Below are positions 1 through 39,860 of a stretch of 39,860 nucleotides of DNA, piece by piece (the stretch's first letter is position 1; each line of letters starts with the position of its first letter). This DNA comes from a virus: IMG/VR virus record IMGVR_UViG_3300001688_000010; one strand, written 5' to 3'. The position numbers were made by a program, and so were the translations under genes. The notes below the pieces were generated by a model. The model had not been told where the DNA came from. It was given only the letters and a program-made list of their open reading frames with translations, and made no database searches.

Positions 1-88
1 AGCCCCCGCAAGCATCACCGACGGCGACCTGGTGCTCGTCACCAGCGACCTGAGCGGCAGCTTCGAGGACACTGGCCTGGAGAACGAC
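1..88. repeat. Terminal redundancy: nt 1-88 are identical to nt 39773-39860 (closure of a circular or permuted genome, unit length 39772 bp)
   Basis: Direct comparison of the two window ends gives 88/88 identity. The repeat lies inside one continuous ORF. Confidence 0.95.
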
Positions 89-1327
89 CAGACCTACTTC
101 TGGCGCTTCTTCCCGTTCAGCGACCACGGCGTCTACAATCTCAACGAGGAGAACATCATCAGCGCGACCCCTCGCGCCTACATCCTCTACGGCTTCGAGA
201 TCAACAAGGCCAACAGTGACCCCGAGAGCTGCGTCACCTACACCGACATGGCCGTGGGCTTCACCCCCGCCCGCGTAAATTTGTCCACCGGCGCCTTCGA
301 CCCCGGCAGCTGGACCGAGGACGTGTTCTTCCGCCAGAACAACCACGTCTGGATGGTAAAGAGCGATGGCACTCCTGACTACCAGCTGAACGACAACGAC
401 TACACGAAGAAGCTGGACGGCTCTGCCTCTGACGTCAGCAACAGCGCCTACGACGGCAACGCCATGGTCCGCTTCGACACCGTCTGGATCAAGGCCTCCG
501 AGAGCGGCAACGTCATGAAGGTGCAGATCTGCAACATCCAGCTGGACGAGGACTTCCACGCCTACGCTCACACCCGTGAGGACGGCAGCATCATGGACTA
601 CATCTGGATGGCAGCCTTCGAGGGCTCCACCATCAGCTCCAAGATCCGCTCCATCAAGGGCGTCGCTCCTACCACCAGCCAGACCGGCGCCAACGAGATC
701 ACCTACGCGGCCAACAACGGCAGCCTCTGGGGCACTCAGACCTGGAGCCAGATCAACATGATCAATATGCTGCTGATCCTGATGGGCAAGAGCCTGAACA
801 CCCAGGCCGTGTTTGGCTACGGCCACTATGACGGCGGATCTCAGGCCAGCCATCTGCTGAAGACCGGCACGATCTCCGACAAGGGCGCCTTCTACGGCAC
901 CAGCGGCAACGTGGCCATGAAAGTGTTCCACATCGAGAACTACTACGGCGACGCCTGGAACCGCATCAGGGGCTGCGTGACCGACGGCAACAAGCAGATC
1001 CTTGTAAAAATGACCCCGCCCTACAATACCGCAGGCACTGGCTACACTGCGACCGGCATCACGCCCGGCGGTACTTCCGGCGGATATATCAGCGCGGCCA
1101 AGATGACCGCGAACGGCCTGATCCCTCAGACCGCGAGCGGCTCCGAGACCACATACTTCGCGGACGGCCTCTGGTTCGCTGCCTCGTGCTACGCGCTCGT
1201 GGGTGGCGACTGCTACGATGGTATGGTAGTCGGAGCATTTGCTTTGTATTTGGGCGATGCCGTGTCCCGTGCGACCTGGTACTTCGGCGCCGCGCTTTCT
1301 TGTGAACAGCCTTTGTCCGCGGCGTAG
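2..1327 (+). CDS. DGR target: distal tail-fibre / receptor-binding protein, C-terminal 441 codons. The 5' part of the same ORF is at 39552..39860; the full protein is about 515 aa.
   Basis: The open frame runs from position 2, and the listed ORF 32..1327 is an internal GTG. The frame is continuous with 39552..39860 through the 88-nt overlap. It is the last gene of the tail module. The C-terminus (GGDCYDGMVVGAFALYLGDAVSRATWYFGAALSC) contains the VR. Confidence 0.9.
   Translation, partial: APASITDGDLVLVTSDLSGSFEDTGLENDQTYFWRFFPFSDHGVYNLNEENIISATPRAYILYGFEINKANSDPESCVTYTDMAVGFTPARVNLSTGAFDPGSWTEDVFFRQNNHVWMVKSDGTPDYQLNDNDYTKKLDGSASDVSNSAYDGNAMVRFDTVWIKASESGNVMKVQICNIQLDEDFHAYAHTREDGSIMDYIWMAAFEGSTISSKIRSIKGVAPTTSQTGANEITYAANNGSLWGTQTWSQINMINMLLILMGKSLNTQAVFGYGHYDGGSQASHLLKTGTISDKGAFYGTSGNVAMKVFHIENYYGDAWNRIRGCVTDGNKQILVKMTPPYNTAGTGYTATGITPGGTSGGYISAAKMTANGLIPQTASGSETTYFADGLWFAASCYALVGGDCYDGMVVGAFALYLGDAVSRATWYFGAALSCEQPLSAA
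1194..1303 (+). repeat. DGR variable repeat (VR)
   Basis: 110 bp collinear with 1424..1533. There are 17 mismatches and all are at TR adenines. It lies within the last roughly 45 codons of the tail-fibre ORF. Confidence 0.93.
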
Positions 1328-1334
1328 CCGCGGA
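1316..1334 (+). promoter_or_regulatory. Perfect 8-bp hairpin (tccgcggc-gta-gccgcgga) 12 nt downstream of VR, spanning the stop codon. Candidate DGR target-recognition hairpin.
   Basis: The inverted repeat was read directly from the sequence. Its position relative to VR mirrors the hairpin/cruciform downstream of the IMH in Bordetella phage BPP-1. Confidence 0.55.
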
Positions 1335-1423
1335 CTCGGGGGGTCCGGGGGCCCTCCCCCGGTAACGGCGTGAACTGATCATTACCAGGGGCCCGGGCGG
1401 GCGCTTTAGGCGTCCTGCTGTTT

Positions 1424-1533
1424 CACTCGTGGGTGGCAACTGCAACAATGGTATGAAAGTCGGAGCATTTGCTTTGAATTTGAACAATGCCGTGTCCAAT
1501 ACGAACTGGAACATCGGCGCCGCGCTATCTTGT
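1424..1533 (+). repeat. DGR template repeat (TR), non-coding RNA template
   Basis: Cognate of the VR. It contains 28 adenines, of which 17 differ in VR. In the VR frame it reads GGNCNNGMKVGAFALNLNNAVSNTNWNIGAALSC, with 9 AAY codons. It sits in the intergenic space upstream of the RT. Confidence 0.93.
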
Positions 1534-1684
1534 CTACATCCCAATGAACCAGCCCGCCCGGGTCCTACACCCCAGGATCTTGAAATAGATCTACCAGCAG
1601 TGGAAATAAAGCCAAGACAAGGCACCGGCCAGTAAGCAGCAGGCCCGCAGCCGGTGAGGCGATAAGAAAGAAGACAACCTTGTT

Positions 1685-3034
1685 ATGAAAAGTTTCCGTA
1701 TTGACGACACGGCCGCAGCTTCCTCCGGAAGCATCGAGAGGGCCATGCTTAACGCATCAAAGAGAAAGAGGTCCAGGAAGGACGTCCAGCGCAGGCTGGC
1801 CAAGATGGAGGAGACCATCGCCACGCTCCAGGTCGTGATCGAGGAGCGCAACTACAACCCCAGACACCACGAGGCCATCGTCATCAACGAAAACGGACCC
1901 CACAAAGAGAGGCAGATCATCAAGCCGGACTACTTCCCGGAGCAGATCATGCACCACGTCGCTGTCCAGGCTCTCCATCCCTGCATCATGCACGGCATGG
2001 GCGCCTTCGTGCTCGGCTCCATCCCAGGACGCGGGGCGCACTACGGGAAGCGCTACGTCGAGAAGTGGCTGCGGCACGATGAAAAGAACACCAGGATCAT
2101 CGGCAAGCTGGACATCCGGCACTTCTTCCAAAGTGTCGACCACGAGCTGCTGAAGGCCTGGATCCATAAGAAAATACGGCCGGGGAAGATCCGCGACCTC
2201 TGCGATCTGATCATCGAGGGCGTGGAGGAAGGGCTCCCGCTGGGCTTCTACACGAGCCAGTGGTTCAGCAACTTCCTATTGCAGCCGCTCGACCATTTCA
2301 TCATGGAGGAGCTGCACGTCTCCCACATGGCGCGGTACATGGACGACATCGTGATCTTCGGATCCAACAAGAAGACCATCCATGCCGCCATGGAGGCCAT
2401 CGACTTCTATTTGTGGAACAACTTCCGCCTGGAGATGAAGAAGAACTGGCAAGTGTTCCGGATGGAATACGTCACGACCGAGTACGCCATCGAGTGCGAA
2501 AAGCTGGGCGATCTGTACGCCCTTCATGACGCGCTACCGGTGAAGCATCAGCTGAAAATGTACAAGGGCCGCCGGAAGATCTTCCTCAAAGCCAACGCCA
2601 GGAACGAGGCCGTCATGGACGAGTACCTGGAGAAGTACGGCGCCAAAGCGGAAACGGTCAGAATGACCCACGGGAGGGCTCTGGATTTTATGGGCTTCGA
2701 GTTCCATCGAGATCGGACCGTCCTCCGTAAATCAATTATGATCAGTGCCACACGCAAAGCAGCCCGGATCGGAGCAGCTCACCGGATCAACTGGGTGGAG
2801 GCTGCCGGGATGCTCTCATATATGGGCTGGATTGACCACACCAACACCTACGCGATGTATCTGGAGTGGGTCAAGCCGTATGTGAATATCAAGAGGCTAA
2901 AGAAAATAATCAGCAACCATCAAAGGAGGCTAAACAATGGAATTGATCTACAAAACCGTCAGGGGCTCCCAGCAGACGCGCCCGGAGGAGCTCGATCTCA
3001 CGTCGAGCCCGGACAAGGTGTATCTGCGTCGTAA
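1685..3034 (+). CDS. DGR reverse transcriptase (449 aa as given)
   Basis: RT motifs are present: KERQIIKP, GSIPGRG, KLDIRHFF, LPLGFYTSQWFSNFLL (DGR SQ signature), ARYMDDIVIFG, ALDFMGFEF. The RBS is weak. The last roughly 98 nt overlap the next gene. Confidence 0.92.
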   Translation: MKSFRIDDTAAASSGSIERAMLNASKRKRSRKDVQRRLAKMEETIATLQVVIEERNYNPRHHEAIVINENGPHKERQIIKPDYFPEQIMHHVAVQALHPCIMHGMGAFVLGSIPGRGAHYGKRYVEKWLRHDEKNTRIIGKLDIRHFFQSVDHELLKAWIHKKIRPGKIRDLCDLIIEGVEEGLPLGFYTSQWFSNFLLQPLDHFIMEELHVSHMARYMDDIVIFGSNKKTIHAAMEAIDFYLWNNFRLEMKKNWQVFRMEYVTTEYAIECEKLGDLYALHDALPVKHQLKMYKGRRKIFLKANARNEAVMDEYLEKYGAKAETVRMTHGRALDFMGFEFHRDRTVLRKSIMISATRKAARIGAAHRINWVEAAGMLSYMGWIDHTNTYAMYLEWVKPYVNIKRLKKIISNHQRRLNNGIDLQNRQGLPADAPGGARSHVEPGQGVSAS

Positions 3035-3266
3035 TATCACCACCGTCACCGAGGCCAACGCTACCACAGGGGAGTCCATCCAGCTCTGGCAGTACGACGA
3101 GGCCATCCTCACCCGGGAGGAGTACGCTCAGTACAAGGCAGAGACGGAAAACGCCGGTCAGAAGCAGATCATGGAGAAACTGCAAACGACCGCAACCGAC
3201 GACAGCCAGCTGATCATCATGGAGGCCCTCGCGGATCTCTACGATCTGATCGCTTCGCTGGCGTAG
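2937..3266 (+). CDS. Hypothetical acidic protein in an XkdW-like position downstream of the tail fibre
   Basis: ATG preceded by an AGGAGG RBS. Its synteny (tail fibre, small proteins, holin, lysin) resembles PBSX xkdV-W-X. No domain was recognised with certainty. Confidence 0.6.
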   Translation: MELIYKTVRGSQQTRPEELDLTSSPDKVYLRRNITTVTEANATTGESIQLWQYDEAILTREEYAQYKAETENAGQKQIMEKLQTTATDDSQLIIMEALADLYDLIASLA

Positions 3267-3279
3267 AAAGGAGGACGTC

Positions 3280-3417
3280 ATGGTAGAGCTCTACACCAGG
3301 CTGATCATCAACAAACGACGCACCATTGACTCCGTGCCGGCAGGCATGAAGTCGGAAGTGGTCGAGCGTCTGAAGGCGCTCGGCTTCGACACTAATGGCG
3401 ATCCCCTCGGGGAATAA
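3280..3417 (+). CDS. Small phage protein (45 aa), paralogue of 3463..3618
   Basis: AGGAGG RBS. MVELYTRLIINKRRTIDSVPAGMKSEVVERLKALGFDTNGDP aligns with MVDLYVALIIAGRRTIDQVPVKFREAVIADLNALGLDENGEP. It is below the ORF-track length cut-off. Confidence 0.6.
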   Translation: MVELYTRLIINKRRTIDSVPAGMKSEVVERLKALGFDTNGDPLGE

Positions 3418-3462
3418 GCCATGATCATCAACTTTATTTTACGAATTTTATGGAGGTACAAC

Positions 3463-3618
3463 ATGGTAGATTTGTATGTCGCTTTAATCATCGCAGGACG
3501 CAGAACCATTGACCAGGTGCCCGTCAAGTTCAGGGAGGCCGTGATCGCAGACCTCAACGCCCTCGGCCTGGACGAGAACGGCGAGCCCATGGAGGACTAT
3601 GGCGTCGCTTCTCACTAA
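3463..3618 (+). CDS. Small phage protein (51 aa), paralogue of 3280..3417
   Basis: Internal ATG of the listed ORF 3421..3618, preceded by GGAGG. It shares the N-terminal motif with the upstream gene. Confidence 0.65.
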   Translation: MVDLYVALIIAGRRTIDQVPVKFREAVIADLNALGLDENGEPMEDYGVASH

Positions 3619-3637
3619 GTAAAGGAGGAGCACGTCG

Positions 3638-4003
3638 ATGTCGCCAGAAGTTTCCAGCATTATCATCGCGCTGATCGCAGGTCTGACCGGGTCCGGAGGA
3701 TGCTCCATCATCCTCTACCTGCTCCAGCGCCGTGATAAGAAAAAAGACGGCCAGACCGAGGAGGACAAGCAGCGCGACGAGGCCACCAAGCGCCAGAGCG
3801 CGATGCTGCTCGGCCTCGGCCATGATCGGATCGTTTACCTGGGAAGCTGCTACATCGAGCGGGGCTGCATCACTCAGGACGAGTACGAAAACCTGCACGA
3901 CTATCTCTACGAGCCCTATCTGGCGCTCGGCGGGAATGGTACGGCCAAAAAAGTCATGGCGGGGGTGGAACGCCTTCCGCTGCACAAAAACAAGGAGGAA
4001 TAA
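3638..4003 (+). CDS. Membrane-anchored protein of the lysis cassette (N-terminal TM helix, charged linker)
   Basis: AGGAGG RBS. Hydrophobic N-terminus IIIALIAGLTGSGGCSIILYLL followed by a KKKD/E-rich segment. It lies immediately upstream of the holin. Confidence 0.6.
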   Translation: MSPEVSSIIIALIAGLTGSGGCSIILYLLQRRDKKKDGQTEEDKQRDEATKRQSAMLLGLGHDRIVYLGSCYIERGCITQDEYENLHDYLYEPYLALGGNGTAKKVMAGVERLPLHKNKEE

Positions 4004-4009
4004 AAACCC

Positions 4010-4237
4010 ATGAAGAAGATCGACTGGATCCGCAAGCTCACGAGCCGCAAGTTCTGGCTCAGTGTGGCTTCTTTCGTCTCCATGCTTATCGTCGCCCTGG
4101 GCGGCGCTGAAGCGACTGCCACTCAGGTCACTGGCCTGATCATGGCCGGCGCGACTGTCATCGGCTACGTCATCGGCGAAGGCCTGGCAGACGCCGGCAA
4201 CGCTTCCGGCGAGGGCTCCGGCGCGGCCGGAGAGTAA
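4010..4237 (+). CDS. Holin (phiLC3-like pattern)
   Basis: 75 aa. The N-terminus KKIDWIRKLTSRKFWLSVASFV plus two hydrophobic helices resembles phiLC3-family holins. It is directly upstream of the endolysin. Confidence 0.7.
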   Translation: MKKIDWIRKLTSRKFWLSVASFVSMLIVALGGAEATATQVTGLIMAGATVIGYVIGEGLADAGNASGEGSGAAGE

Positions 4238-4240
4238 GCC

Positions 4241-5677
4241 GTGAAGGTGACAGGGTCCTCCACTGAGAAGACCATCTGGAACTACTTCATCGTCAAAGGA
4301 ATGAGCCCCGCCGGTGTGGCGGGGCTCATGGGCAACTTATACGCCGAGAGCGGGCTCAATCCGCAGAACCTCCAGAACACCTACGAGAAGCGCCTGGGCT
4401 TCACGGACGCCAGCTACACGGCGGCCGTGGACTCCGGCGCCTACGCCAACTTCGTCCGAGACGGGGCTGGCTACGGCCTCGCACAGTGGACATACTGGAG
4501 CCGCAAGGAGGCCATGCTCAACTACGCGAAGAAGACCGGCGCGTCCATCGGCGACCTGATCATGCAGCTCGACTTCATGTACCAGGAGCTGAAGGGCTAC
4601 GTCGCCGTGTTCCAGGTGCTCCGAACAGCCCGGACCGTAAAAGAAGCGTCGGACATCGTGCTAACCAAGTACGAGCGCCCGGCCGACATGAGCGGCGCCG
4701 TCAAGGCTAAGCGGGCCAGCTATGGCCAGGCCTTCTACGACGCCTACACCACAGAGAAGGAGGTCAGCACCATGAGCAACAGCCCTCTGGTGACTTATAC
4801 CAACATCACCAAGAACAAGACCAGCCCTCGCAATCACGCCATCGACACCATCACGATCCACTGCATCGTGGGCCAGTGGACGGCCAAGCAGGGCTGCGAC
4901 TATTTTGCCACCACTGACAGGGAGTGCAGCGCCAATTACATCGTCGGCAAAGACGGCAGCATCGGCCTGTCCGTCGACGAGAGGGATCGCTCCTGGTGCA
5001 CTTCCAGCCGTGAGAACGACAACCGCGCCATCACCATCGAAGTCGCCAGCGACACCGAGCACCCCTACGCTGTCACCGATGCAGCGTACAGCGCCCTGAT
5101 CAAGCTGGTGGCCGACATCTGCCAGCGCAACGGCATCAAGCAGCTGGTCTGGTCTACCAACAAGGCCGACCGCGTGAACCACGTCGACGGCTGCAACATG
5201 ACCGTCCACCGCGACTACGCCAACAAGGCCTGCCCGGGCCAGTATCTCTACGAGCGCCACGGTGCCATCGCTGCGGCCGTCAATGCGATCCTGGGCTCCG
5301 GCACTACCCAGGCACCGGAAGCGGCTCCGGAGGCCGTCCAGGGCTTCCCTGAGACGCCCTTCACCGTCCGCGTCATCGTTCCGGATCTGAACTACCGCAA
5401 GGGCCCCGGCATGAGCTATACAGTCAAGGGCCAGACCGGCAAGGGCGTCTTCACCATCACCGAGGTGCAGGACGGCTGGGGCAAGCTGAAAAGCGGCGCC
5501 GGCTGGATCTATCTGGAGAACCCGAACTACTGCACCATCCTGGGCGTGGCATCAAAGCCTCCCGACCCGGATCCCGCAGACGTGCTGGCCGAGGAGATCG
5601 CCGGCAAGGTGAAGGGCTCCGGCCTGGATCCCGAGGACATCCTGAACAGGGTCGAGAAGATCCTGGGCGTGGCATGA
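4241..5677 (+). CDS. Multidomain endolysin: N-terminal phage lysozyme-like domain, central N-acetylmuramoyl-L-alanine amidase (Amidase_2/PGRP), C-terminal SH3-like wall-binding domain
   Basis: Motifs GLMGNLYAESGLNP..GYGLAQWT; IDTITIHC..ANYIVGKDG..ITIEVA..HRDYANKACPG; C-terminal VFTITEVQDGWGKLKSGAGWIY. GTG start. Confidence 0.9.
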   Translation: MKVTGSSTEKTIWNYFIVKGMSPAGVAGLMGNLYAESGLNPQNLQNTYEKRLGFTDASYTAAVDSGAYANFVRDGAGYGLAQWTYWSRKEAMLNYAKKTGASIGDLIMQLDFMYQELKGYVAVFQVLRTARTVKEASDIVLTKYERPADMSGAVKAKRASYGQAFYDAYTTEKEVSTMSNSPLVTYTNITKNKTSPRNHAIDTITIHCIVGQWTAKQGCDYFATTDRECSANYIVGKDGSIGLSVDERDRSWCTSSRENDNRAITIEVASDTEHPYAVTDAAYSALIKLVADICQRNGIKQLVWSTNKADRVNHVDGCNMTVHRDYANKACPGQYLYERHGAIAAAVNAILGSGTTQAPEAAPEAVQGFPETPFTVRVIVPDLNYRKGPGMSYTVKGQTGKGVFTITEVQDGWGKLKSGAGWIYLENPNYCTILGVASKPPDPDPADVLAEEIAGKVKGSGLDPEDILNRVEKILGVA

Positions 5678-5766
5678 TGGCGCTGATCGGAGCCGCTGCG
5701 CTCCTGATCATCAGCGTCGGCGCTGCCGGCTGCGCGATCACTGCGGCCGGCGTGTATATGGAATAA
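5674..5766 (+). CDS. Possible 30-aa single-TM peptide overlapping the endolysin stop (ATGA)
   Basis: MMALIGAAALLIISVGAAGCAITAAGVYME. The start is translationally coupled and the ORF is followed by a terminator. There is no homology evidence. Confidence 0.3.
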   Translation: MMALIGAAALLIISVGAAGCAITAAGVYME

Positions 5767-5770
5767 GCGA

Positions 5771-5803
5771 GAGCCCCGGCAGGTGCCGGGGCTCTTTTGC
5801 TTT
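5771..5803 (+). terminator. Rho-independent terminator of the late/lysis operon
   Basis: Perfect 10-bp stem gagccccggc/gccggggctc, loop aggt, then ttttgcttt. Confidence 0.8.
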
Positions 5804-7310
5804 ATACTGCAATTTTTAGAACGATATAGTCCCGCAGCACGAAGATCTCCGGAGTTCGAGTACCACTGCGCGGGCTCCACCATTCGGACCGTACTCGAAC
5901 TTTCGAGTGCGGTCCTTTTTCTCTTATATTGTAAAAAATCAGCGCCACGTCGTTCCGGACTTCGATCCTGGCCACGAACGTGTCGATCAGCCTCGCCCGG
6001 AAGTCGTCATCGGTGACGTCACCATCCCGGAAAGAGCGCAGCCAGGCCTCGACCACTTCACGAGTGAGTCGGGGCCTTTTTATTTCTGCCCGCTCGATCT
6101 CTATCACGAGAGCCTCCTCCTCGTCCTCCAGGGCGCTCAGACGAGAGACCAGGCCCCGGGCCCCGCCTTCCTCGATGGCGTCCAGCAAGTTCCTCTGGCG
6201 CTTCCTGACGGAGTCCAGACGGCGGCGGAGAGCAGCGACCGGGTCGTCGGCCAGCTCCTGCTCCTGGACCTCCAGGACGCGGACGGCCAGCTTGTCGATC
6301 ATGTCATCGGTCAGCATATCGTGGACCGTGGCCAGGATCACAGCGTCCTCCAGACGGTCCTGGGGGATCGCCTTCATCTCGCACTTCTTCCCGCGCTTCT
6401 TGTCTCCGCACTTGTAATAGTGGTACACCTTCCCGGTTTTACTGGTGCCAGCCTCTGCGTTAAGCATGGCGCCACAGTACCCGCAGAAGCATTTACAGCT
6501 CAGCAAATAGTCCACCTTCGCCCTCCCTGCTGCATTGTTGCGGCTCGTTTTGAAGTGTTGCGCGGCCTCCTGGAAGGTGGCCTCGTCAATAATCGGCTCC
6601 ACCGGCAGCCGGACACCCTGGACCTCAAACTCGCCCAGATACTTCCTGTTTCGCAACATCCGGTATATGACATTATGAGAGATCGGCCGGCCACGCTGGC
6701 CAACGACCCCATGGCTCCGGAAATGCTCCATCAGATCCTTCATCGTGGCGCCTGCAATGTGCATCTGGAACGCCTGGCGGACCAGGGCGGCCCGTTCTTC
6801 GTCGATGACTATATGACGGTCGGCGTCTACTTTGTAGCCTATGGGGAGCGGCTGGCCGCAATACTGGCCCTTTTTCGCTGTCTCCTTCATGCCTCGGATG
6901 ACCTTCTGCCGGAGATCGGCGGAGTAATACTCGGCCAGACCTTCCAGCACGCTCTCCAGGATGATCCCCTCCGGGCCCTCCGGGACGCTTTCCTTCGCGT
7001 ACATCAGCTTGACGCCGGCACGCTTCAGGGTCAATTTACCCAGAGCAATGTCCTGGCGATCCCGGCCGAAGCGGTCGATCTTCCACACCAGGACGCAGTC
7101 AAACAGACCGCGCTCCGCGTCCCGCAGCATCCGCTGGAACTCGTCACGGCCGACGACACTCTTGCCGGAGACCTTCCGGTCGGCATACACCTCGATGATG
7201 TCGATCCCGTTCTCCTCTGCATAATATTTACAATCAGCCACCTGGCCCTCGATGGACTGCTCCGTCTGGCGTGGGCCGGGTGAATATCTCGCATAAATGA
7301 CGCCGCGCAT
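5802..7310 (-). CDS. Large serine recombinase (phage integrase)
   Basis: N-terminal resolvase catalytic domain (VIYARYSPG..QSIEGQ, KIDRFGRD), recombinase domain, Cys-rich zinc ribbon (CKCFCGYCG..YYKCGDKKRGKKC) and a coiled-coil. 502 aa. Confidence 0.93.
   Translation of the reverse strand: MRGVIYARYSPGPRQTEQSIEGQVADCKYYAEENGIDIIEVYADRKVSGKSVVGRDEFQRMLRDAERGLFDCVLVWKIDRFGRDRQDIALGKLTLKRAGVKLMYAKESVPEGPEGIILESVLEGLAEYYSADLRQKVIRGMKETAKKGQYCGQPLPIGYKVDADRHIVIDEERAALVRQAFQMHIAGATMKDLMEHFRSHGVVGQRGRPISHNVIYRMLRNRKYLGEFEVQGVRLPVEPIIDEATFQEAAQHFKTSRNNAAGRAKVDYLLSCKCFCGYCGAMLNAEAGTSKTGKVYHYYKCGDKKRGKKCEMKAIPQDRLEDAVILATVHDMLTDDMIDKLAVRVLEVQEQELADDPVAALRRRLDSVRKRQRNLLDAIEEGGARGLVSRLSALEDEEEALVIEIERAEIKRPRLTREVVEAWLRSFRDGDVTDDDFRARLIDTFVARIEVRNDVALIFYNIREKGPHSKVRVRSEWWSPRSGTRTPEIFVLRDYIVLKIAV
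5886..5920 (+). terminator. Second +-strand intrinsic terminator, embedded in the 3' coding end of the --strand integrase gene
   Basis: 13-bp stem ggaccgtactcga/tcgagtgcggtcc (one G-U pair), loop actt, followed by TTTTT on the + strand only. Confidence 0.6.
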
Positions 7311-7339
7311 GGCATCGTCCTCCCTTCCCGGGGCTTTCG

Positions 7340-7765
7340 TTAGCCGCCGATCTTCCTGGATCTCTTTGTAAGATCGCCCAGCATAAAGTCAATATACAGA
7401 GCGACACGGGTCTCCAGCTCCTTCACGTCCTGCTCTGTCACCTCGTACTCAGCGCCGCCATGGGTCAGAATGACATCGCCGTCGGCGCTATAAATGAGGT
7501 TATAACCCAGGAGCGCCATCTGCTGCTCCAGGCAATAGCTGAAGCTGCTCTCGACGCGCTTCTCTGTCCAGCCGGAGAACTCCACCGGAGTCATGCCCAG
7601 CGCCTTCGCAAAGGCCGGCACCTTCGTCCTGGGGACGTCGGCAAGGCCCAGCTCGATCTTGTTAATGCTGCTTTTATGTTTATATCCAAGGATCCGGGCC
7701 AGCTCCTCCTGGCTCAGTCCGAGTTCTTCGCGCTTCCGTTTAATTAGATCACCGAGTTCGTACAT
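7340..7765 (-). CDS. XRE-family HTH repressor (cI-like), apparently co-transcribed with the integrase
   Basis: N-terminal HTH_3 motif LGLSQEELARILGYKHKSSINKIELG. It diverges from the early operon. No S24 peptidase motifs are seen in the C-terminal half. Confidence 0.85.
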   Translation of the reverse strand: MYELGDLIKRKREELGLSQEELARILGYKHKSSINKIELGLADVPRTKVPAFAKALGMTPVEFSGWTEKRVESSFSYCLEQQMALLGYNLIYSADGDVILTHGGAEYEVTEQDVKELETRVALYIDFMLGDLTKRSRKIGG

Positions 7766-7788
7766 AATGAAGCACCTCCTCCGAGGTC

Positions 7789-7817
7789 ATTCTATCATAT
7801 GGTGTAAAATTTTTCTA
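7789..7817 (-). promoter_or_regulatory. Leftward promoter for repressor/integrase (extended -10 TGaTAGAAT, weak -35 TAGAAA)
   Basis: On the - strand, TGATAGAAT is at 7797..7789 and the -35 lies 17 nt upstream, overlapping operator O1. Confidence 0.5.
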
Positions 7818-7818
7818 C
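7802..7818. promoter_or_regulatory. Operator O1 (gtgtaaaa-t-ttttctac), a 17-bp palindrome family
   Basis: Matches the perfect palindrome at 10292..10308 at 14/16 arm positions. Confidence 0.55.
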
Positions 7819-7836
7819 TATTTTTGCAAAAATATC

Positions 7837-7865
7837 TTGACATTATTCTACGCCCATGCTATCTT
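7837..7865 (+). promoter_or_regulatory. Rightward early promoter (-35 TTGACA, 17-nt spacer, -10 TATCTT)
   Basis: Hexamers read directly from the sequence. It lies in the AT-rich divergent intergenic region upstream of the first early gene. Confidence 0.6.
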
Positions 7866-7872
7866 GTTGATG

Positions 7873-7889
7873 GTAGAATTATTTTCTAC
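7873..7889. promoter_or_regulatory. Operator O2 (gtagaatt-a-ttttctac) just downstream of the early -10
   Basis: Same 17-bp palindrome family, with 14/16 arm positions matching the perfect copy. Its position is suited to repressing the rightward promoter. Confidence 0.6.
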
Positions 7890-7927
7890 TTTTCAAGAAG
7901 AACACACCACCGACAGGAGGACACACC

Positions 7928-8773
7928 ATGACGAAGAAAGAGCTCGAAGCTAAGGTAATAAATGCCCAGGCCACCGTCACGAAGCGGAAAGCCGTCCTTG
8001 CTAAACATCACGAACAGCTGGCCAAGTTGATCGCTAAGGGCGCCGACGCCTTCGACATCCGCTGGAAAGAGGACGACATCAAAACCGCCACCCAGAAACT
8101 CGCCGACGCTGAGCGCATCGCGCAGAACTGGCAGGAAAAACTCGGCGCCCAGATCAGTCGAGACGCTTTTATCGAGGCCAACACGCCCCAAGTGATCAAA
8201 GACTTCCTTGAAAAATGGAAAGCCAGCGCCATCGAATACTACCGCGAGCGCCGGCTGAATTTCATCGCCTACCGGAAAGAACTCCGTCAGAAAGAGCGCG
8301 AGGCTCGTCTGGAGGCCCTGCGCACTCTCCCCGAGCTGGAGCGCTACCGGGAGATCTACAAGGACCGAGAGCCCAGTGACAGCGATCTCGCCAACCTCTG
8401 GCCCCGGAAGGCCGTCGAGGATTTCCTCAAAGAGCGCGGCCTCGACTACAAGGGCGTCCGTGAAAAGCTGGCCGCGAGAACTGACGCTGTCACCAATCGA
8501 CTGCTGGAGATCCGCGACGAAACAGAGCGTGAGACCTGGCTCGAAAACACCATGGAAGAAGAAAAGAAGGCCAAGCTCGCCGACCTGATCGGCCGGATCA
8601 ACAAAGTCGTCGGCACGATCACAGACGCTTCTGGTCTGGACATCGGCGGCAAAGGAGATATTAACGGCATCATTATCGGGACCGAAGGCAAGGCCGTGAT
8701 CGAGACCTTCGGCGTGGCCGGCTATAACATCGTCTGCTTCCATTTCCGGACTACAATCCGCGAGATCAAATAA
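7928..8773 (+). CDS. Hypothetical coiled-coil protein (281 aa), first gene of the early operon
   Basis: AGGAGG RBS, coding-like composition, no recognisable domain. Confidence 0.7.
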   Translation: MTKKELEAKVINAQATVTKRKAVLAKHHEQLAKLIAKGADAFDIRWKEDDIKTATQKLADAERIAQNWQEKLGAQISRDAFIEANTPQVIKDFLEKWKASAIEYYRERRLNFIAYRKELRQKEREARLEALRTLPELERYREIYKDREPSDSDLANLWPRKAVEDFLKERGLDYKGVREKLAARTDAVTNRLLEIRDETERETWLENTMEEEKKAKLADLIGRINKVVGTITDASGLDIGGKGDINGIIIGTEGKAVIETFGVAGYNIVCFHFRTTIREIK

Positions 8774-8783
8774 GGAGGACACC

Positions 8784-9122
8784 ATGAACAAGATCACCAC
8801 CATCACCCGGATCACCAGCAAAGTGCTGGACAAGTATCGCAACTCGATCCCGCGCAAGGCGTTCATCGACGCCATGGAGCAGGTGGCCGCCGAGGCCATC
8901 ACCTCCGGAGAGAAGCAGCTGGGGGCTCCGGTCCCCGGCATCGAGATCCTAAAGCGCCCCGACGCCACCGCCGGCGAGCTCGCCGATCTGATCTCCGGCG
9001 CCTGCCCTCCGTTTCCCAACGGCTTCAGCGAGGTGCACTGCGACGAGCAGAGCTGCCGCGCCTGCTGGCTGGCCTGGCTCACTACGGGCAAGTCGCCCAG
9101 CTGCAAGGAGGTGGCGGACTGA
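8784..9122 (+). CDS. Hypothetical protein with a C-terminal Cys motif (HCDEQSCRACWLAWL)
   Basis: AGGAGG RBS. ORF of 112 aa. Confidence 0.65.
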   Translation: MNKITTITRITSKVLDKYRNSIPRKAFIDAMEQVAAEAITSGEKQLGAPVPGIEILKRPDATAGELADLISGACPPFPNGFSEVHCDEQSCRACWLAWLTTGKSPSCKEVAD

Positions 9123-9532
9123 TGGCTGCATACATGAGAAAGACGGGGATCCTCCCCGTCTGCACCAATAACGAGGCCCGGGACTACTTCGCCGGCAAGG
9201 GCCTCACCTATGACAACGTGACCGAGGGCGACATCCTCACCCTGGTCATGCTGCTGAACAAGCACATCAAGAAGGCCAACGCAGACTGCGAGACCTCGAT
9301 GGGCTCCATGTACCTGAGCCGCCGGATCGACCTCAAGCGGAAGACCAACGGCACCCTGATCAGCTGCTTCCTCTACGTCAACAGCCACTACTTCGAGCGC
9401 CGGGAGTGTATCAGCTTCAATGCTGACGGCTGGATCGGCTTCGCCGGCTGGGCTGACCAGGGAAACACCAACCCCATCCTGCGGGCGTTCCTCGAATGGT
9501 GCGACCTGCTCCACCAGGAGGTGACAGCATGA
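9122..9532 (+). CDS. Hypothetical protein (136 aa)
   Basis: AGGAGG RBS. The start overlaps the upstream stop (TGATG). Confidence 0.65.
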   Translation: MAAYMRKTGILPVCTNNEARDYFAGKGLTYDNVTEGDILTLVMLLNKHIKKANADCETSMGSMYLSRRIDLKRKTNGTLISCFLYVNSHYFERRECISFNADGWIGFAGWADQGNTNPILRAFLEWCDLLHQEVTA

Positions 9533-9750
9533 CCCGTTTCACGTTCTACCTCAACTACCTCGTCTGCCTGATCTGCACGCTGATCGCCTTCGAACTCTGC
9601 TGGATCGGCGCCAAGTACGTCATCGAAGGCGAAGTGATCCACACCTACCTCGATCACTTCATCGCCGTGTGCGGCTCCTGGTATCTGGCCAGGGACACCA
9701 TGAAGCTCTGGGTGAAGCTGAAGATCAAGGCCCAGAAGGCCCAACACTAA
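9529..9750 (+). CDS. Small membrane protein (73 aa, two hydrophobic helices)
   Basis: Internal ATG of the listed ORF 9496..9750, preceded by AGGAGG and overlapping the upstream stop (ATGA). Confidence 0.6.
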   Translation: MTRFTFYLNYLVCLICTLIAFELCWIGAKYVIEGEVIHTYLDHFIAVCGSWYLARDTMKLWVKLKIKAQKAQH

Positions 9751-9760
9751 GGAGGCAACC

Positions 9761-10063
9761 ATGAAGAAGATCGTCCCGCTGCAGAACTACTCAAGAGAGG
9801 TGCAGATCATGGCCCACATGATCGGCCTGAACAATAAGCGCCCCTATGTCCGGCACGGCCGCCGCTACTACAAGCCCTACCGCAGCTACTTCTGCGCGGC
9901 ACTGTCCGGCCCTGACTACGAAGCACTGCGAGCGCTGGAGCGCAGAGGCCTCGTCGAGAGCGGCAGGCCGGGGAAGAAAACCGTCTATTTCTGGACGACC
10001 AGAGACGGACTGGACTGGCTGGGCCGCAAGCTCAACATCCAGATCCATGACCCGGAGAATTAA
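9761..10063 (+). CDS. Hypothetical protein (100 aa), possibly a winged-helix fold
   Basis: AGGAGG RBS. Basic N-terminal half. No firm domain call. Confidence 0.6.
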   Translation: MKKIVPLQNYSREVQIMAHMIGLNNKRPYVRHGRRYYKPYRSYFCAALSGPDYEALRALERRGLVESGRPGKKTVYFWTTRDGLDWLGRKLNIQIHDPEN

Positions 10064-10082
10064 CACAAGGAAGGAGATCCAC

Positions 10083-10289
10083 ATGAAAGTAAACACCGAA
10101 CTGCTCCAGAAGAAGATCAAGGACAGCGGCCTGAAGATGGGCTTCATCGCTGAAAAGCTGGGCCGGTCCCGCCAGGCTCTGAGCGACAAGATCAAGGGCG
10201 AGACCGAGTTCCTGCCCAGTGAGATCCGAGTGCTCTGCGAGCTGCTGCGACTGACTGACGAGGAGCGTCGTCTAATTTTTTTAATCTAA
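10083..10289 (+). CDS. Small HTH DNA-binding protein (68 aa), Cro-like or early regulator candidate
   Basis: In-frame ATG with a GGAGA RBS inside the listed ORF 9846..10289. HTH-like segment MGFIAEKLGRSRQALSDKIKG. Confidence 0.65.
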   Translation: MKVNTELLQKKIKDSGLKMGFIAEKLGRSRQALSDKIKGETEFLPSEIRVLCELLRLTDEERRLIFLI

Positions 10290-10291
10290 AG

Positions 10292-10308
10292 GTAGAAAAA
10301 TTTTCTAC
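10292..10308. promoter_or_regulatory. Operator O3: perfect 17-bp palindrome gtagaaaa-a-ttttctac
   Basis: Perfect inverted repeat 3 nt after the stop of the small HTH gene. It belongs to the same family as O1 and O2, about 2.4 kb away. Confidence 0.6.
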
Positions 10309-10324
10309 AGAGGAGGACAACACC

Positions 10325-10531
10325 ATGAAGAAAAAGAGACCCCAGCCCCAGCAGGACAAGCGCTACAAGTGCTGCGAGACCTGCGGCAATATGCAGCCCA
10401 TCGGAGAGGGCGACCACATCTGCGACGCCTGCTGCGGCCACGATGGCAGCCCCTGCGCTCTGATCCTGGAGGACTACACCCCGGCCGACGACTACTTCAT
10501 CTGCGAGGGAAGCAGGTGGACACCACAATGA
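10325..10531 (+). CDS. Small Cys-rich (zinc-finger-like) protein
   Basis: CCETCG..HICDACCGHDGSPC. AGGAGG RBS. Confidence 0.6.
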   Translation: MKKKRPQPQQDKRYKCCETCGNMQPIGEGDHICDACCGHDGSPCALILEDYTPADDYFICEGSRWTPQ

Positions 10532-11136
10532 GCGCGACCAACCGAGGCGGCGAGCGCAAGGCCTACGACTTTTACGCCACCCCGCCTGAGACCGTTCGCA
10601 GCTTCCTGGCCAACTTCGACGGCATCAGCTCCGACGACCGTATTCTGGAGCCATCCGCCGGCAACGGCCAGATCATTCAAGTGCTAAGGGAGAGCGGCTA
10701 CACCAACCAGATTGACGCCGTGGAGCTGCGACCAGAGGAGCAGGCCGTCCTGGAGGCTCTGGCCGATAACGTCACCATCGGCAGCTTCTTCGATTACAAG
10801 CCCGGCTATGGCTACGACGTCATCATAGGCAACCCGCCCTACAGCATGGCCCTGGAGTTCATCAACAAGAGCCTGGAGCTGCTGCATCCCGGGGGCCGGC
10901 TGATCTTCCTCCTCCGGACGAACTTCCTGGAGAGCGAGAAGCGCTTCAAATGGTGGCAAGAGCACCCGCTCAGCGGGCTCTACACCCTGCACAAGCGCCC
11001 CAGCTTCACCGGCCGAGGCACTGACGCCACCAGCTACTCCTGGTTTGTATGGGAGCGGGGGGGGGACCGGCTGCATAGGCCGCCAGACCATCAAAACCAT
11101 CTAAGGAGGACAAGCACATGGAAAACATCGACCTGA
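10528..11136 (+). CDS. DNA N6-adenine methyltransferase (motif I then NPPY). The 3' end is probably out of frame after the G9 tract at 11057..11065.
   Basis: ILEPSAGNGQ (SAM motif) and IIGNPPYS. The ATG at 10528 overlaps the upstream stop. With one fewer G the ORF ends at about 11104, just before the next RBS. Confidence 0.8.
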   Translation: MSATNRGGERKAYDFYATPPETVRSFLANFDGISSDDRILEPSAGNGQIIQVLRESGYTNQIDAVELRPEEQAVLEALADNVTIGSFFDYKPGYGYDVIIGNPPYSMALEFINKSLELLHPGGRLIFLLRTNFLESEKRFKWWQEHPLSGLYTLHKRPSFTGRGTDATSYSWFVWERGGDRLHRPPDHQNHLRRTSTWKTST

Positions 11137-11294
11137 CAATGCTGGCCCGCTCGGCCTACCGAGCGATCCTGAGAGATATGGAGGTAAAGAAGAATGAAAA
11201 GACGCAGACGTCGCCGGACATGGCCGGCCAACCTGCTCAGCCTGCTGCTGGGCGTCCTGATCGGCTCCCTGGCTGGTCTGGCTCACTGGCATAG
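11118..11294 (+). CDS. Possible small ORF (58 aa)
   Basis: Strong AGGAGG RBS 8 nt upstream of the ATG. It overlaps the start of the next gene. No homology evidence. Confidence 0.3.
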   Translation: MENIDLTMLARSAYRAILRDMEVKKNEKTQTSPDMAGQPAQPAAGRPDRLPGWSGSLA

Positions 11295-11844
11295 TGTAAC
11301 CGCACCCCTGGACGTTGTGGCCACGGTGACGCCGGTGGAGCCTCCTCCCGTGGTCTCCTACGAACTCCAGGAGCTCGCCAAAGAGCCGGAGCCCTACAAC
11401 GACCCAGGGATCCCAGACGAGGTGGAGGAAGCCGCCAGAACCGCCGGCGAGATCTACGGCATCTCTCCGGAGCTGCTGGAGGCAATCGCCTGGCACGAGA
11501 GCCGCTTCCAGACTGACGCTGTGAATGGCGACTGCACCGGCCTGATGCAGGTCTCCCTCTACTGGCACGCCGACCGCATGGAGCGGCTGGGCGTGACCGA
11601 GGCCGAGATGTGGGAAGCCGGTCCGAACATGATGGTCGCCGCTGACTTCCTGGCCGAACTGTTCCGGATCTATGACAACGATCTGGGCGCGGTCCTGATG
11701 TACTACAACGGCGACGGACGCCTGGACGGCTATCTGGCCGGAGGCGAGCTGAGCTGGTACGCGGCGAGTGTCATGGACATGGCCGAGCTGCTGGCAGAGC
11801 ATGAAGTGGAGGAGGTGGTGCTTATGGCTGCACAAAAAGAATGA
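11194..11844 (+). CDS. Membrane-anchored lytic transglycosylase (SLT domain)
   Basis: Arg-rich N-terminus plus a TM helix. SLT motifs AIAWHESRFQ..GLMQV..YYNG. Confidence 0.8.
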   Translation: MKRRRRRRTWPANLLSLLLGVLIGSLAGLAHWHSVTAPLDVVATVTPVEPPPVVSYELQELAKEPEPYNDPGIPDEVEEAARTAGEIYGISPELLEAIAWHESRFQTDAVNGDCTGLMQVSLYWHADRMERLGVTEAEMWEAGPNMMVAADFLAELFRIYDNDLGAVLMYYNGDGRLDGYLAGGELSWYAASVMDMAELLAEHEVEEVVLMAAQKE

Positions 11845-11919
11845 GGCCCCGAGGACAAAGCCCCGGAGCCCCAGAAGAACACACCCCAATTATATCACAG
11901 CTAAGGAGGATTTCAACGC

Positions 11920-12378
11920 ATGAAGATCAAAGTCGAATTTGAAAGTCTGGACGAGTTCAAGGAGTACATGGGCATCGTGTCCCCTTCCCTCGCCGCAGCA
12001 CCCGCTCAGGCAGAGCCTGAGACCACCGCAGAGCCTGAGCTCGCCCAGGGAGACCCCCAGGAGGCGGCCCAGAACGCCCAGGAGGACGCCGAAGCTCCTC
12101 AGCCTAAGAATGACACCACCAAGACCCAGGAAGCCGCTCCTGCGGAAAATGAGGCCGCTCCTGACCCCGATCCGGAGCCTGAGCAGCCCGCAAAGGTGAC
12201 GGAAGACTTCCGCATCGTTGTCCGCAAGCAGCTCGCCGCTCTCAATAAGAAATGCGGCTACAACCGCGCCGCCGAACTGATCAAAGAGCTGACCGGCAAG
12301 AACAAGCTCACCGAAGTGAACCTCGCCGATCTGCCGAAGGTCATGGACCACGCAAAGGAGGAAACCAATGCCGACTAA
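11920..12378 (+). CDS. Hypothetical protein with an acidic P/E/A-rich linker
   Basis: AGGAGG RBS. Low-complexity centre with a structured C-terminal segment. Confidence 0.6.
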   Translation: MKIKVEFESLDEFKEYMGIVSPSLAAAPAQAEPETTAEPELAQGDPQEAAQNAQEDAEAPQPKNDTTKTQEAAPAENEAAPDPDPEPEQPAKVTEDFRIVVRKQLAALNKKCGYNRAAELIKELTGKNKLTEVNLADLPKVMDHAKEETNAD

Positions 12379-13546
12379 ACACGCCCGCTGCTCTGCGTCG
12401 GCCGCGCATCGCTGGATCAACTGCCCCGGATCCGTCGCACTGTCTGACCAGTGTCCGGATCCCGGCACCAGCAGCTACGCCGACGAGGGCACCCTGGCCC
12501 ACAGCCTGGCCGAGCTGAAGCTCAGGCACGCGCTGAAGGAGCTGACCACGGGCCAGTACAAGAAAAAGCTGGCAAAGATCCAGCAGAGTGACTACTACAA
12601 CGCCGAGATGGACGAGGCCACCGACTTCTATGTGGACGCTGTCCTGGAGGAGTTCGCCGCTGCCGACGAAGGCGCCGAGCTGATGATCGAGCAGCAGCTC
12701 AGCCTGGAGCAGTGGATCCCGGAGGGCTTCGGCACCTCTGACGTGGTCATCGTCAGCAACACCCAGATCCAGGTCATCGACCTGAAGTACGGCAAAGGCA
12801 TCAAGGTCGAGGCCAAGAACAACCCCCAGCTCCGCCTCTACGGTCTGGGCGCCGCTGTCCTGTTTGGCAGCGTCTACGACTTCGACACCGTGAAGACCAC
12901 AGTCATCCAGCCCCGCCTCGATCACGTCGACAGCGAGGTCGTGATCCTGAAGGAGCTGCTGCTCTGGGGCGAGGAGGAAGTCGCGCCCCGCGCCATCATG
13001 GCCATGGAGGGCACCGACTACATGGCAGCCGGCGACTGGTGCCGCTTCTGCCCTGCCAAGACCCGCTGCCGCAAGCGTGCCGAGTTCAACCTGGAGCTGG
13101 CCCGCATGGAGTTCCAGAAGCCTCCGCTGCTCTCTGACGAGGAGATCGGCGAGGTGCTGGCCAAGGCCGACCACCTTCAGAAATGGGCCGAGGAGGTCAA
13201 CCAGTACGCACTGGAGCAGGCTCTGGCCGGCAAGCACTTCGAGGGATGGAAGCTGGTCGAGGGCCGCAGCATCCGCAAGTACGCAGACGAGACCAAGGTG
13301 GCCAGCACGCTGATGGCTGCCGGCTTCGACGAGGCGATGCTCTACCAGCGCAAGCTCAACGGCATCACCGAGATGGAGAAACTCGTCGGCAAGAAGAAGC
13401 TGGCCGCCACCCTGGGCGACCTGCTGATCAAACCCGCAGGCAAGCCGGTCCTCGTGCCGGAGTCTGATAAACGCGAAGCCATCAACACGACAGAAGCGGC
13501 GAAGGCCGACTTCACAAACACCGACGACGAGATCGCGTCGTTCTAA
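12368..13546 (+). CDS. PD-(D/E)XK / Cas4-like nuclease (DUF2800 family)
   Basis: N-terminus SASAAHRWINCPGS, internal DVVIV..DLKYGKG, C-terminal Cys cluster CRFCPAKTRC. Synteny with DUF2815 and PolA. Confidence 0.8.
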   Translation: MPTKHARCSASAAHRWINCPGSVALSDQCPDPGTSSYADEGTLAHSLAELKLRHALKELTTGQYKKKLAKIQQSDYYNAEMDEATDFYVDAVLEEFAAADEGAELMIEQQLSLEQWIPEGFGTSDVVIVSNTQIQVIDLKYGKGIKVEAKNNPQLRLYGLGAAVLFGSVYDFDTVKTTVIQPRLDHVDSEVVILKELLLWGEEEVAPRAIMAMEGTDYMAAGDWCRFCPAKTRCRKRAEFNLELARMEFQKPPLLSDEEIGEVLAKADHLQKWAEEVNQYALEQALAGKHFEGWKLVEGRSIRKYADETKVASTLMAAGFDEAMLYQRKLNGITEMEKLVGKKKLAATLGDLLIKPAGKPVLVPESDKREAINTTEAAKADFTNTDDEIASF

Positions 13547-13566
13547 AATCAAGGAGGAAAATAAAA

Positions 13567-14112
13567 ATGTCTAACACCAAAATCATCACCGGAAAAGTTC
13601 GCTTCAGCTATGTGAACATCTTCAAGAGCCGCGCCTTCCAGGCCGGTCAGGACGCCAAGTACAGCATCTGCCTGCTGATCCCCAAGGAGGACAAGGCCAC
13701 CATCAAGAAGATCCGCGCAGCCATCGACGCGGCCGTCCAGGACGGCATCGCCTCCAAGTGGGGCGGCAAGAAGCCCGGCAACCTGAAGCTGCCCCTGCGC
13801 GACGGCGACGCCGAGCGTGCTGACGAGGCTCCTGAGTACGAGGGTATGTACTTCCTCAACTGCAACAGCAACCAGAAGCCCGGCATCGTGGACAAGGATC
13901 TGAACGAGATCCTGGACCCCGACGAGGTCTACTCCGGCTGCTGGGGCCGCGCCTCCATCAACTTCTTCCCCTTCAACACCAACGGCAACAAGGGCGTCGG
14001 CGTCGGCCTGAACAACATCCAGAAGCTGAAGGACGACGAGCCCCTGGGCGCTGCTCGTGCCTCTGCCGAGTCTGACTTCGGTGACGGCTTCGAGGACGAC
14101 GAGGACTTCTAA
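13567..14112 (+). CDS. DUF2815-family ssDNA-binding protein with an acidic C-terminal tail
   Basis: ITGKVRFSYVNIF..LPLRDGD..YFLNCNS pattern and a DDEDF tail. Conserved position between the DUF2800 nuclease and the polymerase. Confidence 0.75.
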   Translation: MSNTKIITGKVRFSYVNIFKSRAFQAGQDAKYSICLLIPKEDKATIKKIRAAIDAAVQDGIASKWGGKKPGNLKLPLRDGDAERADEAPEYEGMYFLNCNSNQKPGIVDKDLNEILDPDEVYSGCWGRASINFFPFNTNGNKGVGVGLNNIQKLKDDEPLGAARASAESDFGDGFEDDEDF

Positions 14113-14124
14113 GGAGGGACGACG

Positions 14125-16185
14125 ATGCACAGAGTTATGGGCGTAGATATAGAAACCTATAGCTCCGTGGATCTGACCGACGCGGGCGTCTACGCCTACA
14201 CGGAGGCGCCCGACTTCGACATCCTGCTGATCTCGTACATCTTCGACGACTGGGGCGAGGATGACGTCCGGACCATCGACTGCTTCGACGCGGATCCGGA
14301 CATGATGGCCGAGTTCGTCGAGGCCCTCACCGATCCCCAGATCGTCAAGACTGCCTTCAATGCGAACTTCGAGCGCACCTGTTTGGCCAAGTGGCTGAAC
14401 AAGCCCATGCCTCCCGAGGAGTGGCGCTGCACCATGGTCAAGGCGCTGACGCTGGGCCTGCCGGGCAACCTGGCAGGCGCCGGCGAGGCGCTGGGCCTAC
14501 CAGCTGAGAAGCTAAAGGACCCCCAGGGCAAGGCGCTGATCCAGTTCTTCTCCAAGCCGTGCAAGCCTACCCGGGTAAACGGCCAGAGGACGCGCAACCT
14601 CCCGGAGCATGACCCGGCCAAGTGGCAGCTCTACAAGAACTACAACAGGCAGGACGTCGTGACCGAGCAGGAGATCCTCCGGAAGCTATCTATCTACAAA
14701 ACCCCAGAGGACGAGCAGGCGCTCTGGTCTCTGGACCAACACATGAACGACAACGGCGTGAAGCTCGACATCCCCATGGTCGAGAAGATCGTCGCCTACG
14801 ATAACCAGCGCCGGCAGGAGCTCCAGGAAGAAGCCCAGGAGCTCACCGGCCTGAAGAACCCGAACAGCCTGGCCCAGCTGAAGCGCTGGCTCGCAGAGCA
14901 GGGCGTGGAGATGGCCAGCGTCACCAAGGACACCATCGCCGAAGCGCTGAAGCAGCCAGACCTTCCGGAGAACGTCCGGAGAGTGCTGGAGATCCGCACC
15001 GCCCTCGGCAAGACCAGCGTGGCCAAGTACAGCACGATGCTGGTGGCACACTGCCAGGATCACCGGCTGAGAGGCATCCTTCAGTTCTACGGAGCCAACC
15101 GCTCCGGCCGCTGGGCCGGCCGCCTGGTGCAGACGCACAACCTGGCCAAGAACACGCTGCCGGATCTGGCGCTGGCCCGCGAGCTGGCGGCCGAGGGAGA
15201 CTTCGAGACCATGGGCACCCTTTTCGGCGAGACGGCCTTCGTCTTCTCCGAGCTGATCCGGACGGCCTTCATCCCCTCCGACGGGCGCCGCTTCGTCGTC
15301 TCCGACTTCTCCGCCATCGAGGCCCGTGTCCTGGCGTGGATCGCCGGCGAGGAGTGGGTCCTGGACGCCTTCCGCAGTGGCAAGGACATCTACTGCGAGA
15401 CCGCCTCAATGATGTACCACGTCCCGGTCGAGAAGCACGGCGCCAACAGCCACCTCCGCCAGAAGGGCAAGGTGGCCGTGCTGGCCTGCGGCTACCAGGG
15501 CGGCGTCGGCGCCATGAAGCGCATGGACCGCAGCGGCAGCATCCCGGAGGACGAACTCCAGAGTGTCGTGGATCAGTGGCGCCAGGCCAACCCCAGAGTC
15601 GTGAAGCTCTGGAGGGACGTCGAGCTGGCCGTGAGGACCGCCATCGAGGAGCACCGCACCGTGAGGCGCGGGATCCGTGTCCAGGTCAGCCCCGAGGAGC
15701 TCGCAGCCCGTGAAGCCATGGCCGGCGGCCCGGTTAGGCCGTACAGTGTCCGGGAGGGCGTGGGCATCTCCTTCGGCTACATCAACGGCAACCTGTTCAT
15801 CAAGCTGCCCAGCGGCCGGAAGCTCTGCTACTGGGACGCCAAGCTGAAACTCGACCCCCGCGACGGCCGTGAGCACATCGTCTACATGGGCGTGAACCAG
15901 GAGACGAAGCAGTGGGGCGAGACCGAAACCTACGGCGGCAAGCTGGTCGAGAACATCGTCCAGGCCACCGCCAGAGACTGCCTGGCCATCTCCATGCAGA
16001 GGGTCGCGGCTCTGGGCTACGACATCGTGATGCACGTCCACGACGAGATCATCGTGGACTGCCCCATCGAGGACACCGGCGCCATGGCCAGGATCAACGC
16101 TTGCATGGCCGAGCCGATCCCATGGGCTCCCGGCCTCCCGCTGCGCGGCGACGGCTACGAGACACCGTTCTACATGAAAGACTAA
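14125..16185 (+). CDS. Family A DNA polymerase with an N-terminal 3'-5' exonuclease
   Basis: Exo I VDIETYS; pol motif A DFSAIEARVLAW; motif B RQKGKVAVLACGYQGG; motif C HVHDEIIVD. Confidence 0.92.
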   Translation: MHRVMGVDIETYSSVDLTDAGVYAYTEAPDFDILLISYIFDDWGEDDVRTIDCFDADPDMMAEFVEALTDPQIVKTAFNANFERTCLAKWLNKPMPPEEWRCTMVKALTLGLPGNLAGAGEALGLPAEKLKDPQGKALIQFFSKPCKPTRVNGQRTRNLPEHDPAKWQLYKNYNRQDVVTEQEILRKLSIYKTPEDEQALWSLDQHMNDNGVKLDIPMVEKIVAYDNQRRQELQEEAQELTGLKNPNSLAQLKRWLAEQGVEMASVTKDTIAEALKQPDLPENVRRVLEIRTALGKTSVAKYSTMLVAHCQDHRLRGILQFYGANRSGRWAGRLVQTHNLAKNTLPDLALARELAAEGDFETMGTLFGETAFVFSELIRTAFIPSDGRRFVVSDFSAIEARVLAWIAGEEWVLDAFRSGKDIYCETASMMYHVPVEKHGANSHLRQKGKVAVLACGYQGGVGAMKRMDRSGSIPEDELQSVVDQWRQANPRVVKLWRDVELAVRTAIEEHRTVRRGIRVQVSPEELAAREAMAGGPVRPYSVREGVGISFGYINGNLFIKLPSGRKLCYWDAKLKLDPRDGREHIVYMGVNQETKQWGETETYGGKLVENIVQATARDCLAISMQRVAALGYDIVMHVHDEIIVDCPIEDTGAMARINACMAEPIPWAPGLPLRGDGYETPFYMKD

Positions 16186-16229
16186 GGGGGGGGGATCTCC
16201 CTCCTCCACCACAGAAAAGGAGGACAGCG

Positions 16230-16718
16230 ATGGAACCTATCAAAATACGCTGGGAGACAGGCCACATGGAGATCAACCCCGACGTCTTCTTCCCGACAAG
16301 CACAGCCAGGATCCGGAAGCTCCTCCGGGTGGTCGCCCTGGATTTTCCGCATCAGGACGACATCCGGATGCAGATGGCCCGGTATTGCGAAGACCGAGCC
16401 GAGGAGATCCTGAGCGACCGCAAGCGGCTCGCCAACGAGGCCGTGAACTATCACCAAAAGGTGGTGGACCTTCAGCCGCCCATTGACACAGCGAAGCGCC
16501 GGATCACAGCGCTCCGCGCCTGCATCCAGGAGCAGCCGAAAAAGGCCCGGGCTCTGGGCTACCGTGACCGACTCCAGGAGGAGCAGGAAGCCCTCAAAAA
16601 GCTGAAGACGCAGCAGAGCACCGCGCTGGCTGCCTTCAAGAAAAAGCAGAAAGAGTTCGAGGCCGCTGAGGGCGTGGCCAAGAGATTGAAACAGAACGCG
16701 GAGGTGCTCAGATCATGA
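16230..16718 (+). CDS. Hypothetical coiled-coil protein (162 aa)
   Basis: ATG preceded by AAGGAGG, inside the listed ORF 15912..16718. The upstream part of that ORF overlaps the polymerase out of frame. Confidence 0.6.
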   Translation: MEPIKIRWETGHMEINPDVFFPTSTARIRKLLRVVALDFPHQDDIRMQMARYCEDRAEEILSDRKRLANEAVNYHQKVVDLQPPIDTAKRRITALRACIQEQPKKARALGYRDRLQEEQEALKKLKTQQSTALAAFKKKQKEFEAAEGVAKRLKQNAEVLRS

Positions 16719-19180
16719 CCAACACAGCCGAAAAGATCAGCGCCCCGCTGTTCACGGTAAGGCACAACGGGGATCTGCTGATCTCCCTGGGCAAGAGTCG
16801 CTACGAGACCGCCTGGAAAAACAAGACCATGAGCTGGGCCGTGCTGCTGAATAAGCTGGCCCGCTCCCAGGAGACCACCGAGACCCATGCCGAATACATG
16901 AAGATGTCGAAGGAGCAGCAGGACCGGATCAAGGACATCGGCGGCTTCGTCGGCGGCCATCTGAAGGACGGACGCCGCAAGACCGGCTACGTCACCGGCC
17001 GCCAGCTGCTCACCCTCGACTTGGACTTCCCTCCGGTCGACTTCTGGGACAGCATCATCAACAACCTGGAGATCAACAGCGCCCTGGCCGTCTACTCCAC
17101 GCATAAGCACACAGCGGCGAAACCTCGCTACCGTCTGATCATGCCCCTCGACAGAGAGGTCACGCCGGACGAGTACGAGGCCATCGCCCGCAAGATCGCC
17201 GAGAAGATCGGCATCGACTACTTCGACGACTCCACCTTCCAGCCGACCCGTCTGATGTACTGGCCGAGCCACAGCACGGACGTCGAGCCCTTTTTCCAAT
17301 TCTACGACGCGCCCTTCCTCTCTGCCGGCGCCGTGTTGGCAGAGTACCCGGACTGGACCGACACCAGCTACTGGCCGGAGTCGTCACGCATGGCCGGGAT
17401 CCGGAAGCGCCAGGCGGACAAGCAGGGCGACCCTCTCAGCAAGAAGGGCGTCGTCGGCGCCTTCTGCCGCACCTATACCATCACCCAGGCCATCGCGGCC
17501 TTCCTGCCGGACATCTACACCCCGACGGCAAAGGACGACCGCTACACCTACGCAGCCGGCTCCACCGCTGCCGGCCTCGTGGTCTATGACGGCGATCTGT
17601 TCGCCTACTCCAACCACAGCACCGACCCGGCCGGCGGCCAGCTCTGCAACGCCTTCGACCTGGTCCGCCTGCATAAGTTCGGCGACCACGATGACGGCAG
17701 TGAGGACAAGACCGGCCGCGACCGGCCGAGCTACAAGGAGATGGCCAAGTTCGCCTCTGAGGATCCGAGCGTTCGCATGACGCTCGCGAGCGACACCAGA
17801 GCCCGCGCCGTGCTCGACTTCGAGAGCGAGCTGCCAGAGGCCGACGAGGACTGGGAGGCCAAGCTGGTCAGATCCGAGAACGGTGACGTCAAGCCGCTGA
17901 TCACCAACGCCGTGCTGATCCTGGAGAACGACCCCGCCCTTCAGGGGATCCGGCACAACGAGCTGAGCGGCGCCATCGAGGTCAAGGGCAAGCTGCCCTG
18001 GAAGCGCCCCAATAAATACTGGCGCGACGCCGACGAGGCCCAGCTCTACGGCTGGGTGGCTGACCAGTACGGCGTCCAGTTCCCTGAGAACCGCTTCGGC
18101 AAGGCGCTGGCCATCGTCACCGACCGGCGCCGCTTCAACCCGCTGAGGGACTACGTCCGGGAGCTGCCGGACTGGGACGGCGTGGCCAGAGTGGACACGC
18201 TGCTGGTGGACTATCTGGGCGCCGAGAACACTGAGTACGTCCGGACAGTCACCCGCAAGACCCTCGTCGGAGCCATCCAGCGCGTGCTGGAGCCCGGCTG
18301 CAAGTTCGACACGGTCCTCGTCCTGGACGGCAAGCCCGGCATCGGCAAGAGCACCCTGCTCCGGAAGCTGGGCGGGAAATGGTTCAGCGACTCCCTCAGT
18401 CTGGCCGACACCAGGGACAAAACCGCAGCCGAGAAGCTCCAGGGCGTCTGGATCATGGAGATCGGCGAGATGCAGGGCACCCGCAAGGCCGACGTCGACG
18501 TCATGAAGGGCTTCATCAGCCGCCAGGTGGACGAGTACCGCGCAGCCTACGGCCGCGTGGTGGAGCGCCACCCGAGGACGGCCATCATCTGCGGCACCAC
18601 CAACAGCACCACCGGCTTCCTGAGAGACGCCACCGGCAACCGGCGCTTCTGGCCCGTCACCGTCAACGGCGGCGGCCGCCTCAGCGTTTGGGATATGACC
18701 GAGGAAACACGCGCCCAGATCTGGGCTGAGGCCATGCTCCTCGTGGCTGAGGGTGAGACCTCCTTCCTGGATGCTGACATGGAGAAGGAAGCGGCCAAGG
18801 CTCAGCAGGCTGCTCTGATGTACGACGAGCGCGAGGGCCAGGTCATCGACTACCTGGAGACCCTGCTGCCGGATGACTGGTACAGCTGGGATCTGAACCA
18901 GCGCGTGGACTACTTCCAGCAGAGGGACGTCCTGAGTCCCGACGTGCAAGGCACCATGCAGCGCACGAAAGTCAGCGCCATGGAGATCTTCTGCGAGTGC
19001 TTCGGACGGCCGAAGAACTACTGGCAGCGCAAGGACGGCGACGAGATCGCCGCCATCATGGCAAGACTGCCGGGCTGGGAACGGCCTGCAAATGCCACCA
19101 TGAGGATCAAAGACTACGGAAAACAGCGCGTATTTATCCGCAGTGGTAACGGTAACGAGGGCCCCGGAACGAGCAAGTGA
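16715..19180 (+). CDS. Primase-helicase (N-terminal primase-polymerase-like region, C-terminal VirE-type P-loop NTPase)
   Basis: Walker A DGKPGIGKST, VirE-like core WIMEIGEM..YRAAYG..ICGTTN. 821 aa. Typical partner of DUF2800/DUF2815/PolA modules. Confidence 0.85.
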   Translation: MTNTAEKISAPLFTVRHNGDLLISLGKSRYETAWKNKTMSWAVLLNKLARSQETTETHAEYMKMSKEQQDRIKDIGGFVGGHLKDGRRKTGYVTGRQLLTLDLDFPPVDFWDSIINNLEINSALAVYSTHKHTAAKPRYRLIMPLDREVTPDEYEAIARKIAEKIGIDYFDDSTFQPTRLMYWPSHSTDVEPFFQFYDAPFLSAGAVLAEYPDWTDTSYWPESSRMAGIRKRQADKQGDPLSKKGVVGAFCRTYTITQAIAAFLPDIYTPTAKDDRYTYAAGSTAAGLVVYDGDLFAYSNHSTDPAGGQLCNAFDLVRLHKFGDHDDGSEDKTGRDRPSYKEMAKFASEDPSVRMTLASDTRARAVLDFESELPEADEDWEAKLVRSENGDVKPLITNAVLILENDPALQGIRHNELSGAIEVKGKLPWKRPNKYWRDADEAQLYGWVADQYGVQFPENRFGKALAIVTDRRRFNPLRDYVRELPDWDGVARVDTLLVDYLGAENTEYVRTVTRKTLVGAIQRVLEPGCKFDTVLVLDGKPGIGKSTLLRKLGGKWFSDSLSLADTRDKTAAEKLQGVWIMEIGEMQGTRKADVDVMKGFISRQVDEYRAAYGRVVERHPRTAIICGTTNSTTGFLRDATGNRRFWPVTVNGGGRLSVWDMTEETRAQIWAEAMLLVAEGETSFLDADMEKEAAKAQQAALMYDEREGQVIDYLETLLPDDWYSWDLNQRVDYFQQRDVLSPDVQGTMQRTKVSAMEIFCECFGRPKNYWQRKDGDEIAAIMARLPGWERPANATMRIKDYGKQRVFIRSGNGNEGPGTSK

Positions 19181-19422
19181 CCGCCTGGGGCCTCGTTACC
19201 ACCTAAAATGCGGCGAGCGGTAACGGCGTCGCCGTCGTTACCCTCTACGTTACCGCCACCGTTACCGCCAAAAAGTCAGACACCGCAAGGGGAAAACGGT
19301 CACAGGTAACGAGGTAACGAGGTTTTTATATAGATTATTAAAAATATACCCTATACACGCAAAAACAGGCACCCGCGAGAGCATATACGCGCATTATGGG
19401 AAATTTGTGGGCGCTTGTTACC
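19145..19422. repeat. Iteron array (10 copies of GGTAAC/GTTACC, of which 4 are the 10-mer GGTAACGAGG) flanking an AT-rich stretch. Putative origin of replication.
   Basis: GGTAAC at 19145, 19151, 19219, 19305, 19313. GTTACC at 19195, 19237, 19249, 19261, 19417. AT-rich 19323..19350. Confidence 0.55.
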
Positions 19423-19435
19423 ACAGGAGGACACC

Positions 19436-19717
19436 ATGGAACGAGAACGAGACATAGAGAGATGGCTCCGGCGGAAGATCGAGAGCATGGGAGGCGTGGC
19501 GATGAAGTTCACCAGCCCCGGGAATGATGGCGTGCCTGACCGGATCGCCATACTGCCGGGAGGCCAGGTCTGGTTCATCGAGCTGAAGGTCTCCGGAGAG
19601 GAGCCGAACGCGATCCAGTGCTGGCAGATCGAACGCCTCCAGAAACTGGGCTGCAGCGTGGCCGTCATCGCCGGCATGGAGCAGGCCCGCAGCTGGATCA
19701 GGGAGGTGAGCCGATGA
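19436..19717 (+). CDS. VRR-NUC domain nuclease
   Basis: GVPDRIAILPGGQVWFIELKVSGEEPNAIQ pattern. The ATG with an AGGAGG RBS lies inside the listed ORF 19415..19717. Confidence 0.8.
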   Translation: MERERDIERWLRRKIESMGGVAMKFTSPGNDGVPDRIAILPGGQVWFIELKVSGEEPNAIQCWQIERLQKLGCSVAVIAGMEQARSWIREVSR

Positions 19718-21060
19718 AGTACATCCCCCACGACTACCAGACCCGGGCTAAGGACTTCATCCTGGAGCACCCGAAGGCCGGGATGCTGCTGGAGATGGGC
19801 CTGGGCAAGACGGTCATCACTCTGACAGCCATCGACGTCCTGATCAATGAGCTTTTCGAGGTGGACCGCGTCCTGGTCATCGCGCCGAAGCGAGTGGCCG
19901 AGGACACATGGACCCGAGAGCACGCCAAGTGGGACCACCTCCGCCACCTTCGTGTCAGCAAGGTGCTGGGATCACCGGAGCAGCGGCGCCGGGCTCTGGC
20001 CGTGGACGCCGACATCTACGTCATCGGCCGGGACAACGTAGTCTGGCTGGTGGAACAGTGTCGGCAGGGCTGGCCCTTCGACATGGTCGTGATCGACGAG
20101 CTCTCCAGCTTCAAGAACCCGCAGGCCAAGCGCTTCCGGGCGCTGAAGAAGGTCATCCCGAAGGCCTCCAGAGTCGTCGGTCTGACCGGCACGCCTTCGG
20201 CCAACGGCCTCATGGATCTCTGGGCTGAGATCTACCTGCTGGACCGTGGCGAGCGACTGGGCCACACCCTGGGCGCCTACCGCGAGAAATACTTCAGACC
20301 GGGAGCCCGGAACGGCTACGTCGTGTTCAAGTGGGAGCCCCTTCGAGGATCCCGGGAAAAGATCGAGGCAGCCATCAGCGACATCTGCATCAGCATGAGC
20401 GCTGACGACTACCTGACACTTCCGAAGCGGATCGACAACCTGATCCCGGTCAAGCTGAGCCCCCAGGAGATGAAGCAGTACAAGACCATGGAGGCCGAGC
20501 AGCTGCTTCACATTGACGACGAGGATGTGGTCGCTCTGAACGCGGCCGCCGTCATGACCAAGCTCCTCCAGATCGCCAACGGCAGCGTCTACTCCCACGA
20601 GGGCAACGTCGTCCGGCTGCATGACGCCAAACTGGAGGCGCTGCTGGAGATCATCGACACCACCGACAGCCCTGTCCTGATCTTCTACAGCTACAAGCAC
20701 GACCTGGCTGCCATCAAGGCAGCGATCCCTGGAGCCCGGACGCTGGACGGCCCGGAGGACATCGCAGAGTGGAACGCCGGCAGGGTCCAGGTGCTTCTGG
20801 CTCACCCGGCCAGCGTGGGCTATGGACTCAACCTTCAGGAAGGCGGCCATGTGATCGTGTGGTACGGTCTCACCTGGAGTCTGGAGCTTTACCAGCAGGC
20901 CAACGCCCGCCTCTACCGGCAGGGCCAAGACAAGCCGGTCATCATCCACCACCTGATCGCTGAGGGCACCGTGGACGAGCAGGTCATGAGAGCCCTCCAA
21001 GAGAAAGACATGAGCCAGGCGGATCTGATGGCTGCACTGAAGGAAAGGAGAACACAATGA
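19714..21060 (+). CDS. SNF2-family helicase
   Basis: MGLGKT (motif I), VIDELSSFKN (motif II), LTGTP, QANARLYRQGQ (motif VI). The ATG overlaps the VRR-NUC stop. Confidence 0.9.
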   Translation: MKYIPHDYQTRAKDFILEHPKAGMLLEMGLGKTVITLTAIDVLINELFEVDRVLVIAPKRVAEDTWTREHAKWDHLRHLRVSKVLGSPEQRRRALAVDADIYVIGRDNVVWLVEQCRQGWPFDMVVIDELSSFKNPQAKRFRALKKVIPKASRVVGLTGTPSANGLMDLWAEIYLLDRGERLGHTLGAYREKYFRPGARNGYVVFKWEPLRGSREKIEAAISDICISMSADDYLTLPKRIDNLIPVKLSPQEMKQYKTMEAEQLLHIDDEDVVALNAAAVMTKLLQIANGSVYSHEGNVVRLHDAKLEALLEIIDTTDSPVLIFYSYKHDLAAIKAAIPGARTLDGPEDIAEWNAGRVQVLLAHPASVGYGLNLQEGGHVIVWYGLTWSLELYQQANARLYRQGQDKPVIIHHLIAEGTVDEQVMRALQEKDMSQADLMAALKERRTQ

Positions 21061-21308
21061 AGAACACACTGACAGATCTCAACAACCACCTCTTTGAACA
21101 GCTGGAGCGTCTGAACGATGACGATCTGGACGAGGCCCAGCTGGAGAAGGAGCTGAGGCGTGCCGAGGGCATGACCAAAGTCGCCACCCAGATCATCCAG
21201 AACGCGGAGCTGGCCTACAAGACCATGGTGCACATGGCCGAGTACGGCTACGACCGCAAGGACGCTCGGGAGGTGCTGCCGCCGATGCTGGAGGTGAAAA
21301 ATGGCTAA
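21057..21308 (+). CDS. Hypothetical protein (83 aa)
   Basis: RBS GAAAGGAG. Overlapping start and stop with its neighbours. Confidence 0.6.
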   Translation: MKNTLTDLNNHLFEQLERLNDDDLDEAQLEKELRRAEGMTKVATQIIQNAELAYKTMVHMAEYGYDRKDAREVLPPMLEVKNG

Positions 21309-22107
21309 CAGATACCCGCCAGAGGTGCATCAGTTCATCGCGGCCAACGTCGAGGGCCGCACCTGCAAGGAGCTCGCAGAGCTGACCAACCGGGAGATGG
21401 GCACCGCCTTCACCGAGACCATGATGCACAGCTACAAACACAATCACGGACTGAAGTCCGGGACGAAATGCGGCAAGCCGAAGGGCTGGAGCCCGGTCTA
21501 TCCTGACGGGATGGAGGACTTCATCCGCAGCGTGGCAGAGGGCCGCACGGTCTACCAGATCGCCGAACTGGTGAACGAGCGCTACGGTGCCGGCACCATT
21601 GACGCGGTCAAGGTCCGAGCCTTTAAGAAAAACCACGGCATCGTCTCCAACCTGAACACCCGCTTCAAAAAGGGATCCACGCCCTGGACAAAGGGCAAGA
21701 AGCAGACCGACTACATGAGCCCGGACGCCATCGAGCGCACCAAGGCCACCCGCTTCCAGCCTGGGCAGACTCCGGCCAACCTGCTGCCGGTCGGCGCCAT
21801 CGTGAAGAACGCCGACGGCTACCTTCTCCGGAAGAAGCAGATGGACGGCAGCCAGTGGGAGCGCTGGGAGTTCCTGCACCGTGCAGTCTGGGAGGAGCAC
21901 AACGGGCCCATCCCGGAGGGCATGATGGTCAGCTTCAAAAACGGCGACAAGGAGGATCTGGACATCGACAACCTGATGCTGATCAGCAACGCCGAAAACC
22001 TGGAGCTGCATCGGTCCGGCCTCCGCTTCGATGAACGAGAACTCACTGAGACCGGGCTGACCCTGGTCAAGTTAAAGATAAAGACCCGAGAAAGGAGAAG
22101 AAAATGA
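21301..22107 (+). CDS. HNH endonuclease with two N-terminal HTH-like repeats
   Basis: C-terminal HRAVWEEHNGPIPEGMMVSFKNGDKEDLDIDNLMLISNAEN (HNH_3-like). The N-terminal module is internally duplicated. Confidence 0.8.
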   Translation: MANRYPPEVHQFIAANVEGRTCKELAELTNREMGTAFTETMMHSYKHNHGLKSGTKCGKPKGWSPVYPDGMEDFIRSVAEGRTVYQIAELVNERYGAGTIDAVKVRAFKKNHGIVSNLNTRFKKGSTPWTKGKKQTDYMSPDAIERTKATRFQPGQTPANLLPVGAIVKNADGYLLRKKQMDGSQWERWEFLHRAVWEEHNGPIPEGMMVSFKNGDKEDLDIDNLMLISNAENLELHRSGLRFDERELTETGLTLVKLKIKTRERRRK

Positions 22108-22433
22108 TCGGATATTTAAGCGGCCCCATCACGGGCCACAAGAACTACCGGCGCCAGTTCGCTGAGGCTGCCGCCGCACTGAAGGAGCTGGGCTACGTCG
22201 TCATTAACCCCGCCGAGCTCGACCACGCCCTCCCCGTGGAGGAGATGGGCTACGAGGGCATCATGCAGGTCGATCTGGCTCTCCTGTCTGCTGCTGACTA
22301 CCTGGTGCAGCTTCCCGGATGGGAGAACTCCAGAGGCGCCAACCGCGAGCTGGGCTTCGCCCTGGGCGCTGACAAGATCGTCGTCACCCTGGAAGATCTT
22401 CTGGCGAAGGAGGTGACGCTGCCATGGAATTAA
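22104..22433 (+). CDS. DUF4406 / nucleoside 2-deoxyribosyltransferase-like protein
   Basis: YLSGPITG..NY..F..VINP..LPGWENSRGANRE pattern. Confidence 0.65.
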   Translation: MIGYLSGPITGHKNYRRQFAEAAAALKELGYVVINPAELDHALPVEEMGYEGIMQVDLALLSAADYLVQLPGWENSRGANRELGFALGADKIVVTLEDLLAKEVTLPWN

Positions 22434-22843
22434 ACGATACTTATGACTTCCTGATGCAGATCCGCCGCAAGGAGATCATCATCAGACGGAAAGAGATGCA
22501 GCGGGACGAGCTGAGAGCCTGCCTGCTGCCGGGCGCCGTCAGGTATGACAAGGACCGCGTCCAGAGCTCACCGACCGACAGCATGGCCGACGTCCTGGCC
22601 AGAGTTGACGAGCTGGATCACGAGATCGAGCAGCTGAAGCATGAGAAGGCCCAGCTGATCCTGGAGATCAGCAACGCCATCGAGAAGCTGGAGGACGACA
22701 CGGAGAAGGTCGTCCTGACTGAGTTCTACATCGCCCGGGCGCCTATGTCTCAGGTGGCTGAGACCATTCACTACAGCATCCGCCGGGCCTACTACTACCG
22801 CAAGAGCGGCGTCGAACATTTAGGGGAGGTATTGACACAATGA
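22424..22843 (+). CDS. Late-gene transcriptional regulator candidate (sigma-70 region-4-like / ArpU-RinA-like)
   Basis: C-terminal VLTEFYIARAPMSQVAETIHYSIRRAYYYRKSGVEHL resembles a region-4 HTH. Its position shortly upstream of terS is typical. Confidence 0.6.
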   Translation: MELNDTYDFLMQIRRKEIIIRRKEMQRDELRACLLPGAVRYDKDRVQSSPTDSMADVLARVDELDHEIEQLKHEKAQLILEISNAIEKLEDDTEKVVLTEFYIARAPMSQVAETIHYSIRRAYYYRKSGVEHLGEVLTQ

Positions 22844-23590
22844 TCAAACTGTTAAAAGGCAACTGTCTCGACCTGCTGAGAGGTCTGGACCCTGGCTGCG
22901 CGGATCTCGTTCTGATAGATCCCCCGTATTCCAGCGGCGGCTTGTTCGCCGGCGACCGCAAGCAGGACACCCGCGTCAAGTACACCGACTCGGACTTCAA
23001 TGGCGCGGCACGCTTCCCCAGTTTCTCCGGTGACAACATGGACCAGCACAGCTTCATCCAGTTTATGACCCATGTCAGCATGGAACTCAGAGAGCTGACC
23101 AAAGAGGGCGGCACCATCGCCGCCTTCATTGACTGGCGAAACCTTCCGGCCATGACGGACGCGATCCAGATGGCCGGCTGGGTATGGCGCGGGATCATCG
23201 TCTGGGACAAGGGCATCAGCCGAAACATTCCCGGCCGCTTCCGTAACGACTGCGAGTACATCGTCTGGGGCACCAACGGTCGGAAAGAAGTGGACTGGAA
23301 GGCCGCCAAGGGCGTCAAGGCCATGCCTGGCATCTACCACATCAACGGCGTCAACACAAAGCAGAAGCACCACCAGACAGAGAAGCCCGTGGAGCTCCTG
23401 AAGGCCCTGATCCAGATCTGTCCAAGGGGGGGGGACCGTGGTGGACTGTTTCATGGGATCCGGCAGCACGGGCGTCGCTTGTGTCCAGGAGGGCCGGAAC
23501 TTCATCGGCATCGAGCTGGGCGACCAATACTTCGAGACGGCCACCAAGCGCATCCAGGAGGCCGAGGACGAGCTGCTGAACGACTTCTGA
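22840..23590 (+). pseudogene. Beta-class DNA methyltransferase (N6A/N4C, DPPY), reading frame broken at a G9 tract (23426..23434). The ORF as given runs out of frame to 23646.
   Basis: Motif IV LIDPPYSSGG and TEKP lie upstream of the tract. Motif [11 protein letters not shown] and a clean C-terminus ending at 23590 appear only in the +1 frame downstream of the tract. Confidence 0.8.
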
Positions 23591-23619
23591 AAAGTCAGCA
23601 CACATTGCAAAGAGATCCA

Positions 23620-23628
23620 TGGTATAAT
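23620..23628 (+). promoter_or_regulatory. Extended -10 promoter element TGgTATAAT upstream of terS
   Basis: Perfect TGnTATAAT read directly from the sequence. No well-spaced -35 was found. Confidence 0.5.
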
Positions 23629-23644
23629 GCTATCGTGGAATTGT

Positions 23645-23680
23645 GAGAGCAGGCACAGGCGGCCTGCTCTCTTTCTTTTC
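23645..23680 (+). terminator. Rho-independent terminator between the methyltransferase and terS, about 15 nt downstream of the putative promoter
   Basis: Perfect 9-10 bp stem gagagcagg(c)/(g)cctgctctc followed by tttcttttc. Confidence 0.7.
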
Positions 23681-23709
23681 AAAACACCGAATAAGGAGGC
23701 GGCGAGACC

Positions 23710-24399
23710 ATGCCCAAGGCAAGGAACTCGAAAGTAAACGAGGCCCTTGCATTGTACCAGCAGGGCCTCAAACTAATCGAAATTGCACGGAAGCTGGACA
23801 TCCCGGAGGGAACCGTCCGACGATGGAAGTGCACCTATAAATGGGATAGCGAGCGCTCGGAACCTGAAAAACCGAACGCTCGCAAACGAGGCGGCCAGCC
23901 TGGCAACAGGAACCGGGCGGCGCCGAAGGGCAACAAGAGGGCCGAGAAGTTCGGCTTCTATTCCAAGTATCTCCCGGAGGAGACGATGGAGATCTTCGGA
24001 GAAATCCAGGACGCCGATCCGCTGGATCTGCTCTGGGACCAGATCCGCTTCTCCTACACGGCCATCCTCCGAGCGCAGCGCATCGCCTACGTCAAGGACG
24101 CCGAGGACAAGACCATCGAGAAGATCGAGGACCGCAGCGGCGCCGAGTCCTGGGGCGAGAAGTGGGAGGTGCAGCAGGCCTGGGACAAGCAGGCCAATTT
24201 CATGAAGGCCCAGGCGAGAGCCATGGACACGCTCCGGGGCCTGATCAAGCAGTACGACGAGATGCTGCATAATGACTGGGAAGCTGCCACCGAGGAGCAG
24301 AAGGTCCGGCTGCAAGCCCTAAAGGCTAAGATTAACGACGGCGCGGATCAGATCGAGAAAGTGGTGATCATCAATGACACGAACGATCCGCATCAGTGA
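23710..24399 (+). CDS. terS: Terminase small subunit
   Basis: N-terminal HTH (IEIARKLDIPEGTVRRW) and GNRNRAAPKGNKRAEKFGFYS motif typical of YjcR-like small terminases. It lies upstream of terL. Confidence 0.8.
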   Translation: MPKARNSKVNEALALYQQGLKLIEIARKLDIPEGTVRRWKCTYKWDSERSEPEKPNARKRGGQPGNRNRAAPKGNKRAEKFGFYSKYLPEETMEIFGEIQDADPLDLLWDQIRFSYTAILRAQRIAYVKDAEDKTIEKIEDRSGAESWGEKWEVQQAWDKQANFMKAQARAMDTLRGLIKQYDEMLHNDWEAATEEQKVRLQALKAKINDGADQIEKVVIINDTNDPHQ

Positions 24400-25729
24400 C
24401 CTGATCATCCGGAAGTTCTGGCCAGTCTTTAACGACCGGGACCACACTCACAAGATCCTGACCTCTGGCCGCGCCGGCACCAAATCCTCGGAGGCTGCCA
24501 TCGAGGTCGTGTATAAGATCGTTAACGAGGAGGACTGCTCTGCCGTGGTCATCCGCAAGCGGCACAACAAGCTCCGGAAGACGGTCTACAAGGAGATCAA
24601 GAGAGCCATCAAGAGGCTGGGCCTCGACGAGCGGCTGTTCAAGATCACCATCAGCCCCATGGAAATCACCTACAAGGCCAACGGGAACACCATCTACTTC
24701 ACCGGATCCGACAGCATCGACGACACCAAGGGCATCATCGACGAGAACAAGCCGATCAAGCTGGTCCTGCTGGACGAGGTCAGCGAGTTCTTCACGGATG
24801 GTGAGGGCGAGGACGAGCTCCAGAACATCGAGGCGACCTTCATCAGAGGCAACGCCGAGGGCTTCCAGATGCTCTACCTCTACAACCCGCCGAAGAACCC
24901 GAACGCGCCGGTCGTTACCTGGTGCCGGAAGATGGAGAAGCGCCCGGACTGCATCCACGTCCATGTGGACTACCGGGACGTGCCTCCGGAGTGGCTGGGC
25001 GCCAAGCTGATCGAGTCCGCCGAGATCCTCCGGGAAGTCGACGAGCGGCAGTGGCGCTGGCTCTGGCTGGGGCTCTCCATCGGCGTCGACGAATTGATCT
25101 ACTATATGTTCGGCGACGCTGCCATCGCACGACCGGAGGCCGAGGCCTACCGGATCATCGGCGTCGGCGTGGACTATGGCCAGCAGAACGCCACCACCTT
25201 CCAGGCTGCGGGCCTGAATGAGTCCAAGCGCCGGCTGGAAGGTCTGGCCGAGTATTACCACAGCGGCCGGGAGTCCGGCACGCAGAAAAGCCCGAGCGAA
25301 TACGCCAAGGACTTCGTCAAGTTCCTGGACGAGCTGCATGAGACCTACTCGTGCAGCTATTTTTATACCTTCATTGACCCGTCGGCTCGCGGTCTGATGG
25401 AGGAAATCAAACGAGCCACACGAGGCACCGGCTACACCGTGCTGATCCGTGACGCCGAGAACGAGGTGGCGCTGGGGATCTCCCGCGTGCAGAAGCTCCT
25501 CACCTTCAAGCTGCTGACCGTCTCACCAGACCAGGAGAACGCCGTCCGGGAGTTCGGTCTGTATGAGTACGACAAGGACAGTATCGAGAAGGGCCGAGAG
25601 GTGCCGGTCAAACAAGACGACCACGCCATGGACGCGATCCGCTACCTGGTCATGGGAATGTGGTCGAAAGTAAAGCACTACCTACCCGTCAGGGATAAAG
25701 AGGAGGAGCCGGAAGGAGTCATAAAATGA
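24374..25729 (+). CDS. terL: Terminase large subunit (PBSX-like)
   Basis: Walker A-like SGRAGTKSS, Walker B LVLLDEVSEF, C-terminal nuclease motif DDHAMDAIRY. Confidence 0.9.
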   Translation: MTRTIRISDLIIRKFWPVFNDRDHTHKILTSGRAGTKSSEAAIEVVYKIVNEEDCSAVVIRKRHNKLRKTVYKEIKRAIKRLGLDERLFKITISPMEITYKANGNTIYFTGSDSIDDTKGIIDENKPIKLVLLDEVSEFFTDGEGEDELQNIEATFIRGNAEGFQMLYLYNPPKNPNAPVVTWCRKMEKRPDCIHVHVDYRDVPPEWLGAKLIESAEILREVDERQWRWLWLGLSIGVDELIYYMFGDAAIARPEAEAYRIIGVGVDYGQQNATTFQAAGLNESKRRLEGLAEYYHSGRESGTQKSPSEYAKDFVKFLDELHETYSCSYFYTFIDPSARGLMEEIKRATRGTGYTVLIRDAENEVALGISRVQKLLTFKLLTVSPDQENAVREFGLYEYDKDSIEKGREVPVKQDDHAMDAIRYLVMGMWSKVKHYLPVRDKEEEPEGVIK

Positions 25730-27174
25730 ATATTTTCGAGTATTTCAAGAAGAAGGGCATCGACACCATCGACAGCTCCTTCTATAGCAAGATCGCCATG
25801 TGGGACAGCTGGTACAGGTCGAACGTGAGAAAGTTCCACCAGTTCCGCGTCTACCATGGCTCCGGGCAGTATGAGCGCTGCCACCGCAAGAGCCTCGGCA
25901 TGGCCAAGAAGATCTGCGAGGACATCAGCGACCTGCTGCTGAACGAGCGCGTCACCATCACCATCAAGGACGAGACCACTGCCAAGTACGTCCGCAGCGT
26001 CCTCGATGCTGCGAACTTCACCGTGCAGGGCAACGAGTACCAGGAGCGCAAGGCCGCCTGCGGCACCGTGGCCTATGTGCCCTACCTGACCAACACAGAG
26101 CTGGACGATCAGGGCCGCATCATCAGCGCCGACGTCAAGCTGGACTATGTGGTGGCCAGGAACATCTTCCCGACTGCCTGGGAGAACTCCAGGATCACGG
26201 AGTGCATCTTCGTCTTCCCGAAGACCTACAAGCGCAAGAAGTACGCCAACTTCCAGCACCACAAGCTGGCGCCTCTGGTCGGTGAGAACGGCGAGGATCT
26301 GGGCTATCAGTACGTCATCGAGAACACCGTCGTGGAGTGCAGCTCTGGCGCTGGCCGTGAGCTGACCCCCGAGGAGTGGAACAAGATCCCGCACTTCGAG
26401 GGTCTGGCCACCACAGTCGAGACCGGCTCCAATCGGCCCCAGTTCATCATCGACAAGCTGAACATCGCCAACAACGTCGACGAGGACGACACGAACCCGA
26501 TGGGCGTGGCCCTCTTTGCCAACAGCATCGACGTCCTGGCCAAGATCGACCTGGAGTACGACAGCTACGCCAACGAGTTCACCCTCGGCCGCAAGCGCGT
26601 CTTCGTGGCGCCTGAGATGCTGACCGACGCCAACGGCTCCCAGGTATTTGATCCGGACGACAGCGTCTTCTACACGCTGCCGGAGGACTACTTCAAGAAC
26701 ACCAAGGAAGCCATGCGCGAGGTCAACATGGAGCTGCGGATCGAGGAGCACGAGACCGCCATCAACAACGATCTGAACCTGCTGAGCTTCAAGTGCGGCT
26801 TCGGCACCCAGTATTACCGCTTCGAGCGCGGCTCAGTCGCAACGGCCACCCAGGTCATCAGCGAGAACTCCGATATGTACCGCACGATCCGCAAGCACGA
26901 GATCATTCTCCGGGACGCTCTCACCGATCTGATCCGCACGATCATCCGCCTGGGCGTGACCGCCAACGTGTCCGGCCTGGTGGAGAACACCGACATCGTG
27001 ATCGACTTCGACGACTCCATCATCGAGGACAAGCAGACCGAGCGAGCTGAGGACCGCAAGGACGTCGCCATGGGCGCCATGGGTCTGCCGGAGTACCGCG
27101 CCAAGTGGTACGGTGAGACTGAGGAGGTCGCAGCTGGAAAGCTGCCGGATCAGTCCGCTGCCGTCATGATGTAA
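25726..27174 (+). CDS. Portal protein (SPP1 gp6-like)
   Basis: 482 aa, immediately after terL. The N-terminus and overall pattern are typical of SPP1-family portals. Confidence 0.85.
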   Translation: MNIFEYFKKKGIDTIDSSFYSKIAMWDSWYRSNVRKFHQFRVYHGSGQYERCHRKSLGMAKKICEDISDLLLNERVTITIKDETTAKYVRSVLDAANFTVQGNEYQERKAACGTVAYVPYLTNTELDDQGRIISADVKLDYVVARNIFPTAWENSRITECIFVFPKTYKRKKYANFQHHKLAPLVGENGEDLGYQYVIENTVVECSSGAGRELTPEEWNKIPHFEGLATTVETGSNRPQFIIDKLNIANNVDEDDTNPMGVALFANSIDVLAKIDLEYDSYANEFTLGRKRVFVAPEMLTDANGSQVFDPDDSVFYTLPEDYFKNTKEAMREVNMELRIEEHETAINNDLNLLSFKCGFGTQYYRFERGSVATATQVISENSDMYRTIRKHEIILRDALTDLIRTIIRLGVTANVSGLVENTDIVIDFDDSIIEDKQTERAEDRKDVAMGAMGLPEYRAKWYGETEEVAAGKLPDQSAAVMM

Positions 27175-27178
27175 CCCG

Positions 27179-28492
27179 ATGGACGAGAGCTATCAGAACC
27201 TACTCGCCGCCGGAGTCGAGGCGAAATACAGAGCGCTGGAGATGTCGATCATGGACGACATCATCCGCAGGATCCAGAAGGCCGGCAGGATCACCGACGC
27301 CGCCGACTGGCAGATCCAGCGCCTGGTCATCCTGGGCAACAGCACCCAGGACATCGAGGACCTGATCCGGAGAGCCGTGGGCGGAAACGAGGAAGAAGTC
27401 CGCAGGCTCTACGCTGAGGTCATCGAGCGGGAATACACCCGCGACCGGTCGCTCTACGAGCAGATCGGCAAGGAGTTCATCCCCTACGAGCTGAACCCTG
27501 AGCTCCAGCAGATCACCGACGCCCTGGTGAAGCAATCCACCGAGGAGCTCTACAACATCACCAAGAGCACCGGCTTCATGCTGGAGAACGGCAGCGGCCG
27601 GAAGATCTTCACGCCGCTGTCTGACGTCTACAACCACTACCTGGACGACGCCATCACCGGCATGGCCAACGGCGCCTACGACTACAACACACTGGTCCGG
27701 CGCCTGGTCAGTCAGATGACGGCCTCCGGGCTCCGGACTGACCACGCCTTCAGCGATGGCGGCAGCGACTACGGCGTGGACTACGCCAGCGGCTGGCACA
27801 ATCGCGTGGACGTGGCTGCCCGGCGTGCGCTGCTCACCGGCTTCGGCCAGCTGACGCAGCACGTCACAGATCTGAACGCCCAGCGTCTGGGGACCAACTA
27901 CTTCGAGGTCACATGGCACGGAGGCGCCAGACCGGAGCACGCAGCATGGCAGGGCAAGGTCTACACCAAGGAGCAGCTGACGACCAAGTGCGGCCTGGGC
28001 ACCGGTCCGGGCCTGCTGGGCTGGAACTGCCGGCACACCTACTACCCCTTCATCCCTGGCATCAGCGAGCGCCTCTACACAGACGAGTGGCTGGAGGAGC
28101 AGAACCGCAGGGAGGCTATCCCGCGCAGCTTCCGGGGTAAGGAGTACAACGCCTACGAGGCCACCCAGAAGCAGAGACAGATGGAGACGGCCATGAGGGC
28201 CAGGCGTGAGCAGGTGCATCTCCTCCGCACTGCCGGAGCTGACAAGGAAGACATCACCATCGCCCAGTGTAAGTACCAGGCCCAGCTGGAGCAGTACCGC
28301 AGCTTCTCCGCTGCGATGGGCCTGGAGGAGCAGATGGAGCGCGTCTATACCGGCCGCACCACTGGCAGGATCTCACCGAGCCCGCAGGTCTACGCCCGCT
28401 GGCAGGCTGAGCAGATCGCCAAGGCTCAGGAACGAGCCGAGAAGCGCCGCAGAGCCGACCAGGACGCCGCTCAGAGAGGAGGAAGCACATGA
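27179..28492 (+). CDS. Head morphogenesis / minor capsid protein (MuF / SPP1 gp7-like)
   Basis: Position after the portal. WHGGARPEHAAWQGKVY..GWNCRHTYYPF motif. Confidence 0.8.
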   Translation: MDESYQNLLAAGVEAKYRALEMSIMDDIIRRIQKAGRITDAADWQIQRLVILGNSTQDIEDLIRRAVGGNEEEVRRLYAEVIEREYTRDRSLYEQIGKEFIPYELNPELQQITDALVKQSTEELYNITKSTGFMLENGSGRKIFTPLSDVYNHYLDDAITGMANGAYDYNTLVRRLVSQMTASGLRTDHAFSDGGSDYGVDYASGWHNRVDVAARRALLTGFGQLTQHVTDLNAQRLGTNYFEVTWHGGARPEHAAWQGKVYTKEQLTTKCGLGTGPGLLGWNCRHTYYPFIPGISERLYTDEWLEEQNRREAIPRSFRGKEYNAYEATQKQRQMETAMRARREQVHLLRTAGADKEDITIAQCKYQAQLEQYRSFSAAMGLEEQMERVYTGRTTGRISPSPQVYARWQAEQIAKAQERAEKRRRADQDAAQRGGST

Positions 28493-28782
28493 TCAACATC
28501 CACGTCGACGAGAACAGTCTGAGCGTCACAGGGCACGCTGAGCGGCCTGCTGGCGCACCTCCTGGCAATAACATCATCTGCGCGGCCGTGTCTTCGGTCA
28601 CGCTGACACTGATCGAGGGGCTGCGGGAGATCGCCGGCCTCCAGATCGAGGCCGTCACCGAGCCCGGCAACGTGCAGATCAAGTGGGACCGGCTGAACGA
28701 CATCGGCAAGGCCCTGATCGACACCTGGCTGCTGGGGATCTACGGGATCCAGGGCAGCTACGGAAATATCACAATAGTTTAA
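28489..28782 (+). CDS. prp: Prp-like cysteine protease (ribosomal-processing cysteine protease family)
   Basis: SVTGHAERP (catalytic His) and NIICAAVSS (catalytic Cys) match the Prp/YsxB signature. About 97 aa. It lies next to the scaffold and capsid genes. Confidence 0.8.
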   Translation: MINIHVDENSLSVTGHAERPAGAPPGNNIICAAVSSVTLTLIEGLREIAGLQIEAVTEPGNVQIKWDRLNDIGKALIDTWLLGIYGIQGSYGNITIV

Positions 28783-28872
28783 GCGCCGCAAGGTGCTTTT
28801 ATTATGGGCAGACGCCGCTCCCTAAATGCGGCGGGAATGATCACGACTCATCACAAAAACGGAGGAATAACA

Positions 28873-29496
28873 ATGCACAAGTTTTTCAACCTTCAGCTCC
28901 TGGACGACGGCGGCCAGGGCGGCGCTGGCAATGGCCAGGGCGGCAACGCCGGATCTGGCAACGGCGGCCAGGCAGGAAACGCCGGGAACAATGGCGGCAA
29001 CGCTGGCCCCAGCTACAGCTTCCAGCAGGCCGAGGAGATCGCAAACGCCAGAGCCTCTCGTGCTGAGAGGGCCGCTCTCGCTTCCTACTTCCAGCAGCAG
29101 GGTCTGAGCGAGGAGCAGATCAACCAGGCCATCGCGGACTACAAGGCCCAGCAGGCAGCGCAGAAGCCCAACGTGGACGCCATCACAAGAGAGCGCGACG
29201 AAGCTCGCGCAGAGCGTGACGCTCTGAAGAACGCCCAGACACTCCGCCAGAAGGGAGTCCGCGACGAGGACGCTGACTATGTCATGTTCAAGGCCCAGGC
29301 TCTCATGAAGGAGGACAGCAAGCTGGACTTCGACAAGGCCGTCACTAAGTTCCTGAAAGACAACCCGCGCTTTACCACTGCCGGCGGCGGATCCTACCGC
29401 GTGAAGACCGGCACGGACGGCTCCGGTGCAGGTGGCTCTGATACCAAGAGCAACTCCTTCATCAACGACGCCATCCGCAGAGCGGCGCGGAGATAA
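28873..29496 (+). CDS. Scaffolding protein with an N-terminal Prp-type leader (MHKFFNLQLL)
   Basis: ATG with a GGAGG RBS inside the listed ORF 28804..29496. G/N/Q-rich tract followed by a helical charged region. It lies upstream of the major capsid gene. Confidence 0.75.
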   Translation: MHKFFNLQLLDDGGQGGAGNGQGGNAGSGNGGQAGNAGNNGGNAGPSYSFQQAEEIANARASRAERAALASYFQQQGLSEEQINQAIADYKAQQAAQKPNVDAITRERDEARAERDALKNAQTLRQKGVRDEDADYVMFKAQALMKEDSKLDFDKAVTKFLKDNPRFTTAGGGSYRVKTGTDGSGAGGSDTKSNSFINDAIRRAARR

Positions 29497-29523
29497 CTCA
29501 CAAAATTATGGAGGTATAACCAC

Positions 29524-30498
29524 ATGAAAAAGTTCTTTAATCTTCAGCTGTTTGAGACTGACGCCCAGATCATCGACAGATCCGGCGCCGAGTCCCTGAT
29601 CCCCGAGGAGCGTGCTGCGGAAATCATCCAGGGCGCTATCGCCCAGTCCGCTGTCCTCTCCATGGGCCGCCGTCTGGCTAACATGACCGCAGCCCAGACT
29701 CGTCTCCCTGTTCTGGATGCTCTGCCTATCGCCTACTTCGTGAACGGCGACACCGGTCAGAAGAAGACCACCAAGCAGGCATGGGACAAGAAGACCATCA
29801 TCGCCGAGGAGATCGCGGTCATCGTTCCCATCCCCGAGGCTGTTCTGGACGACGCCGACTACGACATCTGGGGCGAGGTCCGTCCTCGTATCCAGGAGGC
29901 CTTCGGCCAGGTCATTGACGCCGCCATTCTGTTCGGCACTGACAAGCCCGCAACCTGGCGCGATGGTCTGGTGCCTTCCGCTACTGCTGCCGGCGCAGTG
30001 AAGCAGATCTCCGCTGATCTCTACACTGACCTGCTCGGCGAAGGCGGCACCATCTCCAAGGTGGAGGAGTCCGGCTACTTCGTGTCCGGCCATGTGGCCG
30101 ACATCGGTATGCGTGCTAAGCTGCGCGGCCTGAAGGACGGCAACGAGCGTCCTCTGTTCCTGAACTCCATGCAGCAGGCTGGCAACTACACCCTGGACGG
30201 CTCTGCCATCCAGTTCCCTCGCAATGGTGCCTTCGACAAGACCATGGCTCACATGATCTCCGGCGACTTCTCTCAGCTGGTGTACTCCATCCGCCAGGAC
30301 ATCACCTTCAAGCTGTTCACCGAGGGCGTCGTGCAGAACACTGACGGCACCATCGCCTACAACCTGATGCAGAACGACATGGTCGCTCTCCGTGCCGTAA
30401 TGCGTCTGGGCTGGGAGATCCCCAACCCTGTCAACGCTATGGCCAAGGACAAGGCGAAGCGCTTCCCCTTCGCAGTGCTGACTCCTGCCGGCGCCTAA
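29524..30498 (+). CDS. Major capsid protein (HK97 fold) with an N-terminal Prp-type leader (MKKFFNLQLF)
   Basis: 324 aa. The pattern LPVLDALPIAYFVNGDTGQKKTT..IAVIVPIPEAVLDDADYDIW is typical of HK97-family capsids. Confidence 0.88.
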   Translation: MKKFFNLQLFETDAQIIDRSGAESLIPEERAAEIIQGAIAQSAVLSMGRRLANMTAAQTRLPVLDALPIAYFVNGDTGQKKTTKQAWDKKTIIAEEIAVIVPIPEAVLDDADYDIWGEVRPRIQEAFGQVIDAAILFGTDKPATWRDGLVPSATAAGAVKQISADLYTDLLGEGGTISKVEESGYFVSGHVADIGMRAKLRGLKDGNERPLFLNSMQQAGNYTLDGSAIQFPRNGAFDKTMAHMISGDFSQLVYSIRQDITFKLFTEGVVQNTDGTIAYNLMQNDMVALRAVMRLGWEIPNPVNAMAKDKAKRFPFAVLTPAGA

Positions 30499-30517
30499 GT
30501 GAAGGAGGTACAGCCTG

Positions 30518-30943
30518 ATGTACGTCTCCCATGAATACTACAGTCAGACCTTCGGGGGCCTGCTCCCGGAGGCTGACTTCAAAAAGGCCGAGGCCAAGGC
30601 GGAGGCGGTCATCGGCTACCTGACCTATATCAACGGGGACATCTTCGCCAAAGAGGACAACCGCGTGAAGCTCGCGGTCTGCGCTGCGGCGGAGGTCGTC
30701 CATTATCACAATACCCAGGCCAGTGCAAACGGCAACCAGGCGGCAGGTGTGAAAAGCGAGACCAACGACGGCTACTCCGTGACCTACATCACGGAAGGCC
30801 AGGATGGCCAGACGGCTGAGGAACTTCTCCGGAAGAAGATCTACGAGGCCGTCCGCGTCTACCTGCTGCCGACCGGATGGCTGAGTCGGGTCCTGAAGGG
30901 AGGCTGCGGCCGTGTATGTTCAGACAGCGATCACAGTCTTTAA
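30518..30943 (+). CDS. Head-tail connector/adaptor protein candidate
   Basis: Position directly after the capsid gene, AAGGAGG RBS, size about 140 aa. Confidence 0.55.
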   Translation: MYVSHEYYSQTFGGLLPEADFKKAEAKAEAVIGYLTYINGDIFAKEDNRVKLAVCAAAEVVHYHNTQASANGNQAAGVKSETNDGYSVTYITEGQDGQTAEELLRKKIYEAVRVYLLPTGWLSRVLKGGCGRVCSDSDHSL

Positions 30944-31346
30944 TAAGCGACTGAGTGCAGACCGTCGAGAGGTCTACTTCCCGACCTGCATCCGCAGCGC
31001 GTCGTTTCTGGAAAATAAGAGCTCCGGCCACTCCACGGACGGAGCTCATTCCCAGAGCCTCGCCTACAAGCTGCGGATCCCGGCCAACGCAACGGTCCAG
31101 AACGGCCGGGGCTACGTCTCCGAGGCCGAGTATGCCCGCATGGACGACGCGGCCGCTGCTGGCTGCTGGACACTTCAGACGGGCGACTACGTCGTGCCGA
31201 TGGAGACCGCGCTGGCGGATCCCATTGACGCCGGAGCGCTGGAGGAGCTCGCAGCTCACAGCCAGCTGATCCACGTCAAGGAGTACGCTGACAACACCAT
31301 CAGAGGCTCGGCCGCCGTGAAGCACTGGCGGATCGGAGGCGAGTAA
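30912..31346 (+). CDS. Head closure / neck protein candidate
   Basis: GTG start with a GGGAGG RBS. Synteny within the connector block. Confidence 0.5.
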   Translation: MYVQTAITVFNKRLSADRREVYFPTCIRSASFLENKSSGHSTDGAHSQSLAYKLRIPANATVQNGRGYVSEAEYARMDDAAAAGCWTLQTGDYVVPMETALADPIDAGALEELAAHSQLIHVKEYADNTIRGSAAVKHWRIGGE

Positions 31347-31347
31347 A

Positions 31348-31725
31348 ATGGCGTTTAAGCCCATCACCAACCCCAGGGGCGTCATCATCCAGGGAAAGAA
31401 CGGCAAGGCCCAGCTGATCTGGAACGCCGGCTGCGCCCCGAGAATGAACGAAGTGCTCAGCAGAAAGCAGGAGATCATCGACAGCGAAGTGCTCAGGCTC
31501 TGCGCTCCGATGGTCCCTAAGCGCACCGGCGCCCTGGAGCGATCCGGCACGCTGGGCACTGTCATCGGCTCCGGCGAGGTGCAGTACATCGCACCATACG
31601 CCCGCAAGCAGTATTACAACACCAGCCAGACCCGGAGCTACGACTCCAGGCGCGGCGGTATGTGGTTCGAGAGAATGAAAACCGCACACAGAGCGCAGAT
31701 CCTGAGACTGGTCAACGGAAAGTAA
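31348..31725 (+). CDS. HK97 gp10-like head-tail joining / tail completion protein
   Basis: VPKRTGALERSG..YIAPYARKQYY resembles the gp10 family motif. Confidence 0.6.
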   Translation: MAFKPITNPRGVIIQGKNGKAQLIWNAGCAPRMNEVLSRKQEIIDSEVLRLCAPMVPKRTGALERSGTLGTVIGSGEVQYIAPYARKQYYNTSQTRSYDSRRGGMWFERMKTAHRAQILRLVNGK

Positions 31726-31737
31726 AGGAGGCCCAAC

Positions 31738-32163
31738 ATGGTCAAGTCAATCATCGAGGGCGTCGCCAACTATTTCAGGGACTGCCCTCTCCTCAGCGCC
31801 GGAGTGTTCCGCGTCGACGCCCTGGGAGATAAGCCGCAGGAGTACACCATCGAGACGGGGATCTTCAACCCCATCATCGAGACGTACATTGACGGCAGCT
31901 CCGACCGGCGTTACCAGTTCAACTTCGGCAGCCGGGAGTATTACAGCATGGACCGGCTCCAGAACATTGCCAACAGCACCTTCTACGAGGACTTCGCCAA
32001 CTGGGTCGAGGCTCAGGAGGCGGCCGGCAATTTCCCGGAGCTGCCGGAGGGTATGCACCCGGAACAGCTCAGCGTGCTCTCGTCTGGCTATATGTTCGAC
32101 GAGTCCATGAGGAACGCACGCTATCAGATCCAGTTAGAACTCATTTATCACAAGGAGGCATAA
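31738..32163 (+). CDS. Tail terminator / neck protein candidate
   Basis: Position immediately upstream of the major tail protein. AGGAGG RBS. Confidence 0.5.
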   Translation: MVKSIIEGVANYFRDCPLLSAGVFRVDALGDKPQEYTIETGIFNPIIETYIDGSSDRRYQFNFGSREYYSMDRLQNIANSTFYEDFANWVEAQEAAGNFPELPEGMHPEQLSVLSSGYMFDESMRNARYQIQLELIYHKEA

Positions 32164-32167
32164 GCAC

Positions 32168-32731
32168 ATGAAAAAGTTTGATCTTCAGCTCTTTGACGAG
32201 AGCCGTGCTGCCCTGCTTCGCAACGCCATCGCGGACTATGCCGAGATCGACGGCGCCTTCGAGCTCATGGGCACCGGCTTCACCACTCTGGACGAGAGCC
32301 CCAACGCACAGACCGACAGCGAGACCTACATCAACGAGGTCACTGCATCCACTGACATCACCAGCTACGAGACCGAGTTCGCCTACGAGTCCCGCCTGAT
32401 CCCTTCCCAGAAGGCGATCTACAAGCTCTGGAAGATGGGCCGCGATCACGCCACTGGCAGCGACGCCCAGCTGAAGTATGTCCGCGTGGAGCTGTTCAAC
32501 CCCGTCGGCGAGCCCTCTGAGACTTCCGCCGAATACACCGCCCGCCAGTTTACCGTGGCCAACGAGGTCAGCGAAAACTCTGGCGCCGGCGGCGAGAAGA
32601 TCAGCGTCACCGGCACTCTGCACGCCGTCGGCGATCCCGTCCTGGGCAAGTTCGACACCGTGGCCAAGAAGTTCACCGCCGGCGACTTCAAGGGCAAGTA
32701 CGACACCGCAGCAGCTGCGGCTCAGTCCTAA
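32168..32731 (+). CDS. Major tail (tube) protein with an N-terminal Prp-type leader (MKKFDLQLF)
   Basis: 187 aa. It is followed by a strong terminator and then the chaperone and tape-measure genes. Sequence pattern typical of siphovirus tube proteins. Confidence 0.75.
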   Translation: MKKFDLQLFDESRAALLRNAIADYAEIDGAFELMGTGFTTLDESPNAQTDSETYINEVTASTDITSYETEFAYESRLIPSQKAIYKLWKMGRDHATGSDAQLKYVRVELFNPVGEPSETSAEYTARQFTVANEVSENSGAGGEKISVTGTLHAVGDPVLGKFDTVAKKFTAGDFKGKYDTAAAAAQS

Positions 32732-32785
32732 GCAACGCAACAACTGGCTCCGCGCGACTGGCCTGATCAGGCAGTGAGCGACCAG

Positions 32786-32828
32786 GCACCAGCAGGCCAA
32801 ACGGTGCAGCCTGCTGGTGCTCTTTTTA
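32786..32828 (+). terminator. Rho-independent terminator/attenuator after the major tail gene
   Basis: Perfect 12-bp stem gcaccagcaggc/gcctgctggtgc followed by tcttttta. Confidence 0.8.
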
Positions 32829-32858
32829 TAGCGCCGACCAATGGAGGAAAACAAAATA

Positions 32859-33263
32859 ATGGAATTGATTATTAACAACGTCAAGCTCGAAGGCGATCTG
32901 ATGGACGCCGACTTCATGGAGAAGTTCGAGACGGCCATGGTTAAAATGCGCGACTCTGCTCTGGAGGCGAAGCGTCAGAGCTTCCCGACTGCTGCGGCCA
33001 ATTACCGCGCCCAGTGCGAAGTCGTCAACACCTGCTTCGACGAGATCTTCGGCGCCGGCACAGCTGTCAAGCTGTTCGGCGGCAAGATGAACGTCATGGA
33101 TCACCTCATGGCCATCGAGAAGGTCAGCGAGTGGGCCGCTGGTGAGCGCAAGGCTCTCAACGACCTCACCAACCGCTACACCCAGCGCCAGCAGAACGCC
33201 GTCCGTAATATGCAGACCGCGCAGTTCGTCTCTCAGAAGCACGGCAAGGGTAAAAAGCGCTGA
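32859..33263 (+). CDS. Tail assembly chaperone (gpG analogue). The listed ORF starts at 32841.
   Basis: Position between the major tail protein and the tape measure. GGAGG lies upstream of the ATG at 32859. Ends ..GKGKKR with an A-AAA-AAG-like slippery run. Confidence 0.7.
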   Translation: MELIINNVKLEGDLMDADFMEKFETAMVKMRDSALEAKRQSFPTAAANYRAQCEVVNTCFDEIFGAGTAVKLFGGKMNVMDHLMAIEKVSEWAAGERKALNDLTNRYTQRQQNAVRNMQTAQFVSQKHGKGKKR

Positions 33264-33907
33264 ACCTGCTGATCGACGGGCTGCCGGAGGAGGTAGAGAT
33301 CGCGGGCCAGCTGGTCCCGATCAGCACGCACTTCCGGACAGGCATACTGTTCGAGGAAGTGCTGCAAGATCCTGAGCTCGATGATCTGGAGAAGATCCAG
33401 ACCGCGCTCCAGCTATACTTCCCCGGCGTCATCTTTGACCCTGATGTGCTCGACGAGGCGATCAGCAAGATGGTCTGGTTTTACCGCTGCGGCGTGGAGC
33501 CCGCAGAGACGACGGGCAAGTCCGCAGACGACACCGTCAACGATGAACCGCCTTTTTCCTACGAGCACGACGCTGACTATATTTTTTCCGCGTTCATGCA
33601 GGCCTACGGCCTGGATCTGGCGCGGCGCCCCCTCCACTGGTGGCAGTTCCGAGCGCTCTTTAGATCGCTACCCGAAGACACGCAGCTGGTCAAGATCATC
33701 GGCTACCGCACGATGAAGATCCCGGCCAAGATGTCCAAGGAGCAGCGGCAGCACTATGAGAAGATGAAGCGCATCTACGCTCTCCCTCAGTCGGCTGACC
33801 GTCAGCAGCTCGAAAGTGACCTAAACAACCTACTTATGAACGGCGGCAACCCTGCCGCACTCTTGAATGGTAGCGAGGTAAGGTCATGGCATCAGATGGA
33901 ACCCTAA
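33254..33907 (+). CDS. Gp15-like tail chaperone extension (gpT analogue), probably made by a -1 frameshift from 32859..33263
   Basis: The conserved-looking N-terminus LNLLIDGLPEEVEIAGQLVPISTHFRTGILFEE lies upstream of the only listed start (GTG 33359). That stretch contains no ATG, GTG or TTG. The frame opens right at the slippery taaaaag (33251..33257). Confidence 0.6.
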   Translation, partial: KALNLLIDGLPEEVEIAGQLVPISTHFRTGILFEEVLQDPELDDLEKIQTALQLYFPGVIFDPDVLDEAISKMVWFYRCGVEPAETTGKSADDTVNDEPPFSYEHDADYIFSAFMQAYGLDLARRPLHWWQFRALFRSLPEDTQLVKIIGYRTMKIPAKMSKEQRQHYEKMKRIYALPQSADRQQLESDLNNLLMNGGNPAALLNGSEVRSWHQMEP

Positions 33908-36474
33908 AATTTGACACAAGCCTGGACTCCGGCGGTCTACAGTCGGGGATGGGCAAGGTCGCAGGCATCGCACAGCAGGCGCTGGGCGTGTTCAGCGGCC
34001 AGATGATGACCAGGGCAGTCGATAGCCTGGTCAACCTCGGGAAGACGGCCCTCAGCAGTGTGGGCGCTCTCGAACAGAACGTGGGCGGCGTCGAGACGCT
34101 GTTCGGCGACACTGCGGACGCAGTCATCGCCGCAGCGGATCGCGCCTACCAGACGGCAGGAATGTCTGCCAACGACTACATGAGCACGGTCACGAGCTTC
34201 TCGGCGTCCCTGCTCCAGTCCCTCGGAGGTAACACCGAGGAAGCCGCCAAGGTGGCGGACATGGCCATCATCGACATGGTCGACAATGCGAACAAGATGG
34301 GCACGTCCATGGATATGATCCAGAACGCGTACCAGGGCTTCGCAAAACAGAACTACACCATGCTGGACAACCTGAAGCTGGGCTACGGCGGCACGAAGAC
34401 CGAGATGGAGCGACTGCTGGCCGATGCTCAGAAGCTGACGGGCGTCAAGTATGACATCAACAACCTGAACGACGTCTACCAGGCGATCCATGTGATCCAG
34501 GAAGAAATGGGGATCACCGGCACCACAGCCAAGGAAGCCTCCGAGACGCTGGAGGGATCCATGGCAGCGGCGAAGGCCGCCTGGGATAACTTCATGAACG
34601 GCTCCGGCGATGCTGATCAGCTGGCCGACGCCTTCGCAACGGCGGCGGACAACATCGTCAAGAACCTGGCCGAGATCATCCCGCGCTTCGCTGAGACGCT
34701 GCCGGCTCTGGCCGGTGCCATCGTTTCCCAGATCCCGGGTCTGGCTGCTGCCATCGTGCCCGCAGTCCTCTCTGCTGGCCAGAGTATTCTGGAGCAGGCC
34801 CGGGACGCTGTCACGGCCTTCGACTTTGTGGCGGCTGCTGAGGACGTCGTGCAGAAGATCACGGACTTCATCAGCAGCGACGGCCTGGGCTCTTTCCTGG
34901 GCTGCCTGGTGGACATTTTCACCGGCATCGTCAACGGTATCAGCTCCATGCTGCCGGTGCTTCTGCCGGCTCTCGTCGAGCTGATCGCCTACACCGTGAC
35001 CACGCTGATCGACCAGCTGCCGGCTCTCCTGGAGTGTGCGCTCCAGCTGATCATCGGCCTGGCTGACGGTCTGCTCGCCGCGCTGCCTGTTCTGGTCGCA
35101 GCACTGCCGGAGATCATCAACTCCGTGGTGAGCTTCCTGGTGGCGGCAGCTCCTCAGATCCTCCAGGCAGGCATCACGCTCCTGCTGGCTCTGGTGGACG
35201 CGCTCCCGACCGTGATCGACGCGCTGATCGCAGCGCTGCCTCAGATCATCGAGTCCACAGTCTCCACGCTGGTCGCAGCAGCGCCTCAGATCGTGCAGGC
35301 GGGCATCACGCTCCTGCTGGCTCTGATCGAGGCCATCCCGGTCATCGTGCCCCAGATCGTGGCCGCACTGCCCCAGATCATCACGGCCATCATCAACGGC
35401 CTGATCGCAGCGGGCCCGCAGGTCCTGGCAAGCGCCCAGGAAGTATGGGGTCAGATCACCGCAGCCGTCCCTCAGCTGATCGCTGACATCGGCGCAGCCG
35501 TGCCGGAGATCATTAACGGCATCGTCAACGGCCTGGCCGCTGGCGCGTCCGCAGTATGGGACGCAGCCTGCCAGCTGGGCAGCAACATCCTGGGCGGCAT
35601 CAAGAGCTTCCTGGGTATCAACAGCCCGAGCACCGTCATGGCGGAGCAGGGCAACTACATCATCCAGGGCCTGCTGAACGGTCTGGAGACCATGCCCGAC
35701 GCGGTCAACCAGCTGTTCCAGTCCACCCTGGACAGCATCACCACCTGGGGCTCTGACATGGTGGCCCGGATCGGCGAGTGGGGCGCCAATATGGCGACCG
35801 CAGCCGGCACGGCGATGAACACCATGGTCCAGACTGTCATCCAGTGGGTGCAGCAGCTCCCCGAGAAGGTCTGGGTCTGGCTGGTTAATACGGCCAACAA
35901 GCTGAACCAGTGGACGATCCAGCTCGTGCAGAAGGGCCAGGCGGCAGCCACAGGCCTCGTCAACGCTGTCCTCGATGGCGTCCGTACACTGCCGAGCCTC
36001 ATGGTCTCCGTCGGCTCTGACATCGTCCAGGGCCTCTGGAACGGCATCAGCGCAGGATGGTCCTGGCTGACCAATAAAGTCGCAGACCTGGCCCAGAGCC
36101 TGCTGCAAGCTGCGAAGAACGCCCTCGACATCGGATCGCCTTCTCGTGAGTTCCGCGACGAGGTCGGCCGCTGGATCATGCCCGGCATCGGCGAAGGCAT
36201 CGACAAGTCCATGCCTGAGACGCTGCAAAACCTGAAGGCAAGAGCCGGAGAGCTCGTCGGTGCCATGCGTGCCGAGCTGGCGGCCTCCACCTCTCAGATG
36301 GCCCTCGGGGCTTCTCACGCTGCCGGTCTGAGGACCGCCGGCGTCGGCACCACAGTCTACTACGACAACCGCGTGGAGCAGAACAATGAGTACCACGTTC
36401 CGGTCGCCAGCCCGTCCGAGGTAAACAAAGCACAGCGCGAAGCTGTCAGAAAGCTGGTCGGAGGTGTGAAATGA
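33886..36474 (+). CDS. Tape measure protein
   Basis: 862 aa. N-terminus typical of tape measure proteins (GVETLFGDTADAV..NAYQGFAKQNYTMLDNLKLGYGGT) and a hydrophobic repeat core. Confidence 0.9.
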   Translation: MASDGTLKFDTSLDSGGLQSGMGKVAGIAQQALGVFSGQMMTRAVDSLVNLGKTALSSVGALEQNVGGVETLFGDTADAVIAAADRAYQTAGMSANDYMSTVTSFSASLLQSLGGNTEEAAKVADMAIIDMVDNANKMGTSMDMIQNAYQGFAKQNYTMLDNLKLGYGGTKTEMERLLADAQKLTGVKYDINNLNDVYQAIHVIQEEMGITGTTAKEASETLEGSMAAAKAAWDNFMNGSGDADQLADAFATAADNIVKNLAEIIPRFAETLPALAGAIVSQIPGLAAAIVPAVLSAGQSILEQARDAVTAFDFVAAAEDVVQKITDFISSDGLGSFLGCLVDIFTGIVNGISSMLPVLLPALVELIAYTVTTLIDQLPALLECALQLIIGLADGLLAALPVLVAALPEIINSVVSFLVAAAPQILQAGITLLLALVDALPTVIDALIAALPQIIESTVSTLVAAAPQIVQAGITLLLALIEAIPVIVPQIVAALPQIITAIINGLIAAGPQVLASAQEVWGQITAAVPQLIADIGAAVPEIINGIVNGLAAGASAVWDAACQLGSNILGGIKSFLGINSPSTVMAEQGNYIIQGLLNGLETMPDAVNQLFQSTLDSITTWGSDMVARIGEWGANMATAAGTAMNTMVQTVIQWVQQLPEKVWVWLVNTANKLNQWTIQLVQKGQAAATGLVNAVLDGVRTLPSLMVSVGSDIVQGLWNGISAGWSWLTNKVADLAQSLLQAAKNALDIGSPSREFRDEVGRWIMPGIGEGIDKSMPETLQNLKARAGELVGAMRAELAASTSQMALGASHAAGLRTAGVGTTVYYDNRVEQNNEYHVPVASPSEVNKAQREAVRKLVGGVK
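35098..35493 (+). repeat. Three degenerate tandem 132-bp (44-aa) repeats inside the tape measure gene
   Basis: Units begin at 35098, 35230 and 35362 (AALPEIIN.. / AALPQIIE.. / AALPQIIT..). Confidence 0.8.
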
Positions 36475-37379
36475 ATAAATTAACCCTGAAGATCGTGCTC
36501 ACCTGCAACGGCCGGACCCTCACCATGGGGCCCGGCTCCGATCTGGACATCACAAAGGTCTCCGGACTGGAGTCGTCCGACATCTCCCTGAGCACGTCAG
36601 ACAATGCCCTCGTCGACGGCGTAACAGTCGACGGCAAGAAGATCCAGGCCCGCCCGATCCACATCGAGGCGGCCTTCCGGGATCTGAAAAACAACGCGGA
36701 GAACCGGCAGAAGGTGATCAAGTTCTTCAACCCAAAGTACACCGGCAAGGCGCTGATCACCAACATGGGCGTCAGCCGCAACATCGAGTACGAGCTGGAG
36801 GGCTGGAGCTTCAAAGAGCAGGCCAACCTCAACAGCCGCCTGAAGATCGTGGTCGACCTCCTCTGCCCGGATCCGTATATGCTCAACACGGACAACTTCG
36901 GCAAGAACATGGCAGCCTTCACCGCCCTGTTCGCGTTCCCGTGGAGAGTCACCAGCCAGAAGGTCCTGGGCGTGCCTAAGCCCTACACAGGGCTCGCCCT
37001 GGGCGGCATGGCCATGGCCTACAGAACGCTCCGCCAGGAGGTGGCTCTGGCCAACGACGGCGACGTTCAGACCGGTGTGATCATCAAGTTCGTGGCCACT
37101 CGTGGCCCGGTAAAGAACCCGAAGATCGCCAAGGTCGGAACATCCAACTTTATGAGGGTGAAGGTGGACATGGAGATGGGCGACGTCCTGGTCATCGACA
37201 CCAACGAGCGGCACCAGGTCGTCGAGCTCAACGGCGTGAACTGCTACCAGCGAGTGGACAGGGCCAGCAACCCCTTCCAGCTGGACGTGGGCGACAACTA
37301 TCTGGAATATGCAGCCGACGAGAACTACGTCAATCTGGACGTCAACCTCTACTACACGCCCAAATATCTGGGGGTGTAA
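36471..37379 (+). CDS. Distal tail protein (Dit, siphovirus tail family)
   Basis: Position right after the tape measure gene. 302 aa. Confidence 0.75.
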   Translation: MNKLTLKIVLTCNGRTLTMGPGSDLDITKVSGLESSDISLSTSDNALVDGVTVDGKKIQARPIHIEAAFRDLKNNAENRQKVIKFFNPKYTGKALITNMGVSRNIEYELEGWSFKEQANLNSRLKIVVDLLCPDPYMLNTDNFGKNMAAFTALFAFPWRVTSQKVLGVPKPYTGLALGGMAMAYRTLRQEVALANDGDVQTGVIIKFVATRGPVKNPKIAKVGTSNFMRVKVDMEMGDVLVIDTNERHQVVELNGVNCYQRVDRASNPFQLDVGDNYLEYAADENYVNLDVNLYYTPKYLGV

Positions 37380-37382
37380 ATT

Positions 37383-38492
37383 ATGCGAATTTCAGTATTA
37401 GACGCCAGCTTCGAACTGCTCGGCGAGTTCTCCATCTACCGCTCACTGATCTGGAACCGGCGTTACTATGAGCCGGGCGTGTTCGAGATCCACACAGCCG
37501 TGGAATACTTCCCGCTGCTGAACTCGGGCCGCTATATCTTCCGGCACGACCGGCAGGAGCTGGGCGTCATCCGGGAGGTCAACTACACACAGACCAGCAA
37601 GGGCGCCCGCACAGCCTACTGCAAGGGCTACTTCAGCGAGGCCCTGTTCAACAACCGCGTCACCGTTCCCGCTGCCAATATCACCGGCACGCCGGAGGAG
37701 ATCAGCAGGGCCCTGGTGACGACGTACTTCATCAGCCCCAGCGATGGCGACCGTGTTTTCCCTCAGATCCGGCTGGGAGCGCTCTCCGGTCTGGGCTCGT
37801 CCACTACGCTGCAAAGCACCGGCGACCAGATCGGCGACAAGATGTACGAGCTGGAACGCACCCAGGAGCTGAGCCACCGCCTTGTCTTCGACTTCGAGGA
37901 GAACATCCTCACGTTCGAGGTCTGGGCTGGCCTGGATCGCACCGACGACCAGGAAGTGAACAGCCCGGCGACCTTCTCCAATGCGTTCTACAACGTCAAG
38001 AACGTCGTCTACGACCGCGACGCCAGCACTGCCGCCAACTTCGCCTATGTGGCCGGAGAGGGCGAGGACGCTGATCGTGTCATTGTGGAGGTGGACGCCA
38101 GAACTGACGCCACCCAGGAGCGCCGGGAGATCTTCGTGGATGCACGAGACCTGCAGAAGACCTACAAGGACAGCAGCGGCACAGAGCGCACCTACTCCGA
38201 CACCCAGTACGCCGCCCTGCTCCGGCAGCGCGGTCTGGAGAAGCTGGACGAATACGCTCAGGTGGAGGTCGTCAACAGTGACATCGACGCCAGCGCCAAC
38301 CTCGTCTACATGGAAGACTTCGACCTGGGAGATCTCTGCACCTATCAGAACCAGGACGTCGGCATCGAGACCGTGAAGCGGATCACCGAGATCCAGGAGG
38401 TCTACGAAGGCAGCAAGGCGACGCTCAACATCACCTTCGGCAATGACGAGTCCACCTCACTCACAAAAATCATAAGGAGGGAAACAACCTAA
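37383..38492 (+). CDS. Tail-associated protein (Sipho_Gp37-like)
   Basis: N-terminus ISVLDASFELLGEFSIYRSLIWNRRYYEPGVFEI is typical of the ReqiPepy6 Gp37-like family. Confidence 0.7.
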   Translation: MRISVLDASFELLGEFSIYRSLIWNRRYYEPGVFEIHTAVEYFPLLNSGRYIFRHDRQELGVIREVNYTQTSKGARTAYCKGYFSEALFNNRVTVPAANITGTPEEISRALVTTYFISPSDGDRVFPQIRLGALSGLGSSTTLQSTGDQIGDKMYELERTQELSHRLVFDFEENILTFEVWAGLDRTDDQEVNSPATFSNAFYNVKNVVYDRDASTAANFAYVAGEGEDADRVIVEVDARTDATQERREIFVDARDLQKTYKDSSGTERTYSDTQYAALLRQRGLEKLDEYAQVEVVNSDIDASANLVYMEDFDLGDLCTYQNQDVGIETVKRITEIQEVYEGSKATLNITFGNDESTSLTKIIRRETT

Positions 38493-39547
38493 TGCGATAC
38501 GGATATTTTGACAGCGAGATCATCGGCACAGACTCGGAGGGTATGCCCATTTTCGACCGAGCTGAGACCTCTGATCTGTTCCGTCTTCTCTTTTCCAAAC
38601 TGGTCAGCAACGGCGTCCTGGCGTCCCCCAGCGACTGCTTCCAGGTCGTAGCTGCGGAAGGTCTGAACGTCACCGTCCGGCCCGGCTTCGGTATGATCAA
38701 GGGCGCCTTCGCCTACGATGACGCCGAGAACCGACTGACCCTGGCTGCGGCCCCGACACAGTACAGCCGCATCGACCGCATCGTTCTCCGCTGCAACTTC
38801 GCGGACAGACTCTGCGAGCTGGTCGTCAAGACCGGCACCGTGGCCAATACTCCGGCCGCTCCGGAGATCGTCCAGCCCGCAGCCGGCGACTACTTCGAGC
38901 TGGGCCTGGCGACGGTCCTGGTGAGCGCCAACGCGACAGCAGTGACCCAGGCTAACATCACCGACACCAGACTGGACAGCGCGGTCTGCGGCTTCATCAC
39001 GCAGCTGATCGACCATCTGGACACCAGCACCTTCTTCGACCAGCTCGATCAGTTCTACACTGAGTTCGTCAGCAAGACCGAGGCCGACTACCAGCTGAGC
39101 CGTGAGCAGTACCTGGAGATGTGCCAGGACATCGTGGACACGCTGACAACCTTCGAGCAGACCGCCGAGTCCGACTTCGATCTCTGGTTCCAGAGTATCA
39201 AGGACAAGCTGGCCGGAGACGTGGCCGGAGCGCTCCAGAACCAGATCGACGCTCTGACCGAGACGATCTTCCTGGACAAGTACGGCCTCTGCTCCAAAGT
39301 AACCACCATCACCAAAAACGCAGCCGGCGAGACTGAAGGGATCCTGGAGACCGACGAGGGCGCCCAGGTGACGGCCCTGACGACCTTCCAGAAGGACGCA
39401 GAGGGCAACACCAGCAGCATCGTCACGGTCATCACTCCCGCAGACGGCAACTACTACTACACGAAGACCGCCGCGTTCGAGACTACTGACGGCAACGGCA
39501 GCAAGTCGATCACGGAGTCCTACACCCAAAACATAAAGGAGGACTAA
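38492..39547 (+). CDS. Baseplate upper protein / tail-fibre base (BppU-like N-terminal domain)
   Basis: The pattern RIDRIVLRCN..YELGLATVLV..ITDTRLDSAVCGF is typical of the BppU N-terminal domain. Confidence 0.7.
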   Translation: MRYGYFDSEIIGTDSEGMPIFDRAETSDLFRLLFSKLVSNGVLASPSDCFQVVAAEGLNVTVRPGFGMIKGAFAYDDAENRLTLAAAPTQYSRIDRIVLRCNFADRLCELVVKTGTVANTPAAPEIVQPAAGDYFELGLATVLVSANATAVTQANITDTRLDSAVCGFITQLIDHLDTSTFFDQLDQFYTEFVSKTEADYQLSREQYLEMCQDIVDTLTTFEQTAESDFDLWFQSIKDKLAGDVAGALQNQIDALTETIFLDKYGLCSKVTTITKNAAGETEGILETDEGAQVTALTTFQKDAEGNTSSIVTVITPADGNYYYTKTAAFETTDGNGSKSITESYTQNIKED

Positions 39548-39551
39548 CCAC

Positions 39552-39860
39552 ATGGCAGACTTCACAGGTGCCCAGTACACAGTCGACGAAGTGCTGGCAG
39601 GCATCAAGAAAAACCAGATCACCGGCCTGCCTCCCTCTAACCTGACCAGCAAGAGCGTCAGGATCGGAGACGGCAAGGCCACACTCGTCTGGAGCGTTCC
39701 GGCCACGACTACGGTCGACGGCCAGGTGCTTCAGACTACCGGCGGCGTTATGATCCGCCGCAAACTGGGCGAAGCCCCCGCAAGCATCACCGACGGCGAC
39801 CTGGTGCTCGTCACCAGCGACCTGAGCGGCAGCTTCGAGGACACTGGCCTGGAGAACGAC
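39552..39860 (+). CDS. 5' part of the DGR target tail-fibre gene (FN3-like region), continuing at position 2 through the circular junction
   Basis: ATG with an AGGAGG RBS 4 nt after the upstream stop. No stop codon before the window end. In frame with 2..1327 once the 88-nt overlap is collapsed. Confidence 0.85.
   Translation, partial: MADFTGAQYTVDEVLAGIKKNQITGLPPSNLTSKSVRIGDGKATLVWSVPATTTVDGQVLQTTGGVMIRRKLGEAPASITDGDLVLVTSDLSGSFEDTGLEND

Follow-up and report, generated by a model that had tools for sequence, protein, structure and literature searches.

A diversity-generating retroelement without a detected Avd gene in the tail region of a siphovirus of gut Clostridia

The window analyzed here, a stretch of 39,860 nucleotides, holds the circular 39,772-bp genome of a phage, with positions 39773-39860 duplicating positions 1-88 (an 88-bp terminal overlap). 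Of two closely similar repeats, VR lies at the 3' end of a tail protein gene and TR lies between that gene and a gene for a reverse transcriptase (RT), which raises the questions of whether they form a working diversity-generating retroelement (DGR), what that element diversifies, and how it could operate in a layout where no accessory gene is seen. A sequence-only reading had proposed adenine-specific mutagenic retrohoming into the ligand-binding tip of a distal tail fibre. That proposal is supported by the adenine-only mismatches between the repeats, the DGR-type RT, the predicted fold of the target, and natural copies of VR. We conclude that the element is very probably a genuine DGR, with an accessory-gene-free TR-RT architecture. 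Its features are collected in Table 1.

Table 1. Coordinates of the DGR cassette features in the window
Feature	Position	Strand	Basis or remark
DGR target gene start (tail protein, 515 aa)	39552..39860	+	ATG 39552, continuous frame over circular junction
DGR target gene, rest	1..1327	+	Stop TAG 1325-1327; PHROG 5302, predicted fold
VR	1194..1303	+	Repeat comparison
Naturally varying tract	1208..1283	+	Comparison of natural copies
GC-rich element CGGCGCCGCGC, then IMH-like TTTCTTGTGAACAGCC	1285..1311	+	Repeat and copy comparison
GC-rich inverted repeat GTCCGCGGC-GTA-GCCGCGGAC	1315..1335	+	Candidate target-recognition hairpin/cruciform, 8-9 bp stem
Second GC hairpin CCGGGGGCCCTCCCCCGG	1345..1362	+	Possible end of target transcript (inference)
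P1 5' strand GGGGCCCGGGCGGGC	1388..1402	+	Upstream of TR
TR	1424..1533	+	Non-coding, 28 adenines
P1 3' strand GCCCGCCCGGGTCCT	1552..1566	+	Covariation
Structured spacer RNA	1566..1667	+	Sub-threshold Rfam RT-4 match
Hairpin P2	1575-1580 with 1587-1592	+	Within spacer RNA
DGR reverse transcriptase, 449 aa	1685..3034	+	LGFYTSQ (motif 4), YMDD, sequence and fold matches
RT subclade-specific insertion, aa 258-329	2456..2671	+	Between palm hairpin and thumb

The repeat pair, the reverse transcriptase, and their phage setting

The host phage is a complete, circular, temperate siphovirus of gut Clostridia, about 39.8 kb in length. The genome derives from ruminant gut samples, and copies of the cassette are also present in human gut assemblies. 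Among cultured phages no near-identical relative was found, the matches being just short ones in the endolysin and integrase of Faecalibacterium and Acutalibacter phages. The gene order is tape measure, Dit, Tal, a 351-aa gene (38492-39547), the target gene, TR, RT, two XkdX-like genes, holin, and endolysin. The target gene, which has an AAGGAGG ribosome-binding site upstream of its start codon, is the last of the tail module and wraps around the circular junction.

Realigned at an offset of 230, VR and TR are collinear over 110 nt with no gaps and differ at 17 positions. As the sequence-only reading had stated, every mismatch is an adenine in TR (17 of its 28 adenines); VR has G in place of nine of them, T in place of six, and C in place of two, with no mismatch at any other base. 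The chance that 17 random mismatches would all fall on 28 adenines among 110 positions is ~5.6e-13. The translations of the two repeats given in that reading were correct on rechecking, and TR does carry the nine AAY codons ascribed to it, along with one AAA. Codon positions 1 or 2 carry 15 of the 17 changes, and the theoretical repertoire generated from the TR adenines is ~10^13.6 proteins. VR encodes the last ~37 residues of the target ahead of a conserved ...SCEQPLSAA tail and ends 24 nt before the stop codon. Homology between the repeats stops abruptly at 1193/1423, and 3' of 1303/1533 it decays, with 5 of 8 positions matching up to 1311/1541. The gap between VR and TR is 120 nt. A 68-aa open reading frame over TR (1429-1635) exists only as a by-product of the repeated sequence. 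When both strands of the window were scanned with a match required at the non-adenine positions of TR alone, no second VR emerged.

The RT reading frame starts 151 nt downstream of TR and encodes LGFYTSQWFSNF and YMDD, in agreement with the earlier claim of an RT with the DGR-type motif 4 at this position. Its best sequence match in the PDB is the Bordetella bRT 8ub7 (E 8.5e-21), and the same structure (8ub7_A) is the best fold match to its AlphaFold2 (AF2) model, which has a pLDDT of 87 (E 1.9e-17, target-normalised TM 0.88). With LGxxxSQ and YMDD both present, sequence and model together point to a DGR RT whose closest solved relative is that of Bordetella. Its nearest relatives from cultured phages, in Faecalibacterium, Butyrivibrio, and Lactobacillus phages, share 33-38% identity with it. 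Among the loci of RT relatives in bacterial genomes, about 61 of 79 have the layout VR, short gap, TR, RT, together with adenine-biased mismatches.

It might be argued that the repeats merely reflect a duplicated 3' end of the tail gene and that the RT belongs to some other system, such as a group II intron, a retron, or a defence RT. Pfam recognizes only a generic RVT_1 domain in the RT, and NCBIfam gives weak matches to group II intron (68 bits against a cut-off of 300), retron (41.5 against 235), and Drt3a (50 against 200) models. These scores, however, fall well short of the cut-offs, an Rfam search of the window detected neither intron nor retron RNA, and the best match by both sequence and fold is a DGR RT. 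Furthermore, neutral divergence cannot confine mismatches to the adenines of one copy. We regard the probability of a simple duplication as negligible.

Natural copies of VR and recent activity

Natural copies of VR were collected by a search anchored in the flanks, in which the 76-nt interior was left unconstrained. Nine distinct VRs were found in nine independent metagenomic loci, and 136 of their 137 differences to TR fall at TR adenines. TR itself is identical in eight of these loci; the ninth, L104, stops short of TR and carries the sole non-adenine difference, a T-to-C change. Within the naturally varying tract, 24 positions vary among the first six distinct VRs and one more varies in L105. 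In the six copies that are full length and ungapped, identity is 97.7-98.9% over the 900 nt that precede VR and 81-86% in VR itself. Apart from the one change in L104, the expectation that VR polymorphism would be confined to the positions that are adenine in TR is borne out by comparison between samples.

These copies also refine the interpretation of the original 17 differences, all of which had been taken as products of mutagenesis. The 15 that lie within 1208-1283 can be so regarded. The remaining two cannot: every natural copy with the identical TR has G at 1195 and T at 1297, so that they are fixed TR/VR boundary differences.

Because nine VRs differ from a shared TR almost only at adenines, the DGR is, or recently was, active in nature. 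What we observe is diversification of VR against an invariant TR between samples, not within one population. A decayed element, in which repeats and RT persist while this genome no longer carries out retrohoming and its VR differences date from the past, would have precedents, as some Faecalibacterium phage DGRs are inactive in culture (PMC11792537), and in one related contig, L007, VR and TR are fused into a single copy. Against this, the RT reading frame is intact, with seven other contigs carrying it at 100% identity, the same TR recurs in eight further independent contigs (L001, L002, L004-L006, L023, L103, and L105), and the RNA helices described below are preserved. Moreover, VR is different in every independent lineage, at TR adenines, while the flanks differ by just 1-2%, which requires many recent retrohoming events. 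Decay is therefore very unlikely, and we continue with the reading of a functional DGR.

RNA elements and the absence of Avd

At the 3' end of the repeats, the GC-rich CGGCGCCGCGC is common to both and is followed by TTTCTTGTGAACAGCC in VR and by TATCTTGTCTACATCC in TR (the TR counterpart being 1515-1541). By sequence comparison, this arrangement appears to correspond to the directional markers of DGRs, a GC-rich element with IMH in VR and IMH* in TR. Judging from the repeats and their natural copies, the 3' limit of information transfer is between 1283 and 1297. Some 4-12 nt after VR, the GC-rich stem at 1315-1335 encloses the target stop codon, with a loop that reads GTA or CGTAG; related loci keep the stem, with GCGTAGC or GCGTAAGC at its centre. 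The hairpin/cruciform known from DGRs (Guo et al. 2011; PMC3240598) is likewise GC-rich and follows VR at a distance of 4-34 bp; its loop is a GRNA tetraloop, a consensus from which the loop here departs. On its sequence, we consider this inverted repeat a candidate target-recognition hairpin or cruciform. The second GC hairpin, after which there is no T-run, possibly marks the end of the target transcript.

Around TR, the two strands of P1 form a 15-bp long-range helix that closes TR into a loop and is followed by the 6-bp hairpin P2 and then by the A-rich GGAAAUAAAG. Compensatory changes occur in 11 of the 15 pairs of P1. For P1 and P2 combined, they occur in 16 of 21 pairs, pairing is 94.7% compared to 71% in shuffles, and the covariation score is 0.63, compared to 0.19 in shuffles (none of 500 reaching the observed value) and ~0.1 in slid controls. 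By analogy, P1 resembles the avd:Sp "cPRT Stop" duplex of Bordetella (Handa et al.), although the linker and the order of elements differ in detail.

The spacer RNA matches the Rfam motif RT-4 (RF03025) over the full length of the model (positions 1-118) with 56.1 bits (E 3e-9). As this is below the gathering score of 73.5 bits, the spacer is best described as an RT-4-like divergent homologue, not a curated member. Ten relatives have RT-4 at 74-130 bits, located exactly between TR and RT. The Rfam consensus has an insert of ~20 nt that is missing here, and the model leaves out the helix that brackets TR, which is present here as P1. In the original description of RT-4 and RT-18 (RF03021), RT-4 was not assigned to DGRs and only RT-10 was tied to that of phage BPP-1 (Weinberg et al. 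2017). Pairing between the 3' tail of TR and a GAUAAGA box immediately upstream of the RT start is weakly supported (85.6% paired, compared to 80.8% in shuffles); its core is mostly invariant, and the CTTAT core is missing in the window itself. A consensus scan found no sigma-70-like promoter upstream of TR. In relatives, an AT-rich, TATAA-like stretch lies just before AGGGG upstream of TR.

No match to Avd (PF05635) was obtained in a Pfam scan of all window ORFs of 70-320 aa, nor at E below ~0.09 in a more permissive scan that covered 78 ORFs (85-190 aa); the sequence-only reading had not remarked on this absence. A 109-aa ORF at 2937-3266 was considered and rejected, since it is acidic (pI 4.4) and Avd is basic. 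Avd is not universal: it is present in about 74% of DGRs, and those without it are given as roughly 29% (Wu et al. 2018, PMC5758913). The TR-RT layout seen here is the known "Architecture A" type, and the element is also comparable to the avd-less RT Lineage 3 in the classification of that study. The order of target with VR, TR, and RT is the same, and these DGRs likewise have no accessory gene, come from Firmicutes, and are phage associated; no avd was found elsewhere in the present genome. That classification includes neither the RNA elements nor the RT insertion reported here, and the likeness to Lineage 3 concerns the shared features just listed.

The insertion, of ~65-70 aa, has a predicted beta-alpha-beta-beta-alpha-beta order and no match in the PDB by phmmer. 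It is limited to an RT subclade of at least ~47% identity, in which YxDD and LDFMGF are 109-116 aa apart; in equally Avd-less relatives outside the subclade the distance is 46-53 aa. Because the insertion is confined to one subclade among Avd-less relatives, we rejected the notion that it replaces Avd as a general explanation.

How, then, could the element work? Since Avd is essential in Bordetella and undetected here, the mechanism cannot equal that of the prototype. One idea, which we advance tentatively and with well under even confidence, is that in this large Avd-less lineage of Clostridia phage DGRs RNA alone may position template and primer for the RT, a task with which Avd helps in Bordetella, and that the insertion is perhaps an extra nucleic-acid-binding module. 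The RNA involved may comprise the RT-4/RT-18-type spacer, the 15-bp helix bracketing TR, and the complementarity between the TR 3' tail and GAUAAGA; the insertion, for its part, might be a ferredoxin-like domain gained by this RT subclade. If true, this would be a minimal two-component mutagenic retroelement made of an RT and ~300 nt of RNA.

We infer a cDNA pathway, with its transcript ends and priming, along the following lines. A transcript starting near 1387 would contain TR and the structured spacer (1542-1684) and would probably run on into the RT gene. P1 would loop out TR and, together with the RT-4-like spacer, present its 3' end to the RT, which would then copy TR faithfully into cDNA except opposite adenines, where any nucleotide could be incorporated. 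The cDNA would replace the varying tract of the target, with a 3' limit inside the GC-rich element (1285-1295), and targeting would be helped by the IMH-like sequence and the hairpin that follows VR. The outcome would be up to ~10^13.6 variants of 13 residues in a C-type-lectin-like tip of the last tail-module protein, which presumably shift the host surface ligand bound by the phage.

The target protein and related systems

The whole length of the target aligns to PHROG 5302, "tail protein," and no Pfam domain is present in it. Its AF2 model (pLDDT 95) is most similar in the PDB, by Foldseek, to TaqVP (5vf4, 7.6e-11) and Mtd (1yu0, 1.8e-4); next come two FGE-like proteins, PvdO and EgtB, and TvpA is a weak match. 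The top viral folds are proteins named tail (collar) fibre, although these names are automatic only. The structure prediction thus agrees with the C-type-lectin-like tip proposed from the sequence, TaqVP and Mtd being DGR variable proteins of the C-type-lectin/FGE class with VR at the C-terminal end of the fold. Because sequence identity is 10-15% and TM only 0.3-0.5, the target would be a distant variant of their fold. In addition, TaqVP is a cellular protein and not a phage tail protein. Tentaclin, which has an N-terminal C-type-lectin domain followed by Ig domains, was rejected as a model, as the variable domain of the target is C-terminal and no Ig domain was detected.

On the basis of gene order, the PHROG match, and fold similarity, the target is presumably a distal tail fibre or receptor-binding protein. 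It is also conceivable that a working DGR acts here on some other protein, for example an accessory adhesin for mucus or other surfaces. The function of the target is deduced from position and fold, the 351-aa gene preceding it could encode the real receptor-binding protein, and nonhost ligands have been suggested for the DGR targets of other gut phages (PMC10743442, PMC11792537). However, the target is the last protein in the tail module, after Dit and Tal, its similarity to PHROG 5302 spans its whole length, and structurally it is nearest to Mtd-type proteins and to proteins named tail fibres. An adhesin role is thus the less favored option, unlikely but deserving some weight, and we retain the assignment as a presumed receptor-binding protein.

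Compared to the DGR of Bordetella phage BPP-1 (mtd-avd-TR-brt), the element shares adenine-specific transfer from TR to VR into a C-terminal C-type-lectin tip of a tail protein, the RT fold (8ub7, as above), and, after or at the end of VR, a GC-rich element, IMH-like 3' divergence, and a candidate hairpin enclosing the stop codon. It differs in having no Avd, a VR-TR gap of only 120 nt, and an RT of 449 aa rather than 328 aa, with an insertion of ~70 aa and a longer N terminus. The spacer is RT-4-like, whereas that of BPP-1 is RT-10, the hairpin loop is not GRNA, and the host is a Gram-positive gut anaerobe.

There is ample documentation of DGRs that target tail proteins in gut Firmicutes phages (PMC8144416, PMC11792537, PMC5758913). 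Those of Faecalibacterium, Butyrivibrio, and Lactobacillus phages (FP_Epona, Idris/Arawn, LBR48; Lagaffe, Roos, and others) also belong to gut or rumen Firmicutes siphoviruses and likewise lie beside tail and lysis modules. Nevertheless, their RTs are less than 40% identical to the one described here, there is no DNA similarity in the cassette, and the present target, unlike theirs, has no DUF6273 or Ig domains.

Taken together, the locus represents a known kind of system and provides a clearly resolved, naturally active example in a complete phage genome, for which nine natural VR alleles show the tail-tip residues that are under exploration. Of more use than the element itself may be the observations made alongside it, which also tie the orphan Rfam motifs RT-4 and RT-18 to DGR spacers. 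For the question of how DGRs operate without Avd (Wu et al. 2018), this lineage, with one RT, an RNA of ~300 nt with defined covarying helices, and a diversified tract of 76 nt, offers a small experimental system that might also lend itself to engineering.

Adenine-restricted variation within and among copies of the element

Direct comparison of the variable repeat (VR) with the template repeat (TR) gave a gapless alignment at an offset of 230 nt, leaving a gap of 120 nt between the two. There were 17 mismatches, and all 17 fell on adenines of TR, the downstream copy (17 of its 28 adenines; nine A-to-G, six A-to-T, and two A-to-C). The collinearity and adenine-only differences claimed in the sequence-only reading were thus borne out, and its translations of both repeats and its spacing between TR and the reverse transcriptase (RT) ORF (151 nt) were also correct. 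An independent repeat finder recovered the same pair (D1), and the chance that 17 random mismatches over 110 positions would all land on 28 adenines is ~6e-13. Homology stops sharply at the 5' edge (1193/1423) and is lost gradually beyond the 3' edge (1303/1533). When the upstream ORF sets the frame, codon position 1 or 2 is affected by 15 of the 17 changes; nine codons of TR are AAY and one is AAA, and the theoretical repertoire of TR is ~10^13.6 protein variants. An ORF of 68 aa that begins with GTG also runs across TR. We found no evidence that it is a real gene, and it is a by-product of TR copying coding VR.

Seven viral contigs carry an RT 99 to 100% identical to that of the window. Both repeats could be compared in five of these (L001, L002, and L004 to L006), where TR equals the window TR, VR differs from the window VR, and each VR departs from its own TR at adenines only. 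The adenine rule also applies to the separate TR/VR pairs of more distant relatives (RT identity as low as ~31%), and such a pair was seen in ~61 of 79 genome-derived loci. In one contig with a 99% identical RT (L007, ~3700-3860), VR and TR have merged into a single chimera with loss of the 230-bp interval, reflecting either recombination between the repeats or assembly collapse.

A further search of viral and metagenome collections, which fixed only the flanks of VR and let the 76 nt between them vary freely, yielded nine distinct VR interiors, the window included; VR copies were present in human-gut assemblies too. Across the nine, 136 of 137 differences to TR lie at TR adenines. The sole exception, a T-to-C at TR index 50 in metagenome contig ERZ857693.573 (L104), is an ordinary point mutation or sequencing error. 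Among six full-length copies that aligned gaplessly to the window, the 900 nt upstream of VR were 97.7 to 98.9% identical and TR plus 1.5 kb downstream at least 99.5% identical, with VR at only 81 to 86%.

Of the 28 TR adenines, 25 are variable over the nine VRs, and the A in the Met codon is never changed. The remaining two show the same change in every VR, to G at 1195 and to T at 1297. These last two are boundary or IMH-type differences rather than products of mutagenesis, and they mark the limits of information transfer. Since they are fixed in all natural copies with this TR, 15 of the 17 window differences are mutagenic, a distinction that the sequence-only reading did not draw.

The 3' limit of information transfer lies within CGGCGCCGCGC, just as it does within the Bordetella (G/C)14 element. 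Past the common GC-rich element, VR continues as TTTCTTGTGAACAGCC and TR as TATCTTGTCTACATCC, a divergence that is larger in relatives and constitutes an IMH/IMH*-like asymmetry. A hairpin of 8 to 9 bp with the stop codon inside is predicted for GTCCGCGGC-GTA-GCCGCGGAC, which lies 4 nt further 3' (z = -2.9 for the 96-nt region), and the stem is kept as a structure among relatives. Guo et al. described GC stems of 7 to 10 bp, located 4 to 34 bp past VR, with a GRNA loop; the loop of the window hairpin falls outside this consensus.

Target protein, reverse transcriptase, and lack of Avd

The ends of the window overlap exactly; it therefore represents the whole genome of a temperate siphovirus, assembled as a circle of 39,772 bp. 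The target gene, which starts behind an AAGGAGG site, is the final gene of the siphovirus tail module. Beyond the diversity-generating retroelement (DGR) lie, in order, a 109-aa acidic ORF, two CD1375/XkdX-like genes, a holin, an endolysin, and, on the opposite strand, a serine recombinase. The product of the 109-aa gene (PHROG 20201) has a pI of 4.4, and the gene has a strong AGGAGG site.

Features of the element and its surroundings (window coordinates)
Feature	Coordinates	Remarks
Terminal overlap	1-88 = 39773-39860	88 bp
Tape measure	33886-36474	First in listed order of tail module
Dit	36471-37379	SPP1_Dit
Tal	37383-38492	Sipho_Gp37/Prophage_tail
351-aa gene	38492-39547	Between Tal and target
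Target	39552, across circular junction, to 1327	515 aa; after 351-aa gene
VR	1194-1303	
P1 helix	1388-1402 with 1552-1566	15 nt
TR	1424-1533	
68-aa ORF	1429-1635	
TR tail	1529-1535	CUUGUCU
RT-4 alignment	1566-1667	
P2 hairpin	1575-1592	6 bp
Boxes complementary to TR tail	1615-1621 and 1673-1678	AGACAAG and AGACAA
RT ORF	1685-3034	449 aa
RT insertion	2456-2671	RT aa 258-329
109-aa gene	2937-3266	
Overlap of RT ORF and 109-aa gene	2937-3034	98 nt
CD1375/XkdX-like genes	3280-3417 and 3463-3618	Tandem pair of small genes between DGR and holin

The target has no Pfam match, and PHROG 5302 ("tail protein") covers it nearly end to end. Its AlphaFold model (86 homologues, pLDDT 95, pTM 0.91) found as best PDB folds the DGR variable proteins TaqVP (5vf4, 7.6e-11) and Bordetella Mtd (1yu0, 1.8e-4), followed by the FGE-like PvdO and EgtB, with TvpA weak. 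The best matches in a viral model library carry the automatic annotations tail collar fibre or tail fibre, and some come from crAss-like phages. These matches therefore support the predicted C-type-lectin fold of the tip; the receptor-binding role also proposed for it is suggested by fold and gene order.

For the RT, Pfam gave the generic RVT_1 domain only, and NCBIfam models of group II intron, retron, and defence RTs all scored far under their cut-offs. The protein matches PHROG 1423 ("reverse transcriptase," 5.6e-83), and among solved structures the one nearest to it in sequence is that of the Bordetella DGR RT (bRT; 8ub7, E 8.5e-21). In that alignment, LPLGFYTSQWF lies opposite IPIGSLTSQLF of bRT and YMDD opposite YMDD; LGFYTSQWFSNF and YMDD are both present as first read. 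An AlphaFold model (73 homologues in the alignment, pLDDT 87) likewise had 8ub7_A as its top PDB match (E 1.9e-17, target-normalised TM 0.88, rmsd 3.6 A), above group II intron RTs. The final ~28 residues are modelled as disordered (pLDDT <50). Identical RTs (100%) occur in IMG/VR contigs and a "Clostridia bacterium" MAG from water-deer rectum, and the nearest from cultured phages (33 to 38% identity) are those of Butyrivibrio phages Idris and Arawn, Faecalibacterium FP_Epona, and Lactobacillus LBR48.

No Pfam match to 23S_rRNA_IVP/Avd was obtained among all 139 ORFs of 70 to 320 aa, nor in a lenient scan of 78 ORFs of 85 to 190 aa (matches listed to E ~0.09). This Avd-less TR-RT architecture is a variant already catalogued: Wu et al. 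assigned 29% of DGRs to Architecture A (TR-RT, without an accessory gene) and described one RT lineage as avd-less, with no avd elsewhere in those genomes.

Compared with bRT, the RT has ~65 to 70 extra residues between the palm hairpin and the thumb. This insertion is conserved within the close RT family, is confidently modelled as beta-alpha-beta-beta-alpha-beta, and has no detectable sequence relatives in the PDB. It is confined to an RT subclade of at least ~47% identity; because other Avd-less relatives lack it, it was ruled out as a general Avd substitute.

RNA structures around the template repeat

The 15 nt of P1 upstream of TR are complementary to a segment just downstream, and P1 is followed by P2, a hairpin with a UGAAAU loop. 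Across 28 distinct relatives, anchored on the invariant AGGGG and CCUACACC motifs, the P1 sequence is almost wholly changed and complementarity is kept, so that this long-range helix around TR is strongly covarying.

Covariation of P1 and P2 in 28 relatives
Measure	Observed	Shuffles	Slid partner
Cells forming standard pair	94.7%	71%	42-52%
Pairs with compensatory changes	16/21	13.0	6-11
Covariation score	0.63	0.19 (0/500 reach observed)	~0.1

P1 and P2 are arranged like the "cPRT Stop" in the DGR RNA of Bordetella, where a stem-loop and adenosines come after an avd:Sp duplex; that element brings cDNA synthesis to an end and is also needed for it. The survey of this element by Handa et al. covered Avd-containing DGRs only.

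Part of the spacer aligns to the entire Rfam RT-4 model with 56.1 bits (E 3e-9), under the gathering score of 73.5. RT-4 lies above threshold, exactly between TR and RT, in ten relatives (L098, L068, L062, L086, L069, L077, L099, L072, L093, and L026), and RT-18 occupies the same place in four others (L049, L059, L080, and L014). Weinberg et al. tied RT-10 alone to a DGR and offered speculation on the other RT motifs; our data place the orphan motifs RT-4 and RT-18 in spacers of this Avd-less DGR lineage.

In relatives, the TR 3' tail (UUCUUAUC or a variant of it) finds its complement in a conserved box, GAUAAGA, shortly before the start of the RT gene (for example, L012 1823/1958, L029 2848/2980, L057 2819/2934, and L090 2767/2963), and the window tail has two complementary boxes. 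Compensatory variants are few and the statistics weak; this complementarity could be a template:primer duplex. In relatives such as L072, L099, L062, and L069, the TR tail folds back on a GGA(G)AAUAA-type segment 8 to 12 nt downstream (UUAUUCU/AGAAUAA, UCUAUC/GAUAGA). The fold-back lies between the TR end and the P1 3' strand, in a position like that of the TR:Sp priming duplex in Bordetella, and is not evident in the window itself.

Taken together, the finding is real and its initial interpretation as a DGR was right. The element belongs to a well-known kind. Among gut Firmicutes phages, DGRs that target the C-type-lectin tip of a tail protein are frequent (PMC8144416, PMC11792537). Its value lies in unusually clean natural-variation evidence and in its RNA features, which make an Avd-independent mechanism more testable.

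Follow-up and report, generated by a model that had tools for sequence, protein, structure and literature searches.

The 39,860-nucleotide stretch analyzed here (the window) represents a circular genome of 39,772 bp, as its last 88 nt are identical to the first 88 nt; it belongs to a temperate siphophage whose hosts are gut Clostridia and carries a complete DGR. Taken as a whole, the evidence makes it highly probable that this DGR is complete, active, and free of accessory genes, that Avd is not involved in its function, and that the insertion found in its RT is an embellishment of an enzyme that was already Avd-independent. The inserted RT domain appears to be undescribed. The target hairpin, the TR-bracketing RNA duplex, the RT-4-type spacer RNA, and the VR differences between near-identical prophages add to the initial annotation. 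The Avd-less architecture itself has already been catalogued.

To our knowledge, all mechanistic and structural work on DGRs has so far been done on the Avd-dependent BPP-1 system. The locus and its relatives form a natural test set for how Avd-less DGRs, roughly one quarter of the total, carry out mutagenic retrohoming. This set offers a large phage clade that diversifies its tail fiber without a detectable Avd, a conserved and covarying RNA scaffold made of the TR-bracketing duplex and the RT-4 motif, and two versions of the RT, only one of which has the compact domain inserted. A minimal DGR with a single protein would also be attractive for directed-evolution tools. The features of the locus are listed in Table 1.

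Table 1. Coordinates of the DGR, its RNA elements, and the adjacent genes in the window
Feature	Position	Strand	Evidence and remarks
Target (tail fiber) gene, 5' part	39552..39860	+	Runs on at position 1 of the circular genome
Target gene (tail protein), 3' part, VR at C terminus	1..1327	+	ORF listing; PHROG 5302 tail protein, E 9.5e-83
VR	1196..1303	+	Member of 116-nt repeat family D1; mismatches versus TR only at TR adenines
IMH-like GC-rich block GGCGCCGCGC	1286-1295	+	At the 3' end of VR
Perfect 9-bp GC-rich hairpin GTCCGCGGC-GTA-GCCGCGGAC	1315..1335	+	Inverted repeat; 12 nt past VR end, spans the target stop codon
Second GC-rich hairpin CCGGGGG-CCCT-CCCCCGG	1345..1362	+	Inverted repeat; also in the MFE fold
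TR-bracketing long-range RNA duplex, 5' arm	1389..1402	+	Inverted repeat, 93% complementary to the 3' arm
TR	1426..1533	+	Repeat comparison with VR; same sequence in the window and related locus L011
TR-bracketing duplex, 3' arm	1552..1565	+	18 nt past TR end
Structured spacer (Sp) RNA, Rfam RT-4 type	1566..1667	+	Between TR and RT gene; RF03025 match
DGR reverse transcriptase, 449 aa	1685..3034	+	Pfam RVT_1; phmmer, AF2, Foldseek
Inserted RT domain V263-H329, 67 residues	2471..2671	+	At the beta-hairpin tip, between motifs 6 and 7 of the RT
RT C-terminal tail, aa 420-449	2942..3034	+	Disordered, unconserved; its coding sequence overlaps the beginning of ORF 2937-3266
Acidic 109-aa tail-module gene	2937..3266	+	pI 4.4; PHROG 20201, function unannotated; AGGAGG ribosome-binding site
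Two tandem XkdX-like small genes	3280..3618 (3280-3417, 3463-3618)	+	Both PHROG 1382; followed by the lysis cassette

Identity and activity of the DGR

DGRs were recognized here by TR/VR mismatches that fall (almost) exclusively at TR adenines. The DGR is judged real because the two copies of its 108-nt repeat (VR 1196-1303 and TR 1426-1533) differ only at TR adenines (16 of 16 mismatches), because its RT contains the YMDD motif at residue 218 and LGFYTSQ at residue 186, and because the predicted fold of this RT resembles that of bRT, the RT of BPP-1. The (I/L/V)GxxxSQ motif is diagnostic of DGR RTs. The repeat pair, the clade to which the RT belongs, and ongoing retrohoming all place the locus among the DGRs.

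The target gene is split by the ends of the window. When joined across the circle, its ORF comprises 1563 nt with no internal stop, and the related locus L011 spans the junction. Its position matches that of the target genes of 512 to 516 aa in three other related loci (L001, L004, and L005). DGR targets are ligand-binding proteins of C-type lectin or Ig fold that have the VR at their C terminus. The VR codes for the last ∼40 residues of this PHROG 5302 tail protein, which had no match in Pfam. The GC-rich block at the 3' end of the VR looks IMH-like.

This DGR is active in nature, and its mutagenic retrohoming is ongoing, as seen from the VR differences between near-identical prophages, which are confined (almost) entirely to TR-A sites. 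The window and the related prophage L011 are 98.7% identical, with 100% identical RT proteins, identical TRs, and zero differences between positions 1282 and 2382; their VRs differ at 16 positions, all of them TR-A sites. Similarly, a single TR is common to five near-identical prophages whose RTs carry the insertion, but each of them has a different VR, and 19 of the 20 variable positions correspond to TR adenines. In one pair of prophages (L020 and L022), there are 14 differences in the VR versus none in the 1500 nt downstream of it.

Reverse transcriptase

The RT, whose length of 449 aa agrees with the one given initially, has bRT as its best sequence match in the PDB (phmmer, E 8.5e-21). 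The AF2 model of the RT (pLDDT 88.7) also has bRT (8ub7_A) as its top Foldseek match, with a target-normalized TM-score (TMt) of 0.91 and the NTE included. In the sequence alignment, RT residues 47-257 correspond to bRT residues 48-251 and residues 330-363 to bRT residues 255-288, with ∼70 extra residues where bRT has 3. The N-terminal part of the RT, which had been singled out in the initial annotation as a basic extension, turned out to be an ordinary NTE: residue 47 pairs with residue 48 of bRT, and the KRKR motif corresponds to GKRR of the NTE subdomain of bRT. At the other end of the protein, the RT stop codon does lie 98 nt inside the next gene, as had been noticed. The C-terminal tail is a disordered, unconserved read-through across that gene. 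Its residues 420-449 have pLDDT values below 50 (AF2), the RT consensus ends at about aa 417, and the length of the tail and of its overlap with the next gene varies from 53 to 155 nt among the relatives, with the other frame being the conserved one.

Inserted domain

The insertion between RT motifs 6 and 7 is real, and its boundaries, previously placed at 2465-2677, agree with those determined here within two codons. It replaces a loop of ∼9 aa found in the insertion-less sister RTs. A basic helical bundle had been envisaged, but AlphaFold yielded a ferredoxin-like alpha/beta domain with a beta-alpha-beta-beta-alpha-beta order of four strands and two helices (DSSP of the predicted model), predicted with pLDDT of ∼95 in the full RT model and 83 when folded alone. 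Its Foldseek matches are limited to generic ferredoxin-like proteins (best E 4e-3), and a Foldseek comparison with viral predicted structures produced weak, uninformative matches only. An Avd-like four-helix bundle is therefore ruled out by the strands and helices of the AF2 model together with the Foldseek results. A profile of the insertion core, searched against a set of 5.8 billion proteins, found no stand-alone or otherwise fused copies at E 0.01.

The insertion is 67 to 78 residues long across its RT sub-lineage. Most representatives of the 50%-identity clusters are RTs of 355 to 390 aa whose alignment is split into the segments 1-264 and 326-447. In the neighbor-joining tree, 109 of the 114 insertion-bearing RTs belong to a single clade, and the root state is the lack of the insertion. 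Thus, the insertion is a derived, lineage-specific add-on, gained by one sub-lineage within the Avd-less clade. It is common in metagenomes, but no description of it was found for the already characterized clades of DGR RTs, and it appears to be undescribed in the DGR literature.

Members of the insertion family have a median pI of 9.4 and a conserved K/R-rich beta2-beta3 hairpin (KxKxHKGKRK). The insertion would most likely make an additional contact with the RNA or cDNA of the DGR. A more specific proposal, that it is an unrecognized nucleic-acid-binding module that recognizes some trait of the DGR RNA particular to this lineage or handles the cDNA or target DNA, can only be put forward tentatively. 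At its apex, the last Sp stem has the form GCxxxxGC-CCCA in most of the 11 aligned insertion-bearing loci, as opposed to a GAAA-capped stem in the 8 sister loci. If the proposal is true, Avd-less DGRs would have one further means, separable from the others, of acting on processivity or targeting.

Other DGRs have accessory genes of the MutS type or RTs with MutS_I-like extensions (Wu et al., 2018), and a profile of the insertion matches the C-terminal domain of Aquifex MutL (5b42_A) over nearly its full length (hmmsearch, E 0.0014), with an hhalign probability of 74%. It could then be a degenerate module of the MutL C-terminal-domain type, tying cDNA integration to mismatch-repair-type DNA handling, as those MutS-like accessory proteins might do, but this is very improbable. 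MutL is absent from the top 50 Foldseek matches of the insertion model, and the secondary-structure elements aligned between the two do not correspond. The C-terminal domain of MutL is characterized by the motifs DQHA(X)2E(X)4E and CPHGRP. The residues that face the MutL VDQHLLEERINYE segment, its endonuclease motif, lack conservation across the insertion family, and some of the score is contributed by HGRP, whose GRP portion belongs to RT motif 7 and is found in the insertion-less RTs as well. The similarity is probably spurious.

Absence of Avd

As stated in the initial annotation, the phage has no recognizable Avd. The Pfam Avd families PF22296 (bAvd) and PF05635 had no match among the 39 ORFs of the window, picked from the whole circular phage genome as plausible and of suitable size; in a positive control, the Avd of BPP-1 scored 7e-36 with the Pfam Avd models. 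Nor was there any Avd match among 284 flanking ORFs of 79 related loci, irrespective of the presence of the RT insertion. Pfam and PHROG scans of the neighboring ORFs detected no HRDC, MSL, or CH1 accessory genes. The VR-TR spacer (1304-1423), correctly described as noncoding and GC-rich (stop codons in all three forward frames; 69% GC versus 61% for the window), comprises 120 nt, which leaves no room for an avd gene. This usual position of avd had been called empty; it does lack the gene but contains the candidate target-site hairpin as well as the 5' duplex arm. The VR-TR offset is between 190 and 460 nt in ∼69 of the 79 related loci, i.e., those in which VR and TR could be located, and most of the RTs from these 79 loci lack the insertion. 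The same Avd-less layout without the insertion is seen in the cultured phages Arawn (381-aa RT) and FP_Epona (384-aa RT). Evidently, this DGR works without a phage-encoded Avd.

The initial annotation suggested that the extra segments of the RT (its N terminus, the insertion, and the C-terminal tail) take over the role of Avd, which would make it an undescribed, self-sufficient RT. Such a substitution would be consistent with the absence of Avd from the phage genome, with a genuine insertion that is conserved, basic, and predicted to fold with high confidence, and with an element that is active in nature. It is nevertheless improbable, as the related loci are equally Avd-less with or without the insertion, and the insertion-less sister RTs come with a short VR-TR spacing, where VR and TR could be located, and, in those compared, with the same Sp RNA. 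Since these sister RTs share the Avd-less layout, the insertion is not what made the RT Avd-independent, and its distribution over the sister clades speaks against it as a substitute for Avd. The structural data point the same way: the ferredoxin-like insertion is neither a four-helix bundle nor a pentameric barrel, and the docking site of Avd on bRT is the NTE and not the palm hairpin (Handa et al., bioRxiv 10.1101/2023.10.23.563531). The RT N terminus is as long as the NTE of bRT and has its motif in common with it, and the disordered, unconserved tail is constrained by the other reading frame. Finally, Avd-independent DGRs were proposed before (Wu et al., 2018).

It is just as unlikely that an Avd-like factor has been missed, either a host-encoded one acting in trans or a phage protein so diverged that the Pfam models do not recognize it. 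There is very little sequence conservation among Avd proteins and the BPP-1 components are able to act in trans (Wu et al., 2018), and several small ORFs of the phage have no family assignment. However, when the genomes of the hosts of Avd-less DGRs were searched in full with profiles, no distant avd turned up (Wu et al., 2018). Near-identical prophages with diversifying VRs (L017-L022) reside in genomes assigned to different families, which makes a specific host factor unlikely. In addition, where BPP-1 has an Avd-binding stem-loop directly downstream of the TR (Handa et al., bioRxiv 10.1101/2023.10.23.563531), there are only ∼18 nt here between the end of the TR (1533) and the 3' arm of the duplex (1552), and no hairpin is predicted within them. 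Having neither an avd gene nor a stem-loop directly 3' of the TR, the locus falls outside the canonical Avd-dependent DGRs (BPP-1 type, Architecture B).

RNA elements

The TR is bracketed by a 14-bp long-range duplex, analogous to the cPRT-stop duplex of BPP-1 (Handa et al., bioRxiv 10.1101/2023.10.23.563531). In 65 loci, the median energy of the cognate pairings was -28.8 kcal/mol, compared to -19.2 kcal/mol for the non-cognate ones, and the duplex showed position-by-position covariation in 23 distinct loci. The hairpin past the VR end is a candidate target-site stem-loop, analogous to the one downstream of the IMH in BPP-1. Its GCNGC-GTA(A)-GCNGC motif, with a covarying stem, recurs 3' of the VR in the relatives and, in a weaker form, 3' of the TR.

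The Sp RNA matches the full-length model (1-118) of Rfam family RF03025 (RT-4; related to RF03021, RT-18), directly upstream of the RT gene as expected for this family, at 56.1 bits (E 1.6e-9), which is below the curated gathering score of 73.5 bits. That score is passed by the relatives L014 (74.4 bits), L029 (76.1 bits), and L091 (124.4 bits); the RT-4 RNA upstream of the FP_Epona RT scores 124 bits. According to RNAalifold, the 19 aligned Sp sequences form 21 pairs, 11 of which show compensatory changes on both sides. RT-4 RNAs have been linked to RT genes, with only a speculated role in DGRs (Rfam; Weinberg et al., 2017). [quoted passage not shown]

The thermodynamic fold of the segment 1328-1690 alone is not separable from those of shuffled sequences (z = -1.08); support for the RNA structure comes from covariation and not from energy. 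In a covariation test of a priming duplex between the 3' end of the TR and the Sp RNA, the cognate pairs did no better than the non-cognate ones (p = 0.70). A scan of positions 1150-3400 for sigma-70 promoters found no sites.

By analogy with BPP-1, the following order of steps can be envisaged. A transcript of approximately 1389-1684, together with the RT mRNA, would fold so that the duplex 1389-1402/1552-1565 brackets the TR, and the RT-4-type RNA (1566-1667) would dock the RT. The RT would then copy the TR into an adenine-mutagenized cDNA with no need for Avd, and this cDNA could replace the VR, with the GC-rich end of the VR and the hairpin 1315-1335 as guides. Such Avd independence would extend to the whole RT clade that is found in Firmicutes-type gut phages.

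Comparison with known DGRs

The architecture had initially been presented as atypical and undescribed, but it is already known as Architecture A (target-TR-RT without accessory genes), which accounts for 75 of the 372 DGRs surveyed by Wu et al. (2018); Avd-less TR-RT cassettes make up 29% of DGRs in the same survey, which had already proposed Avd-independent retrohoming. More specifically, the TR-RT core order, the adjacent target, and the lack of avd, HRDC, MSL, and CH1 genes are those of Architecture A1, with the adjacent small gene belonging to the tail module. Architecture A1, which includes the avd-lacking "Lineage 3" (Wu, Gingery, Zimmerly et al., NAR 2018), shares with the locus a single adjacent target with a C-terminal VR, followed by the TR and the RT without an accessory gene, as well as the phage association and the almost purely A-to-N substitutions. 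In contrast, the RT palm insertion is unmentioned there, and the main text of the survey never uses the word "insertion."

The DGR of BPP-1 (mtd-avd-TR-brt; 8ub7) is similar in its A-specific mutagenesis, the hairpin that comes after a GC-rich end of the VR, and the presence of a structured Sp RNA. However, the upstream arm of its duplex is part of the 3' end of avd, as opposed to a noncoding spacer here, its TR is followed by the Avd-binding stem-loop instead of the short ∼18-nt stretch, its Sp RNA is of the RT-10 and not the RT-4 type, and bRT has just 3 residues at the motif 6/7 site that holds a 67-aa domain in this RT.

The closest RTs from isolated phages, with 33 to 38% identity, are those of Butyrivibrio phages Arawn and Idris, Faecalibacterium phage FP_Epona, and Lactobacillus phage LBR48. 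These cultured Firmicutes phages display the same gene order (tail fiber/target, TR, RT, small ORF, XkdX, holin, and endolysin) and also lack avd, but their RTs, of 381 to 384 aa, do not contain the inserted domain.

Neighboring tail-module genes

The small gene downstream of the RT (ORF 2937-3266) is acidic (pI 4.4) and not an Avd, just as the initial annotation had it; it has no match to the Pfam Avd families. The XkdW-type assignment made there holds for its position, which is XkdW-like among PBSX-like tail modules, but not for its sequence, as no Pfam family, XkdW (PF09636) included, matched this ORF at E up to 0.1. Homologues of this gene are located directly 3' of the tail fiber genes in prophages L095 and L096, which have no DGR, and this rules it out as a DGR accessory gene. 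It is followed by the two XkdX-like genes; at the syntenic position, the related locus L004 encodes a protein with the PF09693 (Phage_XkdX) domain, and FP_Epona has an annotated XkdX protein.

Genome and DGR organization

The window represents one complete phage genome, circular and 39,772 bp long, as positions 1-88 are identical to 39773-39860 in an end comparison. Its junction is spanned by an independent assembly of a near-identical prophage (L011, from a Clostridia MAG; 98.6-99% identity). The genome is that of a temperate siphophage, with a tail module, a lysis cassette (a holin-like gene and a Phage_lysozyme2/Amidase_2 endolysin), replication and head genes, an HTH repressor, and a recombinase-like ORF. 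The DGR lies at the end of the tail module, and all 16 VR-TR mismatches fall at TR adenines. The initial annotation had this anatomy largely correct: the DGR parts, the insertion in the RT, and the lack of Avd were all found again. Among the genes located elsewhere in the window, the one for a Prp-like cysteine protease adjoins the head genes.

Features of the DGR and other genes in the window
Feature	Position (nt)	Details
Tail-fibre target gene	39552..39772 joined to 1..1327	Crosses genome junction
VR	1196-1303	
Target-site hairpin	1315-1335	Perfect, 9 bp; 12 nt after VR; stop codon in loop
Second GC-rich hairpin	1345-1362	Perfect, 7 bp; loop CCCT
TR-bracketing duplex	1389-1402 with 1552-1565	14-bp helix
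TR	1426-1533	
Sp RNA	1566-1667	
RT ORF	1685-3034	449 aa; YMDD and motif LGFYTSQ
RT insertion	2471-2671	V263-H329
Acidic ORF	2937-3266	109 aa; pI 4.4
XkdX-like mini-gene	3280-3417	45 aa; PHROG 1382
XkdX-like mini-gene	3463-3618	51 aa; PHROG 1382
Eco57I-like methyltransferase	10369-11136	
Enc34-type ssDNA-binding protein	13567-14112	
DUF4406/nucleoside deoxyribosyltransferase-like	22104-22433	
Prp-like cysteine protease	28489-28782	
Recombinase-like ORF		502 aa; minus strand

Absence of Avd and activity of the Avd-less DGRs

None of 39 ORFs scanned in the complete phage genome matched the Avd families PF22296 (bAvd) and PF05635 in Pfam, which bears out the original remark that no Avd is recognisable. 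The related loci used for comparison numbered 79 and came from bacterial genomes, chiefly those of Lachnospiraceae, Oscillospiraceae, and other Clostridia. VR and TR could both be located in about 69 of these loci, with a VR-to-TR offset of only 190-460 nt, and none of the 284 flanking ORFs near the related loci matched an Avd family (BPP-1 Avd control, 7e-36). The insertion is absent from the RTs of most of the 79 loci. The gene order seen in the window, without avd, also occurs in the cultured phages Arawn of Butyrivibrio (RT of 381 aa) and FP_Epona of Faecalibacterium (384 aa), the common arrangement being target, TR, RT, small ORF, XkdX, holin, and lysin. Since such insertion-less relatives equally lack avd, Avd-lessness is a property of the whole clade that is independent of the insertion. 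These sister lineages contradict the earlier proposal that extra RT segments replace Avd.

The architecture had also been considered undescribed, but the accessory-free TR-RT layout is Architecture A of Wu et al. (2018), which comprises 29% of DGRs. In the same survey, avd was missing from 26% of DGRs, an avd-less lineage was noted, genome searches for a distant avd were unsuccessful, and Avd-independent retrohoming was already proposed.

Comparisons of near-identical prophages show that these Avd-less DGRs work in nature, as the VR differences are confined, entirely or nearly so, to TR adenines. The window and L011 encode identical RT proteins and differ at 16 VR positions, all of them at TR-A sites, with no differences in the next 1.1 kb. 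In a set of five near-identical prophages whose RTs carry the insertion, the TR is the same but every VR is different, with 19 of the 20 variable sites corresponding to TR adenines; one pair shows 14 differences in the VR and none in 1.5 kb downstream. The genomes that carry the near-identical DGR prophages L017, L018, L019, L020, and L022 (RT at about 4001-5419; 0-15 differences in 1.5 kb) are assigned to different families, Lachnospiraceae, Oscillospiraceae, and "Clostridiaceae," a pattern that would mean a host range that is very broad, between-host transfer, or MAG mis-binning.

The RT and its inserted domain

The best PDB match of the RT is Bordetella bRT (8ub7_A, phmmer E value of 8.5e-21), with RT residues 47-257 aligned to bRT residues 48-251 and residues 330-363 to 255-288. 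The AlphaFold2 model, built from an alignment of 86 homologues (mean pLDDT of 88.7), superposes on active-state bRT with a target-normalised TM-score of 0.91. The insertion between motifs 6 and 7 is real. These motifs are linked by the beta-hairpin FRMEY...HGRALDF, and alignment to bRT and to insertion-less relatives places the insertion at its tip; bRT has three residues at this site, and the loop of the insertion-less relatives is about nine residues long.

The inserted domain is predicted to adopt a beta-alpha-beta-beta-alpha-beta topology (pLDDT of about 95 in the full RT model and 83 when folded alone). Far from the basic helical bundle envisaged in the initial annotation, this is a ferredoxin-like alpha/beta fold with no likeness to Avd. 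Foldseek searches of the PDB returned only generic ferredoxin-like folds (best E value of 4e-3), namely, the UreE C-domain, PII-like proteins, de novo ferredoxins, and EF-G domains. The domain is basic (family median pI of 9.4) with a conserved KxKxHKGKRK beta-hairpin, and the best guess for its role is nucleic acid contact. A profile search for this domain beyond RTs found none.

The profile also weakly matched the MutL C-terminal domain (5b42_A; E value of 0.0014, hhalign probability of 74%), which is noteworthy given that other DGRs have MutS-like accessory proteins. This match is probably spurious, because it is without Foldseek support, the residues of the insertion family that face the VDQHLLEERINYE segment of MutL, its endonuclease motif, are not conserved, and the score is due in part to HGRP, whose GRP is RT motif 7 and is found in insertion-less RTs as well.

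A search by shared words yielded 813 RT relatives; nearly all of the best ∼110 listed are 430-475 aa long, with >90% query coverage. When 1.84 billion cluster representatives were searched exhaustively, 5,673 relatives were recovered; among the best of these, most are 355-390 aa long, and their alignment to the query is in two parts, with residues 265-325 left out. A neighbour-joining tree of 242 RTs groups 109 of the 114 RTs that have the insertion into a single clade, and its inferred root state is without the insertion. The insertion is thus a derived trait of one large sub-lineage. The remaining novelty is modest, a large Avd-independent RT sub-clade with a compact basic ferredoxin-like palm insertion, of which no description was found in the literature within reach of the search.

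The other two putative extra segments proved unexceptional. As seen from the phmmer alignment and the model superposition, the supposed basic N-terminal extension is an ordinary NTE, equal in length to that subdomain of bRT, with KRKR corresponding to GKRR of bRT; Lys28 is invariant across the family. The C-terminal tail (residues 420-449) is disordered (pLDDT below 50) and unconserved. The RT stop position shifts among relatives, so that the overlap with the next gene varies from 53 to 155 nt, whereas the N terminus of that gene is conserved, with AGGAGG as its ribosome-binding site within the QRRLN codons of the RT. The tail is thus an incidental read-through over the adjacent gene.

The VR-TR spacer and the DGR RNA

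The spacer is indeed non-coding and GC-rich (69%), as noted at the outset, but it is not empty, holding a hairpin and a duplex arm. The target-site hairpin resembles the stem-loop downstream of the IMH in BPP-1, and GCNGC-GTA(A)-GCNGC is kept after the VR in relatives, with compensatory changes. The second hairpin, which follows the target-site hairpin and precedes the 5' duplex arm, lacks a T-run and is not a classic terminator.

The TR-bracketing duplex is similar to the "cPRT stop" duplex of the BPP-1 RNA. The upstream arm of the latter lies within avd (Handa et al., bioRxiv 10.1101/2023.10.23.563531), whereas here it is non-coding. Cognate upstream and downstream flanks pair far better than non-cognate ones (medians of -28.8 and -19.2 kcal/mol, respectively; p of about 1e-19, 65 loci), and most positions of the helix show several Watson-Crick pair types among 23 distinct loci. 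Only 18 nt separate the TR end from the 3' duplex arm, at the position occupied in BPP-1 by the Avd-binding stem-loop, so the RNA fits the absence of Avd.

The Sp RNA matches the full Rfam RT-4 model (56 bits, E value of 1.6e-9) below the gathering score, which is passed by relatives, including the insertion-bearing locus L014 and FP_Epona. Compensatory changes are seen in 11 of its 21 predicted pairs. For the RT-n motifs, only proximity to RT genes had been noted, and RT-10 was shown to be the BPP-1 spacer (Weinberg et al. 2017). The Sp RNA is common to insertion-bearing and insertion-less loci, and only the apical part of its last stem differs (columns ∼80-100 of locus alignment A4; about 1631-1650 in the window): most insertion-bearing loci have a GNRA-like small hairpin followed by CCCA, and in the insertion-less sister loci the stem is GAAA-capped. 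Being a single phylogenetic contrast, this difference counts as a lead, not as evidence.

In relatives, a near-invariant TCTTATC at the TR 3' edge complements a GATAAGA that is invariant immediately upstream of the RT start. The window has CTTGTCT at the 3' end of its TR (1528-1534), with an A-to-G change for which the Sp linker holds a perfectly complementary AGACAAG (1614-1620); GATAAGAAAGA lies at about 1660-1670. This complementarity could reflect a template-primer duplex or merely the ribosome-binding region of the RT; a statistical test of TR 3' edge-Sp pairing as such a duplex was negative.

Genes downstream of the RT

The small ORF that follows the RT had been described as acidic, XkdW-type, and not an Avd. 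It is acidic and matches a PHROG of unknown function, but the XkdW-type label found no counterpart, as the ORF matched no Pfam family. Since its homologues lie directly 3' of tail-fibre genes in the RT-less related prophages L095 and L096, it is a tail-module gene and not a DGR part. In those prophages, two tail-fibre-sized genes of about 490-530 aa stand in tandem (L095, 1800-4986; L096, 1899-4986), where the window phage has one target gene, TR, and RT. The two XkdX-like mini-genes farther downstream are tandem paralogs. The acidic gene is also present at 96% identity on several metagenome contigs (L006-L010) that start 62-489 nt upstream of it, at points corresponding to the 3' part of the RT in the window phage; one possible cause is population heterogeneity, e.g., variants with and without the DGR.
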